Source: Candidatus Marinacidobacterales bacterium (lineage in GTDB: Bacteria > Acidobacteriota > Vicinamibacteria > Marinacidobacterales > DATDRI01). From it: DNA of 64,000 nt. Each line of letters starts with the position of its first letter. The first letter of the stretch is position 1. The DNA lies in contig OZ245365.1 in assembly GCA_965226495.1 (NCBI GenBank), forward strand, positions 2,368,001 to 2,432,000, given 5' to 3'. The notes under the pieces are model-generated. The model was not told where the DNA came from, searched no databases, and saw only the letters and a program-made list of their open reading frames with translations. Positions 1 to 64,000 of the stretch are shown piece by piece. Made by a program: the position numbers and the translations under genes.

Positions 1-844
1 GATCGCGCTCCCACACGAAACGCCTCACAGGAGCGGGGATTCCGCGCACTCCCGGCGCGGTGTCGGCATCTTCGAGTCTCTTTCTCGGATTCTTGACTTT
101 GCCGAGGCGCCTGGTCTCGAGTCGTTCGAGTTTCTCCGTCACGGACGCTCCGATCATGGAAGCGAGGTCGGCACCCGGCATGAGCGCCGCGAGCCGTTGG
201 AGCTTGTCGTGAAGCTCGGCGCTCGCGGTGAACTGCACTCGGTAGCGCGCAGGCGCCAGCGGTTCGACGAACGGCGGCTTGTCAGCCGTTTCGGGAGGCA
301 GGGCGGGCTCGGGTTCACGGGCTGGACTCTTTCCGGACGGTGTAGTTTCGGCGCCTAACGTAAGGTGCTCGCTTTCCGGCTTCTGTCGCTGCTTCGGGAG
401 CTTCCGGATGGAGGGCGAGACATCCGGCTTCGGCGCAATCTCCGCCACCAACACCAGGAGCTCACGCTTGGACTTGTGGGTTGCTCGAGCTAAGAGCTCC
501 TCGCAATGGGTGTCGGTAAGATGCGGCGCCAGCACCGCGATGCCGCTCAAGTGAAGACGGCCATCGTTGAGCATCGTCAGCAGCGCCGGATGTCGGCGCG
601 ACGCACGTGCGGCGGCTATCCGTAGGTAGGCTTCTGCCTCGGACAAGTGCAACACGTCGACGCAATACTGAAACATCGATGACGATGCTTCACGGGCATA
701 CAGTCGTCGAGCATCGACTTCGGCGATATGCGCAACGAGAACCGATTCGACACGCCGCGACTGTTTCAAAACCTTCGACAGTCGGCCAAGAAGCTCGTCA
801 TCCGATAGTCGGGAAAGCGATTTCAATTCGTCTTTTCTGTCCAT
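1..844 (-). CDS. HNH endonuclease-family protein (DUF222-like N-terminal region), running off the left edge
   Basis: Hand translation from ATG at 844: MDRKDELKSLSRLSDDELLGRL...LVAHIAEVDARRLY...SMFQYCVDVLHLSEAEAYLRI...YRVQFTASAELHDKLQRL...IPAPVRRFVWERD. Open to the window edge; paralogous to 42462-43550. Absent from the ORF track. Confidence 0.85.
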   Translation of the reverse strand, partial: MDRKDELKSLSRLSDDELLGRLSKVLKQSRRVESVLVAHIAEVDARRLYAREASSSMFQYCVDVLHLSEAEAYLRIAAARASRRHPALLTMLNDGRLHLSGIAVLAPHLTDTHCEELLARATHKSKRELLVLVAEIAPKPDVSPSIRKLPKQRQKPESEHLTLGAETTPSGKSPAREPEPALPPETADKPPFVEPLAPARYRVQFTASAELHDKLQRLAALMPGADLASMIGASVTEKLERLETRRLGKVKNPRKRLEDADTAPGVRGIPAPVRRFVWERD

Positions 845-852
845 ACGTCATT

Positions 853-870
853 TATAGCATGGACTTTTTC
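853..870 (-). promoter_or_regulatory. Conserved GAAAAA-N5-TGCTATA motif (extended -10-like) just upstream of the HNH gene
   Basis: Minus strand GAAAAAGTCCATGCTATA; 14/18 identical to 42442-42459 upstream of the second HNH gene. Confidence 0.55.
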
Positions 871-1262
871 GACGCCCCGTGCTCGCGCGTGTTGAACGCG
901 AATGCATCGAGGCACTTTCGAAGTCTATCTAGGCAAACGAGCGTGACTATCGTTTGTTTGTCGCACGTACAGGCTCACTCCAGATCGTCTCTGCGGTATT
1001 TTTCATATCGCCGCGAATAAGCTGTCAAGAAAAAAGTGAATTATTTTTCTCGGCGATCTTTAGCCTTGCAGAGCCGTGCACTCCATCTGGACCGAAGTTG
1101 CCATGGCGTGACCGGCTTACATTGCGGCTGCAGTAAACGCGCCGTGCGCGAGTGCGACGGGAGCCAATGGACGTTTGTGGATTCACACGCTACGAGCGCG
1201 ACCGACTTGAGTTCCACCACCGACAGCCCTTTGGACCACGGCGGCGACCACACCACGACTGT

Positions 1263-3860
1263 CTACTTTCTTTGGAGGCGAGTCAGCGGGACGTTCATCC
1301 GGCGGAGCAGATCTTCCAAACGTGGGTCGTCGCGCAACGGGCGGAACCAAGGATCGGTCCCGACCCAGGGAAGCATACTGTAGCGGAACTCGAACGCATC
1401 CTCCAGATGCCGGAACGCCTCATCCTTTTCCTCGAGGGCCGTGTAAACATGAGCTAGAGAGAAAGCATCCCCTGCGGTCGCGTCCTTCTGCATTTCCGCC
1501 AGTATCCTCCGCGCCTCGTTCCCCATGCCGGCCTGTGCGTAGGCGACCCCTAGTCCGTCTCGCAGGGGAGAAAAGATCCCGGTCGCTTTTTTGTGCGCCG
1601 CGATAGCCTCTTCATACATTCCTTTTCCTGCAAGGGCCAGCCCCAGAGTGTAGTGTCCTACCGGAAAATTCGGATTCATCTCTAGCGCCTTGCGGGCTTC
1701 CTCGAGGGCGTCATCGTATTGCCCCAGCGCCACATAATATCCTCCCAACCACGCGGTGAAGAGGGGCGATAGCGGATCGATCTCTTGGGCACGTTTCATT
1801 TCGGCGAGGGCGTCATCCCGGCGTCCCATCAGGTCGAGATACCAGCCATAGTGGTAGTGAGCCTCGGCCAAGCTTGGGTTGAGCTCCAGAGCACGCCGCA
1901 AGTCCCGTTCCGCACCTGGCCAGTCCCAATCGTAATAGAGCTTGACGTCTCCTAGGGCGAGGTAGGCTTCCGCCAGCGTGTCATCTAACTCCAGCGCCCT
2001 CAGAGCCGCTGCCTTGGCTCGTGGGAAGACCTCTTGTGGGATCGCTCCGGGCCCATGCCCCAAAATGGCGTAGCCGAGCGCGAGCCCGGCGTTGGCGAAC
2101 GGATCAGCGGGATCGTTTTCGACTGCCTCATGGAGATGACGGAGACCTTTTCGCATTCCTTCCGGTGTAGATTCGTGCAAGTAAAACATTCCTCTGAGAT
2201 AGGCTTGGTAGGATTCTGGGTTGACGGCGCGCTCAGTCGAAAGGCGGGCCTCTTCTTCGGGCGTTAGGGCTATTTCTATTCTGCGAGCGATCGATCGCGC
2301 TACATCGTTTTGGGCTACCAGCAGATTGCTGAGATTGCGCTGGTAGGCTTGCGACCAGAGTTGCTCTCCGCTGGCCGCATCGATCAGCCTCACCGTGATC
2401 CCCGCCTGCTGCCCGACGAGTTGGGCCGACCCTTCCACCACCGCTTCCACGCTCAACTGCCGTGCAATCTCCGCCAGGGGCGTATCCGTTCCCTTAAATC
2501 GCATCACCGAAGTCCGCGAAATCACCCTTAGCGCCCCGATCTTGCCCAAGTTCGTGATGAGTGCCTCAGTCATCCCGTCGGAAAAATACTCCTGCTCCGG
2601 ATCCCCCGAGACGTTCCTTAAAGGTAGAACCGCGACCGACTGAATTCCGCCAGGTCCGCCCAGAAGTCGGTCTCGAATCTCTCCCAGATTCAAAGCCACC
2701 ACGCCGAAAAGTGCAGCAAGAAAACCCACCATCGCAATCATCGCAGTCCGTCGCAGCCAGACGACGGTCAGCGCGCCGCCGACAGAATCCCGTACTTGCT
2801 CCAGCTCCTTCGCTAACTCATCCGTCGAGGCGTAGCGACCTTCGGGTTCCTTCACCAAACACCGCTCGACCGTGCGTCGAAAACTCCCCGGGAGGCTCGG
2901 ATCGAGTGGCGTCATGGGTTCGGCTTTGCCCTCGATGATAGCGGCCAGCGTTCCGGCGGCGGTGTCTCGCTTAAACGCCACCTTGCCCGTTGCCATTTCA
3001 TACAGAATCAATCCCAAGGAAAACTGATCCGAGCGATGATCCACGGACCGGCCGCTCGCTTGTTCCGGGGACATGTATTGCACCGTTCCTAGAATCGTGC
3101 CTATTTGCGTTCCCACCTTGGCCTTCGTCTCGGTCTCGGATTGGATTTCCACCGGCGGACCGGTCAGCTTGGCGAGACCAAAGTCCAGAATTTTCACAAG
3201 CCCATCGTCGGTAACCATCAGGTTCTCTGGCTTGAGATCTCGGTGCACGATCCGCGCGGCGTGCGCCTTAGCCAATCCTTCGCCAATCTGGGTGGCGATC
3301 TGTAGCAGCTTCTTGGTGGGTAGGGGAGCCTCGGCCAGAATGTCCCTCAAGGTTTCACCCTCCACATGCTCCATCGCAATGAAGGGCGTCCCTTCGTACT
3401 CTCCGATTTCGTAGATGGTAACAATGTTCGGATGGTTGAGGGCGGATGCGGAGCGCGCTTCTTGCTCGAAGCGTCTCAGCCGGTCCGGATCTGAAGTCCA
3501 CTTCTGCCGCAAGACTTTGATGGCGACATCACGGCCTAGCGTCTCGTCTCTTGCTTGGTACACTTCTCCCATTCCGCCGTGGCCCCTCTTCGCGAGGATC
3601 TTGTAATGCGAGAGAGTTTGCCCAACGAGCTGGGGTCCTTTTCCGATATCCGATGGGTGTTCTCCCAATCCGCTCGCGGGGGGTCCCTCGAGAAAGCTCT
3701 CCGCCGGTTTCCGGTAGGCGAGAAGCGAGTCGACCTCTTTTCTTAGCTCCGAAGAATCGTCGGCGCAGGCTTTATCCAGGTAGTCGTCCCTCTTGTCGGG
3801 TGGCAGCTCCAACGCGGCTTCCAGAATCGTTCGGACCTGCTGCCACCGCTCCGGCTTCAC
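1263..3860 (-). CDS. Membrane Ser/Thr protein kinase with TolB-like N-domain (SVAVLPL) and TPR repeats
   Basis: GHGGMGEVY, VAIK, HRDLKPEN, DFGLAK, YMSPEQ motifs, a TM segment, then TPRs. Start placed at GTG 3860 (MKPERWQQ) by alignment to paralog MKPDRWQR and a GTGA overlap with the upstream mini-ORF. Confidence 0.92.
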   Translation of the reverse strand: MKPERWQQVRTILEAALELPPDKRDDYLDKACADDSSELRKEVDSLLAYRKPAESFLEGPPASGLGEHPSDIGKGPQLVGQTLSHYKILAKRGHGGMGEVYQARDETLGRDVAIKVLRQKWTSDPDRLRRFEQEARSASALNHPNIVTIYEIGEYEGTPFIAMEHVEGETLRDILAEAPLPTKKLLQIATQIGEGLAKAHAARIVHRDLKPENLMVTDDGLVKILDFGLAKLTGPPVEIQSETETKAKVGTQIGTILGTVQYMSPEQASGRSVDHRSDQFSLGLILYEMATGKVAFKRDTAAGTLAAIIEGKAEPMTPLDPSLPGSFRRTVERCLVKEPEGRYASTDELAKELEQVRDSVGGALTVVWLRRTAMIAMVGFLAALFGVVALNLGEIRDRLLGGPGGIQSVAVLPLRNVSGDPEQEYFSDGMTEALITNLGKIGALRVISRTSVMRFKGTDTPLAEIARQLSVEAVVEGSAQLVGQQAGITVRLIDAASGEQLWSQAYQRNLSNLLVAQNDVARSIARRIEIALTPEEEARLSTERAVNPESYQAYLRGMFYLHESTPEGMRKGLRHLHEAVENDPADPFANAGLALGYAILGHGPGAIPQEVFPRAKAAALRALELDDTLAEAYLALGDVKLYYDWDWPGAERDLRRALELNPSLAEAHYHYGWYLDLMGRRDDALAEMKRAQEIDPLSPLFTAWLGGYYVALGQYDDALEEARKALEMNPNFPVGHYTLGLALAGKGMYEEAIAAHKKATGIFSPLRDGLGVAYAQAGMGNEARRILAEMQKDATAGDAFSLAHVYTALEEKDEAFRHLEDAFEFRYSMLPWVGTDPWFRPLRDDPRLEDLLRRMNVPLTRLQRK

Positions 3861-3919
3861 GGTGTCTGGCTCCAATTGGTGAGCAACTGGGTTACGTCGT
3901 GAGGCGGGGGTGTAGTCAT
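3857..3919 (-). pseudogene. 20-codon remnant of an ECF sigma factor (MTTPPPHDVTQLLTNWSQTP)
   Basis: GTAACCCAGTTGCTCACCAATTGGAGC matches the intact ECF 5' end GTAACCCAGTTGCTCATCGATTGGAGC. Its TGA overlaps the kinase start, as in the intact ECF-kinase pair. Confidence 0.75.
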
Positions 3920-3923
3920 GCGT

Positions 3924-6529
3924 CTACTCGGGGAAGTTCATGCGCCGCAGCAGGTCTTGGAAGCGAGGGTCGGAGCGCAGTGGGTTCCAATACGGGTATG
4001 CCTTAATCATCGTGAAGCCACCGCCGCTGTGTGCTACGGTAAACGCTGTCTCCAGCCATGCAAGGGCTTGCTCCCGCTCGCCCAAGCCGACGTAGATGAG
4101 CGCGATCGTTATGGGCGCCCACTCTTGGCGACTTTCGTTCCAGCGCGCCTTCCATAGCTCAATCGTCTCGCTAGCTTTCTCGGTGTCGCCAGCTTTCGCG
4201 TACGCATAGCCGAGCCAAACACTCCAACTTTCGTCCGAGGTACCGGACTTGATTTCAGCAATGGCCTGCTCGTATTGCCCCGTTTCCGCGTAGGCGAGGC
4301 CGAGCATGCTATGCGCGGGTCGAAAATCTGGGTCTAACTCAAGCGTCATGCGGTAGACGTCGATGGCGTCGTCATAGCGCTGAGCGAAGTAGTACGCTCG
4401 TCCCAAATCGACGTTCATACGGAGCGAAAGCGGATCTAGCAGCAGGGCTATGCGCATCGCCGCGATGCCTTCTTCTTGTCGGCCCATAGCCGCCAAGAAG
4501 CTAGCGTACCGGTGGTGGGCCATCGCGTAGTTGGGCTTCAGCTCATCGCTCTCAGCAGCTCCCTTTCTCCGCTCAGATAGTCACGCTCGTACTCCCAGAG
4601 CACTGCACCCAAGGAGACATGTGCTTCCGCCAGGGTCTCGTCTAGCTCCAGCGCCTTCAGAGCGACGGCTTTGGCTTGGGGCTTCACCTCGTCACTCGGG
4701 CGTTCTCCATAATTGCCGAGGAGGATATAGGTGTCGGCCAGCGCGACATAACCAAGGGCGTATTGTGGGTCCACTCTAACGGTGTACTCAAAATGCTCAA
4801 CCGCTGACTTTAGCCCCTCGGGGGACCTCTTTTCGAAGAAATACCGGCCCTTGAGATAGGCCTGGTAAGCCTCGGGGTTGACCGGGCGTGCGCCGGTCAG
4901 CTGCTTCAACTCAGCCGGCGTCAACCGGATTTGAATCGCCTGAGCGATGGCCTGGGTCACCTCGCCTTGTACGGAAAAAATGTCCCGGACGTCGCGTTCA
5001 TAATCGTCCGCCCATAGTTTCCGCTCCGTTTCCGCCTCGATGAGCTGCGCCGTGATCTGCACCCGGTCTCCCGCCAGCAGAATCGAGCCCTCCAACACCG
5101 CATCCACATTCAGCTCACGGGCAATCTCCGGCAGAGTCTTCCCCGTGCCTTTGTACCGCATCGCCGAGGTTCTCGAGATCACTTTCAGTGCTCCGATCTG
5201 CGCCAGGTCAGAAATCAGCGCCTCGGTTATCCCGTCGGAAAAATACTCCTGCTCCGGATCGCCGGAAACGTTCTTCAGTGGCAAAACCGCGACCGATCGA
5301 ATCCCACTCACCCCGCCCAGATTCCGGTCTCGAATTTCGCCGACGTTCAAACCGACCACGGCAAGAAGCGTTGCAAGTAAACCGCCCATGGCGATCATCG
5401 CGCTGCGTCGCAGCCATAACCCAGGCGCCATCCCGCTGAGACCATCCCGGACCTGCTCCAGCTGCTTCGCTACGTCATCCGTTGAGGCGTAGCGACCTTC
5501 GGGCTCCTTCACTAGGCACCGCGCGACCGTACGCCGGAAACTCCCTGGGAGACTTGGATCGAGCCGCGTCATCGGTTCGGCTTTCCGCTCGATAATGGCA
5601 GCCAGCGTCGCGGCTGCCGTGTCCCGCTTGAACGGCGGTTTTCCGGTCGCCATTTCGTACAGAATCAATCCCAAGGAAAACTGATCGGAGCGATAATCCA
5701 CGGAACGTCCGCTCGCCTGCTCCGGGGACATGTACTTCACCGTTCCTAGAATCATGCCCGCCTGCGTGTCCACCTTGATCTCCGTCTCGGATTGGATTTC
5801 CACCAGCGGACCCGTCAGCTTGGCCAGCCCGAAGTCCAGAATTTTCACCAACCCGTCGCTCGTCACCATCAGGTTCTCGGGCTTGAGATCCCGATGCACG
5901 ATCCCCGCGGCGTGAGCCTTAGCCAAGCCCTCGGCAATTTGGGTGGCGATTGGCAGAAGCTTCTTGGTGGGCAGGGGAGCGCCGCCGAGAATGTCCCTCA
6001 GCGTCTTGCCCTCCACGTGCTCCATCGCGATGAAGGGCGTGCCTTCGTACTCTCCGATTTCGTAGATAGTAATGATATTCGGATGGTTGAGAGCGGATGC
6101 CGATCGGGCTTCTTGCTCGAATCGCCTCAGCCCGTCCGGGTCTGAAGTCCACTTTTGCCGCAAGACTTTGATGGCGACATCACGGCCCAGCGCTTGGTCT
6201 CTTGCTAGGTACACTTCCCCCATGCCGCCACGGCCCTTCTTCGCTAGGATTTTGTAATGCGAGAGAACTCGTCCAACGAGCTCGGGTTCTTCCCCGACGT
6301 CGGATGTCGCTGACCCTGAGGGGCCCCTAGGATCTCGCAGTCCGCTAGCGGGGGGCCCTTCGAGAAAGCTCTCCGCCGCTTCCCGGTAGGCGAGAAGCGA
6401 GTCGACTTCTTCCCTAAGTTCCGGGTCGCCGGCACAAGCTTTCTCCAGGTAGTGGCTCCTCTTGTTAGGTGGCAGCTCCAACGCGTCTTCCAGAATTGTT
6501 CTGACCCGCTGCCATCGGTCCGGCTTCAT
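3924..6529 (-). pseudogene. Ser/Thr kinase-TolB-TPR paralog with a single-base frameshift near 4545 (or a sequencing error)
   Basis: ORFs 4538-6583 and 3924-4523 join if one base is restored in GCG AT- GAG CTG AAG CCC AAC (RA[I]ELKPNYAMAHHRY, a typical TPR). ATG 6529 overlaps the ECF stop (ATGA). Confidence 0.85.
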
Positions 6530-7107
6530 CGCGTCGGACTCCCTTCGATCTCGCGGCGCAGCCAGATCTTGGCCGTAAGCCATCCCCGTTTGACCGTGGC
6601 GGGCGAAATATCAAGGACCTCCGCCGTCTCCGGGATAGTCAACCCCCCAAAAAATTTCAACTCGACCAGTCGGCTCAGCGTGGAGTCTCTGTCGGAGAGG
6701 CGATTCAAAGCTTCGTCGAGAGCCACCAGATCCAATCCCTTCTGATCATTGACGACTCCAATCGCTTCGTTAAACACGACGGTGCTCTCGCCGCCGCCGC
6801 GCTTCTGCGCCCGTTTACGACGAGCGTTGTCGACCAGGATGTTGCGCATGGTCTGCGCAGCAATGCCAAAAAAATGAGCCCGATTCTGCCAGCCGATCTG
6901 TTTCTGATCGATCAGCCGAATAAACGCTTCATTGATCAGGGCGGTGGTTTGCAAAGAGTGTCCGGCAGGCTGTCGTCTCAGGAATCCATGAGCCAGTCGT
7001 CGCAGCTCCGCATAAACGAGGGGAATCAGCTTGTCGAGTGCGTCACGGTTCCCGTTGCTCCAATCGATGAGCAACTGGGTTACTTCGTTTGACGAAGCTT
7101 CTGTCAT
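6526..7107 (-). CDS. ECF sigma factor, TIGR02999/ECF43-like (kinase-associated)
   Basis: EVTQLLIDW, LVYAELRRLA, HSLQTTALINEAFIRL (QTT where most ECFs have DAED), WQNRAHFF, RAQKRGG, VELKFFGGLT..ETAEVLDISPATVKR; coupled to the kinase gene. Confidence 0.92.
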   Translation of the reverse strand: MTEASSNEVTQLLIDWSNGNRDALDKLIPLVYAELRRLAHGFLRRQPAGHSLQTTALINEAFIRLIDQKQIGWQNRAHFFGIAAQTMRNILVDNARRKRAQKRGGGESTVVFNEAIGVVNDQKGLDLVALDEALNRLSDRDSTLSRLVELKFFGGLTIPETAEVLDISPATVKRGWLTAKIWLRREIEGSPTR

Positions 7108-7160
7108 GGCGTACTCACGGGAGCTCCGGGCGCTCCCGGACAGGCGGGTCAGGGACGATG

Positions 7161-7189
7161 AAAATATCACCTGGGTTCAATAGAATCAA
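7161..7189 (-). promoter_or_regulatory. Putative sigma70 promoter for the ECF-kinase operon
   Basis: Minus strand TTGATT-N17-TATTTT with TG extension. Confidence 0.4.
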
Positions 7190-7226
7190 ACCCTTCCAAC
7201 TCATCCGCGACAAACTTTGACCGGGC

Positions 7227-7282
7227 GTGAGCCGATCCGGCGTTCGAATACGAATTAGTTCAATAGAGGAGCGGACGCTCGG
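7227..7282 (+). repeat. 56-bp upstream motif, copy 1 (candidate ECF promoter)
   Basis: GTGAGCCGATCCGGCGTTCGAATACGAATTAGTTCAATAGAGGAGCGGACGCTCGG; 4-5 mismatches to the copies at 10647 and 14928. Confidence 0.9.
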
Positions 7283-7394
7283 GGTAAGAGCGGGCTAAAT
7301 GGGAATGGTGTTCTGGTCCACGAAGGCCTGACGAGTCTCCGCGCCTTATCCTAGCCAACCTGCCGACGCGGACCGACGAAGCAGGGAGGGTTTC

Positions 7395-10300
7395 GTGAAA
7401 AGCAGAGGAAAGATATCCGCGCGTCCTCTCCAAGGCACGAGTGGGCGAAAGTGCCGGCGCTTAGGCCGACGGGCGCGAGCCAGCACCATCCCAGTTCTGG
7501 CGGCGCTTGTTTTCTCCATGCTCGTTCCGAGGGTTGGCGAGGCCGCCTTCACCAAAGATCGGATGAGCAAGACCCCGATCACCGCGGGGCTTCGCACCAG
7601 CTTCTCGCTGCATGACGGCCAGGTGTTGGGTTGGGGCCTTGATCTGGTGGGCAGCATGGGTACCGGCCTTCCACCACAGTCCAACCGGCCCCTGCCGACT
7701 CCAGTCGCAGGACTCGACAGCGTGGTGGCCATATCGACGACTTACTTGCACACCCTTGCCCTCAAGGACGACGGGACGGTGTGGGCCTGGGGCTTCAATC
7801 AAACCGGGCAGTTGGGCACGGGCGACACCTCGTCCAGCGACGTCCCGATCCAGGTACTAGGACTCCCTCCGATCAAAGCCGTCGCCGCAGGGAAGGCGCA
7901 CAGCCTAGCCGTGGACGAGGCCGGGGCCGTCTGGGCATGGGGATGCAACGCCTTCGGTGAGCTGGGCCTCGGCACGTCGGGCGGGGGGTTCGTCACCTTT
8001 ACGACGACTCCGGCAAAGATCCCGACGCTTTCCAACATCACGGAGGTCGCCGCCGGATGGTTTCACAGCCTGGCTGTCGACGACTCGGGGCAAGTCTGGG
8101 CGTGGGGCCGGAATGGTTTCGGGCAGATCGGGATCGGCACCTTCTCGTTCGACGAGCCCGTTCCCAAGCTAGCGACCGGGCTCAGCGGAATCGTCCAGGT
8201 GCGTGCAGGGAAAAGCCACAGCCTGGCGCTCGACGACTCTTGGCAAGTCTGGGCATTCGGCCGCGATATTTTGGGCCAATTGGGAGAGGGGTCGACGTGG
8301 ATCGATCGAAACACTCCGACCCTCCTGCCAACGCTTCCGCCCATCGTCTCGATCGCCGCCGGGGAAGACCACAACCTCGCGGCCGATGTCGACGGCAGGG
8401 TATGGGCCTGGGGCGACGATTCGTCGGGCCAGCTCGGCGACGGGGGAGGGCCGAACCGGTTCACGCCGATCGAGGTTACGGGGTTGCGGGACGTGATCGT
8501 CGACGTCGCCGCCGGGTCCGATCACAGCCACGCCGTGAGCATCCATGGAGTGGACTACGGTTGGGGGGACAATTTCCACGGCCAGGTCGGAAACGGCACC
8601 GCCAGTCTGAACCACATTCCGTTTTTCCCGACCAAGGCCGTCTTCCACTTCCCCTACCAAGTTCTCGTGGTGATGCTGACTGCCGCGCCGGTCACGGACA
8701 TTTCCGGGATCGAAGGCGATATGTCTCGGTTGGCGGAGGACATCGGGCGGTTGTCATTCGGCAAGGTTTTGATGGAGTTCGATTACGCGGGCCCCTTCGT
8801 CGCCGACCCGATTGCCGACATCGGTTGTAACCGGGACAGCGGCGACTCGGCGCTAACGAAGCAGTACACGGTCGAGCGCGCCTTCGTAGAAGGCTTCGAA
8901 GTAGAAAAGTATGCACATATCTACATTCGGTGGCACCAGAATCTGAGTCCCCCGTGCCGGGCCGGTCAGAATGGCAGTATCCCTTCGATCGACTACAGCG
9001 GAGGTACGTTGATTGGTACCGGCATCTCCGTTGCATCGGGGATCGACTTTCGCAGCACTAAGAACCGTCACGTTTTGGCACACGAGTTCCTGCACGGTTA
9101 CGGCTCGGGTCCTCCGGGCGCCGTGGTGCCCGAAGTCGCCGGGCTGTCTTGCTTCCCCGGTCCCGCCTTTGAGTTCTCGAGTTCTACCGCCGGCAGCTCG
9201 GGCCATCCGTGCACGGGTCTCCGTTTTCTCGCCCCCATGGATGTCTTAACCGATGGCGCGACCCAGGCGTCAAACACCGACGCCGCACCGAACCTGAACG
9301 GCGTCCTCAAGAACTGGTTTCGATGGGTGTCTCCGGCGGACACGGCGTTTGTGGAAACCGGCGGGATCTTCGACTTATATCCACTCGATGATGACGCCTT
9401 GCAGGAAGAGACTTACGTGATCCGGATGCCGGTGACCGGGACGGTGCCGGCCGGGAGAATCCAAGAATACGTCTTGGAATACAGGAAGCAGGCCCGGGTG
9501 GGACTCCCGCCCGACAACGCTATTCGAGCCGGTGTGTATCTCTTCCTAAGTCAGTCCTTCCCAGACCGCGTACCCAAGTCTCTCGTTCTAAGGACGCAGG
9601 ACGATCTAACCACCGTGGATTCGATCACGCCCCTTTCGACGATCGTGCCGACCATCGTGGATCCGAGCGGCCTGTTGGTGGAGGTCGTGGAGATCAACCC
9701 CGATTTCGCCAGGGTCTGCATCGGGTTTTCGTCCTTCTGCGATTCGGATAACGATGGGATCGCGAGCGTTATTGATACCGAGCCGAACGTCTTCTCCGAC
9801 GATTTTGACGACGGAACGACTACGGGGACCATCACAAGTCGGGGCGATCAGGTACTTTCCCTAACCGATTCCACAGAACCTTCTCCCGACGACGGGGTCC
9901 GAGTCGCAGCGGATCCCTCGGGCGGATCCACCGCGGCGATGATCAGCGCCTGCGGGGGAGCCGCTCAGTACACCGTGAATGCCGGGGAGAACGTCTTCAT
10001 CGCGACGTGCGGTAGCGTCACCACGACGGTGATCGAGGGCATCGTCGCCGTCGGGCTTTTGGCCGATGACGGCACGAGCTCTGCCACGGCGAGCCTGAGC
10101 AGTGGCACCACGCTCGTCTTCGATCCGGAGACCTTTACGATGTCCGCACCGCCAACGAATCTCGGTATCGCATCGGTCGTGATCCTCGGACAGCAATACC
10201 TGCTGGCTCCCGGTGCAGCAGTGAGGGGAGTGGATATCGATATCAAGCCCGGCAGCGATCCCAACTGTTTCACCAGTGATGGTCACGGCAGTATTCCGAT

Positions 10301-10568
10301 CGCTATTTTGAGCAGTGTCGACTTCGACGCTAGGGAAGTTGACCCGTCGACGGTTAATCTGGATGGACAAGACGTCCGAGTCGTAGGGAAGGGCAACATG
10401 CAAGCACACATCGAGGATGTAAACAATGATGGGCTTGACGACCTACTGGTTCAAATAGAAGACCTGGACGGGACCTTTCAAGAGGGAGATTCAACCGCAA
10501 CGGTCACCGGCGAACTGTTCGATGGCACACTTATCCAGGGGACCGATTCTATCTGTATCGTTCCGTAG
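7395..10568 (+). CDS. Secreted RCC1-repeat protein with zinc metallopeptidase motif and C-terminal DIKPG domain
   Basis: Hydrophobic signal-like segment; about 7 RCC1 repeats (AG..HSLA....VWAWG.N..GQLG); VLAHEFLHGYG; C-terminal DIDIKPGSDPN...GTDSICIVP. Start codon uncertain. Confidence 0.85.
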   Translation: MKSRGKISARPLQGTSGRKCRRLGRRARASTIPVLAALVFSMLVPRVGEAAFTKDRMSKTPITAGLRTSFSLHDGQVLGWGLDLVGSMGTGLPPQSNRPLPTPVAGLDSVVAISTTYLHTLALKDDGTVWAWGFNQTGQLGTGDTSSSDVPIQVLGLPPIKAVAAGKAHSLAVDEAGAVWAWGCNAFGELGLGTSGGGFVTFTTTPAKIPTLSNITEVAAGWFHSLAVDDSGQVWAWGRNGFGQIGIGTFSFDEPVPKLATGLSGIVQVRAGKSHSLALDDSWQVWAFGRDILGQLGEGSTWIDRNTPTLLPTLPPIVSIAAGEDHNLAADVDGRVWAWGDDSSGQLGDGGGPNRFTPIEVTGLRDVIVDVAAGSDHSHAVSIHGVDYGWGDNFHGQVGNGTASLNHIPFFPTKAVFHFPYQVLVVMLTAAPVTDISGIEGDMSRLAEDIGRLSFGKVLMEFDYAGPFVADPIADIGCNRDSGDSALTKQYTVERAFVEGFEVEKYAHIYIRWHQNLSPPCRAGQNGSIPSIDYSGGTLIGTGISVASGIDFRSTKNRHVLAHEFLHGYGSGPPGAVVPEVAGLSCFPGPAFEFSSSTAGSSGHPCTGLRFLAPMDVLTDGATQASNTDAAPNLNGVLKNWFRWVSPADTAFVETGGIFDLYPLDDDALQEETYVIRMPVTGTVPAGRIQEYVLEYRKQARVGLPPDNAIRAGVYLFLSQSFPDRVPKSLVLRTQDDLTTVDSITPLSTIVPTIVDPSGLLVEVVEINPDFARVCIGFSSFCDSDNDGIASVIDTEPNVFSDDFDDGTTTGTITSRGDQVLSLTDSTEPSPDDGVRVAADPSGGSTAAMISACGGAAQYTVNAGENVFIATCGSVTTTVIEGIVAVGLLADDGTSSATASLSSGTTLVFDPETFTMSAPPTNLGIASVVILGQQYLLAPGAAVRGVDIDIKPGSDPNCFTSDGHGSIPIAILSSVDFDAREVDPSTVNLDGQDVRVVGKGNMQAHIEDVNNDGLDDLLVQIEDLDGTFQEGDSTATVTGELFDGTLIQGTDSICIVP

Positions 10569-10646
10569 GGTACCGGACTGATGACGGAGCGGTCCACGCC
10601 TGCCTGAAGGAGCATCACGGCCCTGGTGTGACGAAGCAGGTGAAGT

Positions 10647-10702
10647 GTGAGCCGATCCGGCGTTCGAATACGAACTAGTTAGATAGAGGAGCGGACACTC
10701 GG
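10647..10702 (+). repeat. 56-bp upstream motif, copy 2
   Basis: GTGAGCCGATCCGGCGTTCGAATACGAACTAGTTAGATAGAGGAGCGGACACTCGG. Confidence 0.9.
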
Positions 10703-10767
10703 GAGAAAAGCCGCGCTATCTCGCCGTCAACGTCCCACAGGTGTCGTAAACCGCATAGGAGGAAGCC

Positions 10768-13700
10768 ATGAAGTTTCTGCGTGTGATTCTCTTGATTGGG
10801 TCAACGATGCTGGTTCCAACATCCCTTGCGAGTGCTCATCAATCCCCGGAACAGAGCTTTACCGGGCCGATCAACCAGTCGCTCAATATCAACGCTTTCC
10901 AGCTGGCGCAAGAGTTCACCCCAACCGTATCGAACCTCGTTGCTGTAGACATTCTGCTGGATGAGCCGACTCGGCCTATTGGCCAGACGGGCACCATAAC
11001 GGTAATTATCAAATCAGGGGACGGGACGGAACTCGGCTCAACGAGCCAGCTTGTGACCACCATTGGAGGCAGTTTTGCCAACCCGCACACCGTCCACTTC
11101 GACTTCGCGGCACCCGTCATCTTGACCCCGGAGCAAACCCACCTCATCGAGGTTCAGTCAGCGGAGCTCCTCTTCAACTGGGGCGCTCAAGCAGCTTTCA
11201 CCGACCCTTATACACGGGGACGTGCAATCGTTGACGGTAATCCCGAGCCGACCTTGGGACGACCAGAACCGACCCGGGACTTTGGCTTCACAACGTACTC
11301 TGAAGAGCCTCCTCCTCCTCCGTGCACCGAAACCATTGCGTTTGTGACCGAGCGCGACGCCGGTAGGCTCTCCGCGGTCGACCTTGCTTCGGGCAACATC
11401 CCTTTTCTGATTGGCCCACCGCGTTTGAGCAAGCCTCGGGGTGTTACCCTCAATGCGGCAGAGTCCAATGTCTTCATGACCGACCTCGACACTGGTCAGA
11501 TCGCGATCTTCGACTTCGCCACGGGCGTTCTCTCCCAGTTGTCTTTCGGGTTGACGACCCCGGTTGGGTTGGCCCTCAACGACGATGAAGACACCCTCTT
11601 CGTGACCGACCGCGACACCGGCGGGCTCTCGGCAGTCGATCCCCTCACGCGCGCGACCACCCCAGTGACGAGCAGCCTGAGTGGGCCGAGAAACGTCGTC
11701 CTCAACGCCGCCGAAGACACTGCTTTCGTGACGGAGGCGGACCGGCTCGTGGCGGTCAACCTCACCGCCGGGCCGACATTTGGCGCCATCATGCCGATCG
11801 CAGAAGGGCTCGATATGGCGGATGGTTTGGCCATCAACGCCGCCGAAACGACGGCATTCGTGACACAAGTCGCGAGTGGTGAGCTCTCCGCGATCGATCT
11901 CACCGCCGGGCCGACATTTGGCACCGTCTCCACGATAACGACCAACCTGACGACTCCCGTGGGTCTCGCCCTAAGTTCCGATGAGACCACTGTCTTCGTG
12001 GTCGAGCGCGACAGCGGAGAGCTGTCGGCGGTCGACGTGACCCCGGATGGCATGGGCGGGGTTACGCTTATTGCGGCCGGCCTGACCACCCCGGTCGGTG
12101 TGGCCCTCGGTTGTGGGGCGGGCACGATACAGATCCCGCTCCGGTGGTGCGCAGTGGATAGAGCTCCATCAATCGACAATCCCGGGCAGGTCCTTGAGAG
12201 CAGCACGGATGACGTCCTCGTGAGGCGTCATGAGCGGGTGAACGACAACATCTTTCTCCACCAGTCCCGAATAGCCTTCCGTTCTGGAGCCACCGTGGAC
12301 CTACCTCATCTGCCGATCATCCCAGATCCCGACACGAGTATAGGACTGCCAGGCGACGTATTCTTCCTCACCGACTTGTCTGGCCCCAAGGATGTTGCCC
12401 TCAACACTGCGGAGACGAAGTTGTTCGTGAACGAATCCAATACAGGTGAGCTCTCCGAATTCGACCTCACCATGAGAACGATCACAACAAAAGCCTCCGG
12501 TCTGAGGTCCCCGTCCGGACTTGCCCTCTTCGCCGGGGGTTCGAAAGCCTTGGTGACCGAGAATGTCTCGCGCTTGTTGGGTGGGCAGCTCTCGGAGGTC
12601 GACCTCGACAGCGGGATGGTCAGGACAGTTGTCCCCGCCGATTTGAGTCTGGGCTTTGGACTCGGCGGGGTTGCTTTGAACGCCGCCGAGACGAAGGCCT
12701 ATGTGGCCGAGGGGGAGAGCGGCAAGCTATCAGAGATCGTCCTTGCCACGGGCAGCATCAGGGTCATTGCCTCCGGTCTGAGTAGCCCCTTCGGGGTTGC
12801 CCTCAAGGCCCCCGAGTCACCTGTTGAGGATGAGACGCATGCGTTTGTGACCGAACGGGGCAGTCCCGGTAAGCTCTCGGAGGTCGAGCTCCTCACGGGC
12901 AACGTCCGCGAGATCACTTCGGCTCTTCGTTTCCCCGGTGACCTCGCCCTCATCGCCGGGGAGACGAAGGCCTTGGTGGCCGACTTCACGGAGCTGGTGG
13001 AGGTCGATCTCGAAAGCGGCATGATCACCACCAAGGCCTCCAGTCTAAATGGGGTGGCATCGACACTCGCCGTCAACAATGCAGAGACGAAGGCCTTCGT
13101 ACTAGAGGTCCAAACGCGCGAGATCTCGGAGGTTGACCTCACCACCACCACGCCCCCAAACGTTACCAACCTCTTCACACCCACGATGGATTACAACGAG
13201 TCTCAACGTCTCACAAACGCCTGTAGGACGGTATGGGAGGCCGGAGATCCGACCGTAACTGGCATTCCGGCTGTTCACATAAGGCTGTTTGTCGACGCCG
13301 ACGGAGATCCAATAGGCACGATAGGGCTTGCCTTGGGAGGCGCCATTGTGATCGATAACGCATTCCTACTCCCGTGCACGCAGCAACCCACCTCCTCCTG
13401 TTTGGCGGTTAATAACGATCCTGTGGACAAACTGCTGGGCCATGAGCTGGGCCACGAGCTCGGCCTGGGGCATGGCAACGGCCTAGACGACGACGGTGAC
13501 GGCCAGATAGACGAGCCCGGCGAACTCGAACCACCCGGCGATCGGAACCTCATGGAAAGCAACCTCCCCGCGATTGAGATAACCACGGCCCAAAGCCTCA
13601 TAATGCGCGGTGTGGCTCAGTCGATTCCGGACGCGGAGGTGAATCCCTCACCGCTAACACTCGCTAGCAGTCGCACGGACCCACTTGGCGATGTACCGGC

Positions 13701-14844
13701 GGGACAGGAGTTCATCGACATTGATAGCTTTGGCGTGAGCCAGCACAAGGGAATAACTACGCTGTCTCTGTCCGTCGCGGGACTCTTTCCTGAGAGCATT
13801 GCCGACCTGAAGTACTTTTTCGTGGCGGACCTAGATGACGATCCGTCCACGGGAGGCTCACCCCCCGGAGTTCCCAGCAGCTTTGCAGGGGCAGAGCTCG
13901 CCGGTTCGGTTCGAGTCGACGTAAGCGAAGGGATTGCGACGGCGACCCCCACGGTCTTGAAGTTTCAGGCGAGCTCGAGCTCTTTCGTCACGGTTGTAGA
14001 CCCAAGCATCCAGGCGCGGGTCCTGACGCGGCGCGTCCGATTCCAGGGACTGCCTCTCCCGGGAGCGCTGACCGAGGACGACGTCGGACAGGAGATTCGA
14101 TTGGAGTTCGCTAACGCGGTGAGCGGTCCGTTGGCCAACGACATTCGACTCGAAGCTATCGCCGAAGGCCCGGGCGGGAGCGACACGGCTTCCGCGTCGC
14201 TGACGTTCCGCAAGCCCCTCTTCGCCAGCTGTACGGCCGATCCCCCATCGACGCCCACCGCGACCCAGGTGACGGTCACTGCCCAAGGCCTTCCCCCTTT
14301 TGGAATCGGTGAGGTTTTTCTCGGCACCGACCTTGTGGCGGATGGCGCCATCGACGGCGTCGGCCGCGCCAGCTTCAGTTTCGACATCCCGATCGACAGC
14401 CCAGGCGGGACCCGCTCGGTGACCGTCCACGTGGTCGATACGGCCATCACCGCCGATTGCGCCGTCACCGTGGAGGCAGCGTCTGTCGGCATCGACATCA
14501 AGCCAGGCAAGCTCCCGAACAGCGTCTCCTTGAATGACAGGGGCAACCTCCCGGTGGCCATCTTGGGGAGCGCCGAGCTCGATGTCACGACGATCGATCC
14601 GGACACGATCGAGCTTGGGGGCGTGAAGCCAGCCACCCGCGGATCGGCGCGCAATCCGAAGCCGGCCATCTCCTATAAGGACGTCAACTCAGACGGCGAC
14701 ACCGACCTGATCGCCTTCTTCAGGGTGCAGGACCTAGTCGATGCAGGCGTGCTGAGCCCGACGACAGCGCGCATGACCCTGGGGGCGAAAATCGTCGACG
14801 GAGGACCGTTAGAAGGAACCGACTCGGTCAATGTGGTTCCATAA
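10768..14844 (+). CDS. Secreted beta-propeller (YVTN/NHL-like) protein with metzincin-type motif and C-terminal DIKPG domain
   Basis: AGGAGG RBS; signal peptide MKFLRVILLIGSTMLVPTSLASA; repeated L..P.G.ALN..E..AFVTE...G.LS.VDL blades in two blocks; HELGHELGLGH then NLM; GIDIKPGKLPN...GTDSVNVVP. Confidence 0.88.
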   Translation: MKFLRVILLIGSTMLVPTSLASAHQSPEQSFTGPINQSLNINAFQLAQEFTPTVSNLVAVDILLDEPTRPIGQTGTITVIIKSGDGTELGSTSQLVTTIGGSFANPHTVHFDFAAPVILTPEQTHLIEVQSAELLFNWGAQAAFTDPYTRGRAIVDGNPEPTLGRPEPTRDFGFTTYSEEPPPPPCTETIAFVTERDAGRLSAVDLASGNIPFLIGPPRLSKPRGVTLNAAESNVFMTDLDTGQIAIFDFATGVLSQLSFGLTTPVGLALNDDEDTLFVTDRDTGGLSAVDPLTRATTPVTSSLSGPRNVVLNAAEDTAFVTEADRLVAVNLTAGPTFGAIMPIAEGLDMADGLAINAAETTAFVTQVASGELSAIDLTAGPTFGTVSTITTNLTTPVGLALSSDETTVFVVERDSGELSAVDVTPDGMGGVTLIAAGLTTPVGVALGCGAGTIQIPLRWCAVDRAPSIDNPGQVLESSTDDVLVRRHERVNDNIFLHQSRIAFRSGATVDLPHLPIIPDPDTSIGLPGDVFFLTDLSGPKDVALNTAETKLFVNESNTGELSEFDLTMRTITTKASGLRSPSGLALFAGGSKALVTENVSRLLGGQLSEVDLDSGMVRTVVPADLSLGFGLGGVALNAAETKAYVAEGESGKLSEIVLATGSIRVIASGLSSPFGVALKAPESPVEDETHAFVTERGSPGKLSEVELLTGNVREITSALRFPGDLALIAGETKALVADFTELVEVDLESGMITTKASSLNGVASTLAVNNAETKAFVLEVQTREISEVDLTTTTPPNVTNLFTPTMDYNESQRLTNACRTVWEAGDPTVTGIPAVHIRLFVDADGDPIGTIGLALGGAIVIDNAFLLPCTQQPTSSCLAVNNDPVDKLLGHELGHELGLGHGNGLDDDGDGQIDEPGELEPPGDRNLMESNLPAIEITTAQSLIMRGVAQSIPDAEVNPSPLTLASSRTDPLGDVPAGQEFIDIDSFGVSQHKGITTLSLSVAGLFPESIADLKYFFVADLDDDPSTGGSPPGVPSSFAGAELAGSVRVDVSEGIATATPTVLKFQASSSSFVTVVDPSIQARVLTRRVRFQGLPLPGALTEDDVGQEIRLEFANAVSGPLANDIRLEAIAEGPGGSDTASASLTFRKPLFASCTADPPSTPTATQVTVTAQGLPPFGIGEVFLGTDLVADGAIDGVGRASFSFDIPIDSPGGTRSVTVHVVDTAITADCAVTVEAASVGIDIKPGKLPNSVSLNDRGNLPVAILGSAELDVTTIDPDTIELGGVKPATRGSARNPKPAISYKDVNSDGDTDLIAFFRVQDLVDAGVLSPTTARMTLGAKIVDGGPLEGTDSVNVVP

Positions 14845-14927
14845 GGTTGCGGCTCCGAAAGGGGCTGGCGGAGACGCAACTCTGTCCGGACCAGTCCGAC
14901 TTTTCCCACCACAAACTTTGGCGCTCC

Positions 14928-14983
14928 GTGAGCCGATCCGGCGCGCGAATACGAATTAGTTAGATAGAGGAGCCGACGCTCGG
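14928..14983 (+). repeat. 56-bp upstream motif, copy 3
   Basis: GTGAGCCGATCCGGCGCGCGAATACGAATTAGTTAGATAGAGGAGCCGACGCTCGG; also shares the upstream ACAAACTTTG with copy 1. Confidence 0.9.
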
Positions 14984-15008
14984 CGGAAAGCGACGCTATG
15001 GAAGTATC

Positions 15009-15037
15009 TTGACATGTGGAAAGCGCGCCAATACACT
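15009..15037 (+). promoter_or_regulatory. Putative sigma70 promoter
   Basis: TTGACA-N17-TACACT upstream of ATG 15106. Confidence 0.55.
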
Positions 15038-15105
15038 CCGCCGCAGCAGGTCGCCCAACCGGCCGCCACCACGTCTAGCCAGAAGCCTGAAAATTTAGGT
15101 TTCCC

Positions 15106-17245
15106 ATGAGGAGAAAAACTCCTTCGCCCGGGCTTACCAGGCCGCTGGGCGTTCTTCTGTTTCCTTCGCTCATTTTTTCGCTAGCTCCTGCGACAAGCTG
15201 GGCCCAAGCTCCGGATCCCGACCTGAACAACGACGGCACGGTCAATATCCTCGATGTTTCCCTGGTCAGTAGCTGTTTCGGTCAACAGCCACCGCTTCCT
15301 CCTCAACTCTCCATTGTCGATCCAACGGACGGGAGCGTTGTCAATGTGGTGACGGTGGATGTCTCGGGGACCGTCGCCCCAGAGAACGTTGCGGTTGACG
15401 TGAATGGCGTTGAGGCCTCTTTGGACCAGGGCACGTTCTCCGCCATCGGGATTGCCCTTCAGGAAGGGCCGAACACGGTAATCGCTACCGCCACCACGGA
15501 GTCCAACGCGTGCATTCCCGCCGACACGAATGTGGACGGCGCGGTGGACATGACGGACCTTAACTTCGTCACGGGGAGTTTCGGCCAAGGCGGTTTTCCT
15601 GTCGGGCCTCCACCCGCGGCCACACGGACGGAAACGGCACGCATCAACCTCATCGCAGATATACCGCTCACCATAACCATCACCGAGCCTGAGGAGGGTG
15701 CCGTCTTCGGCATGTCCCCTATCACGGTCCGGGGCACGGTCAGCGACTCGGATGCGCGGGTCATTGTTGAGGACATCATCGCCACCGTCTCGGGTACGAG
15801 TTTCGAGGTAGTCGAAGTCCCCCTAACGGAGGGGCCGGAGACTCTGACGGCTCGAGCCCTCAACGGCGCCCGTGAAGAGGCCGTCGCGACGCGCCACGTA
15901 TTTCTCGATACGAGGCCTCCGACCCTCAGCATCCTCTCCCCCGGCGACCGTTCCGTCTTCATCGAACCTACGGTGACGGTGTCGGGGTTCGTGAACGACG
16001 CGACCGCTCTCACGGCGAGTATTAATGATGACCCCGTGACGGTTGAAGAGAGTCGACTCGATGGGACAGTGATCCTCGATCCTGGGGAAAATCTCCTTAT
16101 GGTCACCGTCGAAGATGCCGCGGGGAATAGCACGAGTCGCCGACTCACGCTTTACCTCGACACGGTGCCGCTCGCCATCACCGCGGTCGAGCCGCCGGAC
16201 GGAGAAGACCAGGTCGACCCTGCAAGTGGCGTCACCGTCACTTTCTCCGAAGCCGTCAATCCGGGAACGTTCGGCGCCACTTCCTTCTTCCTTCAAGCCG
16301 GTTCCCGTGTCCTGGCGGCCGACGTTCTGGTTTCCCCGGACGGGCTCACGGGTAGTCTGATCCCTTCAGCGGTCTTTCCTTCCGGGACGATGATCGAAGT
16401 GAGAGTCACCACGGCCGTGACCGACGTCGCCGGCAACCCCCTCCCTACGCCCTTCACCAGTCGTTTCATCACCTCGGGCGATGTGGCCGAGGCGGGCGTG
16501 GTCATCGGGGAAGTCTATGACGACACGCTGGGGCTGCCCCTCAAGGGCGCATTCGTCGAAGCGCTGACGACGGATACCGGCATCAGCGTCGACCAAGCGC
16601 AGACCGACGAACGGGGCCGCTATTTCCTCTCTCCCGGACGGAGCGACGTTTCGATTCGGGCCTCGAAGCCCGGATTCACGGTCGTGGAGCGGGCGATACA
16701 GATCCGGGAGGCATCCTTTGCAGAGGCCTTGGATGCGAGGCTGACTCCGTTGGGCAGGCCTCAGAATGTCGAAGCGGTGCTCGGCGCCGAAGTGGGAACC
16801 CCCGAAGGGGACTCGCTTCAAATCCCCGCCGGAGCCATCGATTCGGATGGAGAGGTGACTCTGACTTCGGTAAGCCAGCAAGGGCCCCGCGCGGCGTTCC
16901 CCCCAGGCTGGACCCCCCTCGCCATCGTCGATATCGCGTCACCGGAACCCTTTACCCCACCGGCCACGGTAGCGGTGATCGACCGTGCCGGCGCTCTCCC
17001 GGGATCGGAAGCCATCTTTGCGCAATTCGATGAAGCTTCCGCCACCTGGGTTGCCAAGGCCCATGCGATCCTGCCCGTGGAAGGAGCCACCGAGCTCGAT
17101 GACGTCTCGGGACCGGGCCAGTACGCGCTCGTCGTTCCCGATACAGGAGACGGCGCACCGATCGAAGCGGTACTAGGTGAAGCCCCTCGGCTCCGGCAGC
17201 TTGGTTCCCATCCCGGAAGGCTCGGAGGCATTCGGCACGGTGACA
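15106..17245 (+). pseudogene. Large secreted dockerin-like/Ig-fold/Big_5/carboxypeptidase-regulatory-like protein, truncated
   Basis: Signal peptide; DLNNDGTVNILDVSLV and DTNVDGAVDMTDLNFV; Ig repeats (EGPNTV.ATA, DAAGN); VTVTFSEAVN. Apparent frameshift near 17182; the alternate frame ends at the IS remnant. Confidence 0.75.
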
Positions 17246-17420
17246 AGATCCCGAAATATCTACAAGTTCTTGAGACATTATGAGTTGTTTCGGCTGCGTG
17301 ACGAATGATCTTCATTCGCCAATTCACTAGCCGCTGTCGTTCCGTCTTCTTCATGTTGCACTACCTCCCTGCAGCACTTAAAAGAAGACTAGTGTGTCAC
17401 CTCTGTCCTGGGGTTTTACA
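17246..17420 (-). mobile_element. IS481-family remnant: one end plus transposase N-terminal HTH
   Basis: Minus strand starts TGTAAAACCCCAGGACAGAGGTGACAC, then GGGAGG RBS and MKKTERQRLVNWRMKIIRHAAETTHNVSRTCRYFGI; AT-richer than the flanks. Confidence 0.7.
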
Positions 17421-17461
17421 GTGATCTTTTTTTGGTCGTCCGTACAGTCCAGATACGCAGT

Positions 17462-20400
17462 TCAGCTAGCGTCGACCGAGACTTGGCCAGACTCAACAGG
17501 AAGTTTTATCAGTACGCGAGTACCCTTGCCGACTTCACTCTCCACCGAAATGTCTCCTCCGTGCTCTTCCACCGCTTTGTGCACGATGGCGAGCCCGAGT
17601 CCGGTCCCTGCGGCGCGAGTCGAAAAGTAAGGCTCGAAAATACGGGCGAGAGTCTCGGCATCGATCCCTACGCCGGTGTCGGAAATTTCCATCTCCACCC
17701 AATCGTGTCCATCCGAATGGCTGGGGCGCAGCGTGACGAGAACACGCCCGTCGCCGTTCTTTGAGCTGAGGGCGTTCAGAGAGTTCTCTACCAGGTTAAT
17801 GATCGCGCGCTGGATGATGCGGCGATCTAATGTAATCGTCGGAAGGGAAGGGGACGACTCAATCTCGATACTCACTCCCGGGGGAGGGGCCTGCCGGTAA
17901 GGCTCGAGTGTCTCTTTGAGCAATTGCTCGAGGTCCGTGGGCTCGGGGCTGAGCGGAAATGGGGACGCGAAGGAAGAAAACTCCATCGAGATCCTGCGGA
18001 GGTTTTGTATTTGCTGGAGGATTGTATCGGAACAGCCCTTCAGCACTTCATCGAAATCGACATTCGGATCCTGGTAGACGCGCAGAAGGTGCTCGGTGGA
18101 GAGCTGAATCGGGGTCAGGGGATTCTTGATCTCGTGCGCGACTTGACGGGCCATCTCGGCCCAAGCTTCCAGTTTCTTGCTTCGCTCCAGATGTTCGCGC
18201 TGGCGTTTCAAATCGGTCGTCATTTGGTTGAAGCTTCGGAAGAGGGCACCGATTTCATCCCGGGAGGAGGTATCGAGACTCACGTCGAAGTCGCCTTGGG
18301 CGACGGCATGGGTGGTGGCGGTTAAGGTGTTGATGGGACCGGCGATCCTGCGTGCCAACAAGTAAGCCAACGTCGCCGCAATCAAGAAGAAACAGAGGGC
18401 GGCCAACAACACCATCTGATTAAGCTCGGCCACCCGTTCGTCGATCTCGCGTTGCCGGCTGGCCAAGGGAAGGGAGAGGATTCCCGGTTCCCGCCAACGT
18501 TCGAGCGCGATCGGAACCGACACCACGAGGTACTGGAACGCACCCACTGACTCGCGGTGGATGGAGTGACTAGCTCGCCGTATGACGACCTCCCGATAGA
18601 CCGCGGGGACGGCGCGGGTGGGGAGCAGTCCGCTGTCGAAAAGCTCTCGCTCGCTGGTGGCTACCAGCTCGCCGCGGCTATAGAGATCGACGTCGGCCTT
18701 GACCAGGCTGCTGACCCATTCCAAAAGAGGGTCGCTCACGGCGGCGACGCCTCTTTCGCTGGCGTCGATTCGGTCCAGCAATAGGTAGTCACGGACAAAG
18801 CGACTGACGACTCTCGCCCGTGCGATGCCTTCTTGTTCTACGTCTTGTTGGAGCTGCTGCACCATGATCCCGCGCACGAGAAAGGCAAGAGACGCAATGG
18901 GGATGAGCGCTAGGAGAACGAAGGCGACGAAGAGCTTGCCGTAGAAACTGGTCCCAACGTCGGCCCAGAAGTCACTCGGTCGGAGGGTTTTCGGACCCCC
19001 CAAGAGTCCGATCCACATCGGAATCGATAAACAAAATAGGGCGATAAGCGCGACGAGAATCGCCCAGCTAGCAACATCGGCCCCGTACCCAAGAAACGCT
19101 TTCGCGGGAAAGGCCAGGGCATAGACGTACTGAGGATCGGAAAAAATGAGGGTGTGATAACGATTGCCCTCTAGATACTTGTCGGTCCAGCGGGGCTCGG
19201 ATTCTACCGAGTCCTTCGCTCCCCAGCCCATTACGTCGAGCGAAAGCGCTGGGTCCGGTGGAAAGATCGGGCTGCCGTCCTGATCGAGCACATAGAGCGC
19301 GAGCTCTCGATGCGGGAATGGCAAGGGGGCATCGGCGGTGGGAGAACGAAACAAATCGATGTACGGATTCGGAGTATCGATGAATGCCAAGTTGCTCCAG
19401 TCCGCTACCAACCTGATCTGAAAGTCCCATTGGCTCCCGTCCTCGGCAGGGAAGCCACGGCGGGCGTGAAAGACTCGTGGGCGGTTAGGCTCACCCGGGT
19501 AGGTCTCCTCGTCGATAACCCACTCTTGCGGAGTTGGGCCTTCCGGTTGGTGCCACCCGAGCTCGGTGTCTGGAAAGTTCAGCGCGAATCGGGAAACGAG
19601 AGTTCCCTCCTCGTCGAATACCTCGACCGCCGAGCTCAAAGCGAAGACCGAGAGATCCGACCCGGACCACACGCGATAGGCGATCTGATTGCGGTCGGGC
19701 GAGGCGAGTTGGCCGGCCACGTGCATGCGCTCAATCGCCCTGAGGGTCTCGCGCATGACGTAGAGTTGGGAGTCACCATGGTGAAGTACGAGCGGAGCAA
19801 CCGTTCCCTGAATGAACTCCCGGGCGATGCGGTTCTCGTAGTAGGCGATCGCGGGGTAGAACGCAAGAACAGGAACGAATAAGGCCAGAAAGAGAGTGGC
19901 GAACCGGGAATAGACACCGCCCTGTTGTAGCTTGCCGACGAACCACGTCCGAGCGAAGGCCAGGAATTCGAAGGCTAACAAGAGTGGCAACGCGAGAGCG
20001 AGCGTCGCCGAATCGGAACCGCGCGAGAAGATGGAATAGGCGAAGGCGAAAACCAAAACATCCAACGCCCAATACCGGGCGAGCCTATGGAGCGAACGGC
20101 TGCTGCTCCCCTCGCTCGTCTTTTCAACGAGCGCTATGAGTAAGACGATGAGGATCCCGGCAGTGAACAAAAACATGAGCAACGCCAGTTGTACTGCCAG
20201 GCGAGGGAGAGCCGGTGGAATGAGGCCGGGCGAGGCCAAGGGCAAGTTGGAATTGCTCCACGTGTTGGAAAGGATTCCCAAAGTCAGGAGCAGTAGAGCG
20301 AGCGCGCCGACGCGAGTGGACACGTGTGCCAGGAAGGCACCTAGCCATCCTTGGAGGCCTTGCAGGCCTTGCAGGCCTCGCAGACTCCGGACGGGTTCGC

Positions 20401-21703
20401 CCCGCTTCTTCAGAAGGGGGAAACAAAGCGTTGCCGTGGACAAAAGGATGAACAGGCCGCTGACAAAAAAATCTATGGGTGAGCCGAAAAAATCGTAGAA
20501 AAGGTCGGACGCATAGTGCGCAGGATTGTCGAGTGCGGTGCCGAAACCCAATGGCAGCCTGGCCGACAAGAGGATCAAGCGCAGGCCCCACAAACTGCCC
20601 ACGAAGAGAAAAGCGTTCAGGAGATCGGACTGGCGCCAAAATTTGATGCCTAACCAAATGACAGTGAAGAGCGCCGCCAGGCTCAGGGTGAGGCCCGCTA
20701 CATGTTGAGTCGCGCGCCTGCGTTCGAGGAGCGCCGCAGCAGGAGCTTCGGCCGCCAACGAGACGACCCCTAGCAACTCACCCGAAGGCGGACGCAGCGG
20801 GAAATAAAACACCGGAGCTGAGTCTGTTCCTCCCCAGTAGCGGTCCTCGCTTCTATCGAAGAACAGCGCGAGCTCGGGTGTCGCTTCGCGAACGTCGACG
20901 TAATCCGTCGACACGCTCTTTTGGGACCAACTGCTAACTACATCGAAGTCGCGAAGGTAGCGATTGTCGATACGGCGCCGGGCGTCAAGGGGGATCTCGA
21001 TGCTCAGTCTTCCACCTCCACTCACGAGCGGTTCGATCACGATCAAGTGAGTGAAGACACCTTGCTCGAAAATGAAGATCTGACTGGTCGCTGCCCCATC
21101 GAGAGTTTCGAAGTAGGGCGCAAGGTCGACGGTCTTACCGGTCCACGCAAGGGGGTCGAGGTATTGGTCGTACAGGACCGCACCGGGAACGGTCTCGATG
21201 TTCTCTGCCAGTGGCCGGGGGAGTCGGGCGTTCTCCAGTTTTTGAAAGGCCGCCGCGACGAGTTCGCGAGACTCCGGCTCGGCAACTGCCTCGAGGAGCG
21301 TTGGCTCGGCGGCGAGCCTTTTTGCGATGAGGCTTGCGCGGTGACTCAGATCGGCGAAATGTTCCGTCACTCGCGTCGCCAGTGATTCGCCGTACTGTTG
21401 GTTGAGCTCCCTCCACTCTTCGGGCGAGCGTCGAGCGACCGTTTCGTAGCCACCGAAGCGGATGGCGAGTGCTAGTAGGACGCTGGCGAAGAGCACAAAC
21501 GGAACGGGTTGGTGAGCGAAATCGACCGAGCGGGCCAGAGCGGCCAACGAGACAATGGAAAGACCTCCGACGATCGCGGCGCCCTGAAGCGAAAGCAGTG
21601 TGTGGCCGGAAGCCAAGTCCGCCAGTGTAATCAGGAAGACGAGGAAGGCGATGGCGAGGAAGACGCGGGCGGTATTGGACGTTGGTTTCGCTCCGTTATT
21701 CAT
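17462..21703 (-). CDS. Multi-TM sensor histidine kinase (NtrY-like HAMP-HisKA-HATPase)
   Basis: DEIGALFRSFNQM HAMP; AWAEMARQVAHEIKNPLTPIQL H-box; NLVENS, DTGVGI, FEPYFST, GTGLGL. Confidence 0.92.
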   Translation of the reverse strand: MNNGAKPTSNTARVFLAIAFLVFLITLADLASGHTLLSLQGAAIVGGLSIVSLAALARSVDFAHQPVPFVLFASVLLALAIRFGGYETVARRSPEEWRELNQQYGESLATRVTEHFADLSHRASLIAKRLAAEPTLLEAVAEPESRELVAAAFQKLENARLPRPLAENIETVPGAVLYDQYLDPLAWTGKTVDLAPYFETLDGAATSQIFIFEQGVFTHLIVIEPLVSGGGRLSIEIPLDARRRIDNRYLRDFDVVSSWSQKSVSTDYVDVREATPELALFFDRSEDRYWGGTDSAPVFYFPLRPPSGELLGVVSLAAEAPAAALLERRRATQHVAGLTLSLAALFTVIWLGIKFWRQSDLLNAFLFVGSLWGLRLILLSARLPLGFGTALDNPAHYASDLFYDFFGSPIDFFVSGLFILLSTATLCFPLLKKRGEPVRSLRGLQGLQGLQGWLGAFLAHVSTRVGALALLLLTLGILSNTWSNSNLPLASPGLIPPALPRLAVQLALLMFLFTAGILIVLLIALVEKTSEGSSSRSLHRLARYWALDVLVFAFAYSIFSRGSDSATLALALPLLLAFEFLAFARTWFVGKLQQGGVYSRFATLFLALFVPVLAFYPAIAYYENRIAREFIQGTVAPLVLHHGDSQLYVMRETLRAIERMHVAGQLASPDRNQIAYRVWSGSDLSVFALSSAVEVFDEEGTLVSRFALNFPDTELGWHQPEGPTPQEWVIDEETYPGEPNRPRVFHARRGFPAEDGSQWDFQIRLVADWSNLAFIDTPNPYIDLFRSPTADAPLPFPHRELALYVLDQDGSPIFPPDPALSLDVMGWGAKDSVESEPRWTDKYLEGNRYHTLIFSDPQYVYALAFPAKAFLGYGADVASWAILVALIALFCLSIPMWIGLLGGPKTLRPSDFWADVGTSFYGKLFVAFVLLALIPIASLAFLVRGIMVQQLQQDVEQEGIARARVVSRFVRDYLLLDRIDASERGVAAVSDPLLEWVSSLVKADVDLYSRGELVATSERELFDSGLLPTRAVPAVYREVVIRRASHSIHRESVGAFQYLVVSVPIALERWREPGILSLPLASRQREIDERVAELNQMVLLAALCFFLIAATLAYLLARRIAGPINTLTATTHAVAQGDFDVSLDTSSRDEIGALFRSFNQMTTDLKRQREHLERSKKLEAWAEMARQVAHEIKNPLTPIQLSTEHLLRVYQDPNVDFDEVLKGCSDTILQQIQNLRRISMEFSSFASPFPLSPEPTDLEQLLKETLEPYRQAPPPGVSIEIESSPSLPTITLDRRIIQRAIINLVENSLNALSSKNGDGRVLVTLRPSHSDGHDWVEMEISDTGVGIDAETLARIFEPYFSTRAAGTGLGLAIVHKAVEEHGGDISVESEVGKGTRVLIKLPVESGQVSVDAS

Positions 21704-21858
21704 TCCCTCTCCCGCTAGGAGGGTTCGGCGCTAAAAAGTGTCCTGTCCTTCTGGACGCCAAAACAGCAAGTTGCCAACATCAAACTAGCCAGGCGTCGGG
21801 CGCGAGTTCTTTAAAAGACGGGGCGCCGGAGCCAGGGAGCCCGGGCCAACATGTCAGG

Positions 21859-22383
21859 TTACTTAGAGACAGACTTGAGCTCGAAGATCCGCCAGTCGCC
21901 TTTTTCTTTCTCGAAGGAAAAGTGCAAATGCTCGGTCACTACCGTATCCGAGCCCAACACCATATAGGTCCACTCGGAGCGGAAGAAGGCCCTTCCGTCT
22001 TTGGAGATGGTGATGTCGCTTGGCGAGTACTCGAAAGTGCGAGTCTGCAGATCCTCGAAAAGATTGTCGAAAATGAAGTGCAGCTGGCTGCGGGTGTAAT
22101 ACCCGGCCTCGGTCTTCTTTGACCTCAGGGAGATGAACACCTTCTTGCCGCTGAAACACTCTTCCAGGCGTTCGGTCTCTCGTTCCATGAAAGAAAGCTG
22201 CACCTGGTGGATTCTTTGCTGGAGTCCTTCATCTCGATCCCGGTCGGAATCCGATACCAGACGCTTTACGGAATAGTACTGGCGAGGGGCCTCTTGGGCA
22301 GCCACTGATCCAGTTGAAGGGGCACCTAGCGTGAAAACCATGACCAGCAGCACCGAGAGGGCTACACGTTGAAAGTATCGCAT
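21859..22383 (-). CDS. Secreted protein, DUF4783/NTF2-like
   Basis: Signal peptide from M15 of the ORF; GYYTRSQLHFIFDNLF and C-terminal DWRIFELK. Alternative start 22425. Confidence 0.6.
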   Translation of the reverse strand: MRYFQRVALSVLLVMVFTLGAPSTGSVAAQEAPRQYYSVKRLVSDSDRDRDEGLQQRIHQVQLSFMERETERLEECFSGKKVFISLRSKKTEAGYYTRSQLHFIFDNLFEDLQTRTFEYSPSDITISKDGRAFFRSEWTYMVLGSDTVVTEHLHFSFEKEKGDWRIFELKSVSK

Positions 22384-22446
22384 CTTGTAGAAACCCAACC
22401 CCCATTTTAACTTTCCCCTGCTCATGCTGTCAAAGCTTCCTGATGA

Positions 22447-22594
22447 ACCACCCTCACCCCGGCCCTCTCCCTGAGGGAGAGGGGGTAAAGGAAAACGACC
22501 TCAATTACCACCCTCACCCGGCGTCTGACTACGTTCATTCCTAGCTACACCCTGTCTTGACGCCCCCGCCCCTGAGGGAGAGGGAGTAAAGGAA
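22447..22594. repeat. Two tandem REP-like CCCTCACCC..CCCTCTCCC..GGGAGAGGG palindromes, the second interrupted
   Basis: Copy 1 at 22447-22493; copy 2 at 22507-22594 has the same ends (ACCACCCTCACCC / CCTGAGGGAGAGGG.GTAAAGGAA) with an insert of about 40 nt. Confidence 0.75.
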
Positions 22595-22603
22595 GGTAGG
22601 CAT

Positions 22604-22620
22604 TGCAGGTTCCGTTCCAA
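22604..22620 (-). promoter_or_regulatory. Putative sigma54 (-24/-12) promoter
   Basis: Minus strand TTGGAACGGAACCTGCA, GG-N10-GC spacing. Confidence 0.55.
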
Positions 22621-22694
22621 GGTCCCAGCGATGTCTGGCGTGCGATTTCGGGTATTTAGGCCTGCGGAGAGTCTCTCTCTAGGACACTTCTGTC

Positions 22695-24095
22695 CTACGG
22701 CGGAGTGATCGGAACAGTGGGCGGGTTTTCGCTGGGCGGGCTGGGCGGGGTTTCGCTGGGCGGGGTTTCGCTGGGCGGGGTCTCGCTGGGCGGGGTCTCG
22801 CTGGGCGGGGTTTCGCCGGTTGGCGTCTCGCCTTCCAGCGCGCCTTCTTCGCCGGGCGTGATTTTGGGAGGGGGAGCCATGGTTTGTAGAAGGAGCAATT
22901 GACCGGAGCGTAACGGTAGGGCGAGGCCCCCAGGCGTCAGAGTAGGCGCCGGAAGTATCTCCGTCGGCGCCGTGTAAATGGGGGTGTCACTCGTTCCTCC
23001 GGAGCCGTACTCGGCCACTTGACCGTCGAAGGTCACCACGACGACGCGTCGCCGTGCTCGTTCGGGTGAGGCAGCGGGTCGGCCCGGTAGATTGGCTCTC
23101 CAAAGCTCGTGACCGTTCCCGGGACGGTAGCAAAAAAGAGTATTGGCAAATGTCGCGACGTAGACTCGATCCTCCTCGACCAGCGGTGACAACGGGATCG
23201 CCGCACCGGTTGGCCATCGGTAGTGGACTTTGCCGTTCCGGGCGGAAAGGGAATAGAAGACGCCCTTGGTGTCCCCGATGAAGATTCTTTCGTTCTTGGA
23301 ATCGAAAACGGCGGGTGCCGGGAAGGTTCCACGTCCCTGAAACTGCCATCGCATGAGGCCCGATTTCGAGTCCAGGGCGTGTAGAGCGCCCGCCTGATCG
23401 GAGACGACGAGTAAGTCGCCCCCGACGGCCATCGCCAGTGGCGTGTCTTGGACCGCGGCACGCCAAATTTCCTGCGTCTTGTCGATGTCATAGCCGATGA
23501 TCACTGCGTCGGGGGTGGCCAAGAAAACGACGTTTTCCTGCCAAGTGGGCGGGAGGGAAGGGGAGATACCCGTCGAGAGCTCCTTCGCTATCACTCCCGT
23601 GGCGGGATCAACCAGAAACAGGGTGCCCGAGCGGTCGACGATGAGAAGCGTCTCGGACATTAGAGAAGGCGGAAGGAGCCTGCTGCCGGGAAGGCCGAGC
23701 TTCCATAACAGCTCGCCCGTCTTGCTGTCGAGCCGCATCGCTGCCGCGGCTTCTGTGACAACGATGAGGGAGTCCTCGAAGAGGAGGGCGGGTCCCACAG
23801 GGAGAGCGCCCAGATCGACTTGCGCGAGACGCTGGAGAGGAAGCAAGCCGGGCTGCCTCGTGGGTCCTTTGTCTTCGTCGCCCTCCGCGTCGTTTGCCTC
23901 TTCCTTATGTTCGGACTCCGCCGCTGGAGTCTGTTTTGTCTCCGGGGCCTGTTCAGCCTGTTCAGCCTGTTCAGCCTGCCCAGCCTGTTGAGCCTGTTCA
24001 GATTGTCGGGGTTCTTGCTGTGATTGGGCAGGGGGGTGGCCGAAGGCCGACGCGCGCGCATTCAGTAAGAGGAGTGCCAGGACGATGGAATGCAT
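22695..24095 (-). CDS. PQQ-like beta-propeller protein (BamB-like) with low-complexity termini
   Basis: Repeated LD..TG...W blades; signal peptide MHSIVLALLLLNARASAFG; start moved from 24137 because TTGACT-N16-TATGAT overlaps the longer ORF start. Confidence 0.8.
   Translation of the reverse strand: MHSIVLALLLLNARASAFGHPPAQSQQEPRQSEQAQQAGQAEQAEQAEQAPETKQTPAAESEHKEEANDAEGDEDKGPTRQPGLLPLQRLAQVDLGALPVGPALLFEDSLIVVTEAAAAMRLDSKTGELLWKLGLPGSRLLPPSLMSETLLIVDRSGTLFLVDPATGVIAKELSTGISPSLPPTWQENVVFLATPDAVIIGYDIDKTQEIWRAAVQDTPLAMAVGGDLLVVSDQAGALHALDSKSGLMRWQFQGRGTFPAPAVFDSKNERIFIGDTKGVFYSLSARNGKVHYRWPTGAAIPLSPLVEEDRVYVATFANTLFCYRPGNGHELWRANLPGRPAASPERARRRVVVVTFDGQVAEYGSGGTSDTPIYTAPTEILPAPTLTPGGLALPLRSGQLLLLQTMAPPPKITPGEEGALEGETPTGETPPSETPPSETPPSETPPSETPPSPPSENPPTVPITPP
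22741..22815. repeat. 15-nt tandem repeat x5 encoding ETPPS
   Basis: CTGGGCGGGGTYTCG x5. Confidence 0.9.
23946..23999. repeat. 9-nt tandem repeat x6 (AGCCTGTTC-like) encoding EQA
   Basis: GGCCTGTTC AGCCTGTTC AGCCTGTTC AGCCTGCCC AGCCTGTTG AGCCTGTTC. Confidence 0.9.
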
Positions 24096-24180
24096 CAGGT
24101 TCGACATCATAGGTGTCAACGGTGGGAAGTCAAGCACTCCACAAGATATTGTTGGGGTCGCCGTCTTCCATAACTAGTTC

Positions 24181-24209
24181 TTGTGATCCGGAGCCCACAT
24201 GCATATAAT
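24181..24209 (+). promoter_or_regulatory. Putative sigma70 promoter of guaA-dnaE
   Basis: TTGTGA-N17-TATAAT. Confidence 0.55.
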
Positions 24210-24229
24210 GCCTGCCTTCAACAGAGTCT

Positions 24230-25804
24230 ATGGCAGTCAGGGCGCACGAAACCGTTCTCATACTTGATTTCGGCTCCCAGTATACGCAGTTGATCGCCCG
24301 CCGCCTCCGCGAGATGTCGGTCTACTGCGAGATTCTTCCTTTCTCCACGCCGCTTGATGAGATCCGCCGGCGCCTGCAAGGTCCGCAAAACCCGCAAAAT
24401 AAGCTGCGAGGGCTCATTCTTTCCGGTGGCCCCCAAAGCGTCTATGAGCCCGACGCACCGCGCTGCAGCCCGAGTCTTCTGGACCTCGAGGTTCCGGTCC
24501 TGGGCATCTGTTACGGCATGCAACTGATGAGTCAGTTTCTGGGCTCCGAAGTTCGCCCCGCCGGGCGTCGCGAGTATGGCTTCGCGAACCTCCACTTTAA
24601 CGGCTCGAGTCGCTTGTTCGCCGGCATCGGCTCTCCGCTTCGAGTCTGGGCTAGCCACGGGGACTCCATCGAGAAAGCACCGGACGGATTCCGGGTCACC
24701 GCCCACACCGAGTCGGCGCCGGTCGCTGCATTCGAGGAGGTTGACCGCGGGCTATTCGGAGTGCAATTTCATCCCGAAGTCGCGCACACCGAACAGGGCA
24801 CGGCGATCTTGCGAAACTTCGCGTTCGATGTGTGTGGGCTCGCCGGGGATTGGAGCATGAGCTCCTTCACGCGCGAGTCTGTGGAAAGGATTAGCGAAAC
24901 GGTTGGTTCAGACTCGGTACTATGTGCGCTCTCCGGTGGAGTGGACTCCGCGGTCACGGCGCTTCTGGTGCACCGAGCCATCGGCGACCGGCTCACATGC
25001 GTTTTCGTGGACAACGGCCTTTTGAGGAAGAACGAAGCTGCACAGGTGATGGAGCGGTTCGGAGATAGGCTTCATCTTAAAGTCATTCATGCTGATGCCG
25101 CCGCACGTTTTCTCCGACGACTGAAGAACGTGGCCGATCCCGAAAAGAAACGAAAGATCATCGGCAGAGAGTTCATCGCGGTCTTCAAGGAAGAGGCCCG
25201 CAAGATCCCCGACGCCCGTTTCTTGGCCCAAGGGACTTTGTATCCGGACGTGATCGAGAGCGTGTCCCTCCGAGGTGCTTCCGACGTGATCAAAAGCCAT
25301 CACAACGTCGGTGGTCTTCCGCGCCGGCTCAAGTTCAAGCTCATCGAACCGCTCCGGGAGCTCTTCAAAGATGAAGTGCGCCAATTGGGTCTCGAGCTCG
25401 GACTAGATAAGATGTTCGTCCACCGCCAACCGTTCCCCGGCCCTGGCTTGGCGGTGCGAATTCTCGGTGGCGTGACCGCGGAGAGGTGCGCCATTCTCCG
25501 CGAGGCGGACGATGTTCTCCAGTCGGAAATCAAGAGGGCCGGTCTATACGAGAAAATATGGCAATCCTTCGCGGTCCTGCTGCCGGTGAAAAGTGTAGGC
25601 GTGATGGGAGACGCTCGGACTTATGAGAACGCGATTGCGATCCGGGCTGTGGAGAGCGTAGACGGCATGACCGCGGATTGGGCGAAGCTGCCAGCGGAGC
25701 TCCTGGAAAGAGTATCCAGCCGGATCATCGGTGAGGTCCGAGGGGTCAACCGCGTGGTATACGATATCTCGTCCAAGCCACCGGCCACCATCGAATGGGA
25801 GTAG
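24230..25804 (+). CDS. guaA: GMP synthase (glutamine-hydrolysing)
   Basis: [60 protein letters not shown]. Confidence 0.98.
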
Positions 25805-25810
25805 GCGAGC

Positions 25811-28800
25811 GTGCGGCCTTTCATACACCTTCACAACCATAGCGATTTCTCACTGCTCGACGGGGCGAGTCGCATTGAGGAAATCGTCGACCTCGCTGCG
25901 CGATTGAAGATGCCTGCGGTAGCACTCACCGACCACGGGAACATGTTCGGCGCCATCGCGTTTTTTCAAGCCGCTAAGGCAAAAGGCGTCAAGCCGATTC
26001 TAGGTTGTGAGATCTACGTCGCGCCGGGTAGTCGCTTCGACCGCACCCCCGGAGGCGGCATTTCCGATACCAACAACCACTTGGTCCTGCTGGCGGAAAG
26101 TTACAAAGGCTACACCAACCTCGTGAAGTTGGTGACCGCGGGTTACCTCGAGGGTTTTTACTATAGGCCACGAATCGACAAAGAGCTTCTCGCGACCCAC
26201 TCGGAGGGCCTGATCGGGCTCTCCGCATGTCTCAAAGGGGAAGTGCCTTCGGCCGCGCTCCGGGGCGCCGAGGCTGCCATGCTAAAGGCAGCCGGGACCT
26301 ACGAAGATATCCTAGGCAAGGGCAATTTCTTCCTCGAGATCCAAGACCAAGGGCTCGAAGAAGAAGTGACCGTGAATACGAGACTGATGACCTTGGCTCG
26401 GCAAACGGGTCTGCCGACGGTTGCTACCAACGACTGTCATTACATACGCCGCGAAGACGCCGTGGCCCACGACATTCTGCTTTGTATCGGGACCGGCAAG
26501 AAAGTAGCCGACGCGGAGCGGATGCGCTACCGGGGCGAGGAGTTCTACTTCAAGTCCTCGGAAGAGATGGCGGAGGTGTTCCAGGGCTACCAAGAAGCCT
26601 ACGACAACACACTGGCCATCGCGGAACGGGTCAGCTTGGATTTGGAACGTGACAACTTCCACCTCCCGCAGTTCGACGTACCCGAAGGAGAGACCCTCGA
26701 AGGGTACTTCGAAAAGGTCGTCACCGAGGGGTTCCTGGAGCGGATGAAACGGGTCGAGGAGCGCCACGCTGCCGGAGAGCTCCGCACCGGGACCGCCGAC
26801 TACGAGCCCCGGCTCAAGAGAGAGCTCGAAATCATCAAGAAAATGGGCTTCCCTGGCTACTTCCTCATCGTCTGGGATTTCATCCGCTTCGCGCGGGAGA
26901 AGGGGATTCCCGTCGGACCAGGTCGTGGTTCCGCCGCAGGGAGCCTCGTCGCCTTTTCTCTTCGCATCACCGACATCGATCCGTTGGAACACGGACTCAT
27001 CTTCGAGCGCTTCTTGAATCCCGAACGCATCAGCATGCCGGATATCGACATCGACTTCTGCGAGGCGCGCCGCGGGGAAGTCATCGACTACGTTACGCAG
27101 CGCTACGGCCGGGACAACGTCGCGCAGATCATTACCTTCGGGACGATGAAGGCCCGCGCTGTGACACGAGACGTGGGACGCGTTCTGGACGTGCCCTACG
27201 CGGAGGTGGATCGCATTGCGAAGATGATACCGGCGGCGCTGGATACGACGCTCGAGAAAGCGCTAGAAGAAGTGCCGCAGCTTCGCGAGGCCGCCGAAGC
27301 CGACCCGAGAATCGGCCGCCTCCTGGATGCGGCGAAACGTCTGGAAGGGGTCAGTCGGCACGCTTCGACGCACGCCGCGGGGGTCGTGATCGCGCCGAAA
27401 CCTCTCACCGAGTTTCTACCGCTTTACCGCGGGAGCCGAGGTGAAATCACGACCCAGTATGCGATGAAGGACATCGAAGACATCGGTCTTCTGAAGATGG
27501 ACTTCCTGGGTCTTCGCACCCTCACACTTATCGACAACTGCGTGAAGCTCATCGACAAGCAACTGGGAGAGCAGATCCAGCTCGACCGCTTGCCGCTCGA
27601 CGACGCTAAGACCTATCAGCTGTTTGCCGATGGGCAAACCTTTGGCATCTTCCAATTTGAAAGCGACGGGATGCGGGACATACTGCGTCGCTTCAAACCG
27701 GAAAAGCTATCGGACTTGACCGCATTGAATGCGCTCTACCGGCCCGGGCCCATCCGCAGCGGCATGATCGATGACTTCATCAAGCGTAAGCACGGCAAAG
27801 TCCCGGTGCGTTACGAAGTGCCGGAGCTGCAGGACATCCTCGAGGACACGCTGGGAGTGATGGTCTATCAGGAGCAGGTGATGCAGATCGCCTCGCGCCT
27901 GGCAGGTTTCAGCCTCGGTCAGGCGGATCTCCTCCGAAAGGCCATGGGTAAAAAGAAGGCCGATGTCATGGAGGCGCAACGAGAGAAGTTCATCACTGGG
28001 GCGGTCGCCAACAAAATCCCGGAGAAGAAGGCCAAGAAAATATTCGAATTGATGGAGCATTTCGGAGGTTACGGTTTCAACCGCTCGCACTCCGCCGCCT
28101 ATGCGCTCTTGGCTTTCCAAACCGCCTATCTGAAGGCGAACTTTCCGGTTTTCTTCATGGCGGCTCTGCTGACCTCGGAAAGACAAAACACCGATAAGGT
28201 GGTTCACTATTTGAGTGTTGGGCGAAAGATGGGTATCAAGATTCTCCCTCCCGACATCAACAAAAGCGCTTTGGATTTCACAGTGGTGGAAGGGGATATT
28301 CGTTTCGGCCTCGCCGCCATCAAGAACGTCGGAGAATCGGCCATCGAGTCGATCCTCGAGGCGCGGGCGACACGGGGAGGTAGCTTCGAGTCGCTCGTCG
28401 ATCTTTGCGAGGATGCGGATCTGCGTTTGGTGAACAAGAGAGTGCTCGAGGCGCTCATTAAGTCCAGCAGCCTCGACTCATTCGGAGGCCAACGCTCCCA
28501 GCTCTACGCGATGATCGACCGCGCCCTCGACCACGGACAGCGAGTCCAGCGGGAACGGGAGAGCGGGCAGGCGAACCTCTTCGGTGACGCCGAAACGACG
28601 CGGCGGCATCCTGAACTGATGAAGCTCCCCGACCTTCCCGAATGGAGTGAGAGAGAGCGGCTGGGTTTCGAAAAGGCGACGTTGGGTTTTTTCTTGAGCG
28701 GTCATCCGCTAGAGAGGTTTCGCGCTGAGCTCGAAAGCTACGCGAGTTGCACCACCGGCCAGATCATGGAGAAGGTCGGTGAGCGCCAAGTGGCTGTGGG

Positions 28801-29305
28801 AGGACTCATCGCGAGTGTGAAGACCCTCCGAACTCGCAAGGGAGACCCGATGGCGATCGTGCGACTGGAAGACCAAGAGGGCGCCGCAGAAGTCGTGGTA
28901 TTTCCAGACGCCTACAAGGAGTACTACGGGCTATTGAGTACCGACACTGAGGTGCTCGTCAAAGGAAAGCCGGAGGGCGGCGAAGATTTGCCCAAGATCT
29001 TGGCGAGCGAGCTCGTACTGCTCGAAGAAATGGGGCAGAGAGAAGCCTCCTCCATGACGGTGCGAGTTCAGATCGAGTCGTTCCTGGAAGACACGGTCCC
29101 GCACCTGCGGGAGCTTTTGGAGGCCAATCGAGGCGAGTGTCCCATCCGGTTCGAGCTCTTTCGTGACCACGAATTCTCGTTGGCTATGAAACCCCATCCT
29201 TATTTGAGGGTACAACCGAGCCCAGAGTTCGTCTCCAGCCTCGAGGCCATCTGCGGCCCGGGCTCGGTTCAGCTCTTCCGACAGGCGTCTGACCACGTTG
29301 ATTAG
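25811..29305 (+). CDS. dnaE: DNA polymerase III alpha subunit
   Basis: HLHNHSDFSLLDG PHP domain, GPGRGSAAGSLVA, MPDIDIDF, LLKMDFLGL, GYGFNRSH. Confidence 0.98.
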   Translation: MRPFIHLHNHSDFSLLDGASRIEEIVDLAARLKMPAVALTDHGNMFGAIAFFQAAKAKGVKPILGCEIYVAPGSRFDRTPGGGISDTNNHLVLLAESYKGYTNLVKLVTAGYLEGFYYRPRIDKELLATHSEGLIGLSACLKGEVPSAALRGAEAAMLKAAGTYEDILGKGNFFLEIQDQGLEEEVTVNTRLMTLARQTGLPTVATNDCHYIRREDAVAHDILLCIGTGKKVADAERMRYRGEEFYFKSSEEMAEVFQGYQEAYDNTLAIAERVSLDLERDNFHLPQFDVPEGETLEGYFEKVVTEGFLERMKRVEERHAAGELRTGTADYEPRLKRELEIIKKMGFPGYFLIVWDFIRFAREKGIPVGPGRGSAAGSLVAFSLRITDIDPLEHGLIFERFLNPERISMPDIDIDFCEARRGEVIDYVTQRYGRDNVAQIITFGTMKARAVTRDVGRVLDVPYAEVDRIAKMIPAALDTTLEKALEEVPQLREAAEADPRIGRLLDAAKRLEGVSRHASTHAAGVVIAPKPLTEFLPLYRGSRGEITTQYAMKDIEDIGLLKMDFLGLRTLTLIDNCVKLIDKQLGEQIQLDRLPLDDAKTYQLFADGQTFGIFQFESDGMRDILRRFKPEKLSDLTALNALYRPGPIRSGMIDDFIKRKHGKVPVRYEVPELQDILEDTLGVMVYQEQVMQIASRLAGFSLGQADLLRKAMGKKKADVMEAQREKFITGAVANKIPEKKAKKIFELMEHFGGYGFNRSHSAAYALLAFQTAYLKANFPVFFMAALLTSERQNTDKVVHYLSVGRKMGIKILPPDINKSALDFTVVEGDIRFGLAAIKNVGESAIESILEARATRGGSFESLVDLCEDADLRLVNKRVLEALIKSSSLDSFGGQRSQLYAMIDRALDHGQRVQRERESGQANLFGDAETTRRHPELMKLPDLPEWSERERLGFEKATLGFFLSGHPLERFRAELESYASCTTGQIMEKVGERQVAVGGLIASVKTLRTRKGDPMAIVRLEDQEGAAEVVVFPDAYKEYYGLLSTDTEVLVKGKPEGGEDLPKILASELVLLEEMGQREASSMTVRVQIESFLEDTVPHLRELLEANRGECPIRFELFRDHEFSLAMKPHPYLRVQPSPEFVSSLEAICGPGSVQLFRQASDHVD

Positions 29306-29377
29306 TGCGCCGACGTGTTTTGACGCCAAACATGAAAGACACGCAACTCTGACGGAGCAGGTTAGCAGGAGGTCGAC

Positions 29378-30208
29378 ATGATTAGCACTCTCATTCTGAG
29401 TAGCTGGCTTTTGTTCTCGGCTCAGGAAGAAACCATCATTAAGGTGGATAAGCTCGCGGATAACGTTTACCTGTACACGCACAACGCCCACCGCTCACTC
29501 TTCGTCGTGACCGATGACGGGATCTTGGTGACCGACCCACAGTCATCCGAAAGTGCGCCGCGCTATTTGGAGGAGGTGCGAAAGATCAGTCAGGCACCTA
29601 TCCGCTATGTGGTCTATAGCCACCACCACGATGATCACATCTCTGGCGGGGCGGTGTTCGGCGGTGAGGCGGTCGTCGTCGGACACGCCAATGTTCCAGG
29701 GCATCTTTCTGGCGATTCCGCGGGGAGCATCGTCCCGGTCGACGTGACGTTTTCGAACCTCATGTCGTTTCACCTTGGCGAACTGGAAGTGCAGCTCATC
29801 TACCCCGGCCCGTCCGAGACGGACAGCAACATCGTTGTGCTAGTCCCCGAACGCAAGGTCGCGTTCATGGTGGACGCGATCGCGTCTCGGAGGCTCCCCT
29901 GGCGCACGCTCGGAAACGCGGATCCCTACGAGTGGCTCGCCGCCCTCAAGGAGCTAGACGAGCTCGATTTCGAAATTCTGGCACCGGGCCACGGACCCAC
30001 CGGCACCAAGGCCAACGTGGGAGAGTACGTCCAGTACTTCACGGATCTCATCGAGGCGGTCAAAAAACGCGTGGACCAAGGGCAGACTTTGACGGAGATT
30101 CAGGAATCGCTGCAGCTCCCGGCCTACTCTGATTGGTTCCGCTACGATGAGCACCTGAAGCTCAACATAGAAGGCGTCTACCGGACACTCACGACCGACA
30201 CCGAGTAG
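29378..30208 (+). CDS. Secreted metallo-beta-lactamase fold hydrolase
   Basis: YSHHHDDHISG, LAPGHG, AGGAGG RBS, hydrophobic N-terminus. Confidence 0.88.
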   Translation: MISTLILSSWLLFSAQEETIIKVDKLADNVYLYTHNAHRSLFVVTDDGILVTDPQSSESAPRYLEEVRKISQAPIRYVVYSHHHDDHISGGAVFGGEAVVVGHANVPGHLSGDSAGSIVPVDVTFSNLMSFHLGELEVQLIYPGPSETDSNIVVLVPERKVAFMVDAIASRRLPWRTLGNADPYEWLAALKELDELDFEILAPGHGPTGTKANVGEYVQYFTDLIEAVKKRVDQGQTLTEIQESLQLPAYSDWFRYDEHLKLNIEGVYRTLTTDTE

Positions 30209-30255
30209 CGGCGCGTCTTCTTCAGCAGGCTTCAATTGGCGCAGCCGGTGTCTTG

Positions 30256-31272
30256 TCAATATTGGCAACGGACGGCGGAAACCCACCCTTCTCCCGCCAT
30301 GAGGGCGGACGGAGTACGGACGTTCCTATCGTTATCGGGGAACTCGTTTCTCGGGAGTCGTTGAAGCATGAGGCGCATCGTGAGCTCCTCACGGCCGGAG
30401 AATCGCTCGACGGTGCCCCGGCGCCGGAAGGTATTCATAATGTCTTTCGTGCCGTCGGAATGGCCGAGGCCGAACATGTGCCCCAGCTCGTGAGGGGTGG
30501 TGGACGTGCGGACCCTCTCGATGGAATCGAATATCGCCGTTCCTCCGACGATCCCAAAGCCCTGGAATCGGCGCTTGGCGATCGCGGCGGCGCCTACCAT
30601 GTCGGGATCGTTGGGATCGACGACCATGTCGAAGACGACCGCACCGGGCGGTGGGTTGTCGGTGACGACGAAGAGGAGCTCGCCCCGTGTCGCCTTCCCG
30701 ATGTTGTCGGCGGCGGCGTTCACGGCTCGCATGGCGCGGAGGTCAGCTCTTATCTGCGAAGAGGGTACAACGTACGCCGCCGACTCGCCTAGAGGGATGC
30801 GTATCATGCCGCGCACCGTGCCATCTCCGGTGCCATACACGATGAGTCTTGTAAACTCTTCGTTGAGGCTATTCGCGTGGTCAAGCGGCCATAGAGTTAA
30901 CCGTGTAGTGTCGGGCATACGAAGGAGGGTTCGCCGACGGAGAAAGCCCTCGGCGATGATGTCCAGCCGGGTGTCCCGTCCGACTCCGCTAGATAGGGTT
31001 ACGCGACCGTTCTCGTCGGTTTCGTAGAGGGTTCCCTCGACCTTCACCTGGGCAGCGACGACGGGCGCCCCACCCGCACCGGACACGATTCGCAGAACCG
31101 TCCCGGCGGGGAGCGTGCCAGTAGAAAGGAGATTCGGGGTACTGCTTGTACCGGGGGACGTCGTACTGCGAGACAGCAGCGTCGGCGAGGTTGGGGTGTC
31201 GTCGCTGCAGCTCACCATGAGGGCGAGGATGAGCAGGAGCCTGACTCTTCGTGCCAGAGGCATCACGGCCAT
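30256..31272 (-). CDS. Lipoprotein, matrixin-like metzincin
   Basis: Lipobox LMVSC; HELGHMFGLGHS followed by a DIM Met-turn. Confidence 0.8.
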   Translation of the reverse strand: MAVMPLARRVRLLLILALMVSCSDDTPTSPTLLSRSTTSPGTSSTPNLLSTGTLPAGTVLRIVSGAGGAPVVAAQVKVEGTLYETDENGRVTLSSGVGRDTRLDIIAEGFLRRRTLLRMPDTTRLTLWPLDHANSLNEEFTRLIVYGTGDGTVRGMIRIPLGESAAYVVPSSQIRADLRAMRAVNAAADNIGKATRGELLFVVTDNPPPGAVVFDMVVDPNDPDMVGAAAIAKRRFQGFGIVGGTAIFDSIERVRTSTTPHELGHMFGLGHSDGTKDIMNTFRRRGTVERFSGREELTMRLMLQRLPRNEFPDNDRNVRTPSALMAGEGWVSAVRCQY

Positions 31273-31434
31273 TTGTCGTCCGAATATGACATCTTTTCGT
31301 ATCGCAAATGGAGTTGAAGCGCAAATGGAACAGGGGGGGCCCGTTGGGTCGGGTACATCTTCTTGATCGGGCCAAAAGGCCAGGCTAGGACCGCCCTTCC
31401 AGTGCCTCGCGGTTTCCTGCTAGACTGGGCTGTT

Positions 31435-32400
31435 ATGGTAGCGGAATCGCTTGGATTCGAAGCACCTCTGGTAGCTCTCCAGAAGGAAATCGAATCGCTC
31501 ACCGGCTACCCGAAAGAGGCCAACAAGGAGCAAGAAGTTGCCCGGCTCCAGGAAAAGCTGGAGCGGATGCGGCGGGACATCTACTCCCGGCTCACCCCCT
31601 GGCAAAAAGTGCAGGTAGCACGGCACCCGCAGAGACCCTACCTGCGAGATTTCATTCAGCTGCTTTTCCGCGATTTCATCGAAATCCACGGCGATCGCCG
31701 CTTCGGAGACGATCCGGCGATGGTCGCGGGAATGGCTTGGTATCACGACCGCCCGGTCTTCGTGGTGGGGCACCAAAAGGGACGGGACACCAACCAGAAG
31801 ATTTTTCGCAATTTCGGGATGTCCAAGCCGGAGGGGTATCGCAAGGCGCTCCGCGTGATGCGCTTGGCGGAAAAGTTCCAACGTCCGGTCTTCGCGTTCG
31901 TCGATACACCGGGAGCCTATCCGGGCCTTGACGCGGAGGAACGCGGGCAGGCAGAGGCAATCGCCTACAACATCCGCGAGATCTCTCGCCTCGATACGCC
32001 CATCGTGGTGACGGTGACCGGCGAAGGGGGGAGCGGGGGCGCGCTGGCCATCGCGATTGGCGATGAGATCCTCATGTTCGAGCATTCCATCTACTCAGTC
32101 ATTTCTCCTGAGGGGTGTGCGGCGATTCTGTGGAAACATGCCGGGAAAGCGGAGACGGCGGCCGACGGTTTGAGACTGACCGCTCAAGACCTCCTGTCCT
32201 TCGGATTGATCGATGAGGTCGTTCCCGAGCCGCTAGGCGGCGCCCATAGCGATCATCGGCGCACTGCGGAGATTCTCGACGATTACCTTGGTCGAAGTCT
32301 AGCGCGGGTGGTCAAGATGAGCGCCGAGGAGCGGCGTGAGGCGCGTTACCAAAAGTTTCGACAAATGGGCAGCGTGAGCCTCGAACAAGAAAGCGGCTAA
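31435..32400 (+). CDS. accA: Acetyl-CoA carboxylase carboxyltransferase alpha subunit
   Basis: ARHPQRP, HGDRRFGDD, PEGYRKALR, DTPGAYPG, GEGGSGGALA, SVISPEGCA. Confidence 0.97.
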   Translation: MVAESLGFEAPLVALQKEIESLTGYPKEANKEQEVARLQEKLERMRRDIYSRLTPWQKVQVARHPQRPYLRDFIQLLFRDFIEIHGDRRFGDDPAMVAGMAWYHDRPVFVVGHQKGRDTNQKIFRNFGMSKPEGYRKALRVMRLAEKFQRPVFAFVDTPGAYPGLDAEERGQAEAIAYNIREISRLDTPIVVTVTGEGGSGGALAIAIGDEILMFEHSIYSVISPEGCAAILWKHAGKAETAADGLRLTAQDLLSFGLIDEVVPEPLGGAHSDHRRTAEILDDYLGRSLARVVKMSAEERREARYQKFRQMGSVSLEQESG

Positions 32401-34511
32401 TGACTCTCAACCAGATTCGCGTGGTCAAGCGCCTGCTGGCCGTCGTTCTGGTAAGTTTTAGTGCCGTTCTAGCGTATCAGTTTCTAGGCTCCTACAACGC
32501 GTCGAAGCGTTCCTCGTCCGTTGCCCTTCCTACCAATCGCGACGCTCCCATGGCGCGCGGCGTCGAGATCTCTCGCCTCGACGAGGATGGCAAGAAAGTC
32601 TTCGAGCTCAAGGCCGCCGAGAGCGTTGGGAGATCGGAAGATACCCAAACCTTTCGTGATGTGGAGATCCAGTTCGAAGCCGGCAAGACCGAACCCGTTC
32701 CCCTTACGGTAACGGCCGACCTCTGTGAATACGACGTCGAGTCTTCGGCGGTGCATCTAGAGGGGAACGTCGTCATCGTGGATGGAGAGCACTTGCGCAT
32801 CGAAGCGCCGACCCTGGACTATCGCCCCAAGCCGAAACGGGTTTGGACGGACGATCCCATCAAGTATTTCCATCGCGGCCTCGAGGGTGAAGCGGGGGGC
32901 TTGGTGTATCAAGTGGCGGGCAATGCCTTCGAGCTCGGGGAGGGCGTGGCCATGACGTTCACTCCCGAAGACGGCGGTTTGCCCGTTTATGTGGAGAGCG
33001 CCTGGGCGAAGATTCGGCGCCGCGAACGAGTGGTTCGATTCATTGACGAAGTCAAAGTCCGCCACGGCTCGTATCGGCTGAGAAGCGGTTTGCTTCGAAT
33101 CCACATGACAGAGGACGAAAGCGGGATCGAGCAACTCTTCGCCGAGCAAGACGTGCGGATGGTGCTCGATGCTGCACCGGAGCCGCAAGTTACCCCCGGT
33201 ACCGACCAAGACACTGAAGTTGTCGCCGAGCAAGACGCCGGTGTGCGTCCTCTCGACCAGCCCGGCCGAAAGCGATTGACCAGTCAGAATCTCGAAGTGG
33301 AGTTCCGCCCGGATGGGAGCACGATGAAGCGCATGCGTGCCACGGACGACGCAAAGCTTACATTCGAGCCGCCGGTCTCTTCCGATAGGAAGCCGGGCAT
33401 GAGACGTGAGCTGGAGGGAAACACGCTCATCTTCCAGTTCGATGGCGAGGGGCGGTTGACCATCCTCAACGCTCGTGGCAACGTCGCCCTCACGCTAGAG
33501 CCGGAAGGAGGCAAACCCGAAGACGCCCGACGGGTCACGGCGCGGGAGCTGGAGAGCCGATTCGATCCCGAGACCGGAGAGCTTCGCATGGCCCAATGCT
33601 CCCACCAGGTGAAATTTTCTCATGGCGAGCTGCACGCCGAAGCCGAGGAAGGGCTCTACCGCTCGCAGCGGGAACTTCTAACCCTTACCGACTCACCGCG
33701 TCTATGGGATGCGAGTGCGGAACTGGTAGCCGAAGAGCTGAGGATTCAGGTTGTCACCGGGGCACTCGAGGCAATTGGCAAGGTGCGCTCCACCATGACA
33801 TCGGTTTCATCGAACAGTCTCGGCTTCCTACCTGGTGACGAGGACGATTTGGTTTATTTCCTGGCCGAGCATCTCGAGTACGATCGGGAGAATGATTTGG
33901 CAATCTATACCGGAGCGGCGCGGGGCTTCCGGGGGAGCAACCGCCTGGAGGCCGATCGGATCGCGGTGGCTCAAATCAAGGGAGAGCTCGAGGCAACGGA
34001 CTCGGTCCGTACCACCCTCCCGCAAAAGGCATCGCCGAAGGTGGGGAGTGAAGGGCCTGCCGATAACGACGACGGCGAAACCGAAGCTAGAGGGGGCCGC
34101 AAAGAAGTGACGCCGCAGTTAACTCATACGCGGGCCGGACATCTTTTCTACCGCTCGAAGGACCAGCTGCTGACCTACACCAAGGCAGTTGAGATGAAAT
34201 CGGGGGACTTCCTGCTCCGAGGCGAGAGGGTCGATGTGAATCTCCAAGAGGGAGGCGAGGGCGTCAAGCAGATCTATGCGGAGGGCAATGTGGAAATCGA
34301 GTCGACCACCGGAAAGGCCCGCGGCGATAAAGCAACATACGTGCCAGAGCGCGAGGAAATACGCGTGAGCGGCGAGCGAGCGACCCTCGAAGACGGCGAT
34401 AAACTCACGGAAGGCAAGGAGTTGACTTTTTTTCTATCGGATGATAAGATTTTTGTAGACGGTCGGGAACAACGCCGTACAAAGACCACATATTCCGGAT
34501 CGCGCCCCTAA
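32400..34511 (+). CDS. LptC/LptA-like multi-beta-jellyroll LPS transport protein
   Basis: N-terminal TM; repeated OstA-like segments (VHLEGNVVI, AIYTGAARG, QIYAEGNVEI); directly upstream of lptB. Confidence 0.8.
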   Translation: MTLNQIRVVKRLLAVVLVSFSAVLAYQFLGSYNASKRSSSVALPTNRDAPMARGVEISRLDEDGKKVFELKAAESVGRSEDTQTFRDVEIQFEAGKTEPVPLTVTADLCEYDVESSAVHLEGNVVIVDGEHLRIEAPTLDYRPKPKRVWTDDPIKYFHRGLEGEAGGLVYQVAGNAFELGEGVAMTFTPEDGGLPVYVESAWAKIRRRERVVRFIDEVKVRHGSYRLRSGLLRIHMTEDESGIEQLFAEQDVRMVLDAAPEPQVTPGTDQDTEVVAEQDAGVRPLDQPGRKRLTSQNLEVEFRPDGSTMKRMRATDDAKLTFEPPVSSDRKPGMRRELEGNTLIFQFDGEGRLTILNARGNVALTLEPEGGKPEDARRVTARELESRFDPETGELRMAQCSHQVKFSHGELHAEAEEGLYRSQRELLTLTDSPRLWDASAELVAEELRIQVVTGALEAIGKVRSTMTSVSSNSLGFLPGDEDDLVYFLAEHLEYDRENDLAIYTGAARGFRGSNRLEADRIAVAQIKGELEATDSVRTTLPQKASPKVGSEGPADNDDGETEARGGRKEVTPQLTHTRAGHLFYRSKDQLLTYTKAVEMKSGDFLLRGERVDVNLQEGGEGVKQIYAEGNVEIESTTGKARGDKATYVPEREEIRVSGERATLEDGDKLTEGKELTFFLSDDKIFVDGREQRRTKTTYSGSRP

Positions 34512-34514
34512 TTA

Positions 34515-35240
34515 ATGCACGTACTGAGGGCACGGTCGCTAGCGAAGTCGTTTCGTCGACGAAAAGTGGTCGACGACGTAAGCCTCGAGGTCCATGAGGG
34601 GGAGGTCGTCGGCCTCCTAGGACCGAATGGTGCCGGGAAGACCACGACCTTCCACATGGTGGTAGGTCTGACTCGACCGGACAAAGGAAGTGTTTATCTC
34701 AACAATGAGGAAATCACGTTACTTCCGATGTATCTGCGAGCCCGGAGCGGCATCAATTACCTCCCGCAGGAGCCTTCCATATTTCGCAAGCTCACCGTTG
34801 AGGAAAACGTCCTCGCCATCTTGGAGACCCTCCCGCTCCAGCCGGGGGAGAAACAGCAGCGCTTGCGCGAGCTCCTCGGTGAGCTGGGCCTCACCAGCAT
34901 GGCCAAGGCTAGGGCATATACCTTATCCGGCGGTGAGCGGCGCCGTGCCGAAATTACGCGCGCTCTCGTCACCTCTCCTTCCTTCATGCTCCTCGACGAA
35001 CCTTTTGCCGGCATCGATCCCATCGCAGTAGGCGAAATTCAGAAAATCATTCATCATCTCAAGGCGCGCGGGATTGGAATCTTGATAACGGACCATAATG
35101 TGAGGGAAACGCTCCAAATCACCGACCGTGCTTACATCATGAACGAGGGTCGTATCTTCCGCGCCGGATCTCCGGCCGAGCTAGCGAACGACGAAGAGGT
35201 ACGCCGGGTGTATTTGGGGGAGGAATTCAGACTCGACTAG
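34515..35240 (+). CDS. lptB: LPS export ABC transporter ATP-binding protein
   Basis: [48 protein letters not shown]. Confidence 0.97.
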
Positions 35241-35303
35241 CGTGGCGCTCTTCGGCCCTCTTCGGTAAGACTGGAACATTAGGACCAGCGGGAGTCTCAG
35301 GTC

Positions 35304-36779
35304 ATGGCGATGTATCAAAAGCTAGTGCTTCAAGCCAAGCTCTCGCAAAAGCTCATCCTCACCCCCTCGTTGCAGCAGGCGATCAAACTGCTGCCCTTGT
35401 CGACTCTCGAGCTTGCCGAAATGCTCAACGAGGAGCTCGTCGAGAATCCTCTCCTCGAAGACGAGGTCGAGAACGAAAAAGAGGAGGCGAGCAGCAACGA
35501 AGAAAAGGCCGAGACCGGCGAGACCCAAGAGAAGCTTGACGGTGAAGACAAAGCGGGAGACAAAGACGATTCGTTCGAGGAGATAGACTTCGAGTCGTTC
35601 TTCAGTGACTATCTCGACGACGGGTACCGACCGCGAACCCCGTACGAGATTCCCGAGCTTCCGCCCATCGAGAATACCCTCGCCACGACCTCTTCGTTAG
35701 CCGATCACCTGGATTGGCAACTCCGCATGGCGAGCGTAGAGCCTCTCATAGTCGAGATCGGCCAGGCGATTGTCGGCAACGTCGACGACGATGGATACCT
35801 CCAGGCCACGGTGGAAGAGATCTGCACCATGGGCAACTACAAGCAAGGGGAGGTCGAAAAGGCGCTCGAGGTCGTTCAGAGCTTCGATCCCATCGGCATC
35901 GCCGCGAGAGACCTACGCGAATGCCTCTTGCTCCAGCTCCGACACCTGGACGTCGGCGGCACCGCGGTGGAGACGATGGTCGCCAACCATCTAGACCTAC
36001 TACAGAGCCACCGTTTCAACGAGCTCGCCAAGGCCATGAACATTCCGCTGGATGAAGTCTTGCAGCATTGCGAGATCATCCGGCGGCTCGATCCGAAACC
36101 GGGTTCGAAGCACAACCCAAAGAAGAGTCAGTACGTTACTCCAGATGTTTATGTGGTCAAGGTGGGCGACAAATATGAGATCGTTTTGAACGAAGATCGT
36201 TTGCCGCAGCTCCGCATTAGCTCTGTGTACCGGCGTATGCTGGAGAACAAATCCGCGGACAATGAAGCGACACGGTCGTACGTGAAGGAGAAGTTGCGAA
36301 ACGCTCTGTGGCTCATCAAGTCGGTGGATCAGCGGCAGAAGACGATCTACAAAGTGTCGGAAAGCATCGTGCGTCAGCAGAAAGAGTTCTTGGATAATGG
36401 GTTGGAACACTTGCGTCCGCTGGTGCTTAGAGATGTGGCGGTCGACATCGGTATGCACGAGTCGACGGTGTCTCGAGTGGTCGCCAACAAATACATGCAC
36501 ACCGTTCAGGGTGTCGTTGAGATGAAATACTTTTTCCACAGCGGAATCGCCAGCACGTACGGCGATGCCGTTTCCTCGGTGACTATCAAGCAGAGAATCA
36601 GGAAGATCGTCGAGGAAGAAAACCCCAAACGACCGCTTTCCGATTCCAAAATCGTCACCATTCTCGAACGCGACGGCTTGAGGTTGGCACGAAGGACCAT
36701 CGCGAAGTATCGCGAGGAGCTTCGCATCCCTCCCTCCAATCAGCGGAAGAATCTCTATAACAGTCCTTTCGCCAGTTAA
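35304..36779 (+). CDS. rpoN: RNA polymerase sigma-54 factor
   Basis: LQQAIKLL, MHESTVSR, RpoN box ARRTIAKYRE. Confidence 0.98.
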   Translation: MAMYQKLVLQAKLSQKLILTPSLQQAIKLLPLSTLELAEMLNEELVENPLLEDEVENEKEEASSNEEKAETGETQEKLDGEDKAGDKDDSFEEIDFESFFSDYLDDGYRPRTPYEIPELPPIENTLATTSSLADHLDWQLRMASVEPLIVEIGQAIVGNVDDDGYLQATVEEICTMGNYKQGEVEKALEVVQSFDPIGIAARDLRECLLLQLRHLDVGGTAVETMVANHLDLLQSHRFNELAKAMNIPLDEVLQHCEIIRRLDPKPGSKHNPKKSQYVTPDVYVVKVGDKYEIVLNEDRLPQLRISSVYRRMLENKSADNEATRSYVKEKLRNALWLIKSVDQRQKTIYKVSESIVRQQKEFLDNGLEHLRPLVLRDVAVDIGMHESTVSRVVANKYMHTVQGVVEMKYFFHSGIASTYGDAVSSVTIKQRIRKIVEEENPKRPLSDSKIVTILERDGLRLARRTIAKYREELRIPPSNQRKNLYNSPFAS

Positions 36780-36797
36780 GTAGTGTCAATGCCAGCT

Positions 36798-36830
36798 CCT
36801 CACCCAGTCCCTCTCCCAAGGGGAGAGGGA
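36798..36830. repeat. REP-like palindrome, same family as 22447
   Basis: CCTCACCCAGTCCCTCTCCCAAGGGGAGAGGGA. Confidence 0.7.
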
Positions 36831-36850
36831 TTGAAGGAAGGAAGCCAACC

Positions 36851-37402
36851 TTGAATATCCATATCACCGGGCGGCAGATCGACGTCACCGGTCCGTTGAA
36901 GGAGTTTACCGAGTCCAAAGTAAACAAGCTGGACCGATTCATCGATGGCATTACGGACATTCACGTGACCTTATCGGTGCAAAAGTACCGGCAGCGGGCC
37001 GAGGTGAACGTCCATAGCCGAGGCAACACCTATCTGACCGCGGTGGAGGAGTCGGAGGACCTATATGCCTCGATTCAACAAGCCATCGAGAAAATAGAAG
37101 CGCAAGCCAGAAAGACAAGCGCCAAGCGGATCGGTAAAAGACGGCGCGGCGCGCGACAGGAGGGGACGTTCGATGTCATCGCCAGGGACGGCGGGGAAAC
37201 ACCGAACGAGGATAACGTACCCCGCGTGGTGGAGAGTCATCGGTTCGTCATCAAACCGCTGTCGGTGGAAGAGGCGGTCATGGAGCTCGATGCCGGCGGC
37301 GCCGAGTTTCTCGTTTTCCGCAATGCGGACAACGAAGGAGTCAACGTCATTTACCGCCGGCCCGACGGGAATTACGGCCTCATCGATCCTGGGGGGCAAT
37401 AG
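36851..37402 (+). CDS. hpf: Ribosome hibernation promoting factor, long form
   Basis: NIHITGRQIDVT, DLYASI, KPLSVEEAVMEL, VIYRRPDGNYGLI. Confidence 0.95.
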   Translation: MNIHITGRQIDVTGPLKEFTESKVNKLDRFIDGITDIHVTLSVQKYRQRAEVNVHSRGNTYLTAVEESEDLYASIQQAIEKIEAQARKTSAKRIGKRRRGARQEGTFDVIARDGGETPNEDNVPRVVESHRFVIKPLSVEEAVMELDAGGAEFLVFRNADNEGVNVIYRRPDGNYGLIDPGGQ

Positions 37403-37448
37403 CCCTTCGGAGACGCTACCTCAGGAGTCGGGAAAAGGAAGGGCCCCT

Positions 37449-38420
37449 TTGCGGACGACGGCAGGCCGTGGCAAGCAGGCAAAGAAGAATTCTCAACCCC
37501 TTCACGTTCGCGAGCTGTTGGAAGACGCACCCGAGCCACTGGATTTGGAGCTGGCTGCCGGGAAGAGCGGGCTCTCTCGGCGTATTCGCACCTCCAGTGT
37601 CCAACGCCCCCCGACCACGGATAACCCACTCAGGCCTGGAGGGGTCTTGTTGCTCGATTCCGCCGAGCTCGCGCAGCTGGCCTCGCTCCCAGCGCTCCGG
37701 CGCCGGCGCGTCTTAGAGTCCTGGTTCGCTATCCCCATTGCAGCGATTGTGACATCTTCCCGAGGCACGGCCCCCAGGGAGCTCTATTCCCTTGCTAACC
37801 GTCACCGGGTTGCCGTTTTCGCTACCGGCCTCAAGGCGTCGGTGGCTGCGAAACGAATCGGCCGCGTGCTCGAGGAGAGGCTGACCAAACGTGAGGTGAT
37901 CCATGGTGTCTTGATGGACGTTCACGGCCTGGGAATTCTCATCGTCGGCGAGAGCGGTATCGGAAAGAGCGAATCGGCCATCGAGCTGATCGAACGAGGC
38001 CATCGACTGGTTGCCGACGACGTAGTGGAAATCGAAAAGAGTGCCGAGTGCCTAACCGGCCGCAGTCCGGGGATCGTCCGCTACTACATGGAGCTTCGCG
38101 GGCTCGGAGTGATCAACGTGAAAGATCTCTTTGGCGCTAATGCGATCCAGCTGTCGATGCCTCTCGAGCTCGTTGTTCAGCTAGAGCGATGGGATCGCGC
38201 GACCGAGGTCGAGAGATTGGGCCTCGAAGAAAAGACTTACGCTGTCCTCGGGGTGGACCTGCCATTGCTGTCGATGCCGGTAGGGCCCGGCCGAAATCTA
38301 GCAATGCTCATAGAGGTGGCGGCTCGTAACCACCTGCTGAGCAAGAGCGGGCGAAACCCCGCGCGCCTTCTTGCCCGGAGCGTTTCGATCGCGGCGCGCC
38401 GGCGGTTGAAAGGGAAGTAA
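37449..38420 (+). CDS. hprK: HPr kinase/phosphorylase
   Basis: HGVLMDVHGLG, GESGIGKSE, GHRLVADD, MELRGLG, PGRNLA..IEVAA; start uncertain (TTG 37449 chosen). Confidence 0.9.
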   Translation: MRTTAGRGKQAKKNSQPLHVRELLEDAPEPLDLELAAGKSGLSRRIRTSSVQRPPTTDNPLRPGGVLLLDSAELAQLASLPALRRRRVLESWFAIPIAAIVTSSRGTAPRELYSLANRHRVAVFATGLKASVAAKRIGRVLEERLTKREVIHGVLMDVHGLGILIVGESGIGKSESAIELIERGHRLVADDVVEIEKSAECLTGRSPGIVRYYMELRGLGVINVKDLFGANAIQLSMPLELVVQLERWDRATEVERLGLEEKTYAVLGVDLPLLSMPVGPGRNLAMLIEVAARNHLLSKSGRNPARLLARSVSIAARRRLKGK

Positions 38421-39317
38421 GTGGCCCAAAGAACGAAGAATGGGAAAGGGGCCGCTCGTTTCGTTTTCATCACCGGCCTCTCAGGTTCTGGCAAAACGTT
38501 GGCGATGAAGGCCCTCGAAGATGCGGGCTTTTTCTGCGTGGACAACCTGCCCCCGAAACTACTCGGACCGTTCGCCGAGCTCACAGCAAAAGGTGGCGAG
38601 AGTATCGAACAGGTGGCGGTGGTTGCGGACATTCGGGAACGCGGTTTCCTCAAAGATTTCCCAGAGGTTTTCGACCGTCTTCGGCAGCGCGGTTTCGAAA
38701 CGGTTCTGATTTTTCTCGATGCGCGCGACGAAGTTATCGTTCGCCGTTTCAGCGAAAGTCGGAGGCCGCACCCGCTGGCGGTGGGCAAGGGGTCGGTCCT
38801 CCAAGCCGTGCGCAAGGAGCGGCGAAAATTGGCCGCCATTCGGCGTCTCGCCGATCAGATTCTAGACACCTCGGAGATGACGGTGCACGAGCTGCGACGG
38901 TATCTGCTCGAACAGTTTCAGGAGGTCGAGGGACGCCGTGGTCCGGCTATGAACGTGGTCTCGTTCGGCTATAAGTTCGGAGTGCCTCACGACGCCGACC
39001 TTGTCTTCGACGTCCGCTTTCTTCCCAATCCCTTCTTCGAGAAAGATCTGCGAGCCAAGGATGGCAACCACCCGGCCGTCGAGCGCTTCCTCTTCTCTTT
39101 TCCCGCCACCAGCGAGTTCATCCAGAGGCTGGAGTCGTTTCTGAATTACTTGATTCCGCAGTATACGTCGGAGGGGAAGAGCTATCTGACCATCGCCATC
39201 GGTTGTACCGGCGGACGGCACCGGTCGGTGATGGTAGGCAAGGAGATGGCGGGCAGATTGAAGAAACAAGGGTATTCGGTCACGTTGACGCATCGCGATG
39301 TGAAGGGTGACAGTTGA
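38421..39317 (+). CDS. rapZ: RNase adapter / P-loop nucleotide-binding protein
   Basis: TGLSGSGK, CVDNLP, SFGYKFG, DVRFLPNP, GCTGGRHRSV. Confidence 0.96.
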   Translation: MAQRTKNGKGAARFVFITGLSGSGKTLAMKALEDAGFFCVDNLPPKLLGPFAELTAKGGESIEQVAVVADIRERGFLKDFPEVFDRLRQRGFETVLIFLDARDEVIVRRFSESRRPHPLAVGKGSVLQAVRKERRKLAAIRRLADQILDTSEMTVHELRRYLLEQFQEVEGRRGPAMNVVSFGYKFGVPHDADLVFDVRFLPNPFFEKDLRAKDGNHPAVERFLFSFPATSEFIQRLESFLNYLIPQYTSEGKSYLTIAIGCTGGRHRSVMVGKEMAGRLKKQGYSVTLTHRDVKGDS

Positions 39318-39754
39318 TTGGGATCCTGGTTGTAACCCACGGACGCTTGGCTAGCGAGCTGGTGACGTCCGCAGAGATGATCGTGGGGGAGATTCCGAAC
39401 GTCACTGCCGTTTCCATCGGTTGGCATGACCACCCGGACGAAGCTCAAGAGGAAATTCGGAGCGCTATCGAGCGGGTGGAGGGAGGCCAGGGAACGGTGG
39501 TGCTGACCGACATGTTCGGGGGAACGCCGTCGAACCTGAGCCTTGCGTTTTTGGAAGAGGGTCGTGTCGAAGTGATCACGGGCGTCAACTTGCCTATGCT
39601 GATCAAGTTGGTTAGCTTGCGCGAGGACGAGCAAATCGATCTGGGTGCGGCGGCTCGACAGATCAGCGCACAAGGCAAGGAAAGCATTTACCTTGCCAGT
39701 GATCTTCTGGCGGCCAAGAAAGAGAAAGAGACGGAGGAGGAGCCTGGTGGTTGA
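39314..39754 (+). CDS. PTS EIIA, mannose/fructose family
   Basis: VVTHG, LTDMFGGTPSN, TGVNLPML. Confidence 0.93.
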   Translation: MIGILVVTHGRLASELVTSAEMIVGEIPNVTAVSIGWHDHPDEAQEEIRSAIERVEGGQGTVVLTDMFGGTPSNLSLAFLEEGRVEVITGVNLPMLIKLVSLREDEQIDLGAAARQISAQGKESIYLASDLLAAKKEKETEEEPGG

Positions 39755-40016
39755 ACGCATGGTGGAGATCATGAACCCCCTCGGACTCCACGCGAGAGCG
39801 GCGGCCCGCTTCGTCAGGACGGCGAGCCAGTTCACGTCCAAAGTGACGGTCAGTAAGGAGGGAACGACTATCGACGGAAAGAGCATTCTGGGGATTCTCT
39901 TTCTTGCCGCGACGTCAGGCAGCGAGCTCACCATCACCGCGTCTGGAGAAGACGAGGAAGAGGCGGTGAAAGCGCTGGTCACCCTCGTGAGCGATGGCTT
40001 CGGAGATGGTAAGTAG
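39747..40016 (+). CDS. ptsH: Phosphocarrier protein HPr
   Basis: GLHARAA and DGKSILG motifs; GTG start overlapping the EIIA end. Confidence 0.93.
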   Translation: MVERMVEIMNPLGLHARAAARFVRTASQFTSKVTVSKEGTTIDGKSILGILFLAATSGSELTITASGEDEEEAVKALVTLVSDGFGDGK

Positions 40017-40035
40017 ACTCCATGATGGTGTCGAG

Positions 40036-41850
40036 ATGAGCGTCGTCGTGCCTACACCCAGCACATCCGGTCGAGGCAGTCGGCCGCGCCCTGTTTTCTT
40101 GCGAGGGGTCGGTGGTGCCCCTGGTATTGCGGTGGCGCGCGCGCTGGTACTGCAACACGAAGAGGTTCCTATCTTTCGCATTCCCCTTGCCCGCCATGAG
40201 GTGGCGGCGGAATGCGACCGCGTCCAGGCCGCCAAGCGTTTGACCATGCGTCAGCTGGAAGAGATGAAAGCGCGCACCGTCGACCGGTTGGGCGAAGAAC
40301 ACGGTTACATTTTCGATGCCCAGATTTTGATGTTGGATGACCCGTTGCTGATCGACCGCGTCTTGGATGTTCTACGCAGTGAGCGCGTCAACGCGGAGTG
40401 GGCCCTCCAAACGACACTCGGTGAGTTGGGAGCAATCTTCGATAGCCTCAAGGACGACTACCTCCGCGAGCGTAAGGGAGACATCTTCGACGTTGCGGGG
40501 AGGCTGCTAAGCAACTTGACGGGTGGGCACCAAGGGCCGCAGGGAAGATTGGAACGTGACTACGTCCTCGTGTCCGATATCGTGCGACCGTCCGACCCGG
40601 GTCAGCTCGAGTGGGAGCACATCGCCGGCTTGGCAATGGAAGGCGGAAGCCGTACCTACCACACCGCGATCATCGCGCGGTCACTCGGCATTCCTTGCGT
40701 GGTGGGCATACACAACCTCATGGTCCATGTCGGACCGGGCGCGGCGCTGGTGGTCGATGGCGGAGAAGGATTGGTCATCGTGAATCCGGACCGACAGATG
40801 CTCCGGGAGTATCGGTCCAAACGTCGTAGCTATCGAACGGTGGAACGGAAGTGGAAACGACTGCAAGGCTTGCCCGCCGAGACTGTCGATGGGCATCGGG
40901 TGTCCCTCCAAGCCAACGTCGACTCTCCGGAAGAATGTGCTGTCGCTGTGGAACAGTCGGCGGACGGCATCGGCCTTTTCCGCTCGGAGTGGTTGTTGAA
41001 CCAGTCAGGTGGAAAATTTCCTGAAGAACCTGGGGAGGAAGAACAGTACGAGATCTATAGAAATCTGGCGGAACAGATGAAGCCGCTCCCGGTGATCGTG
41101 AGAACTTTCGACCTGAGCCCGGAGCCGATGCTCTGGGCGGGGGGGACTGAGGCCAACCCTGCCCTCGGCCTCAGGGCCACCCGACTCGTGCTACGCGACG
41201 ATCGCTACCGGGGCCTATTCAAAACGCAGCTCCGCGCCTTGCTCCGTGCCCGGACGCGGGGAAACGTCAAGGTGATGTTTCCTATGATTGGAGGCGTGGA
41301 TGAGTTGCGTGAGGCGCGATCCGTGCTCGAAGAGGCCAAGGAAGAGCTTCGGGCAGCCGGAGAGCACTTCGCGCCTGACCTCCCGGTAGGCGTCACCATC
41401 GAGGTGCCCTCTGCAGCCATGACCGCCGACCTTTTGGCGCGATACGCGGATTTCTTCAGCATCGGCAGTAATGATCTCATCCAGTATTGTTTGGCGGTCG
41501 ATCGAGGCAATGAGGCCGTTTCTTACCTCTACGAGCCGCTCCATCCGGCCATGCTGCGTACAATAGGGTTCGTGATCCGGTCGGCTCATCAAGCAGGAAT
41601 CCCGGTGGGCATGTGTGGAGAGATGGCAGCCGATCCATTGCTGGTTGTGATTCTGGTGGGGCTCGGCCTCGACGAGCTCTCGATGAACGCTCTTTCGATT
41701 GGCGCGGTGAAGGACCTCATCCGAAGGCTTTCGCTCGAGGAGGCCCGCGAGATCGCGAAGGAGGCCCTCGAGTTGACCACCGCCGGAGACATTGCTGATT
41801 ACGTGCGGGAAGGGGTGGCTAAACGGATTGGCAAGGGACGTTACTGGTAG
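40036..41850 (+). CDS. ptsI: PEP-protein phosphotransferase (enzyme I)
   Basis: YHTAIIARSLGIP, GIGLFRSE, NPALGLR, FFSIGSNDLIQY, CGEMA; start may be 40006. Confidence 0.96.
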   Translation: MSVVVPTPSTSGRGSRPRPVFLRGVGGAPGIAVARALVLQHEEVPIFRIPLARHEVAAECDRVQAAKRLTMRQLEEMKARTVDRLGEEHGYIFDAQILMLDDPLLIDRVLDVLRSERVNAEWALQTTLGELGAIFDSLKDDYLRERKGDIFDVAGRLLSNLTGGHQGPQGRLERDYVLVSDIVRPSDPGQLEWEHIAGLAMEGGSRTYHTAIIARSLGIPCVVGIHNLMVHVGPGAALVVDGGEGLVIVNPDRQMLREYRSKRRSYRTVERKWKRLQGLPAETVDGHRVSLQANVDSPEECAVAVEQSADGIGLFRSEWLLNQSGGKFPEEPGEEEQYEIYRNLAEQMKPLPVIVRTFDLSPEPMLWAGGTEANPALGLRATRLVLRDDRYRGLFKTQLRALLRARTRGNVKVMFPMIGGVDELREARSVLEEAKEELRAAGEHFAPDLPVGVTIEVPSAAMTADLLARYADFFSIGSNDLIQYCLAVDRGNEAVSYLYEPLHPAMLRTIGFVIRSAHQAGIPVGMCGEMAADPLLVVILVGLGLDELSMNALSIGAVKDLIRRLSLEEAREIAKEALELTTAGDIADYVREGVAKRIGKGRYW

Positions 41851-41905
41851 CTCCTGAGAGAAGAGAAAGCAAGAGAGCGAAGACAAAGATGGGGGAATCG
41901 GCAAC

Positions 41906-42265
41906 GTGACGGATCGAGTGGAGAAGCCGTGGGGTTACGAGATCATATGGGCGAAGACGGATCGCTATGTTGGAAAAGTTCTTCACATCGAGAAGGGACA
42001 CGCTCTCTCCTTGCAATACCACGAGGTGAAAGAAGAGACGATTCGGTTGAACTCCGGAAGGCTCGTGCTGGAAGTCGAAGAAGAGGGGACAGAGCGCCGG
42101 AAGATCACGCTATCGCCGGGGGACAGCTTTCACATTCGCCCCGGCACAATCCATCGCATGATCGCGGAAGAGACCTGTGACGTGCTCGAAGTATCGACCC
42201 CCGAGCTCGATGATGTCGTGCGGCTAGAAGATCGGTATGGGAGAGAGGGCACCAGCGAGGCCTAA
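41906..42265 (+). CDS. Cupin-domain protein (mannose-6-phosphate isomerase-like)
   Basis: VEKPWG, LSLQYHEVKEE, GTIHRM, EVSTPELDDVVRLEDRYGR. Confidence 0.88.
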   Translation: MTDRVEKPWGYEIIWAKTDRYVGKVLHIEKGHALSLQYHEVKEETIRLNSGRLVLEVEEEGTERRKITLSPGDSFHIRPGTIHRMIAEETCDVLEVSTPELDDVVRLEDRYGREGTSEA

Positions 42266-42441
42266 GAAAAGGGATCAAAAAACACTTGACAGATTTTCCC
42301 GGGACATTTTGAAGGCCGACCGTTCCTTCGCCTCGATCCCTTCCTCAGACGCACACAACCTCTCTAGCATCCCTTCTTTGGAATTAGGGGCTTTCCTTGT
42401 TCCAACCGCTTCGCTCTCATCTAGCACCGCGTGAGGCCACA

Positions 42442-42459
42442 GAAAAACCCGTTGCTATA
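42442..42459 (+). promoter_or_regulatory. Conserved GAAAAA-N5-TGCTATA motif upstream of the HNH gene
   Basis: GAAAAACCCGTTGCTATA, matching 853-870. Confidence 0.55.
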
Positions 42460-42461
42460 TT

Positions 42462-43550
42462 GTGAAAGAGGGGGCAACGCTCATGATAGCAAAAGTGAAG
42501 ACGTACTTTGAGAGACTCGAAAGTCTTTCGACTGAGGAGCTCGATCATTCTACCGAAAAGCTGGTCCGCGCCGAGAAACGAAACATGGCGCTTGTCATCG
42601 CTCACATCGCCGAGATGTCGAGGAGGAAGGGTCATCTCGAGCGCGGGTACAAGAGCCTCTTTGATTATTGTGTAAGACGGTTTCGCCTGAGTGAGGGCTC
42701 CGTCGCCTTGCGGATTCAGGTGGCCAACGTCGCACTACGTTTCCCGCAGATACTCGTGGCTCTGGCAGAGAACCGCTTGAGTCTCACCGTCGCCGGTTTG
42801 CTCGCACCTGTCCTCAAGGAGAGCAACATTGAGAAGCTTCTTGGGGATTGTGCGGGAATGACCAAACGGGAGGCCGAGGAGCACCTCGTCGCGCTCCGAC
42901 CGAAACCCGTATTCGTACCATCCATTCGCAAGACGCCATCTCGGCCAGCTTCGAGTTCCCCTCGGCAGGAGGCGCGCCCGGCTCCTCGCGTGTCGCCGAG
43001 TATCCTTGAGCCGGCAAAACCAGAGTTGTTCAATTTCCGCTTCGCCGCCGACCGAGAGTTCAAGGACAAGTTCGAGCGTCTGGCGGAAGTCCTAGGGGTT
43101 GAGAACCCACTGCAACACATGTCCGAGATCATGGGGCAAGCCTTGGACATCGCTCTCGAGAAGAAGGACATGAAGAGAAAGCTGGCGCGGCGGCTCAAGA
43201 AAGAGGCGAAGAGGGGACCTCGTCCGGACGAGGTCGTCACGGGTGACCAGAAAGCCAGTTCCCGCTACATCCCGTCAGCGGTACGGGAGCGTGTTCACGA
43301 AAGGGCGGCCTATCGATGCGAATTTCGTGGCCCGGACGGGACCCGGTGCCGTTCCTGAACAGGACTTCAAATCGAGCATTTGCGCCCCTTTGCCCGACAG
43401 GGCAGCCACGACGAGAGGAATCTACGCCTTCACTGCCGGCCGCACAATCGCCTAACCGCAGAGCGCACCTTCGGCGTCCAGTTCATTCAACAGAAGATCG
43501 ATGCCTGTCGGGGAAAGTCTTCGCCGAACGGCCGCCCTGACTCACCGTAG
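42462..43550 (+). pseudogene. HNH endonuclease-family gene with a premature TGA at 43356-43358
   Basis: The frame continues 64 codons past the TGA: TGLQIEHLRPFARQGSHDERNLRLHCRPHNRL (HNH core) to TAG 43550; paralog of 1-844. Confidence 0.85.
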
Positions 43551-43696
43551 TCAGCGACATTCCGCATCACCTCAGCCGTCAAGCAACCCGAGAGGTAGCA
43601 AAAAGCCTGAAGCTCAATCCGAGGGAAGCTAATCGGTACGCGGAACGCCGGCGTGACAGGCCGGGGAAAGCGTCCAAGCGGTACCAAGGGAGGAAG

Positions 43697-43744
43697 AAGG
43701 AGCCTAAGAAATCAACCAGTTAGACTCTCGGGTTTAGGCTCCTT
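43697..43744. terminator. Inverted repeat, possible terminator or element end
   Basis: AAGGAGCCTAA...TTAGGCTCCTT, 11-bp arms. Confidence 0.45.
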
Positions 43745-43809
43745 TGGAACCCGTTAGGACCGCTTCACCGCACAATTACTGCACAGGACGAAAGATCTCA
43801 GGCTTCCCT

Positions 43810-43838
43810 TGGACACTTTGCCTTTGCCCGACTAGAAT
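43810..43838 (+). promoter_or_regulatory. Putative sigma70 promoter
   Basis: TGGACA-N17-TAGAAT. Confidence 0.45.
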
Positions 43839-43876
43839 CTACTCGTTGGCTGGTGCTGACTTCCGAAAGCCAGACG

Positions 43877-46627
43877 ATGCCCCTACAACCTGGAACCAAG
43901 CTTGGCGCCTACGAGATCCTCGCCCCTATCGGTGCGGGTGGGATGGGAGAGGTGTACCGCGCGCGGGACACCAAGCTCGGTCGTGAAGTTGCGATCAAAG
44001 TCCTGCCCGAAGCCTTCGCGCAAAACGAAGAACGCCTAGCCCGCTTCGAGCGAGAAGCGCGCCTCCTCGCATCGCTGAACCATCCCAACATCGCCACTCT
44101 CTACGGCTTCGAACAATCAGACGCAGTTCACTTCCTCGTCATGGAGCTCGCCGAAGGAGAAACCCTCGCCGAACGACTCCGGCGCGGCCCTATCCCAGTC
44201 GAGGACGCCCTTCCCATCTTCAAACAGATAGCGGAAGCATTGGAGGCAGCTCACGAAAAGGGAATCATTCATCGGGACCTCAAGCCAGCGAACATCAAGG
44301 TCAGCTCCGAAGACAAAGTGAAGGTGCTGGATTTCGGGCTCGCGAAGGCGATGAGTGGAGATTCTGTGACGAGTGAGCTGTCCGAGTCGCCGACCATCAC
44401 GCGGGATGCGACAGCGACCGGAGTCATCCTGGGGACAGCGGCCTACATGAGCCCGGAGCAGGCGCGGGGCAAGGCGCTCGACAAGCGCACCGACATCTGG
44501 GCGTTCGGTTGCTGTTTGTATGAAACCCTAACAGGAAGGGCTGCTTTCTTAGGGGAAACCGTTTCCGACACCCTCGTCCGGATTCTTGAGCGGGAACCGG
44601 GTTGGGAAGCTTTGCCCGACGACACACCTCCATTCGTTCGCCTTCTGCTACATCGGTGCCTTCAGAAGGACGCCCGGGAGCGTCTCCATGACATCGCGGA
44701 CGCCCGAATCGACATCAAAGAGGCTTCTTCCGATGCCTTTGGTAACCTGTTCTCAAGAGTTTCGGTAAGTGAGGTGCCGTCAACGGGGGGCTGGGCGCCG
44801 TGGGTCGTAGCCAGCCTTCTCGCGGTGCTGACAATGGTCGCTCTCTTGGCTCCCTGGCGTACCGGGCCTAGAGAGCGGACTGTCAGCCGCTTTGCCAGCA
44901 CGCTACCAACCGGTCAAACGATGCGAGATGTCGGATTCTTCGGGTCGTCCGTGGCCCTATCACCCGACGGCAGCCAGCTCGTCTATGTGGCGCGGGAAGG
45001 GGACACGACGCTGCTTTACCGGCGGCCGATGGACTCGTTACATGCCGAGTCAGTACCGGGCACCGAGGGTGCTCGGGCGCCGTTTTTTTCCGCGGATGGG
45101 AGCTGGGTGGGTTTCTACACCCCGGGAGGACTTAGCACCGATGGAGAGTCGAAAAAAGGGTCGCTTCCCGCACGCGCGCTCATCGGTGGAGAGGTGAAAA
45201 AAGTGTCGCTTCGGGGAGGCGCGCCTTCCTCGATGTTCACCGTGCCTGACATTCCCTTTTATGGTGGGACGTGGGGGGTGGATGACACGGTCGTTTGGGG
45301 CCATGGCGCTTTTGGACTGAAGAGGGTTGCGTCGGCGGGCGGGCCCCAAGAGGAATTGAGCGGTAGACCGTACGAACAATTGCATCTGTTTCCACAGGTT
45401 CTTCCGGGAGGCGAGACGGTCTTGTTCACGATCTGGAACAGCTCGAGGGATGCAAGTATTGCGGTTCGTCACCTGGCTACAGGAGAGCAGCGGACTTTGA
45501 TCGATGCGGGCACCTGTGGCCGCTACTTGCCTACCGGTCACTTGGTCTATGCCTGGGCAGGGGAGCTGCTTGCCGTGCCTTTCGACCTCGAAGAGCTCAC
45601 GGTCGGCGGACTCCCTGTCCGAGTGCTCGAAAACGTCCTGATGGAAGAGCATCGGGGAGCCGCGCACTTCAGCCTATCCGATAACGGGTCTCTGGCCTAC
45701 GTTCCCGGTGGCTTGGTTCGAGACGAAAGCAGGCTGGTTTGGGTCGATCGCGCCGGGAATCTCGAGCCCTTGCCTTTCCCTCCGGGTGACAACACTGTAC
45801 GAGTCTCACCCGATGGCAAGCGAGTGCTGGTCAGCCGTCGCGGAATGAAAGGGCCTGGCATCGATTTATGGGTTTACGATCTGGAGCGGGGCACGCAGCG
45901 CCGACTCACGGACGAGAAAGGACTTGAGTGGTGGGGGCTATGGACTCCGGACGGCCGCAGCGTGGTGTACTCGTCCAGTCGGAACGACCCCATAATGAAC
46001 CTGTATTGGAAACCCGCAGACGGGAGCGGTGACGAGGAGATTCTCGTTGAGAGCGACTACCTCTCCTTGAACCCCTTTTCCTGGTCGGCAGACGGCGAGT
46101 TACTCGCTTTTCAGGAGCAGAACCACCCTACCACTGGGACTGACATCTGGGTGCTCGCGGATGGCGAGCCGCGTCCGTTCCTCCGGACGAAAAATGAAGA
46201 GGTCCATCCAACTTTTTCGCCCGACGGGCGATGGCTGGCCTACGTTTCGGACGAGTCCGGTCGCTGGGAAGTAAGTGTGCAGCCCTATCCCGGCCCTGGC
46301 GCTGTGACTCAGATCTCGACGGACGGCGGCTTCGAGCCGGTGTGGTCGCCGGATGGACGGGAGATCTACTACCGGCGTGAGAGTGGGGGCCAAGTGATGG
46401 CGGTATCGTTTGTTCCCGACGAGCCGTCTCCTCGTGTAGGAAAACCAAGACTTCTGTTCGAGGGACGTTACCGCGGGGGGCAACGTTATGGCCGGACATA
46501 TGATCTCGCACCCGACGGCGAGCGGTTCTTGATGATTCAGGACGGTGAGCCGCCGCCCCCGCAGCCCCAATACAACATCGTTCTCAACTGGTTCGAGGAA
46601 CTGAAGCGGCTCGTTCCGACGAACTAG
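43877..46627 (+). CDS. Ser/Thr protein kinase with TM segment and TolB-like PD40 beta-propeller
   Basis: GAGGMGEVYRARD, HRDLKPAN, DFGLAK, YMSPEQ; SPDG/TPDG repeats; C-terminal VLNWFEELKRLVP. Confidence 0.94.
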   Translation: MPLQPGTKLGAYEILAPIGAGGMGEVYRARDTKLGREVAIKVLPEAFAQNEERLARFEREARLLASLNHPNIATLYGFEQSDAVHFLVMELAEGETLAERLRRGPIPVEDALPIFKQIAEALEAAHEKGIIHRDLKPANIKVSSEDKVKVLDFGLAKAMSGDSVTSELSESPTITRDATATGVILGTAAYMSPEQARGKALDKRTDIWAFGCCLYETLTGRAAFLGETVSDTLVRILEREPGWEALPDDTPPFVRLLLHRCLQKDARERLHDIADARIDIKEASSDAFGNLFSRVSVSEVPSTGGWAPWVVASLLAVLTMVALLAPWRTGPRERTVSRFASTLPTGQTMRDVGFFGSSVALSPDGSQLVYVAREGDTTLLYRRPMDSLHAESVPGTEGARAPFFSADGSWVGFYTPGGLSTDGESKKGSLPARALIGGEVKKVSLRGGAPSSMFTVPDIPFYGGTWGVDDTVVWGHGAFGLKRVASAGGPQEELSGRPYEQLHLFPQVLPGGETVLFTIWNSSRDASIAVRHLATGEQRTLIDAGTCGRYLPTGHLVYAWAGELLAVPFDLEELTVGGLPVRVLENVLMEEHRGAAHFSLSDNGSLAYVPGGLVRDESRLVWVDRAGNLEPLPFPPGDNTVRVSPDGKRVLVSRRGMKGPGIDLWVYDLERGTQRRLTDEKGLEWWGLWTPDGRSVVYSSSRNDPIMNLYWKPADGSGDEEILVESDYLSLNPFSWSADGELLAFQEQNHPTTGTDIWVLADGEPRPFLRTKNEEVHPTFSPDGRWLAYVSDESGRWEVSVQPYPGPGAVTQISTDGGFEPVWSPDGREIYYRRESGGQVMAVSFVPDEPSPRVGKPRLLFEGRYRGGQRYGRTYDLAPDGERFLMIQDGEPPPPQPQYNIVLNWFEELKRLVPTN

Positions 46628-46784
46628 GACGCGAACCCACCGATTGGACCACCGGCCTAACGCACCAAAGCGACATTGCTAACTTGTCTTGTGGCACAGG
46701 ATTAGTGAGGCTCGTGCATCTTTTGTGCGATCGCAATCGGATGGCCGGATCCGGAAGCGTCCGACTCGTCAGGGCCCCGGCCGG

Positions 46785-46873
46785 CCCGCCTTCGTTCGCA
46801 GGCGTGTCCTCGTACCAGCGAAACTTCGGCGGGCCCCGCCGAAATTAAGTAGTCCCTACCGGCAGGAGGCGGG
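46785..46873. repeat. Nested palindromic element between convergent genes
   Basis: Outer CCCGCCTTC/GGAGGCGGG, inner TTCGGCGG/CCGCCGAA. Confidence 0.55.
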
Positions 46874-46891
46874 AGAGCGCGCTACGAGCAG

Positions 46892-47356
46892 CTAGAACGG
46901 GACGTCGTCTTCCGTCGCTTCGAACTGAGCCGGAGCCGCCGCCGGTGCCGTCTGCCCCTCCTGCCCTGCCTGTTCGGCCTGTTCCGGAGGGGCCGCAGCA
47001 AAGTCCCGACTGCCTGCCGAGTCGCCGCGCGTACCGAGCATGATGATCTGGTCGGCCTTGACCTCGGTGGTGTAGCGCTTGTTTCCATCACGGTCGTCCC
47101 AGGAGCGTGTCTGGAGTTTCCCCTCTACGTAGATCTGTCGCCCCTTCGACATGTATTCCTTGGCGATTTCCGCCAGCTTTCCCCAGGCCACAATCCGATG
47201 CCACTCGGTTCGTTCCTGTTTCTGGCCGTTCTGATCGTTCCAGGTTTCGCTGGTCGCGAGCCTCAGGTTGGCGACCGCCGTACCATCTTTGATGTACCGA
47301 ACTTCCGGATCACGTCCTAGATTTCCGACCAAAATGACCTTATTGACCCCTCTCAT
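46892..47356 (-). CDS. ssb: Single-stranded DNA-binding protein
   Basis: [21 protein letters not shown]-terminal DDVPF. Confidence 0.98.
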
Positions 47357-47408
47357 ATGTAAGCTCCTTCTCTAAATCGAGTGTCCTGTATCGGTAATTG
47401 TCGAGGCT

Positions 47409-48230
47409 TTATTGCCGTAGGCTCCGCAGCATTCCCTTGGCCGCCCGGGCCGCGGGGCTCTGCGGGAAATATTCGATAACGAGCTCCAACTGCGCGATGG
47501 CATCCGCTCGACTGCCCAACGCCTCGAGAGCGACGGCCTTCTTGTAGGTCGACTCCGGCAGTTTGTTACTGTCCGGATAGAGACTCAGAACGGCGTCGAA
47601 GGCTTCGAGGGCCTGTCTATACTGCCTCTGAGCCAACAAACACTCGCCGATCCAATACTGGGCGTTGTCGGCCAAGTCGCTGTCCGGATTCGCGGCAATG
47701 AGCTCCTTGAAACCCGACACCGCGAGCGGATAACGCCCTTGCGTGTAGTCGGTATATGCCTGCTGATAGAGATCTGCCGAGCCAGCCGATGAACCAGGGA
47801 GCGGCGTGGCAACTCCTGAGGACGGTGGAGCGCCTCCTGACGAAGTGGGGCCTCCTCCTACGGGAGTCTCGGGTATCACAATCGGTTGGGTCGGCCGGAG
47901 AGAGGCCACTTCGTGCCGAAGGTTGCCCAATCGCCCGTTCGTTTCGTCGAGTCGCTCCGAGAGAACCCCTAGATTTTCTTGGACGGCGTCCAACGTTGTT
48001 CCGGTATCTACCATCGTCCGGCGAATGGAGGAATCCTGTTCGATTAGAAGCTTGGACATCCTATCGAGTGCTTGTTCCAGCCGCCCTTGGTTCGTCTGTA
48101 ATACGCTGATCTGTATTTGAAGTTGTCGCAATTCAGCCAAAATTTGATCGTGATCCTTGTCGGCGATCGCTGCGACGGGAGCGGTCAGCGTCGCTACCAA
48201 AATGAGAGATGACAATCGATTGCCGTTCAC
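47409..48230 (-). CDS. cpoB: Tol-Pal system protein CpoB/YbgF
   Basis: Signal peptide, coiled coil, TPR (LADNAQYWIGE); downstream of pal. Confidence 0.9.
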   Translation of the reverse strand: MNGNRLSSLILVATLTAPVAAIADKDHDQILAELRQLQIQISVLQTNQGRLEQALDRMSKLLIEQDSSIRRTMVDTGTTLDAVQENLGVLSERLDETNGRLGNLRHEVASLRPTQPIVIPETPVGGGPTSSGGAPPSSGVATPLPGSSAGSADLYQQAYTDYTQGRYPLAVSGFKELIAANPDSDLADNAQYWIGECLLAQRQYRQALEAFDAVLSLYPDSNKLPESTYKKAVALEALGSRADAIAQLELVIEYFPQSPAARAAKGMLRSLRQ

Positions 48231-48243
48231 CGTTCCTACCCCT

Positions 48244-48900
48244 TCACTTGGATGTAATCACGAAGTGACCGCGTCGATTGTTGGTCCATGCGGTTTCGTT
48301 GTGTCCGGGGTTGACCGGAAACTCCTTCCCATAGCTGATGGTCCTCATGCGTCCGGGAGGGACTCCGAGATTCAACAGAAAGTTCTGCGTCGCCATGGCG
48401 CGCCGTTCACCCAGCGCAAGGTTGTACTCCACCGTCCCTCTCTCGTCGCAATGACCTTCGATCAAAATCGTGACGCTCGAATGATCCAGCAGCCACTTGG
48501 CGTTGACGTCCAATCGTGCCCGTGCGTCGTTGGACAGGTGAGCGCTGTCGTAGTCGAACTGAATGTCAGCCAGCGGCCCCTGTGCGTTGATGTCTTCGAG
48601 ACTCATCGAACGAATGTCGTCGCCCGCATCGAAGCGAGTCAGGTCGGGCTCCGATCGTTCTGGTTGTGGTTCCGGCTCGGGCCCGGACGGCGGTGTTTCG
48701 TCTTGCGGAGCCGAGGGATACTGAGTTGCTGGCGGCCGGGTGTTCTTAGTACCGCAGGCGACGGTGGTGGCGAGAAGGAGCACGGCAAACGTCACGCCCC
48801 ACCACCCCAGGTTATGGAACCGGGCGGGTCGGCGGCGGCCAGTCGCGCTTTCCCTAACATTGGCAGGCTTGGCAGTCTTAGCAGGGTTGGCAGGCTTCAC
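48244..48900 (-). CDS. pal: Peptidoglycan-associated lipoprotein
   Basis: Lipobox TVAC; IEGHCDERGTVEYNLALGERRA; ISYGKE; NRR; start uncertain. Confidence 0.95.
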   Translation of the reverse strand: MKPANPAKTAKPANVRESATGRRRPARFHNLGWWGVTFAVLLLATTVACGTKNTRPPATQYPSAPQDETPPSGPEPEPQPERSEPDLTRFDAGDDIRSMSLEDINAQGPLADIQFDYDSAHLSNDARARLDVNAKWLLDHSSVTILIEGHCDERGTVEYNLALGERRAMATQNFLLNLGVPPGRMRTISYGKEFPVNPGHNETAWTNNRRGHFVITSK

Positions 48901-48969
48901 GGGCGCTCCCTCCTCTCCGTCGATATACCTCTGGGCAGAGTCTCGGTCAAATATTGCTTTATCATGGTT

Positions 48970-50352
48970 TCATTCTTCACTTTGGGCCTCGACGGCGACG
49001 GCCACCGGCCCCCACTTGGGAGTCGTGTTGTTACCGACCGAAGTCAGCCGTCGCTGGTTCGAGCCGTCTCGGTTCATGGTGAAGACCTGAGCCGAGCCGG
49101 TTCGGGTAGAAGTAAACGTGAGATGGAGACCGTTCGGAGACCAGGTAGGGCTCTCATTGCTTCCTCTACCGGTTGTCAGCTGGCGAACCTGCTTGGTTTC
49201 GAAGTTGTAAACGACGATATCGAAAGGACCCCGTTCGATTCTGGACGAGTAGGCAATCTCGCTAAATTGACGGGAGGGAGACCAGGTCGACGAGTCATTG
49301 TAGGAACCCTCGTAGGAGATGCGTCTGAGGTTGAGACCATCGGCGCCCATCACGTAGAGCTGCGGCGCCCCGGAACGGTCCGAGGTGAAGGCGATCTCCC
49401 GACCGTTGGGCGACCAACAGGGAGACGTGTCGATCGATGGATGCTCGGTCACTCGCCTCAACCCCGAACCATCGATGTTGATGACATAGATTTCCGAATT
49501 GCCGTCGCGAGTCGAGGTGAACGCGATCTGCTGGCCGTCCGGTGACCAAGAAGGAGTAAACGTCATACCGGGCCCGTTCACCAAAGCTTCTCCACGCCCC
49601 TGAAAAATGAAAGCGAGAAAAAGATCGGGACTGCTTCGTCGATAGGAGATGTAACCCAAGGCCTGCCCATCGGGAGACCAAGTAGGCGTGATGTTCAGCG
49701 AGCGGTTGGCGGTCAGAGGCCGTTGATTCTGTCCATCATAATCCATCAGGTAAATCTCTTTACTGTTTTCGCCGCGGCGGTCGCTGGAGAAGGCGATCTT
49801 CGTTCGTGCCACCCCATGGTAGTTGCCCGCCTGGAGCAGGATGTCATCGGAGATGCGATGAGCCATGGTGCGAGCCGCGGATGCAGGGCCTTCGTAGCGT
49901 TTGCCGAAGACCATTTGTTGTGCCTGAACCGCGTAGAGCCGCACCTCCGATACCAGACGATCGCGCTGGATCTCGGCGGTCCCAATGACCAAGATGTCGG
50001 TCCCGATGGATTCCCACTGATAGTAGTCGATCGTTCCCGGTGTAACGTTCCCCGCGATGATCGAGTACAACCGTTTGGGTACCAGCCGGTAAAGGGACGC
50101 ATACTCCAAATCGGTCCACACAACATTGGATAACGTGTCCGCCGCCGGCTGCGCGTCGCTTCCACGAAGTTCGAACGCAGGAAGCGCCATGTAGACGGGC
50201 CGCCCCGGGCGCGTGACGCGAAGATACCAATCCGTGTCGTTAGCCGGAGCCTGATCGATTTGTCCTGGCTCTTTGGCTTCCTGAGCTTTCTGGATCGGGC
50301 CGATCACGGCGAGCGCGGCGAGGATCGCGAAACCTAGAAAAAAAGTTCTCAT
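48970..50352 (-). CDS. tolB: Tol-Pal beta-propeller protein TolB
   Basis: TKIAFSSDR, EIYLMDYDG, PTWSPDG repeats; tol operon context. Confidence 0.95.
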   Translation of the reverse strand: MRTFFLGFAILAALAVIGPIQKAQEAKEPGQIDQAPANDTDWYLRVTRPGRPVYMALPAFELRGSDAQPAADTLSNVVWTDLEYASLYRLVPKRLYSIIAGNVTPGTIDYYQWESIGTDILVIGTAEIQRDRLVSEVRLYAVQAQQMVFGKRYEGPASAARTMAHRISDDILLQAGNYHGVARTKIAFSSDRRGENSKEIYLMDYDGQNQRPLTANRSLNITPTWSPDGQALGYISYRRSSPDLFLAFIFQGRGEALVNGPGMTFTPSWSPDGQQIAFTSTRDGNSEIYVINIDGSGLRRVTEHPSIDTSPCWSPNGREIAFTSDRSGAPQLYVMGADGLNLRRISYEGSYNDSSTWSPSRQFSEIAYSSRIERGPFDIVVYNFETKQVRQLTTGRGSNESPTWSPNGLHLTFTSTRTGSAQVFTMNRDGSNQRRLTSVGNNTTPKWGPVAVAVEAQSEE

Positions 50353-50368
50353 TTATTTGTGGTCCTCA

Positions 50369-51115
50369 TTATTGGTCAGAGTACTCGAAACGAAGATGCA
50401 CGCCCACACGGTCCCGAGGATAGGATTGCGGAAGGGGAGGCAAGGGGTCGGATAGGTACACGGCCCTCGAGGCGGCCCTATCCAACTGGGGCACTCCGCT
50501 CGATTCCTCGACCTGAATGTCTTGCAAGCGACCATCCCTCATAATCGTGAAACGGATGATAGTGAACGAGGTACCCCTGACCGGCACCCGTTGCCAGTTT
50601 TGAAAGACCCGTCCGAACATCTGTTGCACGTAGTAGCTGTACTCGAAATCACCGTCGAAAGGCGAGCCTCCGGCGCCGCCCATGCCGAGACCCGGCGTTG
50701 CCGTCGCCGCCTTGAGCCTGGCGGAATCCCTGCTTGCCGCATCACGCCCGATCAATCCGGACTCCGGCTTCTTCGGTCTAGCTTTACTCCGTTTCGGTTT
50801 GGCGTCGGGCATGGGTAGCTGTTCACGATCTTCCTTCGTGGGGCGAACCACCCGCGGGGCCTCTTCTTTGGGTGGTTCCGGAGCCGCTACTTCCTCTACC
50901 GGTTCTCCCGGCGACGGACCTCCACCCATCCCCTGACTTGGACCTGGAAACCCGATTTGGACGAAAGCGACGGCTTCCGGGAAGGGGGAGGGCTGTGGCG
51001 ACAAGCGAGATGCGATCAAAAGGAGGGCGAACACTCCCATGTGCATGGTTCCAGACCACCACAACATGGAAGTGAACGGATCCCGCGCGTTTCTGCTGGC
51101 ACCGATCGCGCTCAC
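50369..51115 (-). CDS. TolA/TonB-family protein
   Basis: N-terminal TM with His, Pro/Lys-rich linker, SSG..LDRAA..AV...PLPPLP C-domain. Confidence 0.85.
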   Translation of the reverse strand: MSAIGASRNARDPFTSMLWWSGTMHMGVFALLLIASRLSPQPSPFPEAVAFVQIGFPGPSQGMGGGPSPGEPVEEVAAPEPPKEEAPRVVRPTKEDREQLPMPDAKPKRSKARPKKPESGLIGRDAASRDSARLKAATATPGLGMGGAGGSPFDGDFEYSYYVQQMFGRVFQNWQRVPVRGTSFTIIRFTIMRDGRLQDIQVEESSGVPQLDRAASRAVYLSDPLPPLPQSYPRDRVGVHLRFEYSDQ

Positions 51116-51597
51116 CGAGATGCCTTCTCTTCCGGATAGATGTAGACGAGCCCGATGGTGTCCACTCCAGCACGTTTCATCAGATCCATGACCGAGATGA
51201 TCTGCTTGTAGCGTAGTTCTTCATCCGCTCTCAGATAGGCGACGCGCAACCCACGAAGCTCAACCATGTCCTTGACTCTTTGTTCGAGTAACGCGATGTT
51301 GACCGCCTTGTCATCGATGTAGGTTTGACCCTGGCGGTCCATGGTCACGATGAGCCTTTCGCTCACATTATCCTGTCGAATCCCGGCGGCGGGAAGACTC
51401 ACATCCAGCGCACGAAGCAACATCGGCGCGGTGATCATGAAGATGATGAGCAAGACGAGAACAACATCGACGAAGGGGGTGACGTTGATATCGGACATCG
51501 GCCGCGTGGAATCCCGCTGGGCTCGGGAGCCGAGATAGATGTCCATTGCGGACCCGGCCTGTCCGGCCTGTCCGCTGCCACCTCCGCTCGTCATCAC
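51112..51597 (-). CDS. tolR: TolR/ExbD biopolymer transport protein
   Basis: DINVTPFVDVVLVLLIIFMITAP, LRAD. Confidence 0.9.
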   Translation of the reverse strand: MMTSGGGSGQAGQAGSAMDIYLGSRAQRDSTRPMSDINVTPFVDVVLVLLIIFMITAPMLLRALDVSLPAAGIRQDNVSERLIVTMDRQGQTYIDDKAVNIALLEQRVKDMVELRGLRVAYLRADEELRYKQIISVMDLMKRAGVDTIGLVYIYPEEKASR

Positions 51598-51600
51598 GAT

Positions 51601-52359
51601 CTAGGTGAAATTCCTTTCGATGATCGACAGGTACTCGAGCGCGAAGTCGTCCATTTCTGTACCAAGAAGCTTCACCCAATTGAGGAAGTAGTTGTAGAAG
51701 ATCACCGCAGGGATCGCGGCGGCAAGACCCGCGGCGGTCGCGATGAGCGCTTCGCTGACGCCCGGCGCGACGACACTGATGTTCGCAGCTTGCACGGCGC
51801 CGATTTGCTGAAAGGCGTTCATGATTCCCCAGACCGTGCCGAAGAGTCCGATGAACGGAGTGGCGCTACCGGTGGTAGCAAGAAAGCCGAGTCGTCGTTC
51901 GAGTTTTGCCATTTCCGCATGGGATGCCCGTACCAGCGAACGAGCGATGCTATCGAGACTCTTGATCTGTGACCCGTCGCCTTCCGACTCGTCGTCTCTG
52001 CCTTTGGAACCGCCCTTCGACGATCGCAGCTGGTAGCCAAGCTCATTGTAGCCCGACAGAAACATCCCCACTAAGGGACTCGAGCGCAGTTGTTGACACA
52101 CCGAATGAACTTCAGAGAACTTCTTGCTGCGACGAAAAATTTCGAGGAAGGCACTCGAGTGCGTCTCGGCGCGGCGCAGGACCATCCACTTGCTCAGGAT
52201 GATGGCCCAAGAGACCAGGGAGAATATGACGAGCGTGACCAGCACCCCGATGACAATCGGGCCCGAGTCGGCGATGAGCTGAAACGGGTCGAGGCCTTCT
52301 GGACTCTGAATGGGTGTCGCCGCAATTTCCTGGACTGGCTCCAACTGGCCTCCGACCAC
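51601..52359 (-). CDS. tolQ: TolQ (MotA/TolQ/ExbB family)
   Basis: TPFIGLFGTVWGIM, VAPGVSEALIATAAGL. Confidence 0.93.
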   Translation of the reverse strand: MVGGQLEPVQEIAATPIQSPEGLDPFQLIADSGPIVIGVLVTLVIFSLVSWAIILSKWMVLRRAETHSSAFLEIFRRSKKFSEVHSVCQQLRSSPLVGMFLSGYNELGYQLRSSKGGSKGRDDESEGDGSQIKSLDSIARSLVRASHAEMAKLERRLGFLATTGSATPFIGLFGTVWGIMNAFQQIGAVQAANISVVAPGVSEALIATAAGLAAAIPAVIFYNYFLNWVKLLGTEMDDFALEYLSIIERNFT

Positions 52360-52383
52360 TATATATGGTGATGTCTGCAGGTC

Positions 52384-52412
52384 ACGCTACCACAAGGACT
52401 TGGACCTGTCAA
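52384..52412 (-). promoter_or_regulatory. Putative sigma70 promoter of the tol-pal operon
   Basis: Minus strand TTGACA-N17-TAGCGT. Confidence 0.5.
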
Positions 52413-52557
52413 AGAATTTGGCTCATCGCGGTGGAAATGCGCACGGTCGGCCGAAACTTCGTCCTACTTTGATTAAGGAGTACCAGTGCCGCCGTCTTCT
52501 CGGGTTCCGAGCGCTGTGGTACATTGCTTCTGGAAAGCCGCACATCCCGGAGTGATC

Positions 52558-54273
52558 ATGTTGGGTTGGATCCATGTTCGCAATATCGCCGTCATCGACG
52601 AGCTCCAGGTCGATTTCGAATCGGGTTTGAACCTGCTCACCGGGGAGACGGGGGCCGGCAAGACCATACTTATCGATGCGCTGAGTCTCATACTGGGCTC
52701 TCGGGCCTCGACCGATCTCGTCCGGACCGGTACCGAGCAGGCGACAGTTGAAGCCGGGTTCGAGCTCCCGGAACTCCCAAAGGCATTGGAACGCCGATTA
52801 GGCGACGCGGGGATCGACGTTGACGGTGAGGAGATCATCGTGCGACGTGAAGTCGCAGCCGGCCAGAAGAACGAAAACAGTAAGAAGAGCGGAAAGAGCC
52901 GAGTTGCCGTCAACGGTGCCGCCGGAGCCACGGGCTTGCTTCGCGACATCGCGCCTTTCTTGGTCGACATCCACGGGCAAGGCGAGACGGCAACCTTGGC
53001 GAAGGCGGACGCCGGACTGGATCTCCTCGACCAGTCCGTTCCCTACCGTGGCCAGACACAGAAAGTCTTCGACGCCTATCGTCGCTTCGCGGACCTCGAA
53101 GCGCAGGAGACGGAGCTTGCCAGCAAGGCGAAGGACACCGAGACCCGCCGGGAGTTCCTGAGGTTCCAGCTCGAGGAGATCCAGAGGGGGAAGCCCGAGG
53201 CAGGGGAGGACACCGAGCTCGAAGCGGAGCGTCAGGTCCTTGCCCATGGAGAGCGGCTGCGGGCTTTGACCGATGAGGCATACGGCGCGCTCTACGATGA
53301 CGAGGGCTCGGTCCTGGCGCGGTTGGCCCAGGTGTGGAAGCAACTGGGGGAGCTCGCTGAGATCGATGCCCGGCTCAAGCCCTACCTCGCGAGCCGGGAG
53401 ACGGTGGATTCTCAGCTGGACGACTTGGCGCTCTTCCTCCGGGACTACCGCGAGGAGATCCGCTCTGCACCCGGGCGGCTGGACGAACTAGAGACCAGGC
53501 TGGCGGAGCTCGAACGGCTCAAGAAGAAATACGGCGGGAGCCTCGAGACGGTTCTGGAGCAGCGGGACCAATACCACGAGGACCTCGACCAACTCGAGAG
53601 CTCGAATCACCTGCTCGCCGAGACTCGGGAGAAGAAAGAGGACGCTGCCAAGGAGTACCTGAACGTCGCGCGTGAGCTTTCCAAACGACGCGCCGCGGGT
53701 GCGAAGAGCCTACAGACGAAAGTCTTGAAGGAGCTCCGGGATCTCGCCATGGAGAAAGCGCGATTCTCGATCCACGTGATCGCTCCGGAGCACGCGGTCC
53801 CGGAACGCTCTTACTGGCGGGATAAGGGGCTCGATACGGTGGATCTTCTTTTCTCCGCGAACCCCGGTGAAGAGCTCCGACCCCTTTCGCGGGTCGCCTC
53901 CGGGGGAGAGCTCTCACGCTTTATGCTCGCCCTCAAATCCGTGGCGGCACAAGGAGGGGATTCGAAGACCCTCGTCTTCGACGAGGTCGACGCCGGCATC
54001 GGGGGCCGGGTGGCGGACATAGTGGGGGAGAAGCTGAAGGCCCTTTCACGGTCTCATCAAGTCATCTGTATCACCCACCTCCCCCAGATCGCGAGATTCG
54101 CAGATGCGCATTTTCGTATTGAAAAAACTGAGACCAACGGGAGGACCGTAACCCGCGTCCGACGACTTGACCGGAAGGGGCGTATCGACGAAATCGCGCG
54201 TATGCTCGCCGGCTCCGTTGTGACCGATACCGCTCGCAAGCACGCTGAGCAATTGGTCGCCGAAAACAGCTGA
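52558..54273 (+). CDS. recN: DNA repair protein RecN
   Basis: TGETGAGK, DIHGQ, ASGGELSR, FDEVDAGIGG, CITHLPQIA. Confidence 0.97.
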   Translation: MLGWIHVRNIAVIDELQVDFESGLNLLTGETGAGKTILIDALSLILGSRASTDLVRTGTEQATVEAGFELPELPKALERRLGDAGIDVDGEEIIVRREVAAGQKNENSKKSGKSRVAVNGAAGATGLLRDIAPFLVDIHGQGETATLAKADAGLDLLDQSVPYRGQTQKVFDAYRRFADLEAQETELASKAKDTETRREFLRFQLEEIQRGKPEAGEDTELEAERQVLAHGERLRALTDEAYGALYDDEGSVLARLAQVWKQLGELAEIDARLKPYLASRETVDSQLDDLALFLRDYREEIRSAPGRLDELETRLAELERLKKKYGGSLETVLEQRDQYHEDLDQLESSNHLLAETREKKEDAAKEYLNVARELSKRRAAGAKSLQTKVLKELRDLAMEKARFSIHVIAPEHAVPERSYWRDKGLDTVDLLFSANPGEELRPLSRVASGGELSRFMLALKSVAAQGGDSKTLVFDEVDAGIGGRVADIVGEKLKALSRSHQVICITHLPQIARFADAHFRIEKTETNGRTVTRVRRLDRKGRIDEIARMLAGSVVTDTARKHAEQLVAENS

Positions 54274-54286
54274 GTTAAAGTGTTAC

Positions 54287-55690
54287 TTGAGGTTCTTAGT
54301 GAAACCACTTGCCGAACATAAACAACATCATCAACAGGGAATCCCTCAACGCTACTTCATCGACACCTGGGGGTGCCAGATGAACGTTCACGACTCCGAG
54401 AAGATCGCGGGCACCCTCAAACGAATCGGCTTTGTCCCGACCGCCGTCGAAGAGGAGGCGGACGTCATCGTTCTTAATACCTGCAGCGTTCGCGAAAAGG
54501 CGGAAGAAAAAGTCTTTGACCACCTCGGACGGCTCAAGCGTTTCAAGCGGAAGTCCGGTGAGAGAAAACAACCGGTCATCGGTCTCGCCGGCTGTGTCGC
54601 CCAGCAAGAAGGCGAAGCCATCTTCGCACGAGCCCCGCACGTGGACTTCGTACTGGGCACCCAAAGTCTGGTCATGCTTCCCGAGGTCTTGGAGCGAGTC
54701 CTTCGCCATGGAGAGAGAGTCGTCGAGATCGGAAGGCACCCCGAGAATCTCGACTTCCCGCCGGAGCAGATAGAGCGCGTCGCGGGCGTAAAGGCCTTCA
54801 CGACGATCATGGAGGGCTGTGACAACTTTTGTTCCTTTTGCATCGTTCCCTTCACTCGAGGACGGGAGAGGTGTCGACCGCTAGAGGCTATCGTCGACGA
54901 AGCCAAAGTGATGGCCAAGCAGGGCGTCAAAGAAATTCAGCTTCTGGGACAGAACGTAAACTCCTATGTAGACCCAGGAGAGGGTCGCTCTTTCGCGGAG
55001 TTGTTGGATGCCGTCGACGCCGTCGAAGGTATTGAAAGGATACGGTTTACAAGCCCACATCCCAAGGATTTCGACCGTGCGTTGATGGAACGTTTCCGCG
55101 ACCTGCGGAAACTGTGCCCTCACATGCATCTTCCCGCCCAGTCCGGCTCCACGACGGTCCTAGCGCGCATGAAGCGAGGCCACACTCGCGAGGAATATCT
55201 GCAGCGCATCGAGTTGGCGAGGCAATTAGTGCCTGACATTGCCTTGTCAACGGATCTCATCGTCGGCTTTCCCGGAGAAACCGACGCCGAGTTCGAGGAC
55301 ACGATGACGCTGATCCAGACCGTCGGGTACGACAGCATCTACTCGTTCAAATATTCGCCGCGCCCTCACACCTCCGCCATCAAGGAACTACCGGATGACG
55401 TGCCGGCCGAGGTCAAGATTCAGCGCTTGTCCCGGTTGCAGGACGCCCAACGCCGAATACAGGAACGGAAGAACCTCGAGCACGTCGGTCGCGAGGTCGA
55501 AGTCTTGGTGGATGGCGTGGCCAAGAGGAACGTCGGAGTCCTGGCGGGAAGAAATCCGCACAACCGCGTCGTCAATTTCCGAGCAAGCGAAGATCGCGTC
55601 GGCCAATTCGTGCGCGTTCGCATCACCACGGCGAGGCCAAACAGTCTTTTTGGGGAGGAGGTGTCGTTAATACGCGCTAAAGATTGTTGA
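54287..55690 (+). CDS. miaB: tRNA methylthiotransferase MiaB
   Basis: TWGCQMNVHDSE, NTCSVREKA, CDNFCSFC, GQNVNSY, TRAM domain. Confidence 0.96.
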   Translation: MRFLVKPLAEHKQHHQQGIPQRYFIDTWGCQMNVHDSEKIAGTLKRIGFVPTAVEEEADVIVLNTCSVREKAEEKVFDHLGRLKRFKRKSGERKQPVIGLAGCVAQQEGEAIFARAPHVDFVLGTQSLVMLPEVLERVLRHGERVVEIGRHPENLDFPPEQIERVAGVKAFTTIMEGCDNFCSFCIVPFTRGRERCRPLEAIVDEAKVMAKQGVKEIQLLGQNVNSYVDPGEGRSFAELLDAVDAVEGIERIRFTSPHPKDFDRALMERFRDLRKLCPHMHLPAQSGSTTVLARMKRGHTREEYLQRIELARQLVPDIALSTDLIVGFPGETDAEFEDTMTLIQTVGYDSIYSFKYSPRPHTSAIKELPDDVPAEVKIQRLSRLQDAQRRIQERKNLEHVGREVEVLVDGVAKRNVGVLAGRNPHNRVVNFRASEDRVGQFVRVRITTARPNSLFGEEVSLIRAKDC

Positions 55691-55715
55691 CTTTCCATTC
55701 GCCCCCCCCTATATT
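55687..55715 (+). promoter_or_regulatory. Putative sigma70 promoter with a C8 tract in the spacer
   Basis: TTGACT-N17-TATATT. Confidence 0.55.
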
Positions 55716-55756
55716 GTGGTTACGCAAAAACGATCACGAGGGCGAGAGGTCCGGTA

Positions 55757-56242
55757 ATGGAAATCGAGATGACCATCAAGGGCTTGATGATCGATCCCAT
55801 CACCAACATGCCCATCGTGATTCTCAAAGACAAGGAAGGAAACCGAATCCTTCCCATTTGGGTCGGCATCTTCGAGGCCAACGCGATCGCGCTTCAAATT
55901 GAAAACATCTCTACGCCACGCCCGATGACGCACGATCTTCTGAAGAATGTCCTGGGCGATCTCGAGGCCAACGTACAAAAGATCGTGGTCTGCGAGCTCA
56001 AAGACAACACGTTCTACGCGATGATCTACCTGAATCGCAACGGCGAGGTGATTGCCATCGACTCACGCCCGAGCGACGCCATCGCCCTCGCGCTTCGTAC
56101 GAAGTCGCCCATCTTCGTTGAGGAAAGCGTCGTGGAGAGCGCGAAGGGAATGGATCTGACGAAGGACGCGACAGATTCCGAGAAGCTTCAGAAGTGGCTC
56201 GAGGGCCTCAACCCTGAGGATCTCGGGAAGTACAAGATGTGA
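55757..56242 (+). CDS. Bifunctional nuclease family protein (DUF151)
   Basis: LPIWVG..EA.AI, RPMTHDL, IDSRPSDAIALAL. Confidence 0.93.
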   Translation: MEIEMTIKGLMIDPITNMPIVILKDKEGNRILPIWVGIFEANAIALQIENISTPRPMTHDLLKNVLGDLEANVQKIVVCELKDNTFYAMIYLNRNGEVIAIDSRPSDAIALALRTKSPIFVEESVVESAKGMDLTKDATDSEKLQKWLEGLNPEDLGKYKM

Positions 56243-56375
56243 GCGAGTGAATCACCGCATACGAACTCTAATATGTACTTGATGACACGCTGAATGCCGC
56301 TACACGGGGCCCAACCTGCTCGGTTCCCGCTTACCGATAGTTCTCCCTCAAAATCAAAAACATAGGAGTGGAACC

Positions 56376-57137
56376 TTGGCTACCGTTATAACTATAGCGA
56401 ACCAAAAGGGTGGTGTAGGGAAGACGACGACGGCGGTCAACTTGGCTGCCGCTCTCGCTATGAAGAAACAGCCTACTCTCATCATCGACATGGATCCCCA
56501 GTCCAATACGTCCATATCCCTCGTGGATCTGGATACGGTTGAAAATTCAGTCTATGACGGGCTCGTTGACCTGTCGGCTGAGTTGAAAGATGCCATCTAC
56601 GAGACCTCCGTAGATAAGCTGCACCTTATCCCGTCCAAGATTTCCTTGGCGAAGTTGGAGAGCAAGCTCCTCGGTGAGCTGGATGGCCACTTTCGCCTGC
56701 GGGATCGGCTGTCGATGCTTCAGGGTCGTTACAAGTACATCATCATCGATACCCCGCCGACGTTGGGGCTGATCACGGTGAACGCGTTGGTCGCTGCCAC
56801 ACATTTGCTGATCCCGATACAGTCATCCTACTTTGCTCTCGAAGGGACAGGAGATCTCCTGGAGACCATGGATAAGGTGAAGGCGCGGCCAAACCCGGAC
56901 CTTCGACTGCTCGGAATCCTGATTACACTCCATGACCGCCGCACCACACTCTCCCGCGACGTTCGTAAGAAGATCAAGGAGAGCTTCGGCGAGAAGGTCT
57001 TCAAGACCGTCATCAATAAGAACGTTCGACTCGAAGAGAGTCCCGCCCACAAGGAGGCGATCTTCAGCTTCGCTCCGCGTTCCCGGGGGGCCTTCGAATA
57101 CTACAGCCTTTCAGAAGAGGTGATCGCCCGTGTCTAG
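56376..57137 (+). CDS. parA: ParA/Soj-family ATPase
   Basis: NQKGGVGKTTT, DMDPQSN, IDTPPTLG. Confidence 0.93.
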   Translation: MATVITIANQKGGVGKTTTAVNLAAALAMKKQPTLIIDMDPQSNTSISLVDLDTVENSVYDGLVDLSAELKDAIYETSVDKLHLIPSKISLAKLESKLLGELDGHFRLRDRLSMLQGRYKYIIIDTPPTLGLITVNALVAATHLLIPIQSSYFALEGTGDLLETMDKVKARPNPDLRLLGILITLHDRRTTLSRDVRKKIKESFGEKVFKTVINKNVRLEESPAHKEAIFSFAPRSRGAFEYYSLSEEVIARV

Positions 57138-57957
57138 AAAAGCCGGCCTACCGAGTTCCGTGAGACTCCGCCACTTTGATCGCGACCTCCACTTCGTGGA
57201 CGAGCTCAGCAGTCGCCAGGGCATTCCCATTGGGCGCATGGTTGCCATCGAATATATCGAGCCCAATCCCCACCAGCCGCGTCAGCAAATGGGTGACCTC
57301 AGTGAGCTCACGACTTCGATCCGAGAGAAGGGCATCTTGCAACCGCTGATCGTCCGGCGGCTGGGGGACAAGTTCCAGATCATCTCGGGGGAGAGGCGAT
57401 ACCAAGCTGCCCTACAAGCTGGTCTCACCGAGCTACCGTGCGTGGAGAGAGACATCGACGACCGAGAGACGGTCGAGGTGGCTCTTGTCGAGAACATTCA
57501 ACGTAAGGATCTAACGCCATTCGAGGAAGCAGAAGCGCTGGGGCATTTGGTCTCGAACTACGAATACACACACGAGGCACTCGCCGGCCGGTTAGGGAAG
57601 TCGAGGACTAGCGTTACGGAAATGCTGAGCCTCAACACCATGCCGGACGAGATCAAGAATCTATGTCGGCTCGCCGACATCAGCTCTAAATCATTGTTAT
57701 TGCAGATACTTAGGCAGGACAGCCCCGAGAAAATGATGGAATTGGTCGAACAAATCTCCCGCGAGGGCCTGAATCGAGAGCAAGTTAGGAAGGTGGCTCG
57801 GGCGCCGGCTCGCGGCCGGCCGTCGAATTTCGTCTTTAAGTATGGCCCGAAGGGGAGCCCATTCCGATTGAACTTGACGTTCCGCAAAGCGAAGGTGGAA
57901 AAGCACGAGGTCATTCGAGTCCTAAGACGGATTCTTAGCGAGCTCGAAACATCCTGA
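57130..57957 (+). CDS. parB: ParB/Spo0J-family protein
   Basis: PNPHQPR, GILQPLIVR, ISGERRY, ENIQRKDL, HTH. Confidence 0.92.
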   Translation: MSRKAGLPSSVRLRHFDRDLHFVDELSSRQGIPIGRMVAIEYIEPNPHQPRQQMGDLSELTTSIREKGILQPLIVRRLGDKFQIISGERRYQAALQAGLTELPCVERDIDDRETVEVALVENIQRKDLTPFEEAEALGHLVSNYEYTHEALAGRLGKSRTSVTEMLSLNTMPDEIKNLCRLADISSKSLLLQILRQDSPEKMMELVEQISREGLNREQVRKVARAPARGRPSNFVFKYGPKGSPFRLNLTFRKAKVEKHEVIRVLRRILSELETS

Positions 57958-58001
57958 CATTCGTTAATTCGAGTCTTCGACAAGTTTTCCACATTCAGAT
58001 C

Positions 58002-58030
58002 TTGACACCGGAATCGGCGTTTGTTACTTT
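58002..58030 (+). promoter_or_regulatory. Putative sigma70 promoter with an adjacent DnaA-box-like TTTTCCACA (57985-57993)
   Basis: TTGACA-N17-TACTTT with TG extension. Confidence 0.5.
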
Positions 58031-58178
58031 CGCTCTGCTGAGTCGCCCGCGAACGCAGAGTTCCTAAAAACGCTCCCCGCTCCTGTTCGTAAGCGCCGTA
58101 ATAACCTAAAACCGAATCACCTCATCGATAGCTCCTCCTTAGCCCACCCCGGGGGAGAAGAAGAAGGGGAGGCTGACT

Positions 58179-58535
58179 ATGGGCCACCGGTACCGAGGGA
58201 AATCCCTCAAGGACGTACGCGAACAGAGGAACCTCAAGCTTCGTTGGATTTCGGAGGAGACCCGTATAACCACCTGGTATCTTGCCGGGATCGAAGACGA
58301 GCAGTTCGATAGGTTCCCAGGCAAGTTCTACTTCAAGAGCTTTGCCAAACAGTACGCGCAAAAGCTCGGCCTCAACGACTCCGAGGTCGTCCGCGACCTT
58401 CAAACCGCCTATGATACTTGGGAAGGAGAGCAACAACCGGCCCCGGCCTCGTCAACGAATGGAGTGCCGATCTCCGGCGCAAGCATCGTGGGCCTGCTAT
58501 ATCCTCCTGGCAAGGGTCGGATCCCAGAAGCGTAG
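58179..58535 (+). CDS. RodZ-like helix-turn-helix protein (no TM segment)
   Basis: G..LK..REQR...L..ISEETRI...YLAGIE...FPGKFY.KSFAKQYA..LGL. Confidence 0.8.
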   Translation: MGHRYRGKSLKDVREQRNLKLRWISEETRITTWYLAGIEDEQFDRFPGKFYFKSFAKQYAQKLGLNDSEVVRDLQTAYDTWEGEQQPAPASSTNGVPISGASIVGLLYPPGKGRIPEA

Positions 58536-58612
58536 TCTCGTCCTCCCTCTACCTGCGCGGCCCGGCCAGCGATGAGAGAAGCGACGAGCGTGCTGCGTGC
58601 TATAGTGACCTC

Positions 58613-59173
58613 ATGCGTATTAGGAGGTTTCTTTTCCTGAGTTTGTTGGCGTTCGGCGGCACCGGTCTCGCGGCGGAGGGGCCTGAAGTGTCTGCCGTGC
58701 CCGAAATAGGGGACCGCGCCCCAGACTTCGAGCTCAAGGACGCGGAGGGAAAGAGCTACCGCCTCTCGGAATTCAAGGGCAAGAATGTGGTGTTGGAGTT
58801 CATCCGCAGCGGCTCTTGGTGACCCTTCTGCAAAGCGCAGCTCGGCGAGCTGCAAGAATCCTACTCCGAAATCGGCAATCGCAACGCCGTCCTCCTCGTC
58901 ATTTCCAAATACGATGCCGAGGAGACCGCAAGCTGGCTGGAGAGCAATTCTTGGAGCTTCCCCGTCCTCTGCGACGGGAGGGGAGTGATCGAACTATACG
59001 GTATTTTGAACGAGGGAGCACTGAGCAAACCCAAGGCGGCCGGAATCCCACATCCGGCAACGTTCATCATCGACGCCGAAGGGGTCATTCGACTGAAGAA
59101 CGTTTGGGAGGACTACAAGAAGCGGACGTCTCCGGACACCATCTTAAGGGAGTTGGAAAAACTCAATGAGTAG
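58613..59173 (+). CDS. Probable selenoprotein: secreted AhpC/TSA (Prx-like) thioredoxin-fold protein, UxxC motif, Sec at TGA 58820-58822
   Basis: Continuous frame GDRAPDFEL...VVLEFIRSGSW-U-PFCKAQLGELQ...PHPATFIIDAEGVIR; the TGA sits at the first Cys of WCPFC; SECIS-like hairpin follows. Confidence 0.88.
58837..58853 (+). promoter_or_regulatory. Putative bacterial SECIS element
   Basis: GCAGCTC-GGC-GAGCTGC, perfect 7-bp stem, loop 21 nt after the UGA. Confidence 0.7.
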
Positions 59174-59705
59174 GCACAACAGCTGGCTAGCGATTCTCAC
59201 GCTGTTCTCCGCTTCCGGCGCTTTTGCTCAGAACATGGAGATTCCGGACTGGGAGAACTCGGTCCGCTTCGAGCTCGTCGCGTCGCAGGATCCCGTGCGG
59301 CCAGGCGACGGTTTCGAAGTCGCCATCCTGGCCGAGATCGAATCCGGTTATCATCTTTATGGTCCCGAAGAGAAGAAGCCGAATCGCACGGAGGTCGCGG
59401 TATCGGGAGACTTGGTCGAGGCCGATGATCCGATGTTCCCTCCGGTCGTCAGCCGGGACCTATCCGGACTCGGGACGTACGATCTCTACGAAGGAAAGAT
59501 CGCCATCCGCATTCCGCTTTCGGTTCATGAGGCCGCTTCCAAGGACAAACCGCTTCCGATTGATGTTAAGATCAACTATCAAGTCTGCACCGATGTCGCG
59601 TGCAGTGCCCCGACCAGCAAGACGCTGTCGCTTAAGCTTTCCGTGGCTGCGAAGGGGGCGGACGTCGAAAAACGGCACCGGAGTGTATTCAATTCGAAGG
59701 AATAA
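59166..59705 (+). CDS. Secreted DsbD N-terminal (alpha) domain protein
   Basis: Signal peptide; IESGYHLY, YEGKIAI, YQVCTDVAC; overlaps the upstream stop. Confidence 0.8.
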   Translation: MSRHNSWLAILTLFSASGAFAQNMEIPDWENSVRFELVASQDPVRPGDGFEVAILAEIESGYHLYGPEEKKPNRTEVAVSGDLVEADDPMFPPVVSRDLSGLGTYDLYEGKIAIRIPLSVHEAASKDKPLPIDVKINYQVCTDVACSAPTSKTLSLKLSVAAKGADVEKRHRSVFNSKE

Positions 59706-59728
59706 AACCATTCAAGTCGCAAGCTGAC

Positions 59729-59803
59729 TGGAGCGTAGCCAAGCGGTAAGGCACCTGGCTGTTAACCAGGCCACCGGAGGTTCGAATCCTCCCGCTCCAG
59801 CCA
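59729..59803 (+). tRNA. tRNA-Asn(GTT) with encoded CCA
   Basis: Acceptor TGGAGCG/CGCTCCA, G73, CCA; anticodon arm CCTGG-CT-GTT-AA-CCAGG; T arm GGAGG-TTCGAAT-CCTCC. Confidence 0.93.
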
Positions 59804-59864
59804 AATTGCTGCTAACAAACACGCAGGTTAGGCAAAAACGCGGTGCCAGTAACAAGGACGTTCT

Positions 59865-60396
59865 GCTCCAGCCAATTTGCTACCGGAACGTCCCGGCGTC
59901 CCAAAACAAGAGCGGTCTGCTATCGAGGGTATTGCGGAACTCCCCGAGGCCGGCGGCTTACCCGGGTTGTTGGAGCAACAACCTCCCGCTCCAGCCAAAC
60001 TTTTCAACAGTTTACGAGAAACCCTCAAGCATCACTTTAGGGTCAGGGAAGCACAACCAAGGTCAGGGGAGATCGACAGAGATGAAAGAACTATTGGAGC
60101 TCATGGCGAGAGCACTCGTCGACAATCCGGATGAGGTCTCGGTGTCGGAAGTCGGCGGACAGCAAGTGGTCATCTTCGAGCTCAGGGTGGCTCAGGAGGA
60201 TTTAGGAAAAGTGATCGGCAAGCAAGGGCGTACTGCGCGGGCGATCCGCACGATAGTGTCGTCTGCCGGCATGAAGCATGGTAAGCGGTATCATCTCGAA
60301 ATCATTGAGCCCTCGCCGCGGCCCGACGACAGATAGTCTGTCAGGCGAGGGTGAAAAGACGGAGTTGGGGGCGCAGCAACCTCCCGCACTAGCCAT
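59865..60396 (+). repeat. Dispersed copies of the tRNA 3' end (att-like)
   Basis: 59865-59881 GCTCCAGCCAATTTGCT; 59982-59999 CCTCCCGCTCCAGCCAAA (identical to 59788-59805); degenerate copy CCTCCCGCACTAGCCA near 60380. Confidence 0.75.
60082..60336 (+). CDS. khpA: KH-domain RNA-binding protein, KhpA-like
   Basis: [19 protein letters not shown]...[18 protein letters not shown]. Confidence 0.88.
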
Positions 60397-60566
60397 TTCC
60401 CTCCAAAGCTGAAAAAACCCAGAGACTGTCGGGCCACTGCAGGGCAACCGCAAGCCTGGCGTCCATTTAGTCCCAGCCCCGGCCGGTGTTGCGTGCCGCG
60501 ACGGTCTGGTGACATAATTCCGCGCCGCCATTGCGGTGGCCGCAGCACCGAAGAGGAGAAAATACG

Positions 60567-61272
60567 ATGAAGAATCGATATCTGAGCCCATCAGCCGTTC
60601 TGGCTCTGGTCACGCTGATTGCGCTCGCGCTCGCGAGCGATGCCACGCTTGCCCAGGAGAAGCCCAAGGCCCCCGAACCGGGAGTGCCGGAGCTCTTCAC
60701 GCTCCAGGGTCAGTTCGTGCGGATCGCCTACAACAACGAGGGGTACGTCTCCCTCGGGTACCGGGTGGCCAACCAATCCGTCGGAGAGGAGTGGATGCTC
60801 CTAGAGATGGGGGCCACGCTGCGTGCCGGTGGAGAATACAATGCTAAAACGCGAACACCTCTCAATCGAGACCCCTGACGGCAAGACGATCCCTTTGGCC
60901 TCGAACCAAGACTACCGAGCGGCGAATCTCCGAGCCCTCGAGCAGCGGGCAACCGTGGTGCGCGACTCGATCAACTACTTCCCGCCGGGGGCGAGGCAGG
61001 CCTGTCCAATCCGTTTCTTCGCCGAGCTCGGTGGGCGTGCCTCTCTCGCCTATGACCAGGTCACGTTGAGCAAGCAGCGCGCATGTCTCGGCCGCGTTTT
61101 CTTCAACATCCCCGGTGGCATCCAGTACGGTCAACACTGGCTCAACGTTCAGTTCGAGAACAGCCTGGTGAGAGCTCCGTTCCGAATCCTGACCAAGGAG
61201 GAGGAAAAAATCTTCAGCAAGACGTGGAAGGACATCAAGAAGGAGCACGAGAAGGCGTTCAGCAAGACCTAG
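60567..61272 (+). pseudogene. Secreted hypothetical protein with a frameshift near 60830-60840
   Basis: AGAGGAG RBS and signal peptide in one frame; the coding-like C-terminal half lies in another frame (60823-61272). Confidence 0.65.
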
Positions 61273-61413
61273 CCCCTCGCCAAGTCACTTAGAGATCTCG
61301 GGCCAGGGAGCCTCATCCAAGGTCTTGGTCCCACCAGGGCGGCGGGCTGGTTTCGCCTGTCACTCGGCATCGCCGACTTTGTCAAGAAGTACCTCGCGAA
61401 AAGGAGGAACTTA

Positions 61414-62184
61414 ATGCGGAAATTAGTCCTCGTTGCCGTGGCGATGAGCCTGGTAGCCCTCACCCTACCGGCCGCGGCCCAAGACGAAAACGTGGTGGGC
61501 ATGATCATTCACATAACGCCCAAGGCAGGAATGAAAGCCCAATGGGAAGAGGGTGCCAAAAAACACATGGCGTTCCATCGCGAAAAGGGAGACTCCTGGC
61601 AATGGTTCTCCTGGGAGATCGTCAGCGGCGAGTTCGCCGGTGACTTCGTGATCGGCACGTTCGGGCGCAAGTGGGCGGATTTCGACAACATGCCGGTGAG
61701 CCATGCGGATGACGCAGCGAATCTGAAGGTCAATATGGACCCCTACACGAAATCCGCGAATATCAAGTACATCGCGGATCTTCCCAAGCACAGCGTCCAA
61801 CCGAAAGACGGGACTCCGCCCGCGAAACTCGTCAGCCTCGTCACCGTGCATGCGAAACCCGACAAGGCGGAGAGTTATCTCAATGCGGTGAGCAAAATCC
61901 CAGAGGCGCTCGAGAAGGGCGGGTCCGACATGAAGTACTACTTCACCCGTGCCGTCACCGGGGGGCGCCAACCCTCGTTCGTCATCTTCTTCCCGCATCA
62001 AAGCTGGGCAGAGATGGCACCGGGCGAGACGCCGTTGCGAAAAATGCTGGAAGAAGCCTATGGGCGAACTGAGGCGGAATCCGTTTTCCGCGCGCTGAAC
62101 GAGTCGACCTACGACATGCGGACGGTCATCTTGGCGTATAGGGAGGACTTGAGCTACATGCCAAGTTCTCCGAGCTCAGACTAG
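61414..62184 (+). CDS. Secreted hypothetical protein, two NIPSNAP-like alpha/beta barrel repeats
   Basis: AGGAGG RBS, signal peptide, two homologous halves (KAG..QWE...WADFD / KPD..SY...WAEMA). Confidence 0.7.
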   Translation: MRKLVLVAVAMSLVALTLPAAAQDENVVGMIIHITPKAGMKAQWEEGAKKHMAFHREKGDSWQWFSWEIVSGEFAGDFVIGTFGRKWADFDNMPVSHADDAANLKVNMDPYTKSANIKYIADLPKHSVQPKDGTPPAKLVSLVTVHAKPDKAESYLNAVSKIPEALEKGGSDMKYYFTRAVTGGRQPSFVIFFPHQSWAEMAPGETPLRKMLEEAYGRTEAESVFRALNESTYDMRTVILAYREDLSYMPSSPSSD

Positions 62185-62215
62185 CGAATGCCATTTGGGG
62201 GCAGGCTCTGCTCCT

Positions 62216-62947
62216 TCAGCGGTCGAGGCGAAGCAGGTTTTCGACCGACAGCACCCCGGGCGTCGAGCTGACGATTCGTTCCGCCTTCACTCTCTCCACC
62301 TCCGAGCGCACTACACCCGTCAAAAGGACGCGGCTACTGAATACGATGATGTGAATAGGGGGATAGGCCTGTGACGCATACGGTCGAAAGGTTGCGTCGT
62401 TGTAGACACGACGGGCCAGAGTCTCTCGAAGCTGGTCATCGTTCGCCGACGTGGGCAGGACGCTAATTTCGTTGCGGACTTCCTGGACACCCAGGATCTG
62501 GGACGCCATCCCTTCGATATCGGACCGCTTGAAGGGCATCGTGACCCAACCGATCAGGGAGACGACGCCGTCTTCCACACGCCCGGTCACCTCGTCGTGG
62601 ATCGTGTAAGACGGATAGCGACGGATTTTCTCCGCCAGTTGCTTGGCCAGATCCTGATCGCTTTCACCGGTGGCAATTGTCAACTCGCTCAGAATCTCTT
62701 TCGCCTGGGGCACGTCGAGAGCTAGAGCGATGATCTGGTCCTTCGTCCAGACGTTGGGCACCTTGCCGTTGAGCGTGACGACGCCGTCCTCGACAGAGAC
62801 ATCGAAACTGTCCTTGAGAAGATTTTCCGCTTGGAGTTTCTGTTCGACGAGACGCTGAATTTCTGCGTCCGAGGGCGGAGCGGGGTCCTGGGCCGCGGCC
62901 GCCGTGATCAAGAGGAGCACCGTGGGTAGAAATTGAAGTCGCCGCAT
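62216..62947 (-). CDS. BON-domain protein (three BON domains)
   Basis: Signal peptide; VEDGVVTLNG, VEDGVVSLIG..GVQEVRNEI, VLLTGVV..GVLSVENLL. Confidence 0.88.
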   Translation of the reverse strand: MRRLQFLPTVLLLITAAAAQDPAPPSDAEIQRLVEQKLQAENLLKDSFDVSVEDGVVTLNGKVPNVWTKDQIIALALDVPQAKEILSELTIATGESDQDLAKQLAEKIRRYPSYTIHDEVTGRVEDGVVSLIGWVTMPFKRSDIEGMASQILGVQEVRNEISVLPTSANDDQLRETLARRVYNDATFRPYASQAYPPIHIIVFSSRVLLTGVVRSEVERVKAERIVSSTPGVLSVENLLRLDR

Positions 62948-63050
62948 TTCTCGGATGCTATTCCCGGGAACTGTATTTAGCAAGGCGCTGACCCATGTTT
63001 TGAGCTAACATACCCGCCGAATCGAGCCAGACTGTTAAAAGGAGGACTCA

Positions 63051-63515
63051 ATGGGCAAGTTGGTTCACACATCCCGCATCCGGATCGAAAAAGACAAAGG
63101 ACCCCTTCGACGCGCGTACATCGAGAATTTCGAGGATCCGTTGCGGTTCGGGGTGCATACCAATATCAAGGAGTTTTATGGGCTCGAGCCCGAAGAGGAG
63201 CTCCCGGCAACGCTGGACCACATCGTGGCCGGCGTCGGTGGGTGACTGGTCGGCACCCTTGGGGGCGCACTGGAGGTGCGCGGGATTCCGAGTCAGCCAG
63301 ACAAACTCTCGGCCGACGTCGAAGGTGACATCGAGGATATCGACGGCGTCATGGTGATTACCAAGATCCGAGTTCGATACCGCATGAAAGTACCGAAGGA
63401 CAAGCGTGACAAGGTCGACCGAGCCCTCGCCACGCACGAGCAAAAGTGTCCGGCCGCGACGAGCGTCAAACGAGGCATCGAAGTGGAGTGGTCCGCGGAC
63501 ATCGAAGAAATCTGA
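63051..63515 (+). CDS. Probable selenoprotein: OsmC-like protein, Sec at TGA 63243-63245
   Basis: Continuous frame PATLDHIVAGVGG-U-LVGTLGGALEVRGI...HEQKCPAATSV; the TGA occupies the first conserved OsmC Cys position and the second Cys is retained; GGAGGA RBS. Confidence 0.85.
63265..63281 (+). promoter_or_regulatory. Putative bacterial SECIS element
   Basis: GCGCACT-GGA-GGTGCGC stem (6 Watson-Crick pairs plus U-G), loop 26 nt after the UGA; possible lower stem TGAC..TCGG/CCGA-GTCA. Confidence 0.68.
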
Positions 63516-63531
63516 GGAGGTAAACCCACGC

Positions 63532-64000
63532 ATGGACGAAGAAGCGCTTCGCAGCGTGATGAGGGTCTTCCCTCAAGGAGTCGTCGTCGTGACCGCCGCC
63601 CCGCCGGGTGGTGAGGAACGCGGAATCACGGTCAGCTCGTTCACGTCGGTGAGCTTGAAACCGCCGTTAGTGCTGATCTGCATCCTGGAAGAGGCGCAGG
63701 CGCACGAAGCGATCGACAAGGCGAATGCGTTCGCGGTCAACATCTTGGGCGATGACCAAGGCGCGATTTCCGACCACTTTGCGAAGCCGAACCTGACGAC
63801 CGAAGAGCAGTTCAGTAAGTTCGAGCACGAGGACCGAGCGGGTGCCCCCTCCCTCATAAAGGGCTGCTTGGGTTATTTAGATTGCAACGTTGTGCACAGG
63901 CTCGAGCAGGCCGATCACACTTTGTTTTTGGGAGAAGTGCAGGGCGGCAAGGTGCTCAAGGAGGGGCGTCCGCTCGTTTTCTACTCCCGCGGTTATTGGG
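63532..64000 (+). CDS. Flavin reductase-like protein (partial, runs off the right edge)
   Basis: MDEEALRSVMRVFPQGVVVVT..GITVSSFTSVSLKPPLVL..FAVNIL..ADHTLFLGEV..PLVF; GAGGAGG RBS. Confidence 0.9.
   Translation, partial: MDEEALRSVMRVFPQGVVVVTAAPPGGEERGITVSSFTSVSLKPPLVLICILEEAQAHEAIDKANAFAVNILGDDQGAISDHFAKPNLTTEEQFSKFEHEDRAGAPSLIKGCLGYLDCNVVHRLEQADHTLFLGEVQGGKVLKEGRPLVFYSRGYW

Follow-up and report, generated by a model that had tools for sequence, protein, structure and literature searches.

Two overlapping genes on the forward strand of a marine acidobacterium of the class Vicinamibacteria appear to encode an exported selenoprotein redoxin and a secreted DsbD-alpha-like protein. They lie near the end of the window, by which we mean the whole stretch of 64,000 nucleotides that was analysed. 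The features of the locus are as follows.

58613..59173, + strand: gene for a predicted exported selenoprotein redoxin, 186 residues via TGA read-through, a thiol:disulfide oxidoreductase of AhpC/TSA fold
58613..58675, + strand: signal-like peptide of the redoxin, residues 1-21, MRIRRFLFLSLLAFGGTGLAA, with a putative cleavage site
58820..58822, + strand: UGA read as the putative selenocysteine codon (U70) in W-U-P-F-C, the same codon in 20/20 loci
58829-58831, + strand: codon for Cys73, the putative resolving partner, from the read-through translation of the redoxin
58837..58853, + strand: SECIS-like hairpin GCAGCUC-GGC-GAGCUGC, codons A75 to Q81, beginning 14 nt past the UGA
59166..59705, + strand: gene for a stand-alone protein of 179 residues, putatively secreted and DsbD-alpha-like (Pfam DsbD_N), ending in TAA at 59703-59705
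59166-59228, + strand: signal-like peptide of the alpha-like protein, MSRHNSWLAILTLFSASGAFA, then QN
59166..59173, + strand: overlap of 8 nt, ATGAGTAG, between the start of the alpha-like gene and the redoxin stop
59586..59603, + strand: putative redox Cys pair C141-x4-C146 in YQVCTDVACSAP, invariant in 13/13 aligned orthologues

An earlier note on this DNA had described an in-frame TGA within W-U-P-F-C, a perfect GGC-loop hairpin downstream of it, an N-terminal signal-like peptide and an overlapping downstream gene for a secreted DsbD N-domain with a Cys pair. All of these are borne out. The TGA lies in the ORF 58613-59173 (+), the hairpin is both conserved and covarying, the signal is supported by the sequence and by the N-termini of orthologues, and the downstream gene has the overlap, the DsbD_N match and the C-x4-C pair.

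The redoxin frame runs from an ATG at 58613 to a TAG at 59171-59173, and reading through the TGA gives the segment ...RSGSW-U-PFC-KAQLGELQ.... The TGA was found at the identical codon in all 20 of the orthologous loci first examined, and both halves of the protein around it are conserved in a single frame at 49-81% identity. One in-frame TGA is present in the best redoxin match of 33 of the 41 related genomes, and TGG-TGA-CC together with the hairpin was found in 65 of the 71 loci scanned.

The hairpin has a 7-bp stem, with GCAGCTC at 58837-58843 and GAGCTGC at 58847-58853 on either side of a GGC loop at 58844-58846. Its arms pair in 99.3% of cells across 40 distinct sequences, and sliding the 3' arm by one to three columns drops pairing to 15-58%. 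With the TGA kept at every one of the 20 loci and pairing at this level, the TGA site and its hairpin lie beyond chance. Five of the seven pairs are invariant despite their position at synonymous sites, and the codons Q76-Q81 are frozen at such sites (CTC 20/20, GAG 20/20). One pair covaries (GC in 27, AU in 11 and GU in 2 of the 40 distinct sequences, with A-C absent), and the covariation score of the hairpin was reached by none of 500 shuffles. The third base of the loop is free to be C, T or G, giving a loop of GGY or GGG. As the folding energy of the 71-nt hairpin region is unexceptional (z = 0.55), it is conservation and covariation, rather than stability, that make the case for the hairpin. 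Bacterial SECIS elements are stem-loops shortly downstream of the UGA with a G in the apical loop, and both the distance of 14 nt and the G-bearing apical loop found here agree with this rule. At the gathering threshold Rfam matched only a tRNA-Asn in the window and assigned the hairpin to no family.

The earlier note had proposed to look for the Sec machinery, for homologues with Cys in place of U and for TGC or TGT in the reads, and each of these checks turned out in favour of its reading. The genome contains selA (474 bits), the wing domain of selB (58.5 bits), selD (332.6 bits, in a gene that carries a TGA too) and tRNA-Sec (70.9 bits). Among the split-type redoxin orthologues none was seen with Cys at the U position. 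Cys forms were found among distant homologues, P0007 and P0008 (W-C-P-[IV]-C, about 40% identity), and in a fused paralogue family described below, where 55 of the 120 best matches have W-C-P-x-C. The only full-length database relative of the split-type redoxin, P0002, has W-S-S-Q-C; neither it nor P0006 (W-W-P-Y-C) was counted as a Cys homologue, and a W at the U position may be a TGA decoded as Trp by the gene caller. Neither TGC nor TGT was seen at 58820-58822, where contigs of two independent DNA runs from two independent studies have no letter other than TGA. RNA-library contigs (runs X18 and X19) covered only 58500-58678, where the upstream gene ends and the redoxin ORF begins, and reach 66 nt into the latter. 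RNA-library pieces across 58816-58857 have two to three differences each and most continue into unlike sequence, so these derive from related genes, and the RNA runs lend no usable support to expression of the gene body.

Were the TGA instead a genuine stop, or an error of sequencing, the locus would be left with a pseudogene or with two short ORFs that have nothing to do with each other. Translation with table 11 does split the frame, public gene calls do stop or start at the TGA, and the hairpin has no Rfam family. A stop or an error would nevertheless have to recur at one and the same codon in all 20 loci while both halves stay in frame, appear unchanged in the contigs of two studies, and occur in a genome with the full Sec machinery at a position where homologues have Cys. 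We regard this reading as extremely improbable, and conclude from the comparison of sequences that the TGA at 58820-58822 is a selenocysteine codon.

The redoxin matches Pfam AhpC-TSA (PF00578) at 111.7 bits (E 2.8e-32) and Redoxin at E 3.1e-18. No NCBIfam model reaches its cut-off; the best match is ResA, whose cut-off of 170 bits is well above the 57.1 bits scored here, and all of the Prx models fall far below theirs. ResA structures are also found among its sequence and fold matches. When the redoxin is aligned with the solved Prx 2ywn, U70 falls at the Thr position, R65 at the Pro position and P151 at the Arg position, and in this alignment neither the peroxidatic PxxxT/SxxC motif nor the catalytic Arg is in place. 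As U70 and P151 occupy the Prx Thr and Arg positions, the site is a UxxC motif (U70-P-F-C73) plus a Pro, rather than that of a Prx, and the alignment suggests that this Pro is at the cis-Pro position. The active site has a W-x-x-x-C context, a W-C-x-x-C motif with U for the first C. The redoxin belongs to the known family of ‘Prx-like thiol:disulfide oxidoreductase, UxxC’ selenoproteins and is not a true peroxiredoxin; a role as a peroxidase is unsupported, with the Prx active-site Thr and Arg missing. Nor is it a DsbD gamma domain, being free-standing and of the AhpC-TSA/Redoxin type, whereas the true DsbD of a relative has Thioredoxin_7. We propose that it works like a gamma domain without being one.

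The N-terminus of the redoxin reads MRIRRFLFLSLLAFGGTGLAA|EGP, and orthologues have similar hydrophobic N-termini. The signal-like peptide contains no Cys, so the signal is not of the lipoprotein type. A Tat (twin-arginine) signal, prompted by the stretch RIRRF, was rejected as RIRRF is not kept in orthologues. The redoxin is probably exported to the periplasm.

The downstream protein matches Pfam DsbD_N (PF11412) at 40.7 bits (cut-off 25, E 2.8e-10), and no NCBIfam model matches it. C141 and C146 are its only two Cys. The 179-residue ORF contains no TM domain and is not joined to a DsbD beta domain. Its AF2 model has a pLDDT of 88.6, and in a fold search with this model the 13 best-ranked PDB rows listed (ranks 1-18) were all nDsbD, from E. 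coli or Neisseria. The TM-score per target of the nDsbD matches is 0.57-0.74, and ScsB-N ranks next. On the strength of this model, the predicted fold is the immunoglobulin-like fold of nDsbD. A PDB search with the single sequence did not match nDsbD. A profile search gave a weak alignment (E 0.003-0.005) in which the Cys pair (YQvCtdva-CsaP) aligns with the pair in YQGCADAGFCYPP of 3pfu, E. coli nDsbD; the catalytic pair of the DsbD alpha domain is C103/C109. The Cys loop of the alpha-like protein is one residue shorter, with a spacing of 4, not 5. The cap loop of the DsbD alpha domain, in which Phe70/Tyr71 shield the Cys pair, is E-F-Y-G in nDsbD and is placed tentatively, in a weak alignment (E 0.003), opposite S-G-L-G of the alpha-like protein.

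The two genes are usually neighbours. In 18 of 20 loci the alpha-like gene comes directly after the redoxin gene, and in 14 of these 18 the start of the second overlaps the stop of the first, which suggests translational coupling. Approached through the alpha-like protein, 44 of 49 Acidobacteriota loci have the redoxin directly upstream. In the other five the alpha-like gene comes straight after parA-parB-rodZ-like genes, with the redoxin missing and the neighbourhood otherwise unchanged. We considered whether loss of the redoxin tracks loss of the Sec machinery and rejected this, as all five genomes without an adjacent redoxin keep selA; two of them hold a redoxin elsewhere. Conversely, at L023 the redoxin is not followed by an alpha-like gene. 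The module of redoxin and alpha-like protein is not obligatory.

The same genome also encodes a natural fusion of the two domains, P0098, in which a signal peptide is followed by a W-U-P-Y-C redoxin and then by a DsbD_N domain with YQACDDNIC. This type of fusion is kept in 10 full-length relatives. The fusion is modelled as one body (pTM 0.80); Foldseek with the two-domain model returned Prx/ResA matches to the N-terminal domain only and left the alpha domain unmatched. At E <= 1e-5 the fused redoxin-DsbD_N family has 1021 proteins, in both Sec and Cys forms, and C-x4-C is present in all of the best 120. A third DsbD_N domain in the genome is C-terminal, on a YyaL/DUF255-like protein. The earlier note had linked the redoxin to DsbD-alpha, and the conserved overlapping gene order and the fusion of both domains within the same genome uphold that link. 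Judged from this arrangement of genes and domains, the pairing of redoxin and alpha-like protein is functional. Our literature search found no description of a Prx-like UxxC selenoprotein coupled to a detached DsbD-alpha.

The genome has a single DsbD_TM protein, a bare CcdA of 245 aa without an alpha or gamma domain, encoded about 0.86 Mb from the redoxin/alpha-like pair and unlinked to it. The DsbD_TM match lies only in short frames, of about 245-415 aa, in 34 of 41 related genomes, and is only fragmentary in G040. Two of the related genomes' DsbD_TM frames are long, at 881 aa. In 7 of the 41 relatives a frame of about 580 aa surrounds the match and the pair is still kept, so the pair is not a mere stand-in for missing DsbD domains. 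For the same reason we rejected, as a rule, a restriction of the pair to genomes in which DsbD is reduced to CcdA. One of the frames of about 580 aa, in L125, was scanned; it has a beta domain, a gamma domain and, towards its N-terminus, YQACDDNVC.

As far as gene order, fusion and motifs can indicate, the most likely role of the two genes is a small relay that carries electrons outside the cytoplasm. The first would encode a ResA/TlpA-like oxidoreductase, exported by the Sec route, in which U70 attacks and C73 resolves, with insertion of selenocysteine at the UGA aided by the hairpin 14 nt downstream. The second would encode a DsbD-alpha domain that is secreted, has the immunoglobulin fold and carries the customary Cys pair. 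Electrons would be exchanged through a short-lived Se-S or S-S bond joining U70/C73 to C141/C146, like that between the gamma and alpha domains of DsbD. They may flow from cytoplasmic thioredoxin to the 245-aa CcdA, then to the Sec-redoxin in the place of gamma, to the alpha-like protein and finally to periplasmic clients. ResA/TlpA-type proteins are known direct clients of CcdA, without an alpha domain.

These claims differ in strength. That the redoxin is a genuine selenoprotein and acts together with the alpha-like protein, whatever the order of transfer, is very probable from the sequence comparisons. We infer direct binding of the two proteins, the order of transfer and the clients alike, and give the order from CcdA through the Sec-redoxin and alpha to the clients an even chance. 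A broader scheme is more tentative and may well prove wrong, although we take it seriously: a modular DsbD in three pieces, in which CcdA passes electrons to an exported Sec-containing ResA-like redoxin in the gamma role, and this in turn to a free or C-terminally fused alpha serving periplasmic clients. The more than 1000 fused redoxin-DsbD_N proteins would then be widespread, unrecognised periplasmic reductant hubs in CcdA-only bacteria.

The order may also run the other way, as the earlier note implies, with the alpha-like protein as donor and the Sec-redoxin as the terminal reductase of one particular target in the periplasm, for example a disulfide in a protein, a sulfenic acid, a protein with a copper site or perhaps a peroxide. 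The alpha-like protein would in that case be reduced by an exported gamma-like thioredoxin or, in genomes with a full-length DsbD, by its gamma domain. Such a direction has precedents. The alpha domain of E. coli donates to the Trx-fold clients CcmG and DsbC, and the solved complexes 1z5y and 1jzd are among our fold matches. In other selenoenzymes, selenocysteine typically occupies a terminal position from which it attacks the substrate, and the C-terminal DsbD_N on the YyaL/DUF255-like protein fits an alpha domain that is fused to clients and lets electrons into them. In the 7 of 41 relatives with the longer DsbD_TM frame, a gamma that could reduce free alpha may be available; the one such frame scanned, in L125, has a gamma domain. 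According to the part of Cho et al. 2012 available to us (PMC3322552), periplasmic proteins of the Prx type receive electrons from ScsB in Caulobacter. In this genome and most relatives, however, there is only a bare CcdA and gamma is missing, so that alpha would need an extra donor, while a ResA/TlpA-type redoxin could draw on CcdA directly. The redoxin also precedes alpha in split and fused forms alike, and the missing catalytic Thr and Arg leave a peroxide substrate unsupported. Several points count against the order from CcdA to redoxin to alpha: the redoxin is of the AhpC/TSA type rather than a Thioredoxin_7 gamma, ccdA is unlinked, and in the weak alignment G-L lies opposite the cap-loop Phe/Tyr of nDsbD. 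We still favour it over transfer from alpha to redoxin, which we consider rather unlikely.

Co-expression without electron transfer between the two proteins seems improbable. The alpha-like protein would then be a substrate, a chaperone-like binder or an Ig-fold protein that handles a metal, such as copper, with a structural Cys pair, and the redoxin would work alone with CcdA. To our knowledge, thiol-disulfide exchange with proteins of the Trx fold is the only documented role of an nDsbD fold with such a Cys pair. The pair is invariant here and aligned with the catalytic pair of nDsbD, albeit in a sequence match that is weak by profile and absent for the single sequence, and the aromatics of the nDsbD cap loop are not conserved. 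The 5 of 49 loci that keep the alpha-like gene without the redoxin, and the one redoxin locus without the alpha-like gene, would suit independent functions. Against these stand the start/stop overlap in 14 of 18 loci and a family of over 1000 proteins with both domains in one exported polypeptide, with C-x4-C in all of the best 120, which argue for exchange between the redoxin and the alpha-like protein.

Periplasmic reducing pathways are known mainly from E. coli DsbD, which has the order alpha-beta-gamma, with 1vrs, 1z5y and 1jzd as the solved complexes of alpha with gamma and with CcmG/DsbC. The locus resembles DsbD in its predicted Ig-fold alpha domain, in the Cys pair, which sits on a beta-hairpin within YQxC...C..P, and in a Trx-fold partner with a W-C/U-x-x-C motif in what is probably the same compartment, the periplasm. 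It differs in that alpha is free, or fused C-terminally to the redoxin, and unjoined to the membrane domain, in the Cys spacing of 4 rather than 5, in the unconserved Phe/Tyr of the cap loop, and in a Trx-fold partner that is of the AhpC/TSA type and carries Sec. The membrane-anchored CcdA or DsbD clients ResA, TlpA and CcmG share with the redoxin the W-x-x-x-C context and the Pro at the probable cis-Pro position, and ResA is its best NCBIfam match. Unlike them, it scores far under the ResA cut-off, has Sec in place of the first Cys, has no cytochrome c maturation genes nearby, and has a signal that looks cleavable rather than a membrane anchor.

Within the selenoproteins, UxxC Prx-like thiol:disulfide oxidoreductases correspond to ‘Prx-like 1’ of the GOS selenoproteome, in the accessible part of that paper (PMC2398784), and the Prx-like UxxC family is rated ‘predicted with high confidence’ in the accessible part of a 2026 review (PMC13188914). 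Our redoxin shares with these the AhpC/TSA domain, UxxC at the CxxC position, an in-coding SECIS hairpin just past the UGA and Cys homologues. As far as these partial texts go, the present clade differs in its predicted export and in its tie to DsbD-alpha, either as the next, overlapping gene or as a fusion. The accessible text of PMC13188914 does not mention this tie or export (‘periplasm’ and ‘signal peptide’ occur 0 times), nor does that of PMC2398784 (‘signal peptide’, ‘periplasmic’ and ‘operon’ are all absent). The fused domains that they do give for the Prx-like family are different, PP2C and Unknown_3 with CxxC (PMC2398784, PMC13188914).

A precedent for the relay comes from alphaproteobacteria. 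For organisms with a detached ScsB-alpha, the available part of Cho et al. 2012 in mBio (PMC3322552) proposes the same route, in which CcdA hands electrons to a Trx-like protein outside the cytoplasm and this to an alpha encoded on its own, and raises the question of how alpha-dependent clients are supplied in CcdA-only bacteria. That system is like ours in its separately encoded alpha, bare CcdA transporter and proposed route. ScsB-alpha, however, is a different, larger class of alpha domain, and in the same available text the Trx-like ‘gamma’ partner is not identified (PMC3322552), whereas here a candidate selenoprotein adjoins alpha or is fused to it. The locus and the fused paralogue together offer a concrete, selenocysteine-using candidate for the missing Trx-like link. 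If the favoured order of the relay is true, it would be an example of Sec in electron transfer from protein to protein in the cell envelope. If the three-piece DsbD is true, Sec would sit in the middle of a relay, speeding the attack and release steps, rather than at a substrate-facing active site.

Standard gene callers do split the redoxin, as the earlier note had supposed, and miss it because the Sec codon is taken as a stop. The result is that a probable exported-selenoprotein clade of Acidobacteriota from sea and soil carries wrong annotations in public protein sets. The split form appears there as truncated ‘peroxiredoxins’, C-terminal pieces of 103-105 aa (P0003-P0005), and 47 of the 120 best matches of the fused family are ‘hypothetical proteins’ of about 270 aa.

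The window carries a redoxin gene with an in-frame TGA, and this gene overlaps a second gene for a DsbD-alpha-like protein. The earlier note had read the locus as an exported selenocysteine redoxin coupled to a stand-alone DsbD-alpha domain. The features on which it drew, the TGA, a downstream hairpin, a signal-like N-terminus and an overlapping DsbD_N gene with a Cys pair, are all where it placed them. The genes and elements of the locus are:

56376-57137: parA, upstream of the pair
57130-57957: parB, upstream of the pair
58179-58535: RodZ-like helix-turn-helix gene, 118 aa, upstream of the pair
58613-59173, + strand: Sec-redoxin gene, ATG at 58613 to TAG at 59171-59173, 186 residues with the TGA at 58820-58822 read through
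58837-58853, + strand: hairpin GCAGCTC-GGC-GAGCTGC, starting 14 bases 3' of the TGA
59166-59705, + strand: alpha-like gene, 179 residues, starting within the final redoxin codons
59729-59803: tRNA-Asn gene, directly downstream of the pair

Under table 11 the redoxin frame is cut at the TGA. Read through, it gives MRIRRFLFLSLLAFGGTGLAA-EGP...EFIRSGSW-U-PFC-KAQLGELQE..., with U70 and C73 in the motif. Public gene calls break the redoxin as the note had expected: P0003-P0005 are C-terminal pieces of 103-105 aa labelled 'peroxiredoxin'.

We read this TGA as a selenocysteine codon. Our set of 41 genomes comprised the window's own and 40 relatives from three families of one order; 33 had a redoxin match at E <= 1.2e-44, and every such match had one in-frame TGA. 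In 20 of 20 loci (L019-L038) the TGA was at the identical codon, always in the context W-U-P-[F/Y/H]-C, and both halves around it were conserved in a single frame (49-81% identity). L019 is the window's own locus. L022, from an unpublished genome (G007), is counted among the 20 for TGA, hairpin codons and gene order, and omitted from alignments A2 and A4. Two distant homologues of about 40% identity, P0007 and P0008, have Cys at the Sec position (W-C-P-[IV]-C). Contigs from two DNA sequencing runs of different studies (X12 record 1; X2 records 16 and 17) cover the codon with no TGC, TGT or other alternative letter, and the sole variant listed in them is synonymous (58825 C>G). We consider it very improbable that the TGA is a true stop or an error.

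The hairpin codons, Q-L-G-E-L-Q, have invariant amino acids and nearly invariant nucleotides across the 20 loci, with Leu as CTC and Glu as GAG in all 20. A G always precedes the stem, irrespective of the encoded amino acid, and the loop Gly codon varies freely at its third base, which is C in 8 loci and T in 12. The 71 loci scanned gave 65 sequences, 40 of them distinct, in which 99.3% of stem cells were paired. As some loci were fetched twice from two scans, we give counts over distinct sequences where relevant; the relatives are not independent samples. Among the 40 distinct sequences five of the seven pairs are invariant, and one is G-C in 27, A-U in 11, G-U in 2 and A-C in none. The observed covariation score was matched by 0 of 500 shuffles, and pairing fell to 15-58% when the 3' arm was shifted by 1-3 columns. 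Kinship among sequences can inflate shuffle figures, so we take the covariation to favour an RNA constraint and do not treat it as a probability.

Many unrelated contigs stack on 58808-58895 alone. Contigs of many other genes match the 40-50 nt of TGG-TGA-CC and hairpin at 90% or more, which raises metagenome depth there to 50-100 times the level of the flanks. This stacking shows that a W-U-P-x-C and SECIS hairpin cassette is common at the nucleotide level to many different, paralogous selenoprotein genes in those communities.

The window is part of a single-contig genome of 6.34 Mb (contig C1), in which all the decoding machinery that the note's reading implies was found: selA (474 bits), a SelB winged-helix domain (58.5 bits) inside a 660-aa frame, selD (332.6 bits; C1:5697778-5698710, L004) and a canonical tRNA-Sec (C1:173953-174050, L011; Rfam 70.9 bits). 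The selD gene has one in-frame TGA of its own, so that its product, selenophosphate synthetase, is probably a selenoprotein as well. A second tRNA-SeC(tca) prediction, 2.3 kb from the first (C1:176351-176447, L012), has acceptor-stem mismatches and scores 45.6 bits against a gathering score of 47; it is perhaps a copy in decay, or else a Sec-like variant tRNA. There are extra one-TGA redoxin-like matches at C1:2972147-2972578 and, within a 720-aa frame, at C1:3548940-3549398, and the lineage looks selenoprotein-rich.

The redoxin matches Pfam AhpC-TSA (E 2.8e-32) and Redoxin (E 3.1e-18). None of the curated models tried (ResA, then BCP, SelL-related and others) scored above its own cut-off, the top match being ResA at 57.1 bits against 170. 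Alignment to the solved peroxiredoxin 2ywn ruled out a peroxiredoxin active site: U70 falls on the Thr of PxxxTxxC and R65 on its Pro, C73 takes the place of the peroxidatic Cys, and P151 that of the catalytic Arg. The alignment points to a Trx-type U-x-x-C site, with Pro where thiol-disulfide oxidoreductases have their cis-Pro. The redoxin belongs to a known selenoprotein family, the 'Prx-like thiol:disulfide oxidoreductase (PF00578, UxxC)', as described in PMC13188914 and PMC2398784.

Its neighbour is, by sequence and model, a free DsbD-alpha domain. The N-terminus is signal-like (MSRHNSWLAILTLFSASGAFA-QN), and the only two cysteines, C141 and C146, both lie within YQVCTDVACSAP. The protein matches Pfam DsbD_N at 40.7 bits (cut-off 25), and its AF2 model, based on 13 orthologues, has a pLDDT of 88.6. 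The 13 best-ranked PDB rows listed in a fold search (ranks 1-18) are all DsbD N-terminal domains of E. coli or Neisseria, with TM-scores per target of 0.57-0.74; they include chains of alpha:gamma, alpha:CcmG and alpha:DsbC complexes, and ScsB-N is next in rank. In an orthologue profile YQvCtdva-CsaP aligns with YQGCADAGFCYPP of nDsbD (3pfu; E 0.003), so that C141/C146 are the counterparts of the catalytic Cys pair, in a loop shorter by one residue. The cap loop seems not to be conserved: in the same alignment E-F-Y-G of 3pfu falls on S-G-L-G. All 13 alpha-like sequences aligned share the Cys pair and 42 further positions without change. A relative's DsbD-like protein (L125) shares the C-x4-C spacing in its N-terminal part (YQACDDNVCYRP), so this spacing is usual in the clade.

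The alpha-like gene lies directly 3' of the redoxin in 18 of the 20 loci; L023 has no alpha-like gene and L035 ends at a contig edge. In 14 of these 18 the start of one gene overlaps the stop of the other; in the window the overlap is 8 nt (ATGAGTAG). A reverse scan from the alpha-like protein, with one genome per species, gave 65 loci, 49 orthologous (47-74% identity) and 16 distant (24-32%). All 49 are in Acidobacteriota, Vicinamibacteria or 'Candidatus Marinacidobacterales' by their database record titles, and in 44 the redoxin is directly 5' of the alpha-like gene. None of the 16 distant loci (Myxococcota, Planctomycetota, others) has a redoxin like that of the window within 2.5 kb. In the other five orthologous loci the alpha-like gene comes straight after parA-parB-rodZ-like, without a redoxin; selA is present in all five genomes, a fused redoxin-alpha paralogue in four and a split-type redoxin elsewhere in two. 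Redoxin and alpha-like protein, judged by gene order, form a unit.

The strongest link between the two is a natural fusion in the same genome, P0098 (C1:1155457-1156362 region, - strand; L040:1432-2517), which together with the adjacency and overlap supports the coupling proposed in the earlier note. A signal-like peptide opens P0098; an AhpC-TSA domain follows, in which U87 lies in W-U-P-Y-C, and then DsbD_N, with YQACDDNIC. Its hairpin, CCAGCUC-GUG-GAGCUGG, lies 13 nt 3' of the UGA and resembles that of the redoxin. For the fusion, AF2 gave a model with a pLDDT of 84.9 and a pTM of 0.80. Twelve loci gave 10 full-length fused orthologues, one being cut and one broken, and the protein database holds 1021 relatives at E <= 1e-5. 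All of the best 120 of these have the C-x4-C pair; 55 have W-C-P-x-C, with Cys again at the Sec position, 47 are pieces of less than 300 aa starting just past the motif, and 18 are outside these pattern classes. The 47 pieces appear to be what a gene caller leaves of the Sec form. A third DsbD_N domain of this genome (YQACDDTRC) is at the C-terminal end of a YyaL/DUF255-like protein (C1:254687-254974 region; L041:1486-3282, - strand). That protein is over 598 aa long and has weak matches of the six-hairpin glycosidase type; with it, three alpha domains in the genome are paired with other proteins.

The selenoprotein family of the redoxin is known, and the ScsB class is a precedent for a detached alpha. 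In the open full-text literature covered, on selenoproteins, Prx-like proteins, DsbD and CcdA, no account of a DsbD-alpha domain coupled or fused to a Sec-redoxin was found; Figure S1 of PMC2398784, which concerns fused domains, may be relevant here. Papers naming both selenocysteine and DsbD gave none on such coupling by title or abstract.

The analysis establishes the Sec codon with its hairpin, the decoding machinery, the two folds, the adjacency and the fusion; export, contact between the partners, transfer order and clients are inferred. The sole DsbD-type membrane protein of the genome is a 245-aa CcdA without alpha or gamma domain. Its gene is some 0.86 Mb away from the window and adjoins a c-type cytochrome gene; DsbD_2 had no match above cut-off. 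DsbD_TM matches across the 41 genomes were only short or uninspected frames in 33, frames of about 580 aa in 7 and a fragment in 1. L125, the sole long frame scanned, has beta and gamma domains and an N-terminal stretch with an alpha-type Cys motif. ResA/TlpA-type proteins are known direct clients of CcdA. Cho et al. (PMC3322552) proposed transfer from CcdA through an exported Trx-like protein to alpha in bacteria with a detached ScsB-alpha. For these two reasons we favour, with evenly balanced confidence, a relay between presumably exported partners in which thioredoxin would first reduce CcdA, CcdA would reduce the Sec-redoxin, acting like gamma, and the redoxin would pass electrons to the alpha-like protein by contact of U70/C73 with C141/C146, and so to clients.

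Against this reading stand the five alpha-only loci and the one redoxin-only locus, the lack of linkage to ccdA, the difference in Trx subtype between redoxin and gamma, the apparently divergent cap loop, and the 7 relatives that have a longer DsbD-type frame besides the pair. A free alpha could be reduced by such a frame, whose gamma domain was confirmed in the single case scanned, and in E. coli alpha is a precedent as donor. Both points favour the opposite order, in which a terminal Sec-reductase would receive its electrons from alpha; we regard that order as possible, if less likely. That the two proteins are co-expressed and exchange no electrons seems unlikely.

The order parA-parB-RodZ-like is maintained in relatives, also where the redoxin is missing. 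In many relatives (L025-L034, L051-L059) the next gene after the alpha-like one encodes a conserved protein, some 148 aa long, for which a single membrane segment is predicted (...AAGDMMYFIYFD..VMRDYVYVS), often followed by a flavin-reductase-like ORF of about 160 aa. In the window the tRNA-Asn gene takes the place held there by the 148-aa protein gene. The 3' end of this tRNA (CCTCCCGCTCCAGCCAAA, 59788-59805) is repeated at 59859-59876 (78% identity), 59982-59999 (100%) and 60380-60397 (78%). These repeats surround a small KH-domain ORF and look like stacked attachment-site remnants from past integrations at the tRNA gene.
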